From an uncultured Candidatus Saccharibacteria bacterium (lineage in GTDB: Bacteria > Patescibacteriota > Minisyncoccia > Phycocordibacterales > CAYSCM01): a stretch of DNA of 64,000 nt. The notes under the pieces were generated by a model that worked only from the letters and a program-made list of their open reading frames with translations, did not search any database and was not told the DNA's origin. The stretch is from contig CAYSCM010000001.1 in assembly GCA_964429815.1 (NCBI GenBank), positions 128,001 through 192,000 of the forward strand, written 5' to 3'. The stretch's first letter is position 1, and the number at the start of each line of letters is the position of its first letter. The position numbers and the translations under genes were made by a program. Positions 1 through 64,000 of this stretch are shown piece by piece.

Positions 1-797
1 GCCGGGCGTGGCATGAAAGAGCGCATCGACCGGCCGCCAGAGGAGGTACCAGGGCCGCGGCTCGTAGGAAACCAGGTACTCCCCTGCGTCATTCTTCACG
101 ATGCTATGATAAATGCCGATCTCGGTAAGGGAGAGCGGTACGGGCGGAATGAAGTTGCCGACGTAGAGGCCTACGAAAATCCAAAAGATGATGCCGAGCA
201 TGAGCGAGAGCCGCCGGAGGTTTTCCCGCACGAGCTTGGGAGCTATGACCCACAGGAAGAGGAGGTAGAGGCTTATGTATATGAGGCTTACGAGCGCGCT
301 TATGAAAAACATCCGCGGGCCGATCTGGGAAAGAAGGACAGGGACAAGAAGCGCCGCGTAGGCGAAGATGAGCGTGTAGTAGACGCTCACGTGGAAGTAC
401 ATGCGACCATAGCGATCCTTGAAGAATTCGTTGCCGATGAGAAGCGCCGCGAGGACGAGAAGGAAAAGCCAATTGCCGACCAGGGTCCCGCTCTGACCGT
501 AAAAGACGAAGAGCCCGCTCGCGAGGTTGCCGAAGGAGAACTGGAGGAGAAGCAGCGGACGAAGCTGCGGCTCCTCTCTTCCCCGCGCTTTGCGCATATT
601 AAGGAGAGCAATGGTGCCGCCTGCGATAAGGACGTAGGAGACGAGGATGATATTGCCGTACACCTGGTCAGGACGGCCGAGTGTTAAAAGATCCCATACG
701 AACCCGCCGAGGAGCGCAGCTGCGGGCAGATGAGCGCGGTAGCGCAGGAGTATGAGCCTGAGTGGATTGAGCCAAGGAGGCAACTGAGACTGGGGCA
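1..797 (-). CDS. Integral membrane protein of unknown function; partial, C-terminus lies beyond the window start
   Basis: Minus-strand ATG at 797-795, then an uninterrupted reading frame to position 1, translating to MPQSQLPPWLNPLRLILLRYRAHL...LFLLVLAALLIGNEFF...GIIFWIFVGLYVGNF... with more than 6 hydrophobic helices. Absent from the ORF track because the stop is off-window. The listed 13..687 + ORF is its low-complexity E/D/R-rich antisense shadow. Confidence 0.65.
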
Positions 798-821
798 TGT
801 CTCAAGTATAACGCTCTACGT

Positions 822-1019
822 CTAGAGCCCTCCTACGTTTGAGTACGTACTGATGAACTGTGGCACGGCAAAAAGAAGGCCAAGGGCAGGAAGGACGATA
901 AAAATGACCGTTATGACAAAAGTCCACAACAGATACTTTCGCGTGCGTTCCGCAGCTCGATAGATCTCATCGAGTTTTTTATCCTGCGCGTCGAGGCGTC
1001 TCTGGAGTTCGGGGTCCAT
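822..1019 (-). CDS. Small hypothetical membrane protein (65 aa, one C-terminal TM helix)
   Basis: ORF with a charged N-terminus and a TM segment FVITVIFIVLPALGLLFAV; lies between two minus-strand genes. Confidence 0.35.
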   Translation of the reverse strand: MDPELQRRLDAQDKKLDEIYRAAERTRKYLLWTFVITVIFIVLPALGLLFAVPQFISTYSNVGGL

Positions 1020-1058
1020 CTCAGTAGCCTAGCACGATAGAGGGACAGGAGTTCCCCT

Positions 1059-2342
1059 CTATCTGCGGGAGCGATACCTACTCCGCCCGCTGCGCATGGG
1101 ATGTGCGCCGCGACGGAAATGGTCTTGATGAGCCCTGCGAGAAGCTTGAGCCTGTGGTGATTGTCCAAATTCGGCTGGCCGTAGAACTGGCGAAGAAGAG
1201 GGCGATTCCCCTTCTCGAACCTTGAGCGGTTTGCGGATGAGGCGTTCGATATCACGAATCTCGGCACGCTCATCGGGAAGGACGAGCGATATGGCGTGAC
1301 CAGAGGCTCCGGCACGGGCGGTGCGGCCGATGCGGTGCACGTAGTCGGCGGAGGTTGAGGGGAGATCAAAGTTTACGACGAGCTCCACTCCCTGAACATC
1401 GATCCCTCGTGCGGCGATGTCAGTAGCGACCAGGACACGATATCGGCCGGATTTAAATCCTTCGAGCGCTTCCTTGCGCTGGTTGAGCGAGCGATTGGAG
1501 TGAATCTCCGCGGAGCTATGCCCTTGCGCACGAAGTGCGGCCGCAACGCGCTTGGCGCCAAATTTCATGCGCGTAAAAACAATGACAGAGCCGCGGTATT
1601 CATTGAGAATGCGCGAGAGTGCGTGCGACTTCTCCTCCTTGGTGCGCACCATGATAATTTCCTGGGTTACCTTCTCCGCAGTTGTTCCTTGTGGTGCGAT
1701 CTCAATTGAGACGGGAAGCTTCATCGTTGTGGAAGCGATTTTCATAATTTCCGGTGAGAGTGTGGCGGAAAAAAGGAGAGTCTGCCGCTCCCGTGGAACA
1801 GCTGCAATAATTTTTTTCACCTGCGGAAGAAAGCCCATGTCGAGCATGCGGTCAGCCTCATCGAGCACGAGAAGATGTACGCCATCGAGCTTGACCGTTT
1901 TTTGATTAAGGTGGTCAATGAGTCGCCCCGGGGTCGCGATGATGACGTGTGGTTTGCGAGAAATTGCACTGAGTTGAGGCTCCATACCCATACCACCAAT
2001 GAGAACGGCGGTGCGCAACCCATTCACACGCCCCAGTTTTTGAAATTCTTCATCCACCTGCAGTGCAAGTTCACGCGTCGGAACGACGACGAGACCGGCG
2101 CCCCCGCTTTGGGCGAGGCGTTGGATCATCGGGATACCAAAGGCAAGCGTTTTGCCGGTCCCGGTCTGCGCGATGCCGATGAGATCCTTGCCCTCAAGGG
2201 CGAGCGGGATCGCTTTGTGCTGAATGAGGGTCGGGGTCGTAAACCGAAGATGCGAAAGTATCTCAAGCATACCGGGCGCGATGCCGAGCCCTTGAAAGGT
2301 AAGTTCTTGTGGGGTGCCAGCGTGCGTCATTGAGGCGAGCAT
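1059..2342 (-). CDS. DEAD-box ATP-dependent RNA helicase
   Basis: Q motif TPTLIQ, Walker A AQTGTGKT, DEAD box LVLDEAD, SAT, HRIGRTARAG; Arg-rich C-terminal tail. Confidence 0.93.
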   Translation of the reverse strand: MLASMTHAGTPQELTFQGLGIAPGMLEILSHLRFTTPTLIQHKAIPLALEGKDLIGIAQTGTGKTLAFGIPMIQRLAQSGGAGLVVVPTRELALQVDEEFQKLGRVNGLRTAVLIGGMGMEPQLSAISRKPHVIIATPGRLIDHLNQKTVKLDGVHLLVLDEADRMLDMGFLPQVKKIIAAVPRERQTLLFSATLSPEIMKIASTTMKLPVSIEIAPQGTTAEKVTQEIIMVRTKEEKSHALSRILNEYRGSVIVFTRMKFGAKRVAAALRAQGHSSAEIHSNRSLNQRKEALEGFKSGRYRVLVATDIAARGIDVQGVELVVNFDLPSTSADYVHRIGRTARAGASGHAISLVLPDERAEIRDIERLIRKPLKVREGESPSSSPVLRPAEFGQSPQAQASRRAHQDHFRRGAHPMRSGRSRYRSRR

Positions 2343-2380
2343 AGCATGGGCTTGCCCGTAGCGCTTGTCAGCGTCCGAAC

Positions 2381-2413
2381 AAAAACCGCGGCCGCCGAAG
2401 CGGCCGCGGTTTT
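2381..2413. terminator. Intrinsic terminator hairpin (ccgcggccg / cggccgcgg) flanked by A5 and T4; downstream of the DoxX gene
   Basis: Perfect 9-bp GC stem with a 6-nt loop and a T/A run on both sides. Confidence 0.7.
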
Positions 2414-2429
2414 GTAAAGATAGTACGGA

Positions 2430-2837
2430 TCAGTCGTGCTCGAACACGTGGAGAAGGCGCGCTCGGCCGGAACCCGAAAGCACAATACCGAAAGAGACCG
2501 CGGTGAGGAGAAGCTCCAGTTCTGAGCCGGAGAGGCCGCGCTTAGGAAGCGTCACAAGAATAAAGGCAAAAAGTGCGACAAGGCCAGTGCCGACCGCGGC
2601 CGCGCGCGTGAGAATACCCGCGACGAGCATGATACCGCCGAGAAGCTCGACTGCCGGCACGAGGTAGGCAAGCCAGGCCGGAATGCCGAGGCTTCCCATA
2701 AATGCGACGGTCGCGGTCATGTTGCTGAATTTCATCCAGCCATGATTGATAAACATGAGGCCGGCCGCAACGCGGATGAGTAAAAGTCCCGCCCATGGGC
2801 GGTACCAGAACTTACTAATGCGATTAAGATTTTTCAT
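2430..2837 (-). CDS. DoxX-family membrane protein
   Basis: Internal Met MKNLNRISKFWYRPWAGLLLIRVAAGLMFINHG... matches DoxX; 4 TM helices. Confidence 0.75.
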   Translation of the reverse strand: MKNLNRISKFWYRPWAGLLLIRVAAGLMFINHGWMKFSNMTATVAFMGSLGIPAWLAYLVPAVELLGGIMLVAGILTRAAAVGTGLVALFAFILVTLPKRGLSGSELELLLTAVSFGIVLSGSGRARLLHVFEHD

Positions 2838-2958
2838 ACTGTCTTCACTATACGGTGAGTTCGAGCGGAGCTGTAGCCACTTATGCACGGGCGTTTGACA
2901 CTCTCATAGGCCCCCGCTAGGCTTGCCGCAGTCTTGTTCAACAACCGAGGGGAAACCC

Positions 2959-3840
2959 ATGGACTACAAACCGCTCTCCGAGCGTACCCCCGACACGCAG
3001 TATCGGGAGCGCCTCGTCGATATCCTCGAAAACGGCATTCTCGCTAAAGGTTTGCCGCAAGGCATCGGCGCACTCACCCGCTTCGGAACGCTCCGACCGA
3101 TGGTCTTTGACCTGCGCAATGGGGTCCCACTCATCACGGAGCGCAAACTTGGCTCCTGGAAAAGTGCGGTCGCCGAAATTCTCGCATTCATCAATGGAGC
3201 GCGTGACATTGATGAAATCGAATCGTTCGGCGTCAACAAGGCGTTCTGGAGCCCCTATCGCGGGAAAGGTACCGAGCTTGGGCTTTCCCCCAACGACATG
3301 GGGCCTGGCTCCTACGGTGGTGTCTTTGGTCACTATGAGCGGGCCGACGGGAGTACGTTCAATCAGTTCGAACTCCTCCTCGAGCAAATGCAAAACTTCC
3401 CGAAACTTCGTACACACCGCGTCGTGAATAACAGGCCTGAATACACGGCTCGAGGGCCGAATCGTAAGGTCATTGTGGCTCCTTGCCACGGCGAACTTCA
3501 CCTGCGAGACCTGGGAAGAATTGACATGCGTATGGATCAACGCTCTGCCGATTTTCCGATCGGAGTGCCGCACAATATGATTCAATACGCCGCTCTTCTT
3601 CTCATGATCTGTCAGGTCCTTCGTCGTGAGCCAGGCAACTTCATCCACTCCTTTGCGGATGCCCACATCTACGAGAATCAGGTGGAGTCGGCCAAGGAGC
3701 TCGTCTCCCGGCCGGCAAAACCCTTCCCTACACTCCATCTAAACCCGTCGGTGACAAATCTCTTCGACTTCAGGATTGAACACTTCGAGCTGCGGGAATA
3801 CGATCCGCACCCGCCACTGTCGATTCCCTACGCGCCGTAA
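2959..3840 (+). CDS. thyA: Thymidylate synthase (ThyA-type)
   Basis: APCHGELHLR catalytic Cys region, RSADFPIGVPHNMIQYAALLLMICQV, N-terminal FGTLRPMVFDL. Confidence 0.88.
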   Translation: MDYKPLSERTPDTQYRERLVDILENGILAKGLPQGIGALTRFGTLRPMVFDLRNGVPLITERKLGSWKSAVAEILAFINGARDIDEIESFGVNKAFWSPYRGKGTELGLSPNDMGPGSYGGVFGHYERADGSTFNQFELLLEQMQNFPKLRTHRVVNNRPEYTARGPNRKVIVAPCHGELHLRDLGRIDMRMDQRSADFPIGVPHNMIQYAALLLMICQVLRREPGNFIHSFADAHIYENQVESAKELVSRPAKPFPTLHLNPSVTNLFDFRIEHFELREYDPHPPLSIPYAP

Positions 3841-3846
3841 ACTGCC

Positions 3847-3878
3847 GCGCTCTCCCTGTCGGGAGAGCGCTTTCTTTT
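3847..3878 (+). terminator. Rho-independent terminator after thyA
   Basis: gcgctctccc-tgtc-gggagagcgc followed by tttctttt. Confidence 0.8.
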
Positions 3879-3892
3879 GTATAGTCAGCTCC

Positions 3893-4360
3893 ATGGCAAA
3901 AAAGTATGTCGACCGAAACGCTGCCCTAGGACGAAAAAACTACTTACAGGTGATAGACCGCATTATCAAAGACCGTGTGTGCCCCTTTTGTGAAGAACAT
4001 TTTTTGAAATACCACACAAAACCTATTTTGAAGCGCGGCTCCCACTGGCTCCTGACGAAAAACATGAATCCCTACGCGGGTACGAAGCATCATTTCCTGT
4101 TCGTACATCGACGACATATTGAAAATCCGACTTCGATGAGCGACGCGGCATGGAAGGAGCTCCTCGCGCATATTCGCTACGTTGTTAAAAAATTCAAATT
4201 GCCGGGAGGAGGTCTTTATGTGCGTTTTGGCGATCCGCGCTATTCGGCCGCCTCGGTCGCCCATCTTCACGCCAACGTGATTCTCGGCACAAAACGGGGG
4301 AAACATACTGAGCCGATCGGTGTTGACCTTAGTTATAAGAAAAAACGCCCTCGTTTCTAG
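3893..4360 (+). CDS. HIT-family (histidine triad) nucleotide hydrolase/transferase
   Basis: CPFCE zinc motif plus histidine triad VAHLHANVI (HxHxHxx). Confidence 0.7.
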   Translation: MAKKYVDRNAALGRKNYLQVIDRIIKDRVCPFCEEHFLKYHTKPILKRGSHWLLTKNMNPYAGTKHHFLFVHRRHIENPTSMSDAAWKELLAHIRYVVKKFKLPGGGLYVRFGDPRYSAASVAHLHANVILGTKRGKHTEPIGVDLSYKKKRPRF

Positions 4361-5223
4361 CTAGAAACGAGGGCGTCGTGAAGTTCCACGCGAACGATCT
4401 CGACGTTGCGAGAACGGAGGGTGTCGGCTCCCGCCACCAACGAGTACCCTTCAGCGTAGAAGAGTCTTCGAATGCCGGCGTTTGCGATGGCGGCGGCACA
4501 CGGAGGACACGGGAAGGTGGTGCAGTAGAGGTCACAACCGTCCGTGGAGATTCCGCGTTTCGCTGCCGCAGAGATCAGGCCGTTCTCCCCATGGAGGGAG
4601 AGAGTGGCATCAATGTGCTGCCCCGGCTCGAAGTTGCTTCGGGGATCGCCAAGAACGTAAGCGGTTTGCTCAAGCGGCAGATGGGTGTTGAAGGCCACGA
4701 GGAGTGGTTTCCCATCCCGGCACAGCAGCGCCCCAATTTGACGCCACCAGTCGGGAGAGCGTTTCGCCAAGGCGTACGCCCGCCGCATGAGTTCTCGATC
4801 AAGACCCTCTCTTGATACGACGACACCCTCTTCGGGATTCTTTTTATGCGTCGTCGTCGTCCAATCCCAGCGTAGTTTCCATCCGGAGTCGAACTCCACT
4901 TCTCGATCGGAGAAGTACATCTTCGCAAAGAGCCGGGCGATATCTTCGTCCGGCATCGCGATCCGACGAGCGGCAAGGGTATGGAAGTTCTCCCTCGTGA
5001 GTACCTCAACCCGCTCGAAGAGGTAGAGTGCGCGGATCATGGCCGCTGCGGTCTGGGGCTTCAATCCCGGCAAATGCCGCACCAACGACTTGTGCTCGCT
5101 GATGAAGTCTTCGCCGAGAATCCACAGCTCTCCGCCGGCGTATGTATGGAAGAGCTCCACATACCCGCTGTGTGGAGCGGGTATGTAGGCAACGAGCGTT
5201 TTAAGAGCCGGTGCCGAGTCCAC
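4357..5223 (-). CDS. dCMP/CMP deaminase zinc-binding domain protein with ~150 aa N-terminal extension
   Basis: C-terminal TFPCPPCAAAIANAGI (PCxxC) and HGE motif; N-terminal extension of unknown function. Confidence 0.8.
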   Translation of the reverse strand: MDSAPALKTLVAYIPAPHSGYVELFHTYAGGELWILGEDFISEHKSLVRHLPGLKPQTAAAMIRALYLFERVEVLTRENFHTLAARRIAMPDEDIARLFAKMYFSDREVEFDSGWKLRWDWTTTTHKKNPEEGVVVSREGLDRELMRRAYALAKRSPDWWRQIGALLCRDGKPLLVAFNTHLPLEQTAYVLGDPRSNFEPGQHIDATLSLHGENGLISAAAKRGISTDGCDLYCTTFPCPPCAAAIANAGIRRLFYAEGYSLVAGADTLRSRNVEIVRVELHDALVSS

Positions 5224-5884
5224 GGTCCATCTCCTCGATCAGTTGACCAAGACGTGCGCGCAAGTCCTTCATCATCTCGAGCTTGCCATCCATGGCGAGC
5301 CTGCGAATGATGGCTGTTGTCGACGTTTCCGCTTGCGGCGGCAAATTTACCAGGTGCTCGCAGTACCTCTTGATACCATCGAGCGCTGGCAAATCCTTTG
5401 TCGACGTGGAGACGATACGCACATCGTGCTTCACGAGCTTGAAGAGCGTATCGGCCTCGTATTGCGGCACGATGATGTCCACTTCCCGCATTTGCCCGAG
5501 AACTTCGCAGCGCTCGGCCATTGGCGTCAGCGGGCGTGTCGGCCCTTTACGGGCTTTTGTGAGCTCGTCGGTATCGATGCCGACCACCATCACGAGTTCA
5601 GCCTCGGGATAGAGTTTCTTCGCTTCGATCTTGCCGGTCTCGATGTACCTGCCGTGACCGACGTGGTACATATCCCATACGCCGGTCGTAAAGGCCACAA
5701 CGCAGCCCATTGAATGGACGTGATCGACCACCTCAACAAGCTCCTGGTGGTTGTCGAAGTAGCGATCTTCAAAGGTCGCCCTCCCTTTCAAAATGCGCAA
5801 CGCGCGCTTATGAACGGGATTCGGGATCGTCCTTTGGTGCCCGTCCGTGTGTGGAAGGGGCGCCACCTTGGTGATGTCGTTCAT
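5201..5884 (-). CDS. Cytidylyltransferase-like (HxGH) nucleotidyltransferase
   Basis: AFTTGVWDMYHVGHGRYIE matches the (T/H)xGH signature of RfaE-domain-II / TagD-like nucleotidyltransferases; overlaps the downstream deaminase start (operon). Confidence 0.7.
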   Translation of the reverse strand: MNDITKVAPLPHTDGHQRTIPNPVHKRALRILKGRATFEDRYFDNHQELVEVVDHVHSMGCVVAFTTGVWDMYHVGHGRYIETGKIEAKKLYPEAELVMVVGIDTDELTKARKGPTRPLTPMAERCEVLGQMREVDIIVPQYEADTLFKLVKHDVRIVSTSTKDLPALDGIKRYCEHLVNLPPQAETSTTAIIRRLAMDGKLEMMKDLRARLGQLIEEMDRGLGTGS

Positions 5885-6007
5885 TTTGCTAACCTCACAA
5901 GTAACTGACTGAGAAAACCCTACCATGAAGGAAGCCCGGCGAAAGATTGCCGCTGCGGGCGAACTATTGTATAGAGCTAGGTGGGTTCGCAACCGCATAG
6001 GTGAGTC

Positions 6008-6505
6008 ATGCCGGAGAGAGTGAGCATCATCGCCGCGCTTGGGAAAAACCGCGAGCTCGGCAAGGACAACAAGCTCCTCTGGCGTATCCCAGAGGATCTA
6101 AAGCGCTTTAGGGAGCTCACGATGGGACATCCCGTCGTGATGGGAAGACGTACCTTCTGCTCCATTCTCGCCTCGCTTGGTAAGCCCCTCCCCGGGCGCA
6201 CCAGCATCGTCATTACCCGGGAAGTCGGTTGGGGTAAGCCGGGCGCCGTCGTCGTCAACTGTTTCGAGATGGCACTTCGCAGAGCCCGTGCGCTCTCCGA
6301 CCAGGAAGTCTTCATTGGCGGCGGGGCGCAGATCTACGAGGAGGCACTTCCCTTCACCCATCGCCTCTACCTCACTCTCATCGATGAGCAGAAGGATGGC
6401 GATGTGTTCTTTCCAGAATACGAACGCGAGTTTACGAGAACACTCTTTGAGAAGAGGGGTGTTCACGAAAACGTACACTACCGATTCGTAACCCTTGAAC
6501 GATAG
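6008..6505 (+). CDS. folA: Dihydrofolate reductase
   Basis: IAALGKNRELGKDNKLLWRIPEDLKRFRELTMGHPVVMGRRTF. Confidence 0.9.
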   Translation: MPERVSIIAALGKNRELGKDNKLLWRIPEDLKRFRELTMGHPVVMGRRTFCSILASLGKPLPGRTSIVITREVGWGKPGAVVVNCFEMALRRARALSDQEVFIGGGAQIYEEALPFTHRLYLTLIDEQKDGDVFFPEYEREFTRTLFEKRGVHENVHYRFVTLER

Positions 6506-6507
6506 GA

Positions 6508-6538
6508 AACCGCCGCGACTCTCGTCGCGGCGGTTTTT
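6508..6538 (+). terminator. Rho-independent terminator after folA
   Basis: aaaccgccgcgac-tctc-gtcgcggcggttt then T run. Confidence 0.8.
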
Positions 6539-6595
6539 CCTTCGCTTGTCTTATACGCACATTTCGTGTAGAGTCACTCCGGATGGAGGTGGCTC

Positions 6596-6853
6596 ATGGA
6601 CTCTCTAAAAGCCTTCTGGGACGTTCTCCGAGAGGACTGGCAAGCTCTCGCGGTCGGATTGATTGCTCAAGTGTCTCTACAGAGCATACCCTTGCTTCCA
6701 CTTCTTATTTTCGAGGATAAAGTTCTCGACAAATATCGCGAACCTGCGTTTATTTGTTCTTTTTTTTGGATACTGCTTACCGTTTTTATTGGAACATACG
6801 TGTACGATCGCATGTGCGATACGTTCGAACACAAACGCCGTCAGCTCCGCTGA
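6596..6853 (+). CDS. Hypothetical small membrane protein (85 aa) in an AT-rich patch
   Basis: ORF with one TM segment. Its stop lies inside a strong terminator hairpin (aaacgccgtcagc/gctgacggcgttt, 6834-6870) that also serves convergent rplK. Confidence 0.45.
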   Translation: MDSLKAFWDVLREDWQALAVGLIAQVSLQSIPLLPLLIFEDKVLDKYREPAFICSFFWILLTVFIGTYVYDRMCDTFEHKRRQLR

Positions 6854-6886
6854 CGGCGTTTTATCTTTTTACTTGAGTTGGCTCAC

Positions 6887-7309
6887 CTATTTTACTTCGA
6901 TCCCCATCGAGCGAGCAGAGCCCTCGATGATGCGCATGGCACCCTCGATATCTTTGGCATTGAGATCCGCCATTTTCTTCTCAGCGATCTCGCGAACCTG
7001 CGCCTTGGTAACAACGCCAGCGCGAGAGAGCGGCGTCTTCCCCGAACCTTTCTCGATACCGGCCGCTTTCATGAGGAGGTTACTTGCCGGCGGGGTCTTC
7101 AGGATGAAGTCGTAGCTCCTATCTTCGTAGACGGAAATCTCGACCGGGATCATGTCTCCCATCATCGGACGCGTTTTTTCGTTAAATTTATTGACGAAGT
7201 CGCCGATGTTGATACCCGCCTGACCGAGCGTCGGGCCAAGCGGTGGTGCGGGAGTCGCCTTTCCGGCGGGAGCTATGAGCTTTACCTTTTTGATTACTTT
7301 CTTTGCCAT
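6887..7309 (-). CDS. rplK: 50S ribosomal protein L11
   Basis: [35 protein letters not shown]. Confidence 0.95.
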
Positions 7310-7326
7310 GAGAGTAGAAATCTAGC

Positions 7327-7872
7327 TTACATCTTCCGAACCTGCAAGAAATCAAGTTCGACCGGCGTTTCGCGGCCGAACATCGGAACCATAATCTTCA
7401 CCTTGCCGCGCTCTTCATCCACCTCCCCGATGCGCCCCTCGAGATCCTTGAACGGCCCGTCAACAATGACGACCGGCTCATCAAGGTTGAAGTCGATCTT
7501 GTGTTTTACCGTCTCGCTCTTCATGCGACGGAAGAGGCTTTCGATCTCTTCCTCCGTAAGCGGCACTGGATTGACTCCCGAGCCAACGAAACCGGTCACG
7601 CGCGGCGTGTTGCGCACCACGTACCAAGAATTGTCGTCGACAACCATGTCGACGAGCACGTAGCCTGGGTATATTTTTTCTTCCTCTTCGACGCGCTTGC
7701 CGCCTTTCACCTTTATCTTGCGCTCCGTCGGCACGACCACGTCGAAAATCTTTTCGCCAACGCCGAGCGATTCTATGCGCTGCTTGAGATTGCGCGCGAC
7801 CGCGTTTTCGTAGCCGGCGTAGGTGTGGATCGCGTACCAGTGCCGCTCACCCGTTGAAGCTTGTTTTGCCAT
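7327..7872 (-). CDS. nusG: Transcription antiterminator NusG
   Basis: NGN domain HWYAIHTYAGYENAV and KOW motif FKDLEGRIGEV. Confidence 0.95.
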   Translation of the reverse strand: MAKQASTGERHWYAIHTYAGYENAVARNLKQRIESLGVGEKIFDVVVPTERKIKVKGGKRVEEEEKIYPGYVLVDMVVDDNSWYVVRNTPRVTGFVGSGVNPVPLTEEEIESLFRRMKSETVKHKIDFNLDEPVVIVDGPFKDLEGRIGEVDEERGKVKIMVPMFGRETPVELDFLQVRKM

Positions 7873-7875
7873 AAT

Positions 7876-8052
7876 TTAGATTATTTTTTGAAGCCCGTAG
7901 GTAAAGGCTGCGTCGAAGACGCCGAGAAAGAGCGACACGCCGATCGAGATGCCGATGACGAGAAGTGTAAAGACGATCGCTTGGCGACGGGTCGCCCACG
8001 ATACGTGCCGAAGTTCGGCCCTGGTTTCCTTGAGATAGTCGATGAGGCTCAT
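7876..8052 (-). CDS. secE: Preprotein translocase subunit SecE (58 aa)
   Basis: Hand translation from minus ATG 8052: MSLIDYLKETRAELRHVSWATRRQAIVFTLLVIGISIGVSLFLGVFDAAFTYGLQKII. Conserved position upstream of nusG. Missed by the ORF track (<60 aa). Confidence 0.85.
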   Translation of the reverse strand: MSLIDYLKETRAELRHVSWATRRQAIVFTLLVIGISIGVSLFLGVFDAAFTYGLQKII

Positions 8053-8181
8053 GAGAGTTTTTTCCTATTAAAAAACCCCTTGCGGGGGTTGCTAGTACAG
8101 AAACCCTACTCCCTTTTCGGAGCGTTGTCAATAAAGAAAAAGACCTGGTTTCTTGCGAAACCAGGTCTTGCGTGCAAGGGA

Positions 8182-8994
8182 TTACTTGGACGACCGGTAC
8201 TGCTTTTGCCCGACCGGCCCTTTCTTGGGCTGGTCCTCGAGGCGGCGCGTGCGGTTTTCCGCCCGACGCGCCTCACGCTCGGCGCGCGAGGGCTTGGGGC
8301 TCTCCTGCGGCGAGTTGGGCAGGACGACGACATTGTCGCCCGCGGGTTTCACCTGCCGGTCGCGCGGATAGCGCCGCGAGATGGTCCTTCCCTCCTTGCG
8401 GAAGGTGACCGCCCAGAAGGGGCCGTCCGGGCGACGGTCGACGCTCCAGCCATGGATCTTCATGGCCTCAATGTCGACGTCGGAGGGCTCCGCGGCGGAG
8501 TGGCCGAGCGCGTAGTGTGCCCTGAGGGCCTTATACGCGGGGCCGGGAAGGAGTTTCTTCCCGACGTTTGCTTCCCCATGCGGGTAACTCCCGAAGCGGA
8601 AGCCCCAGACGCCGCCGAGGCGAACCAGGCAGAACCCCAGAATCGACGCGGCTTGGGCCGCGCGGCACATGTGCCGCACGTCCTCGGCCGTGGCCGGTCG
8701 GTCCTGAACCGACGCGAGGGCGACGATCGCGTCCTCGAATGCCACTTTCGCGAACCGCTTGCGCGGTTCGTCGAAGGAGCAGGCGCCGAGGAAGCGCTCG
8801 TAGGTCGAGCGCGACAAGTGCGCCCTGCCTTCGGTCATGGAGTCGGCGAGCCGACTCCAGTCATCGCCATTTTCGGCGCGGGCGTAGTCCATCGCCCTGT
8901 GGAGGGCCGCGTTGATCAACTTGCCGTCGCCCTCAGCGGTGCCACTTTGGGCACGCTCGAGACACTCGTCGAACGTCAGGAAAACCACCGTCAT
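8182..8994 (-). CDS. Hypothetical protein encoded in a markedly higher-GC segment (possible foreign insertion)
   Basis: 270-aa ORF with balanced composition and a hairpin terminator downstream (8139-8170). The opposite-strand 405-aa ORF is R/G/A-rich and antisense to secE, so it is likely spurious. Confidence 0.55.
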   Translation of the reverse strand: MTVVFLTFDECLERAQSGTAEGDGKLINAALHRAMDYARAENGDDWSRLADSMTEGRAHLSRSTYERFLGACSFDEPRKRFAKVAFEDAIVALASVQDRPATAEDVRHMCRAAQAASILGFCLVRLGGVWGFRFGSYPHGEANVGKKLLPGPAYKALRAHYALGHSAAEPSDVDIEAMKIHGWSVDRRPDGPFWAVTFRKEGRTISRRYPRDRQVKPAGDNVVVLPNSPQESPKPSRAEREARRAENRTRRLEDQPKKGPVGQKQYRSSK

Positions 8995-9089
8995 GGAAGA
9001 CCCCTACAGGTTGAAGTGCGGAAGGTACAAAACAGCGACCCTCAGGGTCGCTGTTTCATTCAAGCACAGAATAGTTAATTTGTCAATAT

Positions 9090-9884
9090 CTACCGTATCT
9101 CGTAGGTGATGGTGACGTTGCTCGCGTAGCGGTTCTGTCCTGCCGGGATTTCCGGAGCCGTCGACGGTGCCCCTCCCGCCCCGTACGCGGTCGCCTTATC
9201 GAAGTAGACGGGTCCACCGTTTTCGTTGAAGGAAACGATGCGCACAAGGCGCACCCCGAGCTCCTGCGCGAGTTCCTGCGCGCGGCCCTTAGCCTGCGCG
9301 ATGGCCTTCGTGCGAGCCTGATCTTTCGCCACGTCCTCATTGTCGAGCGTGAAGGAAACGCCGCTGACGTTTTCGACATTGAGCTTCCCGACCCCGGCGA
9401 GGAGCATGCCAACCTTGGCGGTGTCATGCACCTTCACCTCAACGCTCTGGGACACCTCGTAGCCGATGAGCGTCTGCTTCCCCTGCGGGCACGGATAGGC
9501 GAAGCACTGGATGGTCCCGTAGTCGTATTTCGGGTAGATAGCGTAACCCGTCGTTTTGATGTCTTTCTCGTTGATGTTTTGCGACTTGAGATAGGCTAGC
9601 GCGTCGTTCATCTTTTTGGTCGCCGCCGCCTGCGCTTCAGCGGTCGTTTTCGCACTCTGCACTACTGAAAAGGAGAAGGTGGCGACATCAGGGGTCGCAT
9701 AGACTTCGCCTTCCCCCTGGACCGTAATGGTGTTGGTGGGGGCAACGCCCGAGCCGATGTAGCGCAAATTCATAAAAGCGCCGACCGTGAGAGTGAGGAG
9801 GTAGAAGCCGAGGACGACCATGGTCGCAAGCGCCGCACGCGACAGCCACAGTTTTGTTTTTGGATCTGCCGACTGATCAAACAT
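9090..9884 (-). CDS. SIMPL-domain (DUF541) periplasmic protein
   Basis: N-terminal TM/signal, then a SIMPL-like pattern (TITVQGEGEVYATPDVATFSFSV...AKDQARTKAIAQAKGRAQELA). Confidence 0.75.
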   Translation of the reverse strand: MFDQSADPKTKLWLSRAALATMVVLGFYLLTLTVGAFMNLRYIGSGVAPTNTITVQGEGEVYATPDVATFSFSVVQSAKTTAEAQAAATKKMNDALAYLKSQNINEKDIKTTGYAIYPKYDYGTIQCFAYPCPQGKQTLIGYEVSQSVEVKVHDTAKVGMLLAGVGKLNVENVSGVSFTLDNEDVAKDQARTKAIAQAKGRAQELAQELGVRLVRIVSFNENGGPVYFDKATAYGAGGAPSTAPEIPAGQNRYASNVTITYEIR

Positions 9885-9980
9885 AGAAAATAGTTTTAAT
9901 GACTGAGTGAATTGAGTTAATAAAGTATAACGCATCCGTGTACGCAGAAGATGACGGAATAATGAAGCTTCCGTTACCGG

Positions 9981-10643
9981 CTATTGTCCGGACGTCGAGG
10001 TCCCAAGCATCGTCGCCGAATCAAGAGCGCTCTCCGGACCGCGGTTCTTGTAGCGCAAAATGAAATCTCGAAGGCGCTGTAGCTCGTCGAGGGAAGTCGT
10101 CGCCCCCGCCAGATTGAACTTGTCGAGCCTGCCCCACGCGGCGGCGGCCACGTCGGTGTCGTTTTCATTGCGGCGCGTGACAATAACCTTCACGCCATCA
10201 AGAAGCCCCTTGAGCGCTTGAATTGTCGTCGATGAGACGGAGCCCTTATAGGAAATCCATACGTCGCCGTGCTCAAGGTTGTGGACGACGCGCATGTCCG
10301 GAAGCCCGCGGCCATAAAAACCGACCGGTGCCGGCGTGGCGAAGTGAGGTCCGGAGGTCGGGGGGTTGCTGTTGTAGGTAGTGGGTCGCGGCGAACCTTC
10401 CGGAATATGCTCCCGGCCCACGATAGTGTATGCGATGCTCCTGTCGGGGCCTTTCGGAATCTCGGCCGAGACGGCGCTCCAGAGCGCGTACCCAAGCCCG
10501 ATAAAGACAAGGAGGGCGACGCCCCACCCGATGAAACGTCCTGTGCCACGGCGACGGACCGAGGCTCCCGGTGTCGTCGGCCTTTCTTTTTTTTCTTGGG
10601 CGCGACGCGCTTCGTACTGCTCTTTGGGTGTGAGCTCTGCCAT
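9981..10643 (-). CDS. DUF3105-like membrane-anchored protein
   Basis: SGPHF and HNLEHG motifs typical of DUF3105; N-terminal TM helix. Confidence 0.7.
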   Translation of the reverse strand: MAELTPKEQYEARRAQEKKERPTTPGASVRRRGTGRFIGWGVALLVFIGLGYALWSAVSAEIPKGPDRSIAYTIVGREHIPEGSPRPTTYNSNPPTSGPHFATPAPVGFYGRGLPDMRVVHNLEHGDVWISYKGSVSSTTIQALKGLLDGVKVIVTRRNENDTDVAAAAWGRLDKFNLAGATTSLDELQRLRDFILRYKNRGPESALDSATMLGTSTSGQ

Positions 10644-10690
10644 GCGTAAGAGCCTAGCATAAAAAAGCAGCCTCGACGAAATCGAGGCCG

Positions 10691-11158
10691 CTAGAATGAC
10701 GGCACGAAGAAGTCTATATGGTCAAAATCGCCGGCACGGTTTCGATAGTAGACGTTTGCCTGTATTTTCTCTCCCGCAAGAAGTCTCGGTAGAAAGTGGC
10801 GATCCGACTCAAACATGCGCTCGTACGGCAGCTCGGCGACGTCGAACCACCGCGGAATCATGTCGTTCGTCTCGCGCGGTTCGCCGGTGAAATAGTCTGT
10901 TTCGTACACGTGCGTTTCGAAGTCGGGAACTCCTGCCGCGAAGAATACTATGATGCCGACTCTCCGAAGACGTCCTTCGTCAAGGAATATCCCGAGCTCT
11001 TCCCGCACTTCGCGCAGAAGACACCCCGTAAGGCTCTCGCCCGCTTCCTGTTTCCCCCCAGGACCAACAATCACGCCCTTGCCGATCTCGCCCTTTTTCT
11101 TTTCTCCGAGCAGGAGTTTGTCACCTCTGCGAATATGAACCAGCGTTGCTACTTTCAT
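10691..11158 (-). CDS. Nudix hydrolase
   Basis: Nudix box GGKQEAGESLTGCLLREVREELG; hairpin terminator downstream at 10664-10685. Confidence 0.88.
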   Translation of the reverse strand: MKVATLVHIRRGDKLLLGEKKKGEIGKGVIVGPGGKQEAGESLTGCLLREVREELGIFLDEGRLRRVGIIVFFAAGVPDFETHVYETDYFTGEPRETNDMIPRWFDVAELPYERMFESDRHFLPRLLAGEKIQANVYYRNRAGDFDHIDFFVPSF

Positions 11159-11182
11159 GGGCTTCTCCTTTCTGCATACATT

Positions 11183-11896
11183 CTAGACACCGGCGAGACG
11201 TATGACAACGTAGAGCAATCCAATACCAATGAGCGTCATCACCGTGGTGAGGCGCATGGGGTGTGCGTGATGGCTCTCAGGAAGCAAATCGGCAGCGCCG
11301 ATATAGAGAAAGAATCCGGAAAAGAGCGCGAGGAGCAGACCAAGCGATGTCTGAGGTACGCTAAAGAAAAAGGTCGAGAGAACACCGACGACAGGCGCTG
11401 CTGCATCTACCAACAGCCAGTGAAAGGCGCGACGCCGATCACTTCCGCTTCGTAAAATCAGATTGACCGTATTGATGCCGTCGGAGAAATCATGCGTTAG
11501 CACCGCCGCGGCGACGATAAGCCCGACAGCGGAGGAAACCTGGAAGGCAAGTCCGATCGCAATACCATCAAGAAAACTGTGGAACGAGAGGCTTCCAGCT
11601 CCGAAACTTCCTCGATGGGTGTGCGCGTGATCTCCCCCGTGGGCATGATGTAAAATGAGCCTATCAAGAACGAGATAGAGAACAAATCCTAGGGCCATGA
11701 TGGAGACAATAAATGAGGGCTTGAAGGTTCCGCCAGCAAGCTCGAGAGCTTCAGGGATAAGATCAAAAAAGGCCACCGCGATAATGGCACCCGCAGAAAA
11801 CCCTAGAACAAGATGGAGACGATCCCGCAACCGTAGAGCAAAAATCCCGCCAAGAAGTGTGGCGCCACATGCAGCAGCGGCGATGAGGTAAATCAT
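11183..11896 (-). CDS. ZIP-family divalent metal transporter
   Basis: Multi-TM protein with a His-rich loop HHAHGGDHAHTH and HSFLDGIAIGLAF / HDFSDG motifs. Confidence 0.75.
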   Translation of the reverse strand: MIYLIAAAACGATLLGGIFALRLRDRLHLVLGFSAGAIIAVAFFDLIPEALELAGGTFKPSFIVSIMALGFVLYLVLDRLILHHAHGGDHAHTHRGSFGAGSLSFHSFLDGIAIGLAFQVSSAVGLIVAAAVLTHDFSDGINTVNLILRSGSDRRRAFHWLLVDAAAPVVGVLSTFFFSVPQTSLGLLLALFSGFFLYIGAADLLPESHHAHPMRLTTVMTLIGIGLLYVVIRLAGV

Positions 11897-11911
11897 GACG
11901 TGAGCGCTCTC

Positions 11912-12355
11912 TTAGTATTCCCCAAGTGGGAGCGGTTTCACAGGGGTCATAAATGCACGCGGATCGCGCTTCCAGACATCAGAGATATCGGCGTAAAGCT
12001 CGAGCTCATTGCCGTCCGGGTCCCGTATGTAGAGACTGTGGGTCACACCGTGATCGCTTGCACCGACGATCTCGACCGTTCCTTTAAGCTCTTGGTACAC
12101 GGCCCTGAGCGCTTCGGCCCCGTCGCCGATTTTAAAACCGATGTGGTAGAGACCCGGCTCGGGAAAGGCTCTCTCCGGTGCCCTACCCCCTACTTCTATG
12201 AGGAGCAGTTCATGGTGGGTGCGGCCGGAAGAAAAAGCGGCAGCTCCCGGGAATCGGCCTATTTCTCGAAAGCCGAGCGTGTCGCGATAAAAATCCGCGC
12301 TCCTCTTTACGTTGCTTACATAAAGCACCACGTGCCCAAGTTCCTTGATCTCCAT
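11912..12355 (-). CDS. VOC-family (glyoxalase/bleomycin-resistance/dioxygenase) protein
   Basis: ELGHVVLYVSNVKRSADFYRDTLGF and a C-terminal second beta-alpha-beta-beta-beta module. Confidence 0.78.
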   Translation of the reverse strand: MEIKELGHVVLYVSNVKRSADFYRDTLGFREIGRFPGAAAFSSGRTHHELLLIEVGGRAPERAFPEPGLYHIGFKIGDGAEALRAVYQELKGTVEIVGASDHGVTHSLYIRDPDGNELELYADISDVWKRDPRAFMTPVKPLPLGEY

Positions 12356-12416
12356 TAGGTTAGCGAGCGTCCTTTGACTGCTCGAGTCAGGATGACACTC
12401 ACAGTGTAACGCGGAT

Positions 12417-13133
12417 CTAGTATCCGGCGAACTCCTCAAAGCGGATGTCGTCTTCGGAAACGCCTACGCCGGAGAGCATCTTATGCATGGCAGCGACCAT
12501 CCCTAGCGGACCTGCTATGTAGAAAATCGCAGCTGTGAGGTCGCCGAGGTGGCGCCCGAGCATTGCCTCATCAAGATAGCCTCTCTCCCCGCTCCACGAT
12601 TGCCGCGATTTTTCCATATCAGTCATGGTTGCTATGAGGTGAAAGTTTTTATGTTCGTCCGCAAGACTTTGAAGATCGGCAAGGAAGGCAGTGTCTTCGG
12701 GGCGTCTGTTGGAGTAAAAAAGGCAGAGTTCGTAGGGAAGTTTTCGGTGGAGGGCATCCTTAATCATCGAGAAAAAAGGCGTGATGCCGATGCCGCCCGC
12801 CAGAAATACCGCCGGGCGTTTTTCGTTGGTGTGGAGGCGAAAAGAACCCATCGGACCCTCAAGGGAAAGACCCGTACCGATCGCCATACTTTTGAGCGTG
12901 CGCTTGAAGGCTGTGTCCCGCATGCGGGTCGTTATACTAAGTTCGTGCTCATGTGGAGCGGAGACCAGTGAAAAGGTGCGCGTATTCCCCTCCGCATCGG
13001 TCTCCGGTGGGTTTTCGAGGGTGAGGTCGATCGTCTGTCCCGCGATATAGGTGAGCCCCTCCGGCTTTTCAAAATAAAAACGCATCGTGCCTTCGGCAAC
13101 AGTTTCCCTATTGGTGAGTTTTGTATGCATCAC
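12417..13133 (-). CDS. FAD/NAD(P)-binding oxidoreductase (ferredoxin-NADP reductase-like)
   Basis: RTFSLVSAP (FAD binding) and FLAGGIGITPFFSM (NAD binding). Confidence 0.82.
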   Translation of the reverse strand: MMHTKLTNRETVAEGTMRFYFEKPEGLTYIAGQTIDLTLENPPETDAEGNTRTFSLVSAPHEHELSITTRMRDTAFKRTLKSMAIGTGLSLEGPMGSFRLHTNEKRPAVFLAGGIGITPFFSMIKDALHRKLPYELCLFYSNRRPEDTAFLADLQSLADEHKNFHLIATMTDMEKSRQSWSGERGYLDEAMLGRHLGDLTAAIFYIAGPLGMVAAMHKMLSGVGVSEDDIRFEEFAGY

Positions 13134-13281
13134 TCTATTTTACCTGGGTCAGAGGGGTGCAGTTAATACGACTGACTTCATGGCCATTCTATCAGATCCC
13201 GAGTACATGGCGGGGGTGAAGGAGAAGTTGAACATCATAGCCACCCTCCAAATTATGGCGGAGCGAGTGTAGACTAACGTT

Positions 13282-14097
13282 ATGGAAGATGCCGGCCCCA
13301 ATCCTTCAAACATTTTTAAAGGCACGGCTTGGTACTACGCTCGGTATCGTCGCCCTTACCCAAAGCAGTTGTTAGAAGATATTGCTTCCTACTACCATCT
13401 TGATGGAAAGGGTCGCCTTCTCGATTTGGGCTGTGGAACTGGTGAGTTGACCACTCCTCTCGCCTCTTATTTCGAAAGAGCCACTGGCCTAGATCCGAGC
13501 TCAGATATGCTGGCAGAGGCGAGGTCAAAAGCAAAGGAACAAGGCGCCCTAAATATAACTTGGACACAAGGCAAAGCAGAAGATCTCGACGAAAGTTATG
13601 GGTCTGTGCGTCTCACAACAGCAGGAGTTTCTTTTCATTGGATGAAACAGCCTGTTGTTTTTGAGAATGTTTATCGCATCACAGAAAATGCTGGAGGAAT
13701 GGTGATTATTGGCGACACGTCGCCGGTGCGCGGCAAAGAAAAAACCGAGGATTGGAAGATGAAGCGCAAGGAACTGATCGTAAAATATCTTGGCGAAGAT
13801 AGGCGCGCCGGGGATCACCTGCACAAAGATTTTATTCCGAAAAAACGGCCATTTGAGGAATTAATTGCCGAGTCGCCATTCCACACTTTTGAATTTAAGG
13901 AATATCCCTACACAACAGAACGCAACATCGATGAAATAATTGGATTTTTATACTCTACGTCGTATGCCACTAAACGTCTCTTTGGAGAGAGCGTGGGCGA
14001 ATTCGAGCAGGAACTTCGCAGTGAACTTCTGAAGCTCGTGCCCTCAAACAAGTTCATTGAGGACGGCAAAGCGGACGCATTTTTCCTGCTCAAATAG
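13282..14097 (+). CDS. Class I SAM-dependent methyltransferase
   Basis: Motif I LLDLGCGTGELT. Confidence 0.85.
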   Translation: MEDAGPNPSNIFKGTAWYYARYRRPYPKQLLEDIASYYHLDGKGRLLDLGCGTGELTTPLASYFERATGLDPSSDMLAEARSKAKEQGALNITWTQGKAEDLDESYGSVRLTTAGVSFHWMKQPVVFENVYRITENAGGMVIIGDTSPVRGKEKTEDWKMKRKELIVKYLGEDRRAGDHLHKDFIPKKRPFEELIAESPFHTFEFKEYPYTTERNIDEIIGFLYSTSYATKRLFGESVGEFEQELRSELLKLVPSNKFIEDGKADAFFLLK

Positions 14098-14120
14098 ACA
14101 GTTCGATTAAGACCTATCAG

Positions 14121-14193
14121 GGGTGCCTACCCGGATTTGAACCGGGGATAACAGAGCCACAATCTGTTGTGTTACCACTACACTATAGGCACC
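14121..14193 (-). tRNA. tRNA-His (anticodon GTG) with G-1:C73
   Basis: Reverse complement GGTGCCTATAGTGTAGTGGTAACAC...ACAGA-TTGTGGC-TCTGT...GGTTCAAATCC...AGGCACCC; anticodon loop TTGTGGC; extra 5' G pairs with C73, which is His-specific. Confidence 0.88.
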
Positions 14194-14214
14194 ATCCTTT
14201 GATTATCACTCCTG

Positions 14215-14772
14215 TTAGCGATAATCGGGAGCGTCCTCTTTTATAGCAGATTGTCTGTTCGTTAGTCGAGCGAGCGCAAAGAGGATAGAAGAAAGGCGGT
14301 TGAGGAACGCCCTCGTGTGTTCGCCAACGGAGCGCTCTCCCTCATCGGCGACCGCAATGACCTTGCGTTCCGTCCGACGCGCCATGGCGCGCGCAGTATC
14401 GAAGAGCGCGGAGAGTTCCGTTCCTCCCGCGATGGAAAAAGTCGTGATGGGCGGCAATTCCTTTTCGATAGTATCGACTAGCTTCTCGATTGCCGTTACC
14501 TTGTTTTTCTCGATGGTCTTTTCCGCGCCCGCAACTTCCGCTTGCACGATGAAAAGATTCTTCTGGAGCCCGTGGACGATGTCGATGAATGGTATGCCGT
14601 GAAGTTCCCGCTTTTCCGCCTTGGCGCGCATTTTAACGACGCCGAGAAACGAATTGACCTCATCAAGAGAGCCGAGAGCTTCACTGATAGCCGAGGCTTT
14701 GGAAATGCGCTTACCCGGCTCCTCCTTGAGCGTTTTCATGGTGCCGTTGTCACCTTTGCCGGTATAGAGCAT
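14215..14772 (-). CDS. ATP:cob(I)alamin adenosyltransferase, PduO/MMAB type
   Basis: N-terminal LYTGKGDNGTMKTL and family-typical helical bundle; start at 14772 or 14787. Confidence 0.75.
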   Translation of the reverse strand: MLYTGKGDNGTMKTLKEEPGKRISKASAISEALGSLDEVNSFLGVVKMRAKAEKRELHGIPFIDIVHGLQKNLFIVQAEVAGAEKTIEKNKVTAIEKLVDTIEKELPPITTFSIAGGTELSALFDTARAMARRTERKVIAVADEGERSVGEHTRAFLNRLSSILFALARLTNRQSAIKEDAPDYR

Positions 14773-14869
14773 ACGGGCAGTATACATAGGCAGTGCATTT
14801 GTGCCATTGATTGCCGATTTGTGCCGCTGTGGTAGTCTCGCGACAGACACCGTACAGAGGAGGAGTTGC

Positions 14870-15559
14870 ATGGCACTTCCTGGGCACCGCGCTTCGTGCA
14901 CGGCGCTCTCGAATGAGGAGCGCTGTTGGTGCGAAGCGAAGCACTACGCAGAAATGCTCGCCATTTCAGCGTTCATTCTCGTTGTCGAACTTGTTGCCGG
15001 CTACTTTTCCAATAGCCTCGCATTGTTTGCCGATGCGGGACATGTGGCGGGGGATAATCTCTCCCTCATCATTAACCTCATCACTGCTGTACTCGTCGCG
15101 CGTGGAACGCGGCGTGGGAAGGTGAGACCGTGCGCGTTTCGAGCTGGGTTGATACTCCTCGTGGCCGTTATCATGTGGGTCATCGCCGAGGCAATCACTC
15201 GTTTCGGCGACCCACACAACGTCAACAGCGTGTACATGATCGCTGCCGCTCTAATATGCGCCCCACTCACCGTGGTCCAAATGCGCTCGCACGGTTTGGT
15301 CGCCGATGAGCACAAGGATGATGCACACGACGTCCAGCATCGACACTTCTTCAAGGACTTCCTCATCCACTGCTCAGTGATTGTCGGCGGAGTGCTCGTC
15401 CTGACGACCGGACTCGCCTGGTTCGACTCCATACTGTCGATTTTCATCGGGCTGTTCGTTCTCGGCGACCTCGCGCTCCACTACATGGTTCGCCATGGAT
15501 CTAAGAAATCCACCGAACATCGTGGACACAATCACTCGGGGCACCCGCATTCACACTAA
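14870..15559 (+). CDS. Cation diffusion facilitator (CDF) family transporter, TM domain only
   Basis: SNSLALFADAGHVAGDNLSLIINL signature; His-rich C-tail; no cytoplasmic CTD; RBS aggagg before the ATG at 14870. Confidence 0.7.
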   Translation: MALPGHRASCTALSNEERCWCEAKHYAEMLAISAFILVVELVAGYFSNSLALFADAGHVAGDNLSLIINLITAVLVARGTRRGKVRPCAFRAGLILLVAVIMWVIAEAITRFGDPHNVNSVYMIAAALICAPLTVVQMRSHGLVADEHKDDAHDVQHRHFFKDFLIHCSVIVGGVLVLTTGLAWFDSILSIFIGLFVLGDLALHYMVRHGSKKSTEHRGHNHSGHPHSH

Positions 15560-15628
15560 TCCCGTTCGCCACAAGCGAGCGGGTTTTCTATTTGTAGAAA
15601 TGGAAAAAATCATTATGATGTGCTGTAC

Positions 15629-15715
15629 GCGCGGGTGGCGAAATTGGCAGACGCACTACCTTGAGGTGGTAGCGCCCTTACGGGCATGGAGGTTCAAGTC
15701 CTCTCCCGCGCACCA
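15629..15715 (+). tRNA. tRNA-Leu (anticodon GAG), type II with long variable arm, CCA encoded
   Basis: GCGCGGGTGGCGAAATTGGCAGACGC-ACTACC-TTGAGGT-GGTAG-CGCCCTTACGGGCATG-GAGGTTCAAGTCCTC-TCCCGCGCACCA. Confidence 0.9.
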
Positions 15716-15718
15716 AAA

Positions 15719-15755
15719 CAAGAACGCCTTTGAGAAAAGGCGTTCTTGTTTATTT
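15719..15755 (+). terminator. Intrinsic terminator after tRNA-Leu (also downstream of convergent rplS)
   Basis: caagaacgccttt-gaga-aaaggcgttcttg then tttattt. Confidence 0.75.
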
Positions 15756-16208
15756 AACTTCCGCTGGGGTCTCTTCCGTGGGAGTCGACTCCGTTGGCGT
15801 TTCTGCCGAGGCAGCGTGCTTGGTATCGGAGGCGCTCGCCTTTTGGGAGATGACCAGGGTATTTCTCATTTGGCGGCGGATTTCTTTCGCCACCTTTTCG
15901 CGCACGTGGTAGAGCTTGGCGCGGCGGACTTTTGCGCGACGGAGCACTTCGATCGATTCGATCATGGGAGAGTAGAGTGGGAAAATCTTTTCTACCCCTA
16001 CCCCGCTCGTGACACGACGTACGGTAAAGGTTGCGCCCGGTTCGGCGCCGTGCTTTCGCGCGAGCACCAGTCCTTCAAACGCCTGGAGGCGCGTCTTGCC
16101 GCCCTCGACGATTTTTTGGCTCACCCGCACGGTATCTCCCGCACGAAGGTCGAGTGTTTTTCGCGCTTCGATATCAACAGGAGAGATTTTTACTGCCGTT
16201 TTTTGCAT
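15750..16208 (-). CDS. rplS: 50S ribosomal protein L19 with C-terminal extension
   Basis: [60 protein letters not shown]. Confidence 0.9.
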
Positions 16209-16247
16209 AACGTCGCCCACTCTAGCACGGTGGGATACGCCCCGCAA

Positions 16248-16994
16248 CTAAAGCCCGATTTGAGCCGCGGCATCGGCGAAATCCGCGGGGAGCGGAGCCT
16301 CGACTAGGATGATCTTCCCTGTCGCGGCGGTAAAGGAGAGGGAGCGTGCATGAAGCGCCAGGCGCGTAAACCCAAGAAGCGGTGTGTGCTTTGGGGCGTA
16401 GAGCGCATCGCCGACGACGGGGTGATTGATGGCCTTGAAGTGGACGCGTATCTGGTGCGTGCGCCCGGTTTTCGGGCGTGCCTCGACATAGGTGACCCCC
16501 TCCCCGCGTTTGAGGACGGCGTACTCGGTCACCGCTTCCCGAAGCGCTCCCTTAGCGCCGCGTTGCGCACTACGCAATCGAAAATCTTTGCGGGAGGTGC
16601 CGATGGGACGGTCGATGACGCCACCCTCTTCCTTGATAAGCCCGTGCACGAAGGCGAGGTATTTTTTCTCGACGCGACGCTCTTGGAATTCTTTTTTGAG
16701 ATACTCGAAAGCTCTCTGATTTTTCGCAAGAATGATGACACCGGAGGTTTGCCGATCGAGTCGGTGCACGATACCGGGACGCGTTATGAGGGTACCATCC
16801 GGAGCACGCATCGGCTCCCCCACGTCAGCGAGCCCGGGGTAGCGTTCCCCCACCCAATCTGAGAGCGTCGGGGCCTTATTCCGACCATCCGCATGCACGG
16901 CGAGGCCGGAGGGTTTATTAAGAGCGAGGACATCATCGTCCTCATAGAGAACCGTCGGCTCCTTAGCGGCCCATGCGTCGGCTCCTGCCTGCAT
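16248..16994 (-). CDS. RluA-family 23S rRNA pseudouridine synthase (RluD-like)
   Basis: VHRLDRQTSGVIILAKN catalytic Asp motif; HQIRVHFKAINHPVVGD. Confidence 0.85.
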   Translation of the reverse strand: MQAGADAWAAKEPTVLYEDDDVLALNKPSGLAVHADGRNKAPTLSDWVGERYPGLADVGEPMRAPDGTLITRPGIVHRLDRQTSGVIILAKNQRAFEYLKKEFQERRVEKKYLAFVHGLIKEEGGVIDRPIGTSRKDFRLRSAQRGAKGALREAVTEYAVLKRGEGVTYVEARPKTGRTHQIRVHFKAINHPVVGDALYAPKHTPLLGFTRLALHARSLSFTAATGKIILVEAPLPADFADAAAQIGL

Positions 16995-17694
16995 ATTCTT
17001 TGAGAATGCTCGTGAATTCTTCTTTTGCAAAGGCCGGCCAATAGGTTTTCGAAAAATACAATTCGCTATAAACGCTCTGCCAGGGTAAAAAGCCCGAGAG
17101 GCGCTGTTCACCGGAGGTGCGGATGATGAGGTCGGGGTCCGGCATTCCCGCGGTCATGAGATTGTTCGCGACCACATCTTCCGTTATCTCTTCTGGTTTT
17201 AGACCTTTCGCCGCTATGCTTTTTACCGCGTGCACGAGCTCATTGCGACCCCCGTAGGCGAGCGCTATGTAGAAATTGAATTCCCCCACGCTCCCTTTCG
17301 TTTCCTCCTCTGCCCGTCTGACGATCTTCTCGGTGTCCTTCGGTAGAAGAGAAAGGTCGCCGACGACGTGGAGCACCCCACCCTCTCGTTTGAATTCCGC
17401 GAGAAACCCGCGTACCGCGACACGGATAAGTTTTTGATAGTAGGCGACTTCCTCGGCGGTGCGCTTGAGGTTTTCCGTGGAGAGGGCGTAGACGACGACG
17501 TTCTTGACGCCGGCCTCTCGGCACCATACAAGTACTTCTTTTATTTTGTTCAAGCCAGCCCGATGTCCTTCGAGTTTTGGGAGTCCTCGCTCCGCCGCCC
17601 ATCGGCGATTGCCATCCATAATGATGCCAAGCGTCATGGGCACTTTCAGTTCCGAAAGCGGTTGTTGGGTATGGTTGCGAGGCTCTAGTTTCAT
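16963..17694 (-). CDS. uppS: Undecaprenyl diphosphate synthase
   Basis: IIMDGNRRWA, ALSTENLKR, RTSGEQRLSGFLPWQSVYSELYF. Confidence 0.95.
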   Translation of the reverse strand: MKLEPRNHTQQPLSELKVPMTLGIIMDGNRRWAAERGLPKLEGHRAGLNKIKEVLVWCREAGVKNVVVYALSTENLKRTAEEVAYYQKLIRVAVRGFLAEFKREGGVLHVVGDLSLLPKDTEKIVRRAEEETKGSVGEFNFYIALAYGGRNELVHAVKSIAAKGLKPEEITEDVVANNLMTAGMPDPDLIIRTSGEQRLSGFLPWQSVYSELYFSKTYWPAFAKEEFTSILKEYAGRSRRMGR

Positions 17695-17795
17695 CTATAT
17701 TAAAACGCGGGATAAACCGCGCCGTCACACTATAGTATTCAATTTATATACGAGTCGCAAGAGAAAAGGTGCCCCAGCCTGGAACACCTTGTGGT

Positions 17796-18092
17796 TCAAA
17801 AGTTTTTGGATTCAATCCGCTCTTTTCGTGCTGGACGGGCTCGAGTCATGGGTTCGGCAGGTTCCGCTCGCCTCCACCTACCTTCCCAAAGCGACAAATA
17901 TAATGTGGCGCCAGCTCCTTCAAAATAACTATTTTTTCTTTGTTCCGCAACAAAACCGTTCAGTAACTTTTTAGCCTCCCGGATTGCTGTTTTCTGACTG
18001 ACGGCTTCAAATTCCTCGACCTTCCATCCAACATGGTCGTCCTTGTCATGTCCCCCATCCAGCACCACCCACATCCGTAAGTGGAATTTCAT
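17796..18092 (-). CDS. Hypothetical protein (98 aa)
   Basis: ORF preceded by a strong RBS (aggagg 5 nt upstream of ATG); no recognisable domain. Confidence 0.5.
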   Translation of the reverse strand: MKFHLRMWVVLDGGHDKDDHVGWKVEEFEAVSQKTAIREAKKLLNGFVAEQRKNSYFEGAGATLYLSLWEGRWRRAEPAEPMTRARPARKERIESKNF

Positions 18093-18311
18093 TTCGACCT
18101 CCTGTTGTGTGCTTCTTGCTTCGATAACCGATGCAAAAAAAGAAAGTTTCGTTGTGCGCGCTGAGGGATTCTCTCCCTACAGGAGCAGTACCCCGATTGG
18201 ATCCGCCCTGCGGATGCTCAATCGGGCTTCGAGTCCCTACGCACACTCCCCCAGAGTGTACTCCAGCGCGAAACGAAATGGCGCCGGTAAAACCAAGCAC
18301 CATTTATTCTG

Positions 18312-18384
18312 TGCGCGCTGAGGGACTCGAACCCCCGACCATCCCGGTGTAAACGGGGCGCTCTACCAACTGAGCTAAGCGCGC
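18312..18384 (-). tRNA. tRNA-Val (anticodon TAC)
   Basis: Reverse complement GCGCGCTTAGCTCAGTTGGTAGAGCGCCCCG-TTTACAC-CGGGATGGTCGGGGGTTCGAGTCCCTCAGCGCGCA; C27.A43 mismatch at the stem end. Confidence 0.85.
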
Positions 18385-18770
18385 ATTCTCGGAAGATATT
18401 CGAGAAATCTCTTGAGCGCAACTACAAAAACCCCGGCGTTACCCCATAGGAGCGGCAGCCAAAGCGGAGCTCCTAAGAAATGGGGCCGCGTGTAGTGCCA
18501 AGCGCCATAGTAGATAGCAATCGCTTCAGAGAAAGGTCCGAGGATCGCAATGACGATAAAGACGATCGCGGTAGTTCGGCTTCGCTGGAGCATGAGAGCT
18601 ACGACAGACAAAGCGCCAAGGGCCAGAACCACAATAAGAGTCTGTTGCCACAAAAAAACAGTGCAGACGAGTGTGATCGCAGAGACGCTGCAACTTCCCA
18701 AAAATCTTTTTACTTCAGACATTTTCTGGTGCACCATATCGGGAAAGATCTCGGACCGCCGTGCAAGCAA
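18375..18770 (-). CDS. Hypothetical multi-pass membrane protein
   Basis: 131-aa ORF with 3-4 TM helices; its last 3 codons overlap the 5' end of tRNA-Val, so the boundary is uncertain. Confidence 0.5.
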   Translation of the reverse strand: MLARRSEIFPDMVHQKMSEVKRFLGSCSVSAITLVCTVFLWQQTLIVVLALGALSVVALMLQRSRTTAIVFIVIAILGPFSEAIAIYYGAWHYTRPHFLGAPLWLPLLWGNAGVFVVALKRFLEYLPRMRA

Positions 18771-18888
18771 CTTTAGATATCCTCGTGCAGCACTATACCA
18801 CAGAGCTGCGGGAAGTAGAGGTTGTCGGACAGAAGGAGGTCGCCCAGTCCATGGTGAATGAAACCGAATGCCTGTTTGAGAAGTAAAA

Positions 18889-19386
18889 GTGGTGGAGTCG
18901 ACGCGAGTTCGCTATTCTTTGCCAGCTACCATACGCAAAGGTTTTTGGCTTCGTCATAGCACTCCAAACAAAACTTCAAGCGAGGACGACATGGCAGCCG
19001 ATAGAGAAACATACTGGTATTGGTACACCTCCGGCGTTACCAGTGAATCGAAACTCGATGAGATGAGAAAATTCCAGCTTCGGGATGTACTCGACTTTGG
19101 TTCCGAAGTCCCGGAGTTTGAGTTCGACAGCGACGCACTTGTTGAAGCTGCCTGTCTTCATCTCAGCGTACACCAAATTTCCCTTCGCGGCGCATGGGAG
19201 CATGTCAAATGTTGCGAGGCGTGTCTGACATGGGCTCGCAAGAAGAAACATCTGTGGGAGCTTGCCACGGATCAATGTCTCCGCGCCGGAGGGACGAATC
19301 TTGAAGAATTTCGACGGGCCGTTGAACGACCCCGTCGGGAAGAAATGAGGAAGCATCTCGGCATGAGTGTACGGAAAGGTAACTAA
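18889..19386 (+). CDS. Hypothetical protein (Cys-containing, 165 aa; start may be the internal Met at 18991)
   Basis: ORF followed by a terminator. Confidence 0.5.
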   Translation: MVESTRVRYSLPATIRKGFWLRHSTPNKTSSEDDMAADRETYWYWYTSGVTSESKLDEMRKFQLRDVLDFGSEVPEFEFDSDALVEAACLHLSVHQISLRGAWEHVKCCEACLTWARKKKHLWELATDQCLRAGGTNLEEFRRAVERPRREEMRKHLGMSVRKGN

Positions 19387-19397
19387 CGACACCGGAA

Positions 19398-19426
19398 CCC
19401 CGCGGAACCCCCGCGGGGCTTCTTTT
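19398..19426 (+). terminator. Rho-independent terminator
   Basis: ccccgcgg-aaccc-ccgcgggg then cttctttt. Confidence 0.8.
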
Positions 19427-19451
19427 GGGAGTCGTCAGGGTAGTCAATCAG

Positions 19452-19525
19452 GGTGCCCCCGCGAGGAATCGAACCCCGATCAGCGGCTTAGAAGTCCGCA
19501 GTTTTATCCATTAAACTACGGGGGC
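19452..19525 (-). tRNA. tRNA-Arg (anticodon TCT)
   Basis: Reverse complement GCCCCCGTAGTTTAATGGATAAAACT-GCGGA-CTTCTAA-GCCGC-TGAT-CGGGGTTCGATTCCTCG-CGGGGGCA. Confidence 0.85.
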
Positions 19526-19548
19526 AAGGCATCGCCACTCTAGCAACC

Positions 19549-19872
19549 TCACCTGCGAGGGTCAACGAGCGAGGGCTGTTGCGAGAGCGCTCGCTCAAAA
19601 TCACTGCTGCGCGCCCGCCACGCGGAAAGCACGTCGGAGAGCTTCGCGCGATCGACCGTGAGCGTCGGTTGGAGAGCGGACTCCGGAGCGGAAAAATCGC
19701 CGGAGCGAACACGCAGATACATCCACACGGAAAGCGAACACATGAGGAGCGTGAGGATAAGCGCCACGAAAAGCAGGGCCGTCCAGTCGCCCGCAGGGTT
19801 ACGCATCCGCGCGCGTGATACTAAGCGTTTACGTAGCCACCCTCCGAGGTCTTTGAGCGATATGTCTTTCAT
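19549..19872 (-). CDS. Small membrane protein; 4th gene of the pilM-pilN-pilO operon (PilP-position, function unassigned)
   Basis: ATG overlaps the upstream pilO stop (ATGA); single TM helix. Confidence 0.55.
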   Translation of the reverse strand: MKDISLKDLGGWLRKRLVSRARMRNPAGDWTALLFVALILTLLMCSLSVWMYLRVRSGDFSAPESALQPTLTVDRAKLSDVLSAWRARSSDFERALSQQPSLVDPRR

Positions 19873-20408
19873 GGTGCGAGTTTGGAAAAATGCGCCGTAA
19901 TGGAGGCGGACCACTGTGTCGAAGAAGCCAGATCGAAACGTGTGAATCGTGCGAACGATATGCCGCCAACGATGGGAAGTTTTTCGAACTGGTAGAGGTA
20001 GCGCATGACGCCGCCGAAGGTGCCGGAGAGTTTGATCGCTATTGGCACGCCTTCGAGGACGGAAGTCTTCGTCGCTTTCTCGACGTTCACGGAATCGACG
20101 GAAAGGTCCACGCGGCTTGTCCGACCTATCTCTTCGATGGTCTTGAGAAAGTCGACGACTCCGTCCTGACCCACGAAATAGGTGTCTGCCTCCCGTCGCG
20201 CCGATGCGGTATCACCAAGGAGCGCCTTGAGGCCGCGTAATTGCTCTTCCTTCTGGGAACTCTGGGTCAACTCGCCGCTGATTCCGGCGGTTTCTTCATT
20301 AATAGCGGTTATCCTGCCGTACACGTACAGCAGCGACGCCCCCGCGACGAACGTGAAGAGGGTCGCGAGCATGAGAGGGACACTTTTACGCAAGACATTC
20401 ATGGTCAA
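19869..20408 (-). CDS. Type IV pilus assembly protein PilO-like
   Basis: N-terminal TM helix, then a coiled coil and a periplasmic domain; translationally coupled between the pilN-like gene and the next gene. Confidence 0.65.
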   Translation of the reverse strand: MTMNVLRKSVPLMLATLFTFVAGASLLYVYGRITAINEETAGISGELTQSSQKEEQLRGLKALLGDTASARREADTYFVGQDGVVDFLKTIEEIGRTSRVDLSVDSVNVEKATKTSVLEGVPIAIKLSGTFGGVMRYLYQFEKLPIVGGISFARFTRFDLASSTQWSASITAHFSKLAP

Positions 20409-20941
20409 AACAGGCCCGTAAGGGTGAGGATGAAGTCGACGTCGCTATCTTTGGCAAGATCGGAGACGGGAAGGATCACGGAGGAAAAGAGCGCCTCCTT
20501 TTTGAGCTCCTTGTGGTAGGACAACAGCGCGTCGCGCGTGCTCGCGATGCCCACAACCACCAGCTCTCCTCCCTGATCGCGCTTTGTGTAGCTTATATCG
20601 TTGACGCGAACACCGGAGGGCCGTACCCCAAGTGCCGCTTCCACGGCGCTAAAGAGCTTCCCGGTACTTTGACTTCCCGACAGAACGCCGAGTTTTTCTT
20701 TAAGCGCCGCTATTTCGCTGGAGGGCGCCTCTTTTTCTTCCGCAGCAAGGATCGCATCGAGGTTTTCTTTGGCAAGCGTCGCCTCGCGGTTTTTGGAGAG
20801 AGAAAAAATGTACGTGGGAAGAAGCGAGACGGCGCCGATGAGAAACACGACCCCGAGGAGCGTGACGGCTGCTGCCGCAAGGCGGATATAGTAGCTAAGC
20901 CGAAGGGCTCGGCGGGTTTCCCGATCGATAAGGTTGATCAT
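20405..20941 (-). CDS. Type IV pilus assembly protein PilN-like
   Basis: MINLIDRETRR... N-terminus, TM helix and coiled coil, as in the fimbrial assembly PilN family; ATGA overlap with the pilM stop. Confidence 0.7.
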   Translation of the reverse strand: MINLIDRETRRALRLSYYIRLAAAAVTLLGVVFLIGAVSLLPTYIFSLSKNREATLAKENLDAILAAEEKEAPSSEIAALKEKLGVLSGSQSTGKLFSAVEAALGVRPSGVRVNDISYTKRDQGGELVVVGIASTRDALLSYHKELKKEALFSSVILPVSDLAKDSDVDFILTLTGLF

Positions 20942-21966
20942 AATCGTCGCAACGCAAGCCCCGCGACCGTCGCGTAGCCGAGCGAGTGCGGGCGGTCGAT
21001 CGGCGGTATGTAATCGTCGAAGGAGAACGCGTTGACCCAGACGTTGCCAAGCGACACCGGCACCTTGAGGCTCTGCGAGAGATACTCGGAGAGCCCGATA
21101 AGGTTGCCGTTGCCGCCGCACAGTACGAGTTCGTCTATCTTCGGGTAGGGGCGATTATCTGGCGTCTTGCGTGAATTCCAGTATATGAAATGGCGATTTA
21201 TCTCGTCTTTGAGCGCTGCGATGGTGTTCATGAGGGAACTCCACAGTTCGGTATCCGTTTGGCTTCGGGTAAAGCCCTGTTCGTTCTTGCGTCGCTCGGC
21301 CTCTTTTTCGTCGACGTTGAACGTCTTGCGAATGGCCGCGGTGAGCGCATTGCCGCCGACCTCGACGGTCGCGGTAAAAAGAAGTTTGCCCGAGGAGACG
21401 ATCGCAAGCCCCGTACGCGCCCGGCCGAAGTCGACGACGAAGTACGTTCTACCGCTTCCCCGTGGAATGAGAGACCGAGCGATGGCTTGGGCCTCTATTT
21501 CAAACGATAGCGCCGTGAGGCCCGCCTTTGAAAAAGCGCTCTGGTAAGCCTCGACGATGGAGCGGCTGTAAACGGAGACAATGACACTCTGGCCTTCGGC
21601 AGACGGCGCCGCGAGCGGTTCATAATCAAACACTGCCTCCGCGCTCCCGACCGGCACGTTTTCCTCGAGGTGAAACTCGATGACGGTACGCTCTTCGGAG
21701 GGAGCCGCATCGGCGGGTACGTTCGTCTGAAAGAGATAGGCCTCCTCTTCCGGAAGCGATGCGCGGACGTACTCAAGATGCTCTTCTTTTCGCAGCTTGC
21801 CGAGAATACTTGCAAGAGCGTCGATGTCCTTGATGAGCCCTCCCTCGACAATGCCGGGCGCGATCGGGCGATCCCCGAACCTTCCTATACGAAGCTCTCC
21901 AGGGTGTCCGACAAACTCCAAAAACTTGACTGACGAATCGGATATGTCGATGCCGACCGATGGCAT
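20938..21966 (-). CDS. pilM: Type IV pilus assembly ATPase-like protein PilM (actin/FtsA fold)
   Basis: MPSVGIDISDSSVKFLEF... N-terminus and FtsA-like architecture. Confidence 0.85.
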   Translation of the reverse strand: MPSVGIDISDSSVKFLEFVGHPGELRIGRFGDRPIAPGIVEGGLIKDIDALASILGKLRKEEHLEYVRASLPEEEAYLFQTNVPADAAPSEERTVIEFHLEENVPVGSAEAVFDYEPLAAPSAEGQSVIVSVYSRSIVEAYQSAFSKAGLTALSFEIEAQAIARSLIPRGSGRTYFVVDFGRARTGLAIVSSGKLLFTATVEVGGNALTAAIRKTFNVDEKEAERRKNEQGFTRSQTDTELWSSLMNTIAALKDEINRHFIYWNSRKTPDNRPYPKIDELVLCGGNGNLIGLSEYLSQSLKVPVSLGNVWVNAFSFDDYIPPIDRPHSLGYATVAGLALRRL

Positions 21967-22079
21967 GGTAAGAAAGCGCGGCGGCGGAAAGAGCCGCAAA
22001 TAGAGAGGGGTTGTGGTGCGCGCAAGGGACATAGATCTTGTCCTTAGTATAGCGCGCCGCCGCGCGCACAAAAAAGAAT

Positions 22080-22427
22080 CTAGCGCAGCCGCATCCCGGC
22101 CGGAACGTCGCGCGAGGGGTGGAGGAGCGAAAATCGTCCTTCATCGTCGGTCGCGGCAAGTATCATGCCCTGGCTTTCAAGCCCCCTGATGACGCGCGGC
22201 TCGAGATTGGCAACGAACAAACACTCCTTGCCGATGAGCTCGGTGAGGTCGGGGAAGTACGCCGCAATACCGGACACTATCTGCCGCGACCCACCCTCCC
22301 CGAGGTCCACAGAAAGGCGCAGGAGCTTATCCGTCTGCGGTACCCGCTCCGCAGAAAGAATTTTTCCTATACGCAGGTCGAGCTTTTTGAAATCGTCGAG
22401 AGAAATGAGCGGCTTTTCTTCAGGCAT
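22080..22427 (-). CDS. tRNA-binding domain protein (CsaA / EMAP-like)
   Basis: DLRIGKILSAERVPQTDKLLRLSVDLGEGGSRQIVSGIA. Confidence 0.85.
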   Translation of the reverse strand: MPEEKPLISLDDFKKLDLRIGKILSAERVPQTDKLLRLSVDLGEGGSRQIVSGIAAYFPDLTELIGKECLFVANLEPRVIRGLESQGMILAATDDEGRFSLLHPSRDVPAGMRLR

Positions 22428-22818
22428 GGCGATGTTTTGCCAGGTAGTTTTCTAAAATAATAGCGGCGGCGGAGGCATCGCTTGCTTTCCCTTTCCCTTT
22501 TTCTTTCCCTTGAAAGCGGCTCGCCTCGAAGGAGGAAAAATGTTCCGGTTCAAGCTCGACCGGGATGCCGAGCTCACGTTCAAGATCAGCTTTAAAGCGA
22601 CGGATTTCGGCCATGATGGGATTTTCTGCACCGGCGTGCGTCACCGACTCACCGATCACGACCGTGGCGACGCTCTTTTCACGCACGAGCTCGGCAACAT
22701 CAGGAAGAAGCATACGGTCATTGGGAAAAACGGCGTGCGGCAAGGCGATGTTTCCCTCCTCGTCGGTGAGAGCGATCCCGACGCGGTTTCTGCCGTAGTC
22801 GATACCCATGAGCCGCAT
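22420..22818 (-). CDS. ruvX: Holliday-junction resolvase-like YqgF/RuvX
   Basis: MRLMGIDYGRNRVGIALTD. Confidence 0.9.
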   Translation of the reverse strand: MRLMGIDYGRNRVGIALTDEEGNIALPHAVFPNDRMLLPDVAELVREKSVATVVIGESVTHAGAENPIMAEIRRFKADLERELGIPVELEPEHFSSFEASRFQGKEKGKGKASDASAAAIILENYLAKHRHA

Positions 22819-22972
22819 AATGATTTAGAGAGAGGCGATGACGGAGGGAGCGCCGAGGAGAATGACGCCGAGGAGAACCGCGGAAATCACTATCCCTATG
22901 ACCATCATCGCATCGCGCATGTACGCACAATAGCACAATTTTGTCGCCTCGACCGAGTGGTGTACTGGATGA

Positions 22973-23455
22973 GTGGAGGAGTATAAAAGAAATCCGAACG
23001 TCGCCTGCGCGAGGTGTGGGAAACAAATTTATCGAAGACCGGGAGAACTTCAAAAAAGCGGGGGGCGGGCATTTTGTGGACAAGTATGTTACGGAATCTC
23101 CCAACGAAAAGAAAGACCCTGTGTCGTATGCGGAGCTCCAATCCTTGCAAGCGCCCATAAGAAAACCTGTAGTCGGGGCTGTGCAAACACAAACCGCGCA
23201 GGACTTACCTACAATGGACGACGTCCGAAGGATAAAGTCGTATACCAACGTGGTCTAAAGATTCGGCTGCTTGCTCTACGCGGACCTGCGTGCGAGAGAT
23301 GTGGATACAATAAAATTCAGATCCTCAACGTTCATCACAAAGATAGGAATCGCAAGCACAATGAAATGTCAAATCTCGAATTACTTTGCCCGAACTGTCA
23401 CGCTGAAGAGCACTATCTGGAAAAGAATCTGGTTAATGATAAGGTGCTCACATAG
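22973..23455 (+). CDS. HNH endonuclease with zinc-ribbon repeats
   Basis: Three CxxC pairs and an HNH core NVHHKDRNRKHNEMSNLELLCPNCHAEEH. Confidence 0.8.
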   Translation: MEEYKRNPNVACARCGKQIYRRPGELQKSGGRAFCGQVCYGISQRKERPCVVCGAPILASAHKKTCSRGCANTNRAGLTYNGRRPKDKVVYQRGLKIRLLALRGPACERCGYNKIQILNVHHKDRNRKHNEMSNLELLCPNCHAEEHYLEKNLVNDKVLT

Positions 23456-23538
23456 GGAAGGGTGCTCCGAATGGTAAGGAACCGGTCTTGAAAACCGGCG
23501 CCCGCAAGGGCTTGTGGGTTCGAGTCCCACCCCTTCCG
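23456..23538 (+). tRNA. tRNA-Ser (anticodon TGA), type II
   Basis: GGAAGGGTGCTCCGAATGGTAAGGAAC-CGGTC-TTGAAAA-CCGG-CGCCCGCAAGGGCTT-GTGGGTTCGAGTCCCAC-CCCTTCCG. Confidence 0.88.
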
Positions 23539-23541
23539 CAG

Positions 23542-25206
23542 ATGAATGCTACGATTATTTCCATGAACCCGCTTGCGGACGAGTTGCGCGCCGTCGTGAA
23601 GGGAGAGGTCCTCGATTCTCCCGAGGCACTCGAGCGCGCAAGTCGCGATGCCAGCCTCTTTCGCGTCGTGCCGGAGGTGGTAGTACAGCCGCGCGACGCG
23701 AATGATCTCTGCACACTTGTGCGGTTTGCGACAGAACAAAAAAAGGCCGGCCGTCACATCTCCCTCACGGCGCGCTCCGCGGGCACCGACATGAGCGGTG
23801 GCCCCTTGGGAGATTCCATCATTGTGGATATGACGGCGCACTTTACCCGCACCCTTGAGGTGGGAGAGGGGTACGCTATCGTCGAGCCAGGCGTCTATTT
23901 CCGCGACTTCGATGCGAAAACGGCCGAGAAAGGGCTTGAGCTTCCAAGTTATACCGCATCCCGGCGAATAAATACCGTAGGCGGTATGGTCGGCAACGAT
24001 TCCGGGGGCGAAAAAAACCTCAAGTACGGTAAAACCGCCCGCTACGTCGAGGAGTTGGAGGTAGTGCTTGCGGATGGCAAAACCCACACGCTTCGCGCCC
24101 TCGAGGGCAAGGCTCTCGGCAATAAACTGCGCGAGGAAAGCTTCGAAGGGGAACTCTACCGGAAGGTTGCAGCGCTCCTCCAAGAGCATCGTAGCGAAAT
24201 TGAACAGGCCAAGCCCGTCGTGTCGAAAAATTCCTCCGGCTATGCGCTGTGGGACATTGGCGACGGAAGCAGCCGGCTCGATCTCGCACGGCTCATGGTG
24301 GGCTCGCAAGGAACGCTTGGCATCGTGACCAAGATGCGCTTCAAGCTCGTACGCCCGAAGCCCTATTCGTCGATGCTCATCATCTTCCTGCGCGACCTTG
24401 CCGACCTGCGTGAGCTTGTTCCGGCTGCGCTTACCCACGGACCAGACAGCTTTGAAAGTTACGACGACAAGACCTTTTCGCTTGCCATACGATACTTCCC
24501 TGAATTCGCCGCGCAGCTTAAATCCGGCGTCCTCGGGCTCTTCCTCTCCTTTCTTCCCGAACTTTGGATGCTCCTGCGCGGTGGCGTCCCGAAGCTCGTT
24601 CTTCTCATAGAGTTTCGCGCCGAAACGCAAGCAGAAGCGTTTAATGCCACAAAGCGTCTGCAGACTGATATCGAAAAGCTCGGACTTCACGAAGCCATGC
24701 GCATCTCGCCCGACGAACGGCATTCGGGTAAATACTGGGCCATCCGCCGCGAGAGCTTCAACCTGCTGCGTAAAAAGGTGCGCGGCATGCGCACCGCTCC
24801 CTTTATCGACGATTTCGTGGTGCCCCCCTCCTCACTCCCTGAATTCCTTCCAAAACTTCAGGAGATCCTCTCGCGCTATGATCTTACCTACACCGTGGCG
24901 GGACACGTGGGTGACGGGAATTTTCACATCATTCCGCTCATCGACCCAAAGCGCGACGGTATAGCCGAGCTCATCGAGAAACTGAGCCACGAGGTGTATG
25001 AGCTCGTGCTTTCCTTCCATGGTTCAATAACCGGAGAACATAATGACGGGCTCGTGCGCACCCCGTGGGTCCCGAAAATGTTCGGCCCCGTCATGCTCTC
25101 ACTCTTTGTCGACGTGAAGAACATGTTCGACCCGCTCGGCATTTTCAACCCGGGGAAGAAAGTCGGGACGACCTTTGCGCAAGCACAGGCGCACCTTGAC
25201 CTATAA
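23542..25206 (+). CDS. FAD-linked oxidase (GlcD / D-lactate dehydrogenase-like, PCMH-type FAD-binding)
   Basis: VVVQPRDANDLCTLVRFA...RSAGTDMSGGPLGDSIIVDMT; C-terminal GSITGEHNDGLVRTPWV. Confidence 0.85.
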   Translation: MNATIISMNPLADELRAVVKGEVLDSPEALERASRDASLFRVVPEVVVQPRDANDLCTLVRFATEQKKAGRHISLTARSAGTDMSGGPLGDSIIVDMTAHFTRTLEVGEGYAIVEPGVYFRDFDAKTAEKGLELPSYTASRRINTVGGMVGNDSGGEKNLKYGKTARYVEELEVVLADGKTHTLRALEGKALGNKLREESFEGELYRKVAALLQEHRSEIEQAKPVVSKNSSGYALWDIGDGSSRLDLARLMVGSQGTLGIVTKMRFKLVRPKPYSSMLIIFLRDLADLRELVPAALTHGPDSFESYDDKTFSLAIRYFPEFAAQLKSGVLGLFLSFLPELWMLLRGGVPKLVLLIEFRAETQAEAFNATKRLQTDIEKLGLHEAMRISPDERHSGKYWAIRRESFNLLRKKVRGMRTAPFIDDFVVPPSSLPEFLPKLQEILSRYDLTYTVAGHVGDGNFHIIPLIDPKRDGIAELIEKLSHEVYELVLSFHGSITGEHNDGLVRTPWVPKMFGPVMLSLFVDVKNMFDPLGIFNPGKKVGTTFAQAQAHLDL

Positions 25207-25228
25207 GGGTATACTACAGAGAAGTTCT

Positions 25229-25711
25229 ATGGAGACCATTTCGTGGCAGGCCTACGAGTACGAGCACCGAGAGCGCAGTGCCGACTGGTACTGGGCGCTC
25301 GGCATTCTCGCCATCGCCGCTGCGGTTACCGCGATACTTTTCAGCGATATTCTCTTCGGGGTCCTTATACTTATCGCCGCGTTCACGATGGCGCTCTTTG
25401 CCGCCCGGCCGCCGCGACTCCTCACGTTTGAGATCGGAGAGCGGGGCATCAAGGTCGGCCGTCACTTCTTTCCTTACCTATCGCTCCATTCTTTCTGGGT
25501 CGAAACCGGACATGAGGGGCATCGCCCTGCGCTCATTTTACGCTCCAAGAAGGCGCTTTCCCCGCACATCGTGCTTCCGCTTTCCTCACGAAACCCCTCC
25601 GTCCGCTTCCCCGACCCGCACGAGGTGCGCGATAGCGTGCTGAGCAAGCTTCCGGAGGAAGAGCAGCGTGAATCGCTCGCAGAGCATCTCCTTGAATTCT
25701 TTGGATTTTAA
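25229..25711 (+). CDS. Hypothetical membrane protein
   Basis: Two adjacent TM helices, then a soluble C-terminal domain. Confidence 0.55.
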   Translation: METISWQAYEYEHRERSADWYWALGILAIAAAVTAILFSDILFGVLILIAAFTMALFAARPPRLLTFEIGERGIKVGRHFFPYLSLHSFWVETGHEGHRPALILRSKKALSPHIVLPLSSRNPSVRFPDPHEVRDSVLSKLPEEEQRESLAEHLLEFFGF

Positions 25712-25875
25712 ATGAAAACCGCCCCGCCTTTTGCGGGACGTGTTGTGCGTGCATTTGTGCTTTTCCGGCGGGAGCGAGCTTATATTTTGAAATGCCTTAC
25801 GGATAGCCGGCTTGTTGAGCAGAGAAACTCCGAGCACGAAATATCGTGCATTTCAAAATATATGCGAGCGGAGTT

Positions 25876-26586
25876 CTATTGCTCTTGAAAGCGCGGGACG
25901 ATTCCCACGGTGACCGCGCGGGAAACAGCACCACCGCCTGAGGCAATGCACGATAGCGTGTACGTGCTCTGTGAGGTGAGGGCTGGTGTATGGGTCGTGC
26001 CGGATAGGCCGGAGCTAGAGACTCCTGGCCCGGCAATGGAACAACCGGTGACGTTGCTTGCCGACCACGTGATGGTAGAGGCTTCACCCGAGCGGACAGT
26101 CGCCGGATTCGCCGTCACGGAAAGGCCTGCCGTGCTTACGGTGACATTCACGGTCGCTTGACTGCCGTTGCTGCAAACGAGAGTGTAGGTCGTGCTTGAG
26201 GAGGGCGTTACGTTGACATTTCCGGACGTAGCTCCGCCGGTCGAAAAGTTGCTACCCGAGGAGCTTGCGGAGTTAATGCAGCTCCAGGCGAGCTTCACGG
26301 TGCTTCCGGAAAGGATCGTAATACTTGAGCCCGAGCCGCCGCCACCCGGCGTCTGATCAGTGCCCGTAAAGGTTGGGGTGCACTCGCCTGCAATATGCGC
26401 ATAAGAAGGGCATGAAGCGGGAACGACGCCGCCTCCCGAAGCTCCATTTGGCGAGTACGCGACGACCCCGAGCTCTACCGAGTTTTCCGCGAGGGGAAAC
26501 GGGCTCTGTGTTGCCATGACGAGAAGTGCGACAACGCCAAGAGAAAAGATGAGGACGATTTCCCGGACGCCGAGAGATTTACCCAT
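25876..26586 (-). CDS. Secreted/surface S-T-G-rich repeat protein (Ig-like TYTL(V/S)C repeats)
   Basis: Signal/TM N-terminus, low-complexity Gly/Ser/Thr tracts, repeated TYTLxC motifs. Confidence 0.65.
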   Translation of the reverse strand: MGKSLGVREIVLIFSLGVVALLVMATQSPFPLAENSVELGVVAYSPNGASGGGVVPASCPSYAHIAGECTPTFTGTDQTPGGGGSGSSITILSGSTVKLAWSCINSASSSGSNFSTGGATSGNVNVTPSSSTTYTLVCSNGSQATVNVTVSTAGLSVTANPATVRSGEASTITWSASNVTGCSIAGPGVSSSGLSGTTHTPALTSQSTYTLSCIASGGGAVSRAVTVGIVPRFQEQ

Positions 26587-26622
26587 GTTCCTATGATACG
26601 TAAAGTGCGCCAGCGCAGGAAA

Positions 26623-27345
26623 TCAGTTCTCAACAAGGGCTAGGTTGCGAGCGATCGCGCTCCTCATTTCGGAAACACCGTGCGCTGCGACGGCTGGGTC
26701 ATTGCCGGGATACGCTCTATCCCACTGCTCCGGCGTGAGTTTTGTGGCTGCAACTTTGGCCGCGAGAAATTCCTGCCGCGCCTCTTCCCTTTTGCCGAGG
26801 TTGAGGAGGGCCGAACCATGCGAGAGGAGGAGCCATGGGTTCGCAGCATCAAACTGGAGTGCGTAGCGCGTCTGCGCCTCAGCCTCGGCAAATCTTCCCT
26901 GCGAGAAATACATCCAGGCGAGGTCATTATTGGCGGCCCAATTATGCGGATCCCAGGAGAGAAACGTTTGGAAATCCTTCTGCGCCGCCGGGTAGTTTTT
27001 CTGGTAGCCCTCAATAAGCCCCCGAATGTAGTAGGAGGCCATAAGCGAATTTCCGTGAAGTTCGAGTTGTTTGTTGATCTTCACGAGCGCCGAATCGAAA
27101 TTCCCTCGTAAAAAATCGATGCGCGCGAGCTGATGCCACGCATCAGGCACCGAGGGATCAAGCGCAAGCGCCTTCTCAAAATAGTTCTGCGCACGATCGA
27201 GGTCATACTCCCCTTTTCCATCAACATTAAAGTAGTAGTTTCCGCGTTCGAGTGCCTGCTTCGCTGTGAGTGAGATGGGGACTGTGAGAAAAGCTCCCAC
27301 CCCCCAAAAAGCCAAAATTGAGAAGCCCAAAATCCATTTCATCAA
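26623..27345 (-). CDS. TPR-repeat protein with signal peptide
   Basis: Signal peptide, then 5-6 TPR-like helix pairs (A..A..Y....A). Confidence 0.78.
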   Translation of the reverse strand: MMKWILGFSILAFWGVGAFLTVPISLTAKQALERGNYYFNVDGKGEYDLDRAQNYFEKALALDPSVPDAWHQLARIDFLRGNFDSALVKINKQLELHGNSLMASYYIRGLIEGYQKNYPAAQKDFQTFLSWDPHNWAANNDLAWMYFSQGRFAEAEAQTRYALQFDAANPWLLLSHGSALLNLGKREEARQEFLAAKVAATKLTPEQWDRAYPGNDPAVAAHGVSEMRSAIARNLALVEN

Positions 27346-27484
27346 GTAATTGTACGACAGAGACCCTTGAAATCCTTCTTTCCTATTGGGAAATATCGAA
27401 GTGTCTTGACAAAACTACAAAAAAGGTTATAGTGGTTTCCAGATAGGCTCTCGCGGTGAGAGCCCCAACCAGGAGTATCTTTCC

Positions 27485-27961
27485 ATGAAAATCGCCTTCT
27501 TGGGGTTCATCGCGGCTCTCGCCGCGCTGAGCTCCCCCACTCTTGCGTCGGACCCCGTTCCTGTAAACGAGGCGCCGTACGCGAAGAAGCTTCGTCCCGT
27601 GCAGCTCGCGGCCGATCCGGCCATGCCAACCAAGGCGCCGATGGGCCAGGATCTCATGAATATCTTGGCCATCTGTTCGACAAAGTCTCCGGGCGGCATT
27701 CCGGGTCGGTACTCTGCGGGACGCAGCGGTCGCACCTGGATCCATGTGAGCCGGGATGCCAGCGGTAAGTTCATCGTCAAGACCAAGAACGACTTTTCCA
27801 TCTTGGTCCTCACCGAGGTCAACAGTTATTCGGTGAACGGCATGAACATCACCGTCAAGACGATGCAGACGACCTGGACCGCTAGCTACGATCCCGGCTC
27901 GAAGAGCCTGTCGGGCTCCATGCCGGGCGGTACGCTCACATACGACCTCAGCGGCTGTTGA
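27485..27961 (+). CDS. Secreted hypothetical protein
   Basis: Signal peptide MKIAFLGFIAALAALSSPTLAS; terminator follows. Confidence 0.65.
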   Translation: MKIAFLGFIAALAALSSPTLASDPVPVNEAPYAKKLRPVQLAADPAMPTKAPMGQDLMNILAICSTKSPGGIPGRYSAGRSGRTWIHVSRDASGKFIVKTKNDFSILVLTEVNSYSVNGMNITVKTMQTTWTASYDPGSKSLSGSMPGGTLTYDLSGC

Positions 27962-27987
27962 GGTTCCTGCCCGACAAACGAAACCAG

Positions 27988-28019
27988 GGCACGATTCGCT
28001 AGAATCGTGCCTTTTTTTC
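27988..28019 (+). terminator. Rho-independent terminator; marks the left edge of the low-GC island
   Basis: ggcacgattc-gcta-gaatcgtgcc then ttttttt. Confidence 0.85.
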
Positions 28020-28061
28020 TTTAACTGTTTGCTTCAGGCAATTGAGCTTCTATACTATTTT

Positions 28062-37261: not shown

Positions 37262-37334
37262 GCCCTCGTCGTTCAATGGATAGGACGCAAGCTTGCGGAG
37301 CTTGTAATGTCAGTTCGATTCTGGCCGAGGGCGC
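37262..37334 (+). tRNA. tRNA with anticodon GCG (Arg by anticodon and A20/C35/G36 identity elements); an unusual isoacceptor
   Basis: GCCCTCG-TC-GTTC-AATGGATA-GGAC-G-CAAGC-TTGCGGA-GCTTG-TAAT-GTCAG-TTCGATT-CTGGC-CGAGGGC-G; clean cloverleaf; no CCA encoded. Confidence 0.65.
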
Positions 37335-37549
37335 ACATAGGGATTTTTGCGCCCGGCCAAAATCGAACGGGAAGGGGTCGGGGAACGGGAGTTCCCCGGG
37401 AGGAAAGCAGAGCGAAGCTCGTCGGAAACCATGGGTTTCTGAAGAGCCACCCTGCGGCGAGTGAGATAGCGAAGCGTCTGGCCGAGGGCGCCCATTTCCC
37501 AAGCGCCGCTTTTGTGGCATCATCCCGAGAGCTTAGTGAGGAGAGTTCG

Positions 37550-38152
37550 ATGCTCCGCAAAGCCGTCCCTATGGCGACGGCCGCTGGGCTCGTCGCACTT
37601 CTATCAGCCGCTGAACCCCTAGAGACCACCTACAAAACGCTGACCTACCGGACGTACCGCGTGGATCTTTCCGGTCGTGCAATGGCTCTTACCGAAGAGC
37701 GCTACGAGTTTGTGAGCCGCGACCTAAACGGAAGAACTCGACTGCGTCTCACGGTCCGAAAGCTCCCCGACGGAGAGATCCTCGAGAAAGACATCCCTGT
37801 AGTCACGACCCGCTTCGGCAACCTAGAGCGTCGCGGGGAGCTTCGGTGGAGCCCCTACCGCCCTCGCATCATCGAGCGTGAGTACGACACCCGCATCGAC
37901 TACACGACTCGAATGGGAGCGCAAAAGATGGCTACCGGTCGATCATTCATGCTTTCGTATGGACTGCGCGAAGCCACCTACGCCGGGAAAATCTACAAGG
38001 CCTTCAAGGTGCGCTCCGACATTTTCGAAAATAACGGATCAATGACGCGATACAAGTGCGTGTACGTGTTTGAACTTCGAACTATCGCTTTTTGTCGAGA
38101 ACAGGGCACCGAAGCTGACATTGAAACCCGACTCGAAAAGGTTGAGAACTAA
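37550..38152 (+). CDS. Secreted hypothetical protein
   Basis: Start at the internal Met MLRKAVPMATAAGLVALLSAAEP (signal peptide); the listed longer ORF would run through the tRNA. Confidence 0.6.
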   Translation: MLRKAVPMATAAGLVALLSAAEPLETTYKTLTYRTYRVDLSGRAMALTEERYEFVSRDLNGRTRLRLTVRKLPDGEILEKDIPVVTTRFGNLERRGELRWSPYRPRIIEREYDTRIDYTTRMGAQKMATGRSFMLSYGLREATYAGKIYKAFKVRSDIFENNGSMTRYKCVYVFELRTIAFCREQGTEADIETRLEKVEN

Positions 38153-38229
38153 AAACCGCCCCTGGCTAAAACAAAATCTTCGATTTTGTTTGCCCGATCA
38201 GCGCAGCTGATCTAGGGAGGCGGTTTTTT
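38153..38229. terminator. Compound structured element (outer helix enclosing two hairpins) followed by T6; bidirectional terminator between the + gene and rpsT
   Basis: Hairpins caaaatc/gattttg and gatcagc/gctgatc enclosed by aaaccgcccct...agggaggcggtttttt. Confidence 0.6.
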
Positions 38230-38244
38230 CTTTATGTGGAGTTT

Positions 38245-38511
38245 TTATGTGGAGTTTTTGCGTACCAAGGCGACGAGGCGGCTCTTTTTGCGGGCAGCGG
38301 CACCCGCCTTAATGACGCCACGCTTGGCTGCTTTATCGAGGGCCTGGAAAGCCTCCGGGAGGAGTTTCAGAGCATCGGCAGCTTTTCCGACAGCGACAAG
38401 ACGCCGGACCTCAGTCACGGCATCGTGCATCACGCGCTTGCGGCGCAGGTTGAAAACATACTTGCGCGAAGCATTGCGGATGGCCTTCTTGGCGTTCTTC
38501 GTAATCGGCAT
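38245..38511 (-). CDS. rpsT: 30S ribosomal protein S20
   Basis: MPITKNAKKAIRNASRKYVFNLRRKR...LDKAAKRGVIKAGAAARKKSRL. Confidence 0.9.
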   Translation of the reverse strand: MPITKNAKKAIRNASRKYVFNLRRKRVMHDAVTEVRRLVAVGKAADALKLLPEAFQALDKAAKRGVIKAGAAARKKSRLVALVRKNST

Positions 38512-38585
38512 GGGGAGCACTGTAGCCGAAAACCCGCCATGGCGCAACTACGCCGCAAGCGGGTTCTTTGCGGTATTATTGAGCC

Positions 38586-39164
38586 ATGATCGGCAGATTG
38601 CGCGGCACCGTTTCCGGAGGGACGGAGCGGGGCCTCATACTCGACGTAGGAGGTGTTGGTTATCGCGTCCACACCAACCCCCAAAGCAGCGCAAAGTGGC
38701 GCAAGGAACGCGGTGAGATTGTGCTCTACACCCACCTCGCGGTCCGCGAGGATTCCCTCGACCTCTATGGGTTTGAGACCGAAGAAGAGCTTTCTTTCTT
38801 TGAACTTCTCCTCTCCGTCTCGGGGATTGGGCCCAGGTCGGCGCTCAGCATTCTCGCGGTTGGAGACATTGGCGCGCTGCGAAGGGCAATCGGCGCGGGC
38901 GACACCTCCTACCTCACCAAGATCTCCGGGATCGGCAAAAAAACCGCGGAGCGTATTATTCTTGATCTTCGCGATAAAGCCGGTGGCGGCTCGGCAGAAG
39001 AGGCGGCACAACTGCGCGGCGACGTTGATGTGCTCGAAGCGCTCCGGGCACTGGGGTATGCCGGCAAAGAGGCCCGAGACGCCGTGGTGAAGGTGAGTCG
39101 GGAAGGTATGGATACGAACCAAAAACTCAAGGCGGCCCTGCGCGAGCTCGGCTCCGGCGTATGA
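38586..39164 (+). CDS. ruvA: Holliday junction DNA helicase RuvA
   Basis: MIGRLRGTV...GVGYRVH, HhH LLSVSGIGPRSALSIL. Confidence 0.93.
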   Translation: MIGRLRGTVSGGTERGLILDVGGVGYRVHTNPQSSAKWRKERGEIVLYTHLAVREDSLDLYGFETEEELSFFELLLSVSGIGPRSALSILAVGDIGALRRAIGAGDTSYLTKISGIGKKTAERIILDLRDKAGGGSAEEAAQLRGDVDVLEALRALGYAGKEARDAVVKVSREGMDTNQKLKAALRELGSGV

Positions 39165-40438
39165 GTATCGATTCTTTTCTCAACCTCATTCGACCTCTTA
39201 TCCCGAAGCCGCTCTTTCGCTTGCTCATTTCTCCCTACCACTTTCTTCTCGCGTACGCCGGCGCGCTGAAATATGGCTTTCCCTCAGGCTCTCTTGTCGT
39301 CATCGCGGTCACCGGAACGAAGGGAAAGACGAGCACCACCGAGCTTCTCAATGCCATCCTGGAAGAGGGCGGCGAAAAAACCGCGCTCGCCAACACTATC
39401 CGTTTTAAAGTAGGTACCGATAGCCGTCGCAATCTTTTCAAAATGACGATGCCGGGGCGCTTTTTCCAACAGCGCTTCCTTGCGCAGGCACGCGACGCCG
39501 GGTGCCGCTACGCGATTATGGAAATGAGCTCCGAGGGTGCGCGCCAACATCGCCATCGTTTCATTGATCTCGATGCGCTTATTGTCACCAATCTTGCGCC
39601 GGAGCATATAGAATCCCACGGTTCCTTCGAAGCCTACCGCGCTGCGAAGCTTTCGATCGGGGTACAGCTTGCGGCCTCCCGCAAAAAGCGCCACCTGCTT
39701 GCTCTCAATGCCGATGACGAAAATCTACAACCGTTTTCCAAACTCCCCGGCGTCGAACTACTTCCCTACTCTCTCGGGAAAGTGGTGCCCTACCGCGGCG
39801 ACGATTCCGGAAGTGCATTCACCCTCGAGGGTACGACTATCCTTTCTAAACTCCCCGGTGTCTTTAACATCTACAACATGCTCGGCGCGGCGACACTCGG
39901 GCGCGCACTCGGCGTTCCGCTCGAAACCGTGAAGCACGCCCTTGAGCGTGTCGACACCATCGCCGGCCGTGCCGAGCGCATCGAAGAAGGTCAAACCTTT
40001 CCCGTCATTGTCGACTACGCTCACACACCCGAATCGCTGGAAGCTCTCTACAAAGCATTCGATGGCTATCGGCGCATCTGCGTGTTAGGAAATACCGGCG
40101 GCGGCCGCGACCGCTGGAAGAGACCAAAAATGGCCGCTATTGCGGATTCCTACTGTGACGACATACTCCTCACCAACGAGGATCCCTACGATGAAAATCC
40201 GCGCGCTATTCTTGCGGATATGGAGAGCGGCATCACGAAGCGCACTCCGAAGATCGTACTCGATAGACGCGAAGCGATTGCGGAAGCACTTGCGCTCGCG
40301 AAAAGCGGCGGCGCGAAAAACGCGGTGCTCATTACCGGTAAAGGAACAGATCCCTACATCATGGAAGCTCATGGAAAAAAAACGCCCTGGAGCGACGCCA
40401 GCGTTACCCGCGAAGAACTTAAGAGGTTGCGCGCGTAG
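39161..40438 (+). CDS. Mur ligase family protein (MurE-like core; N-terminal domain absent)
   Basis: VIAVTGTKGKTSTTELL ATP-binding loop, DYAHTPESLEA; start overlaps the ruvA stop. Confidence 0.82.
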   Translation: MSIDSFLNLIRPLIPKPLFRLLISPYHFLLAYAGALKYGFPSGSLVVIAVTGTKGKTSTTELLNAILEEGGEKTALANTIRFKVGTDSRRNLFKMTMPGRFFQQRFLAQARDAGCRYAIMEMSSEGARQHRHRFIDLDALIVTNLAPEHIESHGSFEAYRAAKLSIGVQLAASRKKRHLLALNADDENLQPFSKLPGVELLPYSLGKVVPYRGDDSGSAFTLEGTTILSKLPGVFNIYNMLGAATLGRALGVPLETVKHALERVDTIAGRAERIEEGQTFPVIVDYAHTPESLEALYKAFDGYRRICVLGNTGGGRDRWKRPKMAAIADSYCDDILLTNEDPYDENPRAILADMESGITKRTPKIVLDRREAIAEALALAKSGGAKNAVLITGKGTDPYIMEAHGKKTPWSDASVTREELKRLRA

Positions 40439-40462
40439 AGCCTCTGCGCGTAGCATAGATTC

Positions 40463-41413
40463 ATGGCAGAAGGAGGTGGTGGCAAAGGCGCGGGCAGCGA
40501 TGCACTCTTTGTCATCATGGTGCTGGTCGTCCTCTTTATCGTTTGGGCGGCAAGCGGTGGCATCGAGCGGGCCCGCCAAGACCCCGGCTACTTCTTGAAA
40601 CCTCCAGCGCCGCTCGGCTCCGGCGAGGTCTACGGCAGCTCTCTGACGCAAGGAGTGCACCAAACCGGAGACGCCATTTCTCAGAGCCTCTCGCAAGCGC
40701 AAAGCGAGCTCGGCACAAACATTCCCGTTGGAACACTCTCTCCGTATCACGGTCTCGTCCATCTCACGACCATAAGCGGTGCAGGTAGCTTCGAGCCAGC
40801 GCAGGAATACGTCGAGATCGACTACAACGGGGAGGGTTCACAATCTATACCCGTTACGGGATGGCGCATTGTAAGCGCGGTCAGTAATTTCTCCGCCGTA
40901 CTCCCGCTTGGCACCCGTATCCCCAACTCCGGCGCGCTCTCCTACACGGAGCCCATATACCTGCGCCCGGGAGAACAGGCCTATATCGTGACCGGCCGCT
41001 CGCCCATCGGCTACTCGTTCCTCACCAACAAGTGCGTGCCATACTTCCAGCAGTTCCAGAACTTTTATCCGAGCCTCTTTAATTCCTGCCCCTACCCGAC
41101 AGACGAGCTCCTGCGCTCACAAAACCAAGCCGTCCACACCGACAACGCCTGCTACGACTTTGTCTCGACGCTTTCCTCTTGCCGGATCTATCTCACACCG
41201 CTTGACCCATCGCTCTCCGGAAGCTGCCAGAATTTCGTCGCTAACACGCTCACTTATACCGGCTGCGTGGAGAATCATCGCGCCGATGCCGACTTCTACG
41301 GGCACGACTGGCGAATCTACCTCAATCGTGACCAGTCGCTCTGGCGGGATCGTCGCGAAGTCATTAAACTCCTCGACCAGAACGGCCGCACGGTCGACGT
41401 GTTGACCTACTAA
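40463..41413 (+). CDS. Membrane-anchored Cys-rich hypothetical protein
   Basis: N-terminal TM helix; 8 conserved-looking Cys in the C-terminal half. Confidence 0.65.
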   Translation: MAEGGGGKGAGSDALFVIMVLVVLFIVWAASGGIERARQDPGYFLKPPAPLGSGEVYGSSLTQGVHQTGDAISQSLSQAQSELGTNIPVGTLSPYHGLVHLTTISGAGSFEPAQEYVEIDYNGEGSQSIPVTGWRIVSAVSNFSAVLPLGTRIPNSGALSYTEPIYLRPGEQAYIVTGRSPIGYSFLTNKCVPYFQQFQNFYPSLFNSCPYPTDELLRSQNQAVHTDNACYDFVSTLSSCRIYLTPLDPSLSGSCQNFVANTLTYTGCVENHRADADFYGHDWRIYLNRDQSLWRDRREVIKLLDQNGRTVDVLTY

Positions 41414-41448
41414 CTTTGATTTACTACTTAAAGAGACCTAACGGACGC

Positions 41449-41486
41449 ATACTCAAATTCTAAGCTATAGCTTAGAATTTGAGTAT
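41449..41486. repeat. 38-bp perfect AT-rich palindrome between convergent genes
   Basis: atactcaaattctaagcta|tagcttagaatttgagtat; no flanking T run. Confidence 0.8.
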
Positions 41487-41507
41487 CGAGAAAGCTATAT
41501 TCTCTGG

Positions 41508-41987
41508 CTACACTCCCTGCACGTAAGCAAGAGCGATGCCCGCAGCGACGGAGACGTTGAGCGATTCTTTAGAACCTCGCATAGGGATTTCAGCGAGGAC
41601 GTCGGCACCCTCGAGAAGGTTCTGACTGATTCCCTCGGTCTCGCTGCCGAGTATGAGGAGAATATGTTTGCCCTTTGGCAGAGCCGACACGGAGATCGAG
41701 CCGCTCCCCTGCTCGAGCGCGGCTATGAAAAAACCTTTCGCACGGTACGTGTCGATGACGGGGAGCCCCGCCTCGGTGTGCTCCCACTTCACCGTTTGTT
41801 CGGCGCCGAGGGAAACTTTGGCGAAATCCGCTCGAGCTCTTCCGAAGCGGTCGAGCGGAGTTGGTGTAGTGCCAACGCAGTAGATTCTTAAAACAGCAAA
41901 AGCATCTGCGGTGCGGAAAATTGAGCCGACGTTGTGGACACTTCGGATATTGTCGAGTATCAGCACGGTCTTTCGCCGTTGACTCAT
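41508..41987 (-). CDS. SpoU/TrmH-family RNA 2'-O-methyltransferase
   Basis: KTVLILDNIRSVHNVGSIFRTADAFAV and a SPOUT knot at the C-terminus. Confidence 0.85.
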   Translation of the reverse strand: MSQRRKTVLILDNIRSVHNVGSIFRTADAFAVLRIYCVGTTPTPLDRFGRARADFAKVSLGAEQTVKWEHTEAGLPVIDTYRAKGFFIAALEQGSGSISVSALPKGKHILLILGSETEGISQNLLEGADVLAEIPMRGSKESLNVSVAAGIALAYVQGV

Positions 41988-42249
41988 GGGGGTTGGGCTA
42001 ATAGTATCGAAAAAAGAGATCCTGAGGAGTTGGTAATGGCGAAGGGTGGGCGACGTAGCGACTGGCGCAATGGAAAACGAAAAGACCACGAGGAGTGTGA
42101 GAGGTTCAATCTCAAGCGTAAATCCTTTGAGCGTGGCTGCATCCGGTGCGGGCAAGGTCCCGTGGACCATACCCGCCGATGTGTACGATGTAAAACCCAA
42201 GAATCGAGGCCCGAATAGGGCCTCTTACTTTTTAGGGTATACTTTTCCC

Positions 42250-42651
42250 ATGCTCAACCCATTCCCCTACGTTCTCTCCTTCGGTGCATTCGCACCGCTG
42301 CTTATTCGACTTTCTGTTTCTCTCTTTCTCATGCTTGCCGCACGCCACCTCTGGCAAAATCGGCAGCGCGCAGTCGCGGAACTTCTCCCCAAACTAGGCT
42401 CGCTCGCGTGGCCAAAATTCTATGGCCTCCTCGGTATAGAAGTGGCTGCAGCGCTCTCACTTTTTCTCGGATTCTATACGCAAATCGGTGCCATAGCCGG
42501 TATGGTTGTCTTTCTGGGACTCCCCTACGCATTGAAGCGTTTCCCCTCGCTCTCTCCCTGGACCTACGCGCTTCCGCTTCTTCTTGCGCTCCTCTCTCTG
42601 ACTCTTCTCATAACTGGGGCGGGTATCTACGCCTTCGACTATCCGTTTTAA
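42250..42651 (+). CDS. DoxX-like small membrane protein
   Basis: 133 aa from an internal ATG; 4 TM helices. Confidence 0.6.
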   Translation: MLNPFPYVLSFGAFAPLLIRLSVSLFLMLAARHLWQNRQRAVAELLPKLGSLAWPKFYGLLGIEVAAALSLFLGFYTQIGAIAGMVVFLGLPYALKRFPSLSPWTYALPLLLALLSLTLLITGAGIYAFDYPF

Positions 42652-42655
42652 CAAG

Positions 42656-42729
42656 TCCGCCCGGCAGGACTCGAACCTGCGACCTTCTCCTTAAAAGGGA
42701 GCGGCTCTACCAAACTGAGCTACGGGCGG
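42656..42729 (-). tRNA. tRNA-Lys (anticodon TTT); C1:G72 first pair
   Basis: Reverse complement CCGCCCGTAGCTCAGTTTGGTAGAGCC-GCTCC-CTTTTAA-GGAGA-AGGTC-GCAGGTTCGAGTCCTGC-CGGGCGGA. Confidence 0.82.
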
Positions 42730-42807
42730 ATGTGCGCTCACATTATAGCGAAAGGATGAATTGCTCAAGCGGAAAGGAAGAAACCCCACTTGCGTGGGGC
42801 TTCAAGG

Positions 42808-43437
42808 TTAACCTTCGTTCTCGAATCTCTCTTTAACGAAAGTAAGGAACTGTGAACTTACGACCGTCATGGCGGTCATGAGGCCGTATAAGATTACGAA
42901 GGTTATCACGGTCCAGAATGTTGACAGGGTCCTGCTGAAGATGGTCATCCAAGCGAAATAGAATACCATAACTGCGATGAGCCAGCTGCCAACATCCAAG
43001 TTGCGAAGTGTTATGGGACGAAGCCATTCGCATCGTTCGAAATACTTCGGCTTGCACTGCGCCCGAACATAAAAACGGGTAATGATCGCAGCGATGCCGA
43101 GGGCACTCATGAGAACAAACCACCAGTGTGATAATTCTCCCATTTTCAGTATCGCAGCGTACTCCAAGAAACCTAGCATGTAGGGAAATGCAACATCGGG
43201 GAAACGTGGTGTCGTTCTCATAATGAGTATCCACCAAGAGTATTCCGTTACTACCAGAAGTATTGCACACAATACTGCAAAAGCTTGAAGATAGAGCAAC
43301 ACGGACTCTTTTGTTTCTGCCATCCTCAAGATCAATCCACCAAGAGCGATGCTTTGGATTACTCCAAGCGAGGTGAGGTATGAAGAGGCAAAAAGTTCTT
43401 CAGAACGTCTCCGGAACTCGGCAGCATTTAGGGGCAT
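42808..43437 (-). CDS. Multi-pass membrane protein (paralog A of a tandem pair)
   Basis: MPLNAAEFRRRSEELFASSYL..., 6 TM helices; intact copy. Confidence 0.7.
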   Translation of the reverse strand: MPLNAAEFRRRSEELFASSYLTSLGVIQSIALGGLILRMAETKESVLLYLQAFAVLCAILLVVTEYSWWILIMRTTPRFPDVAFPYMLGFLEYAAILKMGELSHWWFVLMSALGIAAIITRFYVRAQCKPKYFERCEWLRPITLRNLDVGSWLIAVMVFYFAWMTIFSRTLSTFWTVITFVILYGLMTAMTVVSSQFLTFVKERFENEG

Positions 43438-43489
43438 GACAGCCTCCATAGTCGGTTAGAACTTTTCGAAGCGACCTTACCGCAGAATC

Positions 43490-43517
43490 TTGCAAAAATC
43501 AATAAATATGTTATCAT
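43490..43517 (+). promoter_or_regulatory. sigma70-like promoter (TTGCAA-16-TGnTATCAT) for the divergent micro-peptide gene
   Basis: -35/-10 with extended TG; shared 14-mer aaaaatcaataaat in the spacer is repeated at the paralogous locus. Confidence 0.55.
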
Positions 43518-43553
43518 ACTTTCTGGCAAGCTAGATTTTTGAAGGAGACGCAG

Positions 43554-43670
43554 ATGCAAGAAAGCCCTCAAAAGGAACAGGGGTTTTGGGATCGGTGGGG
43601 TACTCTGGTCTTCATCGGTCTACTCTTTGGGACCATGGCTGTAGTCGCGGCAAGCAAGCACTTCGCTTAG
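43554..43670 (+). CDS. Single-TM micro-protein (38 aa)
   Basis: RBS ggaga; MQESPQKEQGFWDRWGTLVFIGLLFGTMAVVAASKHFA; own terminator; paralog of the peptide at 44524. Not in the ORF track (<60 aa). Confidence 0.55.
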   Translation: MQESPQKEQGFWDRWGTLVFIGLLFGTMAVVAASKHFA

Positions 43671-43683
43671 CGTCCCACGAACG

Positions 43684-43719
43684 GGCCCCGATGGTTTTTC
43701 ATTGGGGCCTTTTCTTTTT
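43684..43719 (+). terminator. Rho-independent terminator after the micro-protein gene
   Basis: ggccccgatg-gttttt-cattggggcc then ttttcttttt. Confidence 0.8.
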
Positions 43720-43785
43720 CCTTAAATAGAAAGAATGAAACGCTCAAGCGCGAAAAAATAAGCCCCGCATACGCGGGGCTCGGGT

Positions 43786-44416
43786 TCAGCTTTGGCGTTC
43801 AAATTCTTCCTTAAGCGACCTGAGGAAGTTTGAACTTATGATGGCCATCGAAACCATGAGGCCGTACAGGATGATGAAAGTTGTCACGGTCCAAAACGCT
43901 GACAGTGTTTTGCCAAAGATGGCCATCCATAGAAAATAGAAGGCCATCACAGCTACGAGACCACTGCCAATGTCAAGGTTGCGTAGCGTCAGTGGCCGGA
44001 CCCGGTCGCATTCTTCGAAATATTTTGGTTCGCATTGCCCTCGTACGTAGAAGCGCGTGATGATCGCTATGACGGCTGAGGCGGTCATACTGATATACCA
44101 CAGGGGTTCCTTGCCTATCAGCCAGCGCAATCGACACATACTCAAGGATTCCTAGCAGGTACGGAAAGACCGCGTCGAGAAAACTTGGTGTTTTCCTCAT
44201 AATTATTAGCCACCAAGTATATTCAGTTACCACCAGAAGTATTGCAAGTATTGCGGTCATGCCTTCTAACATGAGAACTGTTGAGGTTGGCGATTCAGCT
44301 ATTTTTAGTACGAGTCCACCAAGGGCGACACTTTGAATTACGCCGATCGAACTGAGATAAGACCCTGCAAACATTTCCTCGGAACGTCTTCTGAATTCCG
44401 CTGCGTTTAAAGGCAT
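43786..44416 (-). pseudogene. Frameshifted paralog B of the membrane protein (split into the 43973..44416 and 43786..44145 ORFs)
   Basis: Both reading frames align to paralog A (N-half MPLNAAEFRRRSEE..., C-half ...ITRFYVR(A/G)QC(K/E)PKYFE...) with a frame break near 44100-44145 caused by extra bases relative to copy A. Confidence 0.6.
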
Positions 44417-44460
44417 CGATACCTCCTTAGATCAGATTCGGGGCAAGTTTACAGGAAATA

Positions 44461-44488
44461 TTGTAAAAATCAATAAATGTGATATAAC
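44461..44488 (+). promoter_or_regulatory. sigma70-like promoter (TTGTAA-16-TGnTATAAC), paralog of the element at 43490
   Basis: Same architecture and the shared aaaaatcaataaat core. Confidence 0.55.
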
Positions 44489-44523
44489 TGGCTTGAAAGT
44501 TCTACTTCTTATTGGAGGTATCC

Positions 44524-44631
44524 ATGGCCCGTGAATCCAAAGGTTTCTGGCAAACCTGGGAAGCTCCTATTGGGGCTGCACTTATGCTCCTGGTACCCGC
44601 CATAGTGTTGGTTCTACTCATCAAATGGTGA
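44524..44631 (+). CDS. Single-TM micro-protein (35 aa), paralog of 43554..43670
   Basis: RBS ggaggt; MARESKGFWQTWEAPIGAALMLLVPAIVLVLLIKW. Confidence 0.55.
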   Translation: MARESKGFWQTWEAPIGAALMLLVPAIVLVLLIKW

Positions 44632-44652
44632 GGAAAACGAAACCAACTCGAA

Positions 44653-44690
44653 GAGGCCCGTCGCTTCAGCTGGGCCTTTTCTTTTTTATT
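44653..44690 (+). terminator. Rho-independent terminator
   Basis: aggccc...gggcct then tttctttttt. Confidence 0.7.
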
Positions 44691-45396
44691 AAATCGATAA
44701 AATAAATTGCTCAAGCGCGACGGGGAGTTCGTGTTCTCCGCGACGAGCGTCGTGGTAGAGGCGGACAAGCTCGTGGGAGAGTGTCAAAAGCTCTTCTCGC
44801 GTGTAATTTTTCGCAAAACTATGTGCTTTTGAAAATACAAACGGCGAAAGCCCGCTCTCTTTGGCATTTTTCGAGGCGCTCGCGAGGAGCATCCCTTTCA
44901 CGATCCAAAAGAGCATTCCGTGAAGCTGCTCCTCCTCGGCGCCGGTTGCCCGCGCCTTTTGATACAAGACCCAGGCATTTTTCCGATCACGGCGACCGAG
45001 GGCGTCAGTGAACGCAAACACGTCAAACGATTCCTTCTTTCCCTTCGGCAACTCAACGATTTCTACTTTTTCTGCATGCCTTTCGATCTTTTTTTTAAGT
45101 TCGGCCTTGGGTTTGCTCTGAAGCACGATAAAAATATTTTCCGACTGCGCAAAATCAGCGATCTTCTCAGCAACAGACCCATCGGCCTCCTCTAAAAGTT
45201 CATCGAGGACAATCACAATTTTGTCGTGAAAGAGGTCCTGCGCACCCGCGTATTCTTCAAGCCTTCCGCTCTCAAGATCCTCGGGGGTTATGCGCACGAT
45301 GGATGGCTCATCGTAGCGACGACTCAGCCCTTCGGTGAGGGTATCGAGTTTTTCGAGCGCTTTCGCACGGTCATTGCCAATAATTGCGTAGAACAT
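44689..45396 (-). CDS. holA: DNA polymerase III delta subunit (HolA)-like
   Basis: MFYAIIGND..., C-terminal ...FAFTDALGRRDRKNAWVLYQKA...MLFWIVKGMLL. Confidence 0.75.
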   Translation of the reverse strand: MFYAIIGNDRAKALEKLDTLTEGLSRRYDEPSIVRITPEDLESGRLEEYAGAQDLFHDKIVIVLDELLEEADGSVAEKIADFAQSENIFIVLQSKPKAELKKKIERHAEKVEIVELPKGKKESFDVFAFTDALGRRDRKNAWVLYQKARATGAEEEQLHGMLFWIVKGMLLASASKNAKESGLSPFVFSKAHSFAKNYTREELLTLSHELVRLYHDARRGEHELPVALEQFILSI

Positions 45397-45397
45397 A

Positions 45398-45820
45398 CTA
45401 GTAGCAAAGATTTATACACTCTTCCAAATCACCAATAAGTGGCAGACCCTTTGCCGCCGTTGGCTTAACCCAGCGAAATGCTTTGTGAGATTTCGGATCG
45501 ATAACAATCTCTTCGGAGGGAGCACGGAGCTTATACATGTGATAGCAAAAATCGTACTCCGGATACGAAACAAAGACTTCCTGTATAAACTGCAGAGCAT
45601 CGCCCGGCACGATCATGCCCGTCTCTTCCTTAAGCTCACGCCTCAGTGCGTCGACGATTGATTCTCCCTTTTCTCGCTTGCCGGCAGGAACGCCCCAGGT
45701 GTTTCCTTGGGGCTTAGTATCCTGCCGCAGGAGGAGTAAAATTTTTCCCCTGTTTTCCACAAAACAAGAGACAACATCAAAGAGAGGGTCGAATGTTTTT
45801 GGTTTTTCTATATAGAGCAT
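45398..45820 (-). CDS. Nudix hydrolase
   Basis: GVPAGKREKGESIVDALRRELKEETGM. Confidence 0.88.
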   Translation of the reverse strand: MLYIEKPKTFDPLFDVVSCFVENRGKILLLLRQDTKPQGNTWGVPAGKREKGESIVDALRRELKEETGMIVPGDALQFIQEVFVSYPEYDFCYHMYKLRAPSEEIVIDPKSHKAFRWVKPTAAKGLPLIGDLEECINLCY

Positions 45821-48228
45821 CAGAGTTTAATTTTTTGAAGCTCTCCCCACGAGCGACCACTGTGCGGCACTGCTTCAAAAAGAATGCCGCTTGTTTCTTT
45901 GCGAGGAAGAATGTTTTCCATTACTTCTTTAATTGCCTTTGCGATTGCCTTTACTTTTTTTTCTTCAACTTCGTAGACCAATTCATCGTGCACCTGAAGA
46001 AGAAGGTGCGCTGCACTGGCTTCCCCCATATCCTTAAGCTTCTCCTCCCCTTTGATCATGGCGAGCTTTACGATATCGGCCTCCGTTCCCTGGATGGGGG
46101 CATTTATGGCCATGCGTTCGGCTTGTGCGCGGATATAGGGAAGCGGTGATTTGAGCCCGGCAAAATAGCGTCGGCGACCGTAGTAGGTCTCAGTATAGCC
46201 CTTACGCTCTGCATCGGCCTTGGTGTGGTCGAGGTAGCGCGCAAGAGTCGCAAAGTTTTTGAAATATTCGTTGAGAAACTTCTGCGCTTCAGCGCGGTCG
46301 GTGCCGAGGTTAGCGCGAAGCGCATTGACGCCCATACCGTAGAGAATGCCGAAGTTGATGACCTTTGCACGACGGCGCATTTCATAGTCCACCTGCTCCT
46401 CGGGAACATTAAACACCTGCGCCGCGACTACTGCGTGGACATCCCTCCCCGAGCGGAAAATATCGGTGAGCTTTTCATCCCCCGAGAGCCATGCCGCAAT
46501 GCGAAGCTCGATTTGTGAATAGTCGAAGGTGAGCAGTTTATAGCCGGATGGAGCGATGAACGCATGGCGTATCGCGCGCCCTAAATCGCTACGTATCGGT
46601 ATGTTTTGAAGACCAGGATCCTTGGTGGCCATACGACCCGTGGCGGACCCGGCTTGAAGAAAGGTCGTATGAATGCGACTTTCCCTGTCGGCAAGCTCGG
46701 GCATGGCATCGATGTAGGTGCCGAGGAGTTTGGCGAGTTCACGGTACGAGAGAATTTCGCCAATGATCGCGTGCTCCTCGCGAAGCTTCTCGAGTTCCGA
46801 TTCCTTGGTCGTGCGCTGTCCTCCTGCGGTTTTCTTGTGATTCTTGAGCGCGAGGCCGAGCTTGTCGAAGAGAATGACGCCGAGCTGCCGCGGCGAGTTA
46901 ATGTTAAATTCCTCGCCCGCGAGTTTGTAGATCTTCTTGCCGAGCGTGTCGAGCTCGTGGTGGTACTCCTTTGAAAGTTTTTTGAGGTACGGGATATCAA
47001 TAAGAACACCGCGCGCCTCCATCTTCTCAAGAATCGGTATGAGCGGCTCTTCGATTTCTTTGTATACCTTCTCGAGCTTTTGTTTTTTGAGCTCCGTAAA
47101 GATTTTTTCCTTGGCCTCCGAAAATTTTTTCGTCTTACCGTAGAGAAGGATGTCATCAAGTGTAGGATTGGTGATGTCGGAGTTGAGGAGCCACAGCGCA
47201 ACCGCCGCGCGCTTTCGCTCGCCTGCCGCAACTTCTTCGGGAGCCTCTAGAGAGCCCTCCTCTGCCCCAGCCCCGTTGGTGAGGTCGAGCGTTTTGGTGC
47301 CGAAGAGCCCTTTTGCACGGGCAACGAGCGAGCGGAATTCGAAATCAGAGAGGGTGCGCGCAACCGTATCGAGGTCGAGATTTTCTCGGAAGGATTTTTC
47401 AGGAAGCTTCCAGGCGATCGGCGCATCGCGATGAATGGTCGCGAGCATTTTGCTAAACTGCGCCTCCTCCTCGTTCTCTTTCAAGATCTCTTGAATGCGC
47501 GGTGTTATGCCCACCTTGGAAAATTTGTCCGCAGATTTTTTGTCTTTGAGCGCCTTATAAACGCCGTCGACGGTGCCAAAATTTTTGATAAGTGCTGTTG
47601 CGGTCTTCTCCCCGATGCCGCGCACGCCCACAATGTTGTCAGAGGGATCACCACGGAGCCCTTTATAGTCGGGAAGTTGCTCCGGCGAGAAGCCGAAACG
47701 CTCCACGACCGCGTCCTCATCGTAAAAGACTGTATCCTGGAGCCCTTTGCGCAGCGTAAAGACGCGCACGCGAGAGGTATCGACAAGCTGAAGCGTATCC
47801 ATATCACCGGAGGCAATGACTACGTCGAGATTTTTCTCCTTCTTTAATTTTTCAGACAGTGTACCGAGAATGTCATCGGCCTCGAATCCTTCTTTTTCAT
47901 AGATCGGAATCCCGAACGCCTCGAAAATCTCCCGCGAGCGCTTAATCTGAGAAATGAGGGCGGGATCGAGCTTCGGGCGCTTCGCTTTGTATTCCTTGTA
48001 CGCCTCATGACGATAGGTGGGGCCCGGAAGATCGTAGGCGGCGACGATGTAGTCGGGTTTGAGCTCGGAGACGATACGCATCAAAAATGCCGCAAGCCCG
48101 TAGAGCGCACCCGTCGGCTCGCCTCTGCTCGTCGTGAACTCCGGAAGGGCGTGGAAGGCGCGGTGGATGATGGCGTGCGTATCGAGGAGAACAATGCGTT
48201 TTTTTTCTTTTTTAGCGGTTTTCGGCAT
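45820..48228 (-). CDS. polA: DNA polymerase I (5'-3' exonuclease + polymerase domains)
   Basis: 5' nuclease N-terminus (VLLDTHAIIHRAFHAL), DYSQIELR, RRRAKVINFGILYGM, LQVHDELVYE. Confidence 0.95.
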   Translation of the reverse strand: MPKTAKKEKKRIVLLDTHAIIHRAFHALPEFTTSRGEPTGALYGLAAFLMRIVSELKPDYIVAAYDLPGPTYRHEAYKEYKAKRPKLDPALISQIKRSREIFEAFGIPIYEKEGFEADDILGTLSEKLKKEKNLDVVIASGDMDTLQLVDTSRVRVFTLRKGLQDTVFYDEDAVVERFGFSPEQLPDYKGLRGDPSDNIVGVRGIGEKTATALIKNFGTVDGVYKALKDKKSADKFSKVGITPRIQEILKENEEEAQFSKMLATIHRDAPIAWKLPEKSFRENLDLDTVARTLSDFEFRSLVARAKGLFGTKTLDLTNGAGAEEGSLEAPEEVAAGERKRAAVALWLLNSDITNPTLDDILLYGKTKKFSEAKEKIFTELKKQKLEKVYKEIEEPLIPILEKMEARGVLIDIPYLKKLSKEYHHELDTLGKKIYKLAGEEFNINSPRQLGVILFDKLGLALKNHKKTAGGQRTTKESELEKLREEHAIIGEILSYRELAKLLGTYIDAMPELADRESRIHTTFLQAGSATGRMATKDPGLQNIPIRSDLGRAIRHAFIAPSGYKLLTFDYSQIELRIAAWLSGDEKLTDIFRSGRDVHAVVAAQVFNVPEEQVDYEMRRRAKVINFGILYGMGVNALRANLGTDRAEAQKFLNEYFKNFATLARYLDHTKADAERKGYTETYYGRRRYFAGLKSPLPYIRAQAERMAINAPIQGTEADIVKLAMIKGEEKLKDMGEASAAHLLLQVHDELVYEVEEKKVKAIAKAIKEVMENILPRKETSGILFEAVPHSGRSWGELQKIKL

Positions 48229-48658
48229 AGGAAATAGCGATGTCGCGCGTGTGCTCATCGACAAAGGTAAAGGTGATGCGGTGCATTTCCTTCGGGAGCA
48301 CTTCCGCAACCCGCTCAGGCCACTCTATCAAAATGAGATTCTTCGGATCCGACAGAATTTCCTTCCACCCAAGTACCGCAAGCTCCTCTCCCCTCTCAAG
48401 ACGATAGGCATCGATGTGGATGAGTCGATCGAAGGGGCGCTTTTCAAGCTTGTATATTTTTTCAATGACGAAGGTGGGGCTCGTGACGGACTCCTCTACG
48501 CCGTAGGCTTTCGCGATGAGTTGCACAAACGCCGTCTTTCCCGAGCCGAGCTGTCCCGAGAGACCGACGACCGTGGCACCGCCCTCTCGCGGCATAAGGA
48601 GCTGTAAAAAATTGCGCGCTATGTGGTCGGTTTCCTGGAGGCTGTCCGAGCGCTTCAT
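48212..48658 (-). CDS. tsaE: tRNA threonylcarbamoyladenosine biosynthesis protein TsaE
   Basis: GLSGQLGSGKTAFVQ...SPTFVI. Confidence 0.88.
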   Translation of the reverse strand: MKRSDSLQETDHIARNFLQLLMPREGGATVVGLSGQLGSGKTAFVQLIAKAYGVEESVTSPTFVIEKIYKLEKRPFDRLIHIDAYRLERGEELAVLGWKEILSDPKNLILIEWPERVAEVLPKEMHRITFTFVDEHTRDIAISYAENR

Positions 48659-48748
48659 AGGGGTAATCTTCCACCAAAAGGCAAAAGAAGACAAAAGCGA
48701 AAACAAAAGGGCGCGCCGGAGGCGCGCCCTTGATAAAAGAAGAGGGAG

Positions 48749-49240
48749 TTAAAGTTGGATATCCTTCTCCCTCTGGGGAGCCGGATCCGCAACGGGCGGC
48801 GTCGGTGCGTCTTCGGAGGTGGGAGGGGGCGGTTCGAACTTGGGGACCACCCTCTTATCCGCTGGTGGCGCCTCGAAACGCGGTCGCGCTTCGGGCTCCC
48901 CCACGAACGGGATCCGCGGCTCTTCGAGCCGCGGATAGAACCGCTGTGTGAAGCAGCTCTGGTTCCACCCACGGTTCGTGGCGGTGTCGTAACGCCGATT
49001 CCCTCGTTCGTCGAACCAACGGTTCGACGAACGGTTGTAGTTTTGGTAATCAGTACATTCCCCGCGGCGGTAGCTATCGCCGCGCCACGCTTCGTAGTCC
49101 CTCGTGATGGAGTTGGAGAAGCTCGTATTGGAAGAAACGAGCCATCCCTGATCCATCAGAAAGCCGTCGACCTGCTGGTCGAAGCCGCTGCACGCGCCGA
49201 GCAAAAGCGCGACGAGTGCGAGACAGAGAGTGCGAATCAT
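48749..49240 (-). CDS. Lipoprotein (lipobox LLGAC), Arg/Asn-rich
   Basis: MIRTLCLALVALLLGACSG signal; start chosen at the lipoprotein signal Met. Confidence 0.65.
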   Translation of the reverse strand: MIRTLCLALVALLLGACSGFDQQVDGFLMDQGWLVSSNTSFSNSITRDYEAWRGDSYRRGECTDYQNYNRSSNRWFDERGNRRYDTATNRGWNQSCFTQRFYPRLEEPRIPFVGEPEARPRFEAPPADKRVVPKFEPPPPTSEDAPTPPVADPAPQREKDIQL

Positions 49241-49479
49241 CGATCGTCTCCTTCGAGGTCGAGGCCTGGCGCGAACTCCGCTTGGAACTGCTGCTCGGCG
49301 CGGTTGTAGAAGCCGTTGTCCTTCGGCAGCGGCGGGCGACGTTCCATTGTAAGTTTCCTGCGTAAGCGCTTGAGGCGCCGTGCGGAGAACTTCTCGAACT
49401 CCTTCCGCCGCCTCGCCCGAATAAGGGGTGAGTAGGAGATGGAGTCGAGAACGCGTTCCATATTTTCCTGCTTGCTCAT
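49237..49479 (-). CDS. Small basic hypothetical protein
   Basis: Stop overlaps the lipoprotein ATG (ATGA), suggesting an operon. Confidence 0.45.
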   Translation of the reverse strand: MSKQENMERVLDSISYSPLIRARRRKEFEKFSARRLKRLRRKLTMERRPPLPKDNGFYNRAEQQFQAEFAPGLDLEGDDR

Positions 49480-49588
49480 GTGAGCCTCCACTCTGCAAAG
49501 AAAAATCTGAGTCAACTAATAGCACATCTTGGCAATTTTGTCAATAATCCCCTTGGTGCGACCCTCGAAGCGCGCTACGATTAGGAGA

Positions 49589-51259
49589 ATGGCTGTTTTC
49601 AATGAGGATAAGGAGCTCCGGAAGCTCTCCGAGCTCCGGAGCAAAGAGGAAGAGGACCTCGCGCAGCTTCTCTCCCAGAAGTACGGCACGCTCTACGCGG
49701 ACCTCACGCGCATGTCCATCAATACCGATGCCCTGCGTCTCATCAAGGAGACGGATGCGCGGGGCGGAAACATCGCCGCTTTTGCGATGGTGGGCAAGAA
49801 GCTCTCGGTCGCGGTAAAAAGCCCCCAGACGCTAAAGGTCGCGGAAATCCTCGAGGAGCTTAAAAAGCGGGGTTTCCTGGTAGACCTCTACATGGTCTCG
49901 ATGCGAAGCCTCGAGCGCGCGTTTGAGCATTACAAAGACCTCTCCTTCGCCACCGAGACCAAGGCGGGGGTGCTCGACATCTCTGGGGAGGAAATCCATC
50001 GGCTCCTCGCGGCCATCAAGAGCCTTGCCGACGCCAAGGGCCAGATCGAAGAACTCCTAAAACAGAAGAAGCTCTACCGCATCAGCCGCATCCTCGAAAC
50101 GGTGCTTGCCGGCGGCCTCTCGACCGACGCCTCCGACGTCCACATCGAGCCGCAGGAGGCTGACGTACGTCTGCGGTTCCGCCTCGATGGCGTCCTCACC
50201 GACGTTCTCACCTTCGATCGCGAGACATATCAGCTCCTCCTCTCGCGCATAAAGCTCCTCTCCGGACTCAAATTGAACATCAAAGACGCCGCTCAGGACG
50301 GGCGCTTTTCAGTAAAGATAGAAGGGAGCGATATCGAAGTGCGCACTTCGATACTTCCGGGCGCGTACGGCGAGTCGATAGTGCTGCGCATCTTAAACCC
50401 CAACACGATAGGCGTCCCCATGGAGGAGCTCGGCATTCCAAAAAATCTCCACGTAATTTTGGAGCGAGAAATACGAAAGCCGAACGGCATGATACTCAAC
50501 ACCGGCCCCACGGGCTCGGGCAAAACGACGACGCTCTACGCGTTCATGAAAAAGATCCACACGCCCGACATCAAGATAGTCACCATCGAGGACCCCATCG
50601 AATACCACCTTAAAGGTGTCGTGCAGACGCAGGTCGAGCCCAAGTCTTACACGTTCGCGCAGGGGTTGCGCAGCGCGCTGCGCCAAGACCCGGACGTCAT
50701 TATGATCGGCGAAATTCGCGACGAGGAGGTCGCGGGGGTCGCCATCAACTCCTCCCTCACCGGACATCTGGTGTTCTCAACGCTCCACACCAACGACGCC
50801 GCCGGCGCATTCCCCCGCCTCATCGACCTCGACGTAAACCCGAAAATTATCGGCTCGGCGGTCAACATCGTGATGGCGCAGCGCCTCGTGCGGCGGCTCT
50901 GTGAGCAGTGTCGAAGAGAAGTGAAGCTCACGGGAGAAGACAAAAAACTCATCGAGGAAACCCTCAAAGGCATTGTCGACTCTTCGCTCGTGCCGAAAGA
51001 AAAACCGACCGCCTGGGAGGCGGTTGGCTGCGAGGCCTGTAACGGGAGCGGCTACCGAGGGCGCATCGGCATTTTCGAGGCGATCATCATGGATAAAGGC
51101 ATCGAAGATAGAGTGGCTGCCTCGGCAAGCGAGCGTGAACTAGCCGCGGAAGCGCGTCGACAGAAGATTCTTTCGATGAAAGAGGACGGCGTGCTTAAAG
51201 TTCTCTCGGGCGTAACGACGCTTCCCGAGCTTGAGCGAGTCATCGAAATCCGCGATTAG
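49589..51259 (+). CDS. pilB: Type II secretion / type IV pilus assembly ATPase (PilB/GspE family)
   Basis: N-terminal GSPII domain; Walker A GPTGSGKTTTLYA; Asp and His boxes; CxxC...CxxC zinc motif. Confidence 0.93.
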   Translation: MAVFNEDKELRKLSELRSKEEEDLAQLLSQKYGTLYADLTRMSINTDALRLIKETDARGGNIAAFAMVGKKLSVAVKSPQTLKVAEILEELKKRGFLVDLYMVSMRSLERAFEHYKDLSFATETKAGVLDISGEEIHRLLAAIKSLADAKGQIEELLKQKKLYRISRILETVLAGGLSTDASDVHIEPQEADVRLRFRLDGVLTDVLTFDRETYQLLLSRIKLLSGLKLNIKDAAQDGRFSVKIEGSDIEVRTSILPGAYGESIVLRILNPNTIGVPMEELGIPKNLHVILEREIRKPNGMILNTGPTGSGKTTTLYAFMKKIHTPDIKIVTIEDPIEYHLKGVVQTQVEPKSYTFAQGLRSALRQDPDVIMIGEIRDEEVAGVAINSSLTGHLVFSTLHTNDAAGAFPRLIDLDVNPKIIGSAVNIVMAQRLVRRLCEQCRREVKLTGEDKKLIEETLKGIVDSSLVPKEKPTAWEAVGCEACNGSGYRGRIGIFEAIIMDKGIEDRVAASASERELAAEARRQKILSMKEDGVLKVLSGVTTLPELERVIEIRD

Positions 51260-51540
51260 TCAATTGAAATAGCCGCGTGGAAAGAGTAGCGTAAGGGAAG
51301 AGTTGAGAGCGCAACCCCCTAAGCAATACTTCTTCAACATAAGCGAAGAAGTTGGAAACCTATCTAAGGATAGTCTCCGTACGCGCCATAAAGGGCGACC
51401 GAGGCGTCCTCGATTGGCACCAGAAAGCCTAAGAGACCTATTGTTTAGGGGGCTGTGAGCTCAACTCGCGCACGTTTTAAAAATACTTTCGCAAACGTAT
51501 CGAAATCTGCGTGAAAAGACTCTAGCACGATATTAATATT

Positions 51541-52581
51541 ATGTCAAGTAAGCGGGGCGCAGCAGAAAGCGGAAACCCCTCCCCCAAGGAGGAACGCCAT
51601 CTCGACCAAACGCTACGGCCGACGAAGTTTTCCGAGTACATCGGCCAGAAGGCCGTTATGGAAAACCTCCGCATTCTCCTCACCGCGGCCAAGGAGCGCG
51701 AGCACCCACCGGAGCACCTTCTCTTTTATGGCCCACCGGGTCTTGGGAAGACGACGCTCGCACACCTCGTTGCCAAGGAGCTTGGCGTCGGATTTAAGAC
51801 GACCTCAGGACCGGCGATTGAAAAGGTGGGCGATCTGGCCGCTATTCTCTCCAACCTCACGCCAAACGATATTCTCTTTATTGATGAGGTTCACCGCCTC
51901 AACAAAGCCATCGAAGAGGTCCTCTACCCCGCAATGGAAAGCGGCGTGCTTGACATCATTATAGGTAAAGGCCCCTCCGCGCGCACCATTCAACTGGAAC
52001 TTCCTCCGTTCACACTCGTCGCGGCAACAACCCGCATCGCCGATCTCTCTGCCCCGCTGCGCTCTCGCTTTTCAGGCGGCATGTTCCGACTTGAGTTTTA
52101 TACAGAAAAAGAAATCGAGGAGATTCTCGCGCGCTCGGCAGGCATTTTAGGGATCGCGCCTTCGCGGGAGTCACTCGCTGCGATCGCTTCACGCGCTCGC
52201 GCGACACCACGTACGGGCAACTACCTACTCAAGCGCGCCCGCGACTTCGCGCAGGTGCATAAGCGCGACCTCACGCCGCAGCTTGTCGCCGAAGCGCTCA
52301 ACCTCCTCGGTATCGACGAGCTTGGTCTCACTCCGGCCGATCGGCACGTGCTCACTACCCTCATCGATAAGTTTGGTGGGGGTCCTGTGGGACTTTCGAC
52401 GATCGCTGCAGCAACCAGCGAAGAGGAGGCGACTATCGAGGAAGTCTACGAACCCTACCTTATTCAATTGGGACTTCTTGAGCGCACGCCGCGAGGGCGC
52501 AGGACCACAGCTCAGGGAGCCGCTCACATCGAAAAAGCGGCTCCGCGAGGGCGGCGCATGGGTCAGGGGAAGTTGGTGTAA
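51541..52581 (+). CDS. ruvB: Holliday junction DNA helicase RuvB
   Basis: LLFYGPPGLGKTTLAHLVAKELG, DEVHRL, winged-helix C-terminus. Confidence 0.95.
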   Translation: MSSKRGAAESGNPSPKEERHLDQTLRPTKFSEYIGQKAVMENLRILLTAAKEREHPPEHLLFYGPPGLGKTTLAHLVAKELGVGFKTTSGPAIEKVGDLAAILSNLTPNDILFIDEVHRLNKAIEEVLYPAMESGVLDIIIGKGPSARTIQLELPPFTLVAATTRIADLSAPLRSRFSGGMFRLEFYTEKEIEEILARSAGILGIAPSRESLAAIASRARATPRTGNYLLKRARDFAQVHKRDLTPQLVAEALNLLGIDELGLTPADRHVLTTLIDKFGGGPVGLSTIAAATSEEEATIEEVYEPYLIQLGLLERTPRGRRTTAQGAAHIEKAAPRGRRMGQGKLV

Positions 52582-52623
52582 GCCTAGTTGAACGAGAGAG
52601 GAATTTCCGTATACTCTATTGCC

Positions 52624-53154
52624 ATGAGCGGACACAGTAAGTGGGCCAAAATTAAGCACAAAAAAGCCATAACTGACGCTAAGAAAAGTAAGGCGTTTGG
52701 GAAGATTGTGCGTTTTCTTACCGTTGAATCAAAAAAGGCGAAGGGCGATGTAAACGCCCCAGGCCTTCGCGTTGCCATTGAAAAAGCAAAGGCCAACAAT
52801 GTGCCCGGCGATACCATTGAGCGAGCTATTTCTAAGGGTAAAACCGATACCGGAGCGATTATGAATGAGGTCACCTTCGAAGCATACGGCCCGGGAGGGG
52901 TAGCTCTCATCATCGAAGGACTTACCGACAACAATAACCGCACCAGCCAGGAGGTAAAGCAGGTGCTTAGCAAGAACGGCTCCTCACTTGCTGCACAAGG
53001 AAGCGCCAGTTGGGCATTTTCCCGTGAAGGGCGCGAGTGGAAACCTTCGACCATGGTTTCCATTTCGGAAGAAGACGGCGGAAAACTGGAAAACCTCGTC
53101 GACGCACTCGAAGATCTCGACGACATCCAGGAGGTATACACGAACGCGGAGTAA
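52624..53154 (+). CDS. YebC/PmpR-family transcriptional regulator (short form)
   Basis: MSGHSKWAKIKHKKAITDAKKSKAFGKI. Confidence 0.88.
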   Translation: MSGHSKWAKIKHKKAITDAKKSKAFGKIVRFLTVESKKAKGDVNAPGLRVAIEKAKANNVPGDTIERAISKGKTDTGAIMNEVTFEAYGPGGVALIIEGLTDNNNRTSQEVKQVLSKNGSSLAAQGSASWAFSREGREWKPSTMVSISEEDGGKLENLVDALEDLDDIQEVYTNAE

Positions 53155-53156
53155 TC

Positions 53157-53630
53157 ATGCGCGTCATTGCCATAGACCCCGGATATGATCGCTGTGGAGT
53201 CGCGATACTCGAAAGGGCAGCGAAGGGAGAGGCGCTTCTCTTTTCGACGTGCGTAACGACCTCAAAAGAAAAACCCTTCATCGAACGCCTCGGTGAGGCC
53301 GTCGGCGCCGTGAAGCGGCTCATCAGTGCGCACCGCCCTTCCGAGATGGCTCTGGAGAAGCTTTTTTTCAATAAAAATCAAAAGACCGCGATGATGGTCG
53401 CCGAGGTGCGCGGCGCGCTCATTGAGCTCGCTCGCGGAAACGACCTCCCCGTTTCCGAGTACACGCCTGGCGAGATCAAGGTAGCGGTGACCGGAGACGG
53501 GCGCGCGGACAAGCGGCGCGTCGCACGTATGACGCAGGTGCTTTTGAAACTCGACGGACACAAACGGCTCGACGATGAGTATGACGCTATGGCAGTCGGC
53601 ATCACGCACCTCTCGCGACGCCGTCGCTAG
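53157..53630 (+). CDS. ruvC: Crossover junction endodeoxyribonuclease RuvC
   Basis: MRVIAIDPGYDRCGVAILE...; RNase H-like fold. Confidence 0.9.
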   Translation: MRVIAIDPGYDRCGVAILERAAKGEALLFSTCVTTSKEKPFIERLGEAVGAVKRLISAHRPSEMALEKLFFNKNQKTAMMVAEVRGALIELARGNDLPVSEYTPGEIKVAVTGDGRADKRRVARMTQVLLKLDGHKRLDDEYDAMAVGITHLSRRRR

Positions 53631-53852
53631 CGTTATCCACACCAAAATGCCCCTCGTCTTGCCTGTAGGAATCGGGCTGTGCTAACAATGAGGTGCATAG
53701 GCTTAGCAGTTAATTTCACGGGCGCATCGTATGCGTGACGATAGGGAAAAAGAAGAGGGCGAAGAGACGGAGGAAGGGCTGGGCGAGGAAGGTGCCGACG
53801 ACGGCGAGGATGAAGATGAGGAAACTCTCCTCGATGAAGGCGATGAGATATA

Positions 53853-53889
53853 AAAACGAAATCACCCGCGTACGCGGGTGATTTTATTT
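53853..53889. terminator. Bidirectional intrinsic terminator between the ruvC side and convergent tyrS
   Basis: aatcacccgcg-ta-cgcgggtgatt with A run upstream and T run downstream. Confidence 0.8.
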
Positions 53890-55104
53890 CGCCTTAAGCT
53901 CTATCGCGAGAAAGCGACGTTTGCCTATTTTAAGAATGAGTTCTTTCTCAAGGAGGGCTTCAGGAACGGTAATCGCTCCCCCGCCAACAACCTCAACGCC
54001 CCCTTGAGCGACGAGACGCTTCCATTCCGAGTTCGACGAGACAAGTCCGGAGCGTATGACCGCTTCGGAAAGCTTTGTGCCGAGCAAGGAGGAAACGCGA
54101 GGGAGATCGGCAGGAACGCCGCCTCCCTGAAAAGTCGTCGTGAAATCGTTCTCCGCGGCACGGGCCGCATCAGCGCCGTGGTAGAGCGTGACTATATCGC
54201 GGGCGAGGCGCATTTTGGCGTCCTTGGGGTGTAGGTTCCCCTCCTTCGTTTCCCGCGCGAGGCGCTTGGCTTCCTCGTAAGGAATCCGAGTCGCGTGTAT
54301 GAAGTAGTCCGGAACCATGTCGTCGTGCATGCTCATAATCTTCCCGTACATCTGCGAGGGAGCATCGGTGAGATTTATCGTATTGCCCCATGATGAGCTC
54401 ATTTTGCGCCCATCGAACCCCTCGATAAGGGGGTTCATGACGATGTTCTGCGGCTTTTGCTTAAAGTGTCCCTGAAGCGTCCTGCCGGCGAGAAGATTGA
54501 ACTTCTGGTCGGTGCCGCCGAGCTCGACATCGGCCGCGACGGCGACCGAGTCATAGCCTTGCATAAGCGGGTAGAGCACTTCGCGCAACGATACGCGCTT
54601 CCCCTCCGAGAGACGTTTGCCTATGTTTTCCCGTGCAACGAAGTCGGAGAGGGAAAAAAGGTCGGCGTGCTCGCCGATTTCCCTATACGAAAGCTTTTCG
54701 AGCCATTCGGAATTTCGCCGAAGCTCGGCCTCGCGCACGTCGATGAGCTTCCCGACCTGGGCAAAGTACGTTTTTTTGTTCGTCTCTATCGCTTCGCGCG
54801 AGAGCATGGGGCGCTCCGCCTCCTTGTCGGAGGTGTCGCCGATGACCGCGGTAAAATCACCAAGGATAAAGACGACCTGGTGCCCGAGCTCCTCAAAATC
54901 GCGAAGCTTGAGGAGTGAGACGGCCCGGCCGAGGTGGAGATGCGGGCTCGTGGGATCGATGCCGAGTTTTACCCGAAGTCGCCGGCCCGAGAGGAGCGCG
55001 CGACGGAGATCTTCCTTGACGATGACTTCGGAAACCCCGCGCTCCAGAAGCTCATCGATTTTGCGCACGTCGGTCGACACCGATCGGCTCTTCCTCCATA
55101 ACAT
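53884..55104 (-). CDS. tyrS: Tyrosyl-tRNA synthetase
   Basis: Class I motifs PHLHLGRAV (HIGH-like) and KMSSS; C-terminal S4-like domain. Confidence 0.9.
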   Translation of the reverse strand: MLWRKSRSVSTDVRKIDELLERGVSEVIVKEDLRRALLSGRRLRVKLGIDPTSPHLHLGRAVSLLKLRDFEELGHQVVFILGDFTAVIGDTSDKEAERPMLSREAIETNKKTYFAQVGKLIDVREAELRRNSEWLEKLSYREIGEHADLFSLSDFVARENIGKRLSEGKRVSLREVLYPLMQGYDSVAVAADVELGGTDQKFNLLAGRTLQGHFKQKPQNIVMNPLIEGFDGRKMSSSWGNTINLTDAPSQMYGKIMSMHDDMVPDYFIHATRIPYEEAKRLARETKEGNLHPKDAKMRLARDIVTLYHGADAARAAENDFTTTFQGGGVPADLPRVSSLLGTKLSEAVIRSGLVSSNSEWKRLVAQGGVEVVGGGAITVPEALLEKELILKIGKRRFLAIELKAK

Positions 55105-55169
55105 GGCCCCACTCTACCACGGACCCGCATATTTTTAAGCCCGCTCCTGCGTGTTAAAATAGCCAAACT

Positions 55170-64000: not shown

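Follow-up and report, generated by a model that had tools for sequence, protein, structure and literature searches.

Two related 0.97-kb cassette copies, each pairing a membrane gene with a divergent micro-ORF, at the holA stop codon of a Patescibacteria genome

RESULTS

Anatomy of the array

The window, the whole 64-kb stretch of DNA that we analysed, comes from the genome of an uncultured, ultra-small Patescibacteria bacterium (candidate phyla radiation, Paceibacteria-like) and holds two related copies of a ~0.97-kb cassette at the stop codon of holA (42743–44721). The array is built of two ~1-kb units with a repeat period of 967–979 nt, and its G+C content is ~47%, compared with 53–58% in the flanks. 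Each unit combines a minus-strand gene for a 209-aa, six-helix membrane protein with a divergent sigma70-type promoter, a ribosome-binding site, a single-pass micro-ORF of 35–38 aa and a terminator. A first-pass annotation, made from the letters alone, had described this anatomy, and every element was found where it had been placed.

The left border of the insertion is a minus-strand tRNA-Lys(UUU) gene (42655–42729), identified by ARAGORN, Rfam and synteny in relatives. Beside it lies DR1 (42743–42775, minus strand), a relic of the last 10 codons and stop codon of holA (FPLEQFILSL*). Unit 1 then contains, on the minus strand, a hairpin terminator (42780–42803; −18.5 kcal/mol, z −4.8) and the intact membrane gene 1 (42808–43437), whose 209-aa product has six TM helices with a predicted TMEM175-like fold and belongs to an unannotated family; an interlocked bidirectional promoter serving both strands (43482–43517); and, on the plus strand, micro-ORF 1 (43554–43670), with a GGAG ribosome-binding site and a 38-aa, single-TM product (MQESPQKEQGFWDRWGTLVFIGLLFGTMAVVAASKHFA), followed by its hairpin terminator (43683–43710; −24.3 kcal/mol, z −4.3). 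The true start of membrane gene 1 is MPLNA, which has GGAGG 5 nt upstream as in the homologues; the ATG at 43449, which would give 213 aa, overlaps this ribosome-binding site.

A second relic of the holA 3′ end, DR2 (43722–43754, minus strand; FALERFILSI*), separates the units. Unit 2 repeats the arrangement with a minus-strand hairpin terminator (43760–43781), membrane gene 2 (43786–44416, minus strand), a bidirectional interlocked promoter on both strands (44453–44488), and a plus-strand micro-ORF 2 (44524–44631) that has a GGAGG ribosome-binding site and encodes 35 aa with a single TM helix (MARESKGFWQTWEAPIGAALMLLVPAIVLVLLIKW), followed by its hairpin terminator (44650–44681; −19.1 kcal/mol, z −2.6). 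The array ends in DR3 (44689–44721, minus strand; VALEQFILSI*), the live 3′ end of holA itself (44689–45396, minus strand), which encodes the DNA polymerase III delta subunit, is essential for DNA replication and is the target gene of the insertion. All four cassette genes are closed by hairpin/U-tract terminators, with folding z-scores from −2.6 to −4.8, and that of micro-ORF 2 probably also serves the convergent holA.

The second membrane gene carries a genuine frameshift

Membrane gene 2 is split by one extra base at ~44122. Its N-terminal part reads in frame 0 (44123–44416) and its C-terminal part in frame +1 (43789–44121), and the split leaves two ORFs of 147 aa (43973–44416) and 119 aa (43786–44145). 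The gene carries no other lesion: with this base removed, the alignment of copy 2 to copy 1 is free of gaps at 62% amino-acid identity.

The frameshift is genuine. Independent assemblies of SRR12313479, SRR12313480 and SRR12313482 are 100% identical to the window over 3.6–9 kb, extra base included, the split products also occur in two NCBI assemblies, and no intact allele of membrane gene 2 is on record. A sequencing or assembly error is ruled out by these five concordant assemblies, by the missing intact allele and by the site itself (GCGCTGGCTGATAGG), which is not a homopolymer. We also note that there is no slippery motif at GCG CTG G CTG ATA GGC, and nothing supports a programmed shift.

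The micro-ORF is a conserved partner of the membrane gene

We assessed the micro-ORF with a strict test, namely an ATG start, a ribosome-binding site, a complete ORF of 30–45 aa and a hydrophobic stretch. These criteria were set after examples had been seen, and under them 6 of the 8 close-clade units tested were positive, compared with 3 of 12,820 background windows. The membrane gene thus has a conserved partner in the micro-ORF, at other loci as well as in the window. Across loci the peptides are 31–42 aa long, hydrophobic and often Trp-rich, and a polar cytoplasmic N-terminus precedes their C-terminal TM helix; homologous peptides lie beside the sister membrane proteins P0009 and P0224 (65% identity). 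No convincing divergent micro-ORF was found beside the distant family members (L005–L010), so that the peptide partner seems confined to the close clade. Between the two units, the micro-ORFs share 48% nucleotide identity versus 66–67% for the membrane genes; the micropeptide and the membrane protein diverge together.

Two interlocked promoters drive both genes

Within the 64 kb, the promoter block TTGYAAAAATCAATAAATRTGWTAT is present at exactly two places, against 0 expected from shuffles. In unit 1, the micro-ORF promoter (plus strand) consists of the −35 box TTGCAA (43490–43495), a 16-nt spacer and TGt-TATCAT (43512–43517), while the membrane-gene promoter (minus strand) has the −35 box TTGATT (~43497–43502) with TAAGGT 17 nt further on. 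In unit 2, the micro-ORF is served by TTGTAA (44461–44466) and TGa-TATAAC (44483–44488) on the plus strand, and the membrane gene by TTGATT, a 16-nt spacer and TAAACT on the minus strand. The conserved 14-mer is the membrane-gene −35 box (TTGATT, minus strand) inside the spacer of the micro-ORF promoter. It belongs to a bidirectional promoter of both genes and is no evidence for the earlier proposal that the conserved promoter marks the micro-peptides as the regulated unit. This crossed design, with each −35 box lying within the other promoter's spacer, was present in 7 of 7 intergenic regions examined; consequently, RNA polymerase is probably unable to occupy both promoters simultaneously. 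We dropped the idea that the micro-ORF promoter is always the stronger one: at locus L014 the membrane-gene promoter is a perfect consensus and the stronger of the two.

The mapped promoters give rise to two non-overlapping transcripts, and the search for antisense promoters within or behind the micro-ORFs gave none. Both observations bear on the idea that the micro-ORFs are untranslated and that their ~195-nt transcripts, in the manner of a type I antitoxin RNA, regulate the membrane gene. The transcripts are short, start at strong promoters and end at terminators, and the divergent overlapping arrangement resembles some type I toxin–antitoxin loci. However, the transcripts do not overlap with the promoters as mapped, there is no Rfam match, and the nucleotides are poorly conserved between units, yet the ATG, the ribosome-binding site, a frame of 31–42 codons and a hydrophobic stretch of TM length are kept across loci. 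We regard an RNA regulator as very improbable.

A rare membrane-protein family with a predicted TMEM175-like fold

The membrane protein belongs to a rare, unannotated and undescribed family. A profile search of 1.84 billion representative proteins gave 266 matches at E ≤ 1e-3, of which ~9 are close (30–40% identity), and the proteins of units 1 and 2 are mutually closest, with 62% identity versus at most 41% to anything else. Searches of Pfam, NCBIfam and PADLOC with the TM domain gave no model match beyond noise, and a scan of representative genomes, a set that does not include the source genome, found nothing with the family pattern. No homologue was found in phage, plasmid, viral-contig and viral-fold searches.

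Structure prediction yields a TMEM175-like channel fold of six helices, with the N and C termini inside the cell, in the inner membrane. The AlphaFold model has a pLDDT of 93 and a pTM of 0.86, and Foldseek reproduces the TMEM175-like fold as its top match (probability 0.97). The six-TM fold has TM1 at its core, as expected of a TMEM175/DUF1211 protein, and TM1 is the most conserved helix across the family; its consensus, FxxRxxxSFPxVYLTxISIIQGVALG, resembles the TMEM175 signature in TM1, which is RxxxFSD, without being that signature. The DUF1211 model matched none of 50 family members even at E ≤ 10, and a profile search against PDB sequences retrieved no TMEM175 chain, only spurious endothelin-receptor matches. 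A similar fold can arise by convergence among six-helix bundles.

The TM domain recurs in distant family members as the C-terminal part of fusions with the conflict-system domains Trypco2/Pepco, DUF6988/PDC-S52, Mrr_cat and WD40 (PMC12642450; PMC7159879). TM effector domains linked to Trypco2/Pepco and STAND proteins are components of prokaryotic conflict systems. In PADLOC, only the fused N-terminal domains of the distant members match candidate systems (PDC-S52 and PDC-S02), and the TM domain matches no known defence system. Some distant members adjoin HicAB, PIN, transposase or ResIII/SMC-like genes, and in two of five cases the neighbourhood of a distant member is an ordinary metabolic one. 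A literature search for links of TMEM175 or DUF1211 to defence found nothing relevant.

The pair could instead serve ordinary physiology: a cation channel or transporter, together with its small regulatory or stabilising subunit, would be carried by the cassette only as useful cargo. The predicted TMEM175-like fold and the metabolic neighbourhoods of some distant members point this way, as do the well-documented small-protein partners of membrane transporters (PMC12648545), and the interlocked promoters might do no more than fix the ratio between both products. We nonetheless find such a role unlikely: the module has an extremely patchy occurrence (0 of 80 relatives; ~10 close homologues in 1.84 billion representatives), the peptide diverges quickly, distant members are fused to conflict-system domains, and the membrane gene has been inactivated repeatedly (see below).

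Copies of host-gene ends bound the cassettes

The gene order PolA–holA–tRNA-Lys–DoxX–SpoU is conserved among relatives, none of which (0 of 80) has the membrane gene. At these empty sites the holA stop codon lies 3–120 nt from tRNA-Lys, and in some relatives 3–16 nt. In L040 and L060, ARAGORN placed a ‘tRNA-Stop(UUA)’ at the syntenic position; we rejected this call as a register artefact, as its anticodon loop is identical to that of tRNA-Lys. The earlier description of the pair as sitting next to tRNA-Lys, a typical variable spot, is right about the location; the insertion point, however, is the holA stop codon upstream of the tRNA and not the tRNA 3′ end, the site that integrases usually use.

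Copies of the host gene's last 10–35 codons bracket the cassette in five of seven close-clade loci, namely the window (holA), L004, L011, L012 and L014, where the target gene is intact and its 3′ end is copied in direct repeats on both sides, as in a CIME; no bounding repeats were found at L015 and L016. Across the bounding repeats, 36 of the differing codons are synonymous and 19 are not, whereas random mutation would give a mean of 9.6 and a maximum of 20 synonymous differences in 5000 simulations. Cassettes occupy at least five different target genes across loci, which argues against a single integrase, and no recombinase gene was found within 4–6 kb of any close-clade locus. An assembly chimera behind the tandem units and repeats was rejected: at 75–84% identity the repeats have diverged too far to confuse a k-mer assembler, and unrelated samples show the structure as well.

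The best reading of these data is a mobile cassette that lacks a recombinase. It may enter as a small circle that recombines with a host gene's 3′ end in a Campbell-type single crossover, either homologously or with the help of a recombinase provided in trans. Such a route would keep the host gene intact and leave a relic copy, and the window would represent two integration events, or one event followed by unequal crossing-over.

The first-pass annotation had called the array a tandem duplicated module. The two repeated units are there, but duplication in place is by itself an incomplete account, since copies of the holA 3′ end bound the units. In its plain form, the second unit arose by tandem duplication in place and later diverged, with no second integration and with the repeats as mere by-products. 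We give this origin a substantial minority chance: the two units are more closely related to each other than to anything else, periodicity runs through the entire array, and unequal crossing-over between DR1 and DR3 gives exactly DR-U-DR-U-DR. It would still need a DR-U-DR start, that is, an insertion that had duplicated the holA end; moreover, the three holA-end copies differ mainly synonymously, like orthologous gene ends from different lineages, and the array-with-relics structure recurs at another host gene in L011. Because the units are bounded and related cassettes, with bounding repeats of the same type, lie at other host genes in further genomes, serial integration is at least as likely as duplication in place. 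The choice between these origins concerns only the second copy and not the nature of the cassette.

Decay patterns and the function of the pair

The membrane gene is damaged in four of ~10 units, by a frameshift in window unit 2 and in L014, by deletion in L011 unit 2 and by truncation in L015, and three of these four units retain the micro-ORF. L014 is a single unit in which the membrane gene is frameshifted and the peptide gene is intact. At L011, the micro-ORF beside the intact membrane gene seems to be frameshifted within a seven-T run, with an intact paralogue 1 kb away. The two genes also display adjacency, coupled promoters and co-divergence; a generic protein–protein toxin–antitoxin module would combine adjacent, co-regulated genes with the neutralisation of one product by the other.

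Our best overall explanation, to which we assign slightly less than an even chance, is a mobile two-gene cassette pair that forms a putative toxin/antidote-like or defence-like module. With less confidence than for the route of entry, we propose that the membrane protein may conduct ions and be a potentially harmful effector, which the micropeptide would inhibit or neutralise within the membrane, and the pair would then act as an addiction-type or defence-type toxin/antidote module, of which window copy 2 would have lost the effector gene and kept the antidote gene. Damage to membrane genes beside retained micro-ORFs, the conflict-domain fusions, the HicAB and PIN neighbours and the fast divergence of the micro-ORF all speak for this explanation. 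The missing sequence link to TMEM175, the metabolic contexts of two of five neighbourhoods, the lack of a phage or plasmid homologue, the seemingly frameshifted L011 micro-ORF beside an intact membrane gene, L015 and L016 without bounding repeats, and the fact that neither a circular form nor a recombinase was seen count against it. With the membrane-gene promoter the stronger one at L014, an ‘antidote made in excess’ fails as a general rule.

The roles could also be reversed, with the micropeptide as a membrane-damaging toxin or leaderless bacteriocin-like peptide and the six-TM protein as its immunity partner, as SdpI is for SdpC or as membrane proteins confer immunity to leaderless bacteriocins. 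A hydrophobic, often Trp-rich peptide of 31–42 aa, evolving fast and equipped with a strong promoter, a good ribosome-binding site and its own terminator, could be such a toxin, and a six-TM protein of ~200 aa has the typical format of an immunity protein. However, at L014 the membrane gene is frameshifted and at L011 unit 2 it is deleted, each with the peptide kept; a cell that retained a toxin after losing the immunity to it ought to die, unless a further copy gave cross-protection. With a polar N-terminus ahead of a C-terminal TM helix, the peptides are laid out like regulatory micropeptides rather than secreted ones, and in distant relatives the TM domain sits at the effector position of conflict-system fusions. 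Pfam searches gave no match to SdpI or CPBP/Abi models, and neither the unit nor its flanks contain export or processing genes. We consider the reversal improbable. The first-pass annotation had speculated about a toxin/immunity, regulator-of-transporter or bacteriocin-like pair; its idea of a membrane protein that works with a small single-TM peptide, as a toxin/immunity or regulator-of-transporter pair, remains the best class of explanation.

DISCUSSION

New here are the micro-ORF as a conserved partner, the two interlocked divergent promoters and the cassette bounded by copies of the holA end. A more far-reaching proposal, which goes beyond the toxin/antidote-like module and which we think somewhat doubtful, is that recombinase-less ~1-kb cassettes of Patescibacteria form a previously unrecognised class. 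They would enter the 3′ ends of housekeeping genes by single crossover, bring their own copy of the gene end along, and be kept by a new membrane addiction or defence pair, in which a TMEM175-fold channel is held closed by a co-evolving single-helix micropeptide, with the interlocked promoters as an either/or switch. If true, the pair would give a first functional handle on an unannotated membrane family, which in many phyla also forms the presumed effector part of conflict-system fusions, and would be the first case of a dedicated micropeptide partner for a prokaryotic TMEM175-fold protein. Candidate-phyla-radiation genomes, in which small ORFs are routinely overlooked, would gain a micropeptide family that is conserved but unannotated. 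The pair would also show how tiny recombinase-free cassettes may move between streamlined genomes with essential genes undamaged.

We now compare the cassette with known systems. In TM1, the cassette family has RxxxSFPxVYLTxxSIIQG where TMEM175 has RxxxFSD, and we know of no micropeptide partner for TMEM175. The TMEM175/DUF1211 potassium channels (CmTMEM175, PDB 5vre) are nonetheless the closest in fold; the cassette protein has no detectable sequence similarity to them and no DUF1211 match.

Small subunits of membrane transporters include KdpF for KdpABC, MgtS and MgtR for MgtA and AcrZ for AcrB, with phospholamban and sarcolipin in eukaryotes; like the cassette peptide, all of them have a polar cytoplasmic N-terminus followed by a TM helix. 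Single-pass peptides of 30–50 aa that act on a polytopic membrane protein form a documented group of small membrane-protein regulators (PMC12648545). Unlike the KdpF-type regulators, the cassette peptide gene is divergent from an interlocked promoter, moves with its partner, evolves fast and outlives the partner in decay.

Membrane-toxin toxin–antitoxin modules (type I systems such as hok/sok and tisB/istR, and protein–protein types) are, like the cassette, compact mobile two-gene units with coupled expression, a patchy distribution and frequent decay. In the cassette, by contrast, the small hydrophobic peptide is more likely the antidote than the toxin. A type I assignment does not fit, with neither antisense RNA or antisense promoter nor transcript overlap in evidence and a decay pattern that speaks against the peptide as toxin. 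To our knowledge, a six-TM, channel-like putative toxin matches no described toxin–antitoxin type. Conflict-system TM effectors, linked to Trypco2/Pepco and STAND proteins, are a further relative, as distant members of the cassette TM family occur as such fusions; the window proteins, however, are stand-alone TM domains without a sensor or protease partner, and their partner is the micropeptide.

In mobility, the closest parallel is with CIMEs and microCIMEs, which accrete in tandem at the 3′ ends of genes such as fda or tRNA-Lys in streptococci (PMC7563491). They share with the cassette the lack of recombination genes, att-like direct repeats in which the target's 3′ end is copied, and a tandem arrangement with a repeat between units. 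The cassette differs in that its units are only ~1 kb, no integrase-bearing partner element was seen, and at least five target genes are used. Because its repeats look like diverged orthologous gene ends, homology-driven integration fits better than a fixed att core.

Unit anatomy and the copy-2 frameshift

Reading the region directly and aligning its units bore out the two-unit repeat proposed in the first-pass annotation, with a period of 967–979 nt. Read left to right along the plus strand, each unit consists of a hairpin terminator, a minus-strand membrane gene, an intergenic region of 107–116 nt, a plus-strand micro-ORF whose ribosome-binding site is GGAG or GGAGG, and another hairpin terminator. 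In all four terminators, folding is far better than in shuffled controls. A 25-nt promoter block, TTGYAAAAATCAATAAATRTGWTAT, occurs in the 64 kb only at the two units, and shuffled sequences predict no occurrence.

Copy 1 is an intact membrane gene that encodes 209 aa from an MPLNA start, with GGAGG 5 nt upstream, that agrees with the start of every homologue. Removing exactly one base near 44122 from copy 2 restores a 209-aa protein, 62% identical to copy 1 without a gap. The frameshift suspected there is genuine: three sequencing runs, each assembled independently, match the window at 100% identity across the site. The split products are likewise encoded in two NCBI assemblies, and no intact copy-2 allele was found among 5.8 billion protein clusters. 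The two halves of copy 2 show equal conservation against copy 1 (66–67% nucleotide identity each), and the lesion is therefore recent relative to the split between the units.

Interlocked promoters

Once oriented alike, 7 of 7 intergenic regions show one promoter design: a TTGnnn on the membrane-gene strand is followed, after 0–2 nt, by nnnCAA, the opposite-strand −35 box of the micro-ORF promoter. Each promoter has a −10-like hexamer 16–17 nt on, on its own side and usually with an extended TG. Consequently, each −35 box sits within the other promoter's spacer. The core aaaaatcaataaat, first read as part of the micro-ORF promoter, is indeed conserved, and its identity is the membrane gene's −35 box (TTGATT, minus strand), placed inside that promoter. 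Because two RNA polymerases could hardly bind together, the arrangement makes either/or expression of the two genes likely. Relative promoter strength varies among loci: the micro-ORF promoter in the window is closer to consensus than the membrane-gene promoter; at L014, a homologous locus elsewhere, the membrane-gene promoter is a perfect consensus.

A micropeptide that tracks its partner

The window's two peptides have little in common beyond GFWxxW, and their micro-ORFs share 48% nucleotide identity, near that of unrelated sequence in a gapped alignment. Conserved are the micro-ORF's position, divergent from the membrane gene and ~90–115 nt from its start, together with an ATG, a ribosome-binding site and a polar N-terminus, usually basic, that leads into a single TM-length hydrophobic stretch. 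At homologous loci, the peptide is 42 aa (L004), 35 aa (L012 and L013), 38 aa (L014) or 34 aa (L016) long; L011 has two paralogues, both starting MMKWW. Micro-ORF conservation, on which the original proposal depended, held under a strict test that picked out 6 of 8 units and 3 of 12,820 background windows (the 80 related loci around PolA/holA plus the rest of the window), a gap of three orders of magnitude under criteria set after examples had been seen.

L012 and L016 have sister membrane proteins (65% identity), and their peptides are homologous as well, both containing PGL(V/L)YEFTMC. Such tracking of membrane-protein partners supports translation of the micro-ORF and a functional link between both products, and it argues against the rival reading in which the micro-ORF transcript acts as RNA only. 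We are confident of the cassette anatomy and the peptide partnership.

At L012 (3633–3885, minus strand), a single transcript carries two tandem micro-ORFs; the second, containing DERPGLVYEFTMCAISLAGLGFLVYGLSLQ, is homologous to the L016 peptide, and its sole in-frame start is a GTG at the start of the TM segment. The gene caller merged the corresponding region of L013 into a 76-aa ORF.

The membrane-protein family

Word-indexed searches with the membrane protein returned no match beyond itself; an exhaustive profile search of 1.84 billion representatives found 266 relatives, ~9 of them close (30–40% identity). Family members named in the source are all 'hypothetical' and spread over many phyla, and their shared domain falls under no Pfam, NCBIfam or PADLOC model. 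Helix 1 carries the conserved motif RRSxxxFxxxYLTxxGIIQxVALG, and further conserved elements include EYxWW, RRTPxxxDxxIPYxLGxxE and a Cys-containing cytoplasmic loop. Sequence methods gave no connection to TMEM175, and we therefore claim a TMEM175-like fold, which modeling makes probable, without assigning the protein to the TMEM175 family.

Distant members carry the domain as the C-terminal portion of fusion proteins, joined to Mrr-like nuclease, WD40, DUF6988 (PADLOC candidate PDC-S52) or Trypco2 domains. Trypco2 (or Pepco) owes its name to its description as a trypsin-co-occurring domain of conflict systems (PMC7159879), and recent work demonstrated that it is a protease-activated death effector (PMC12642450). 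Gene neighbourhoods vary among the distant members: two hold HicAB, PIN and transposase genes, or SMC-like, SLFN and ResIII genes, and two are metabolic. N-terminal Trypco2/Pepco, DUF6988 or Mrr-like nuclease domains occur among the distant family proteins P0048, P0091, P0169, P0018, P0049, P0051, P0058, P0076 and P0080, the last five being 545–576 aa long. In the longer proteins, an N-terminal region of ~300 aa recurs that matches no Pfam model.

Insertion between holA and tRNA-Lys

The PolA beside the array has matches among species-representative genomes only in Patescibacteria (Paceibacteria, Kaiserbacteria, Taylorbacteria and similar), with a best identity of 60%. These relatives conserve the order PolA-holA-tRNA-Lys-(DoxX)-SpoU, holA following PolA in 64 of 80 loci, and the membrane protein is encoded in none of the 80. 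Several have tRNA-Lys just 3–16 nt from the holA stop codon, and the array's G+C content is ~47%, against 53–58% on both flanks. Consequently, the 2-kb array is an insertion between holA and tRNA-Lys. The site had been called a typical variable spot, and rightly so: across Paceibacteria-like genomes (L017–L096) the junction varies from 0 to 3.7 kb, with unrelated cargo of 0.2–3.7 kb where it is occupied.

Such cargo includes two different six-TM proteins and a 256-aa HTH-like protein, and the tRNA beside holA lies on either strand, depending on lineage. ARAGORN calls a 'tRNA-Stop (anticodon tta)' at L040 (9888–9961) and L060 (9849–9922), where relatives have tRNA-Lys; we rejected a suppressor tRNA, because in the alignment the anticodon loop, CTTTTAA, is identical to that of tRNA-Lys(UUU) and the call is thus a register artefact. 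A listed 201-aa ORF in the window (42046–42651, plus strand) overlaps the opposite-strand SpoU methylase gene; only its C-terminal ~133 aa are gene-like, with a weak DoxX match, which fits a 133-aa gene call in Logan contigs and DoxX-like genes at that position in relatives.

Gene-end repeats and integration

The array has the structure DR1-unit 1-DR2-unit 2-DR3, where the repeats are copies of the holA 3′ end: DR1 (42743–42775) encodes FPLEQFILSL*, DR2 (43722–43754) encodes FALERFILSI*, and DR3 (44689–44721), the live holA end, encodes VALEQFILSI*. The same pattern surrounds close cassette relatives in unrelated metagenomes. At L012, a YkuD gene end (DIGTKVVVRD*) has a second copy 1288 nt away (NIGTKVVVRD*); at L014, the cysS end YEVTDTAEGPKVTPRE* recurs as YEVTDTSEGPKVTPRE*; at L004, at least 30 codons of a 241-aa gene are present again; and at L011, four copies of a 185-aa gene's end (FGVLFNYAEIQ*) lie between one full unit and remnants of others. 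No bounding repeats were seen at L015 and L016.

We compared live and relic codons in 8 comparisons covering 116 codons. Differing codons were synonymous in 36 cases and nonsynonymous in 19; simulated mutation of the live copies, with an equal number of base changes, gave a mean of 9.6 synonymous codons and a maximum of 20 (5000 trials). The excess indicates that the relic copies diverged while still coding; in this they resemble the ends of orthologous genes in other lineages and differ from target-site duplications in decay. The simplest explanation of the pattern would be a single crossover between the resident gene and a small circle carrying one version of the gene end, to which we give an even chance; duplication in place is the rival origin of the second copy. 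None of these loci has a recombinase gene within 4–6 kb, and the targets comprise at least five different host genes; this speaks for integration driven by homology, or for a helper whose gene is located elsewhere in the genome.

L004 and L015 both come from SRR28401816, and L011 and L012 from Ga0210057. Each of these samples contains more than one cassette, in different host genes and decay states, so that one population or community can carry several insertions.

Decay, polarity and function

A selfish or conflict-type module, and not a housekeeping one, is suggested by several observations: mobility, extreme patchiness, tightly coupled expression of both genes, fast partner-tracking divergence of the peptide, the decay pattern of the units, and use of the same TM domain as the effector end of conflict-system fusions. 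Our best estimate is that a channel-like membrane effector would be held back by an intramembrane micropeptide; the rival view makes the pair a benign channel and its regulatory subunit.

The membrane gene is damaged in four units, by frameshift (window unit 2 and L014), deletion (L011 unit 2) or truncation (L015), and three of the four keep the micro-ORF. This pattern is expected if the membrane protein is costly or dangerous and the peptide protective. If instead, as a further rival view has it, the peptide were harmful and the membrane protein protective, losing the membrane gene while keeping the micro-ORF should be lethal. A toxin/antidote or defence function, with a harmful membrane protein and a protective peptide, is our tentative reading of these sequences.

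At L014, which has a single unit, the frameshifted membrane gene (3906–4603, plus strand) runs through MPLNTAEFRKRSEDLFPGAYLTSLGIIQNVTLG in frame 1 and then in frame 0; the 38-aa micro-ORF divergent from it seems intact, as do both promoters, and database protein P0012 (200 aa) is the downstream part only. The decayed L011 array (232–1905) lies at the 3′ end of the 185-aa gene, with its four gene-end copies. In its full unit, the micro-ORF is apparently frameshifted within seven consecutive T; its second unit keeps the promoter and an intact 40-aa micro-ORF, with the membrane gene gone.

The module first noticed here is real, and more interesting than originally described. We infer a two-gene membrane toxin/antidote-like function for it, carried on an att-flanked, non-autonomous element. 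It joins a channel-like-fold protein family and a conserved micropeptide partner, both unannotated, to a promoter switch whose interlocked design is conserved and to an unusual gene-end-repeat cassette, in streamlined candidate-phyla-radiation genomes. The nearest described analogue of the cassette arrays is the CIMEs and microCIMEs of streptococci, att-flanked elements that lack recombination genes and accrete in tandem at gene 3′ ends (PMC7563491).
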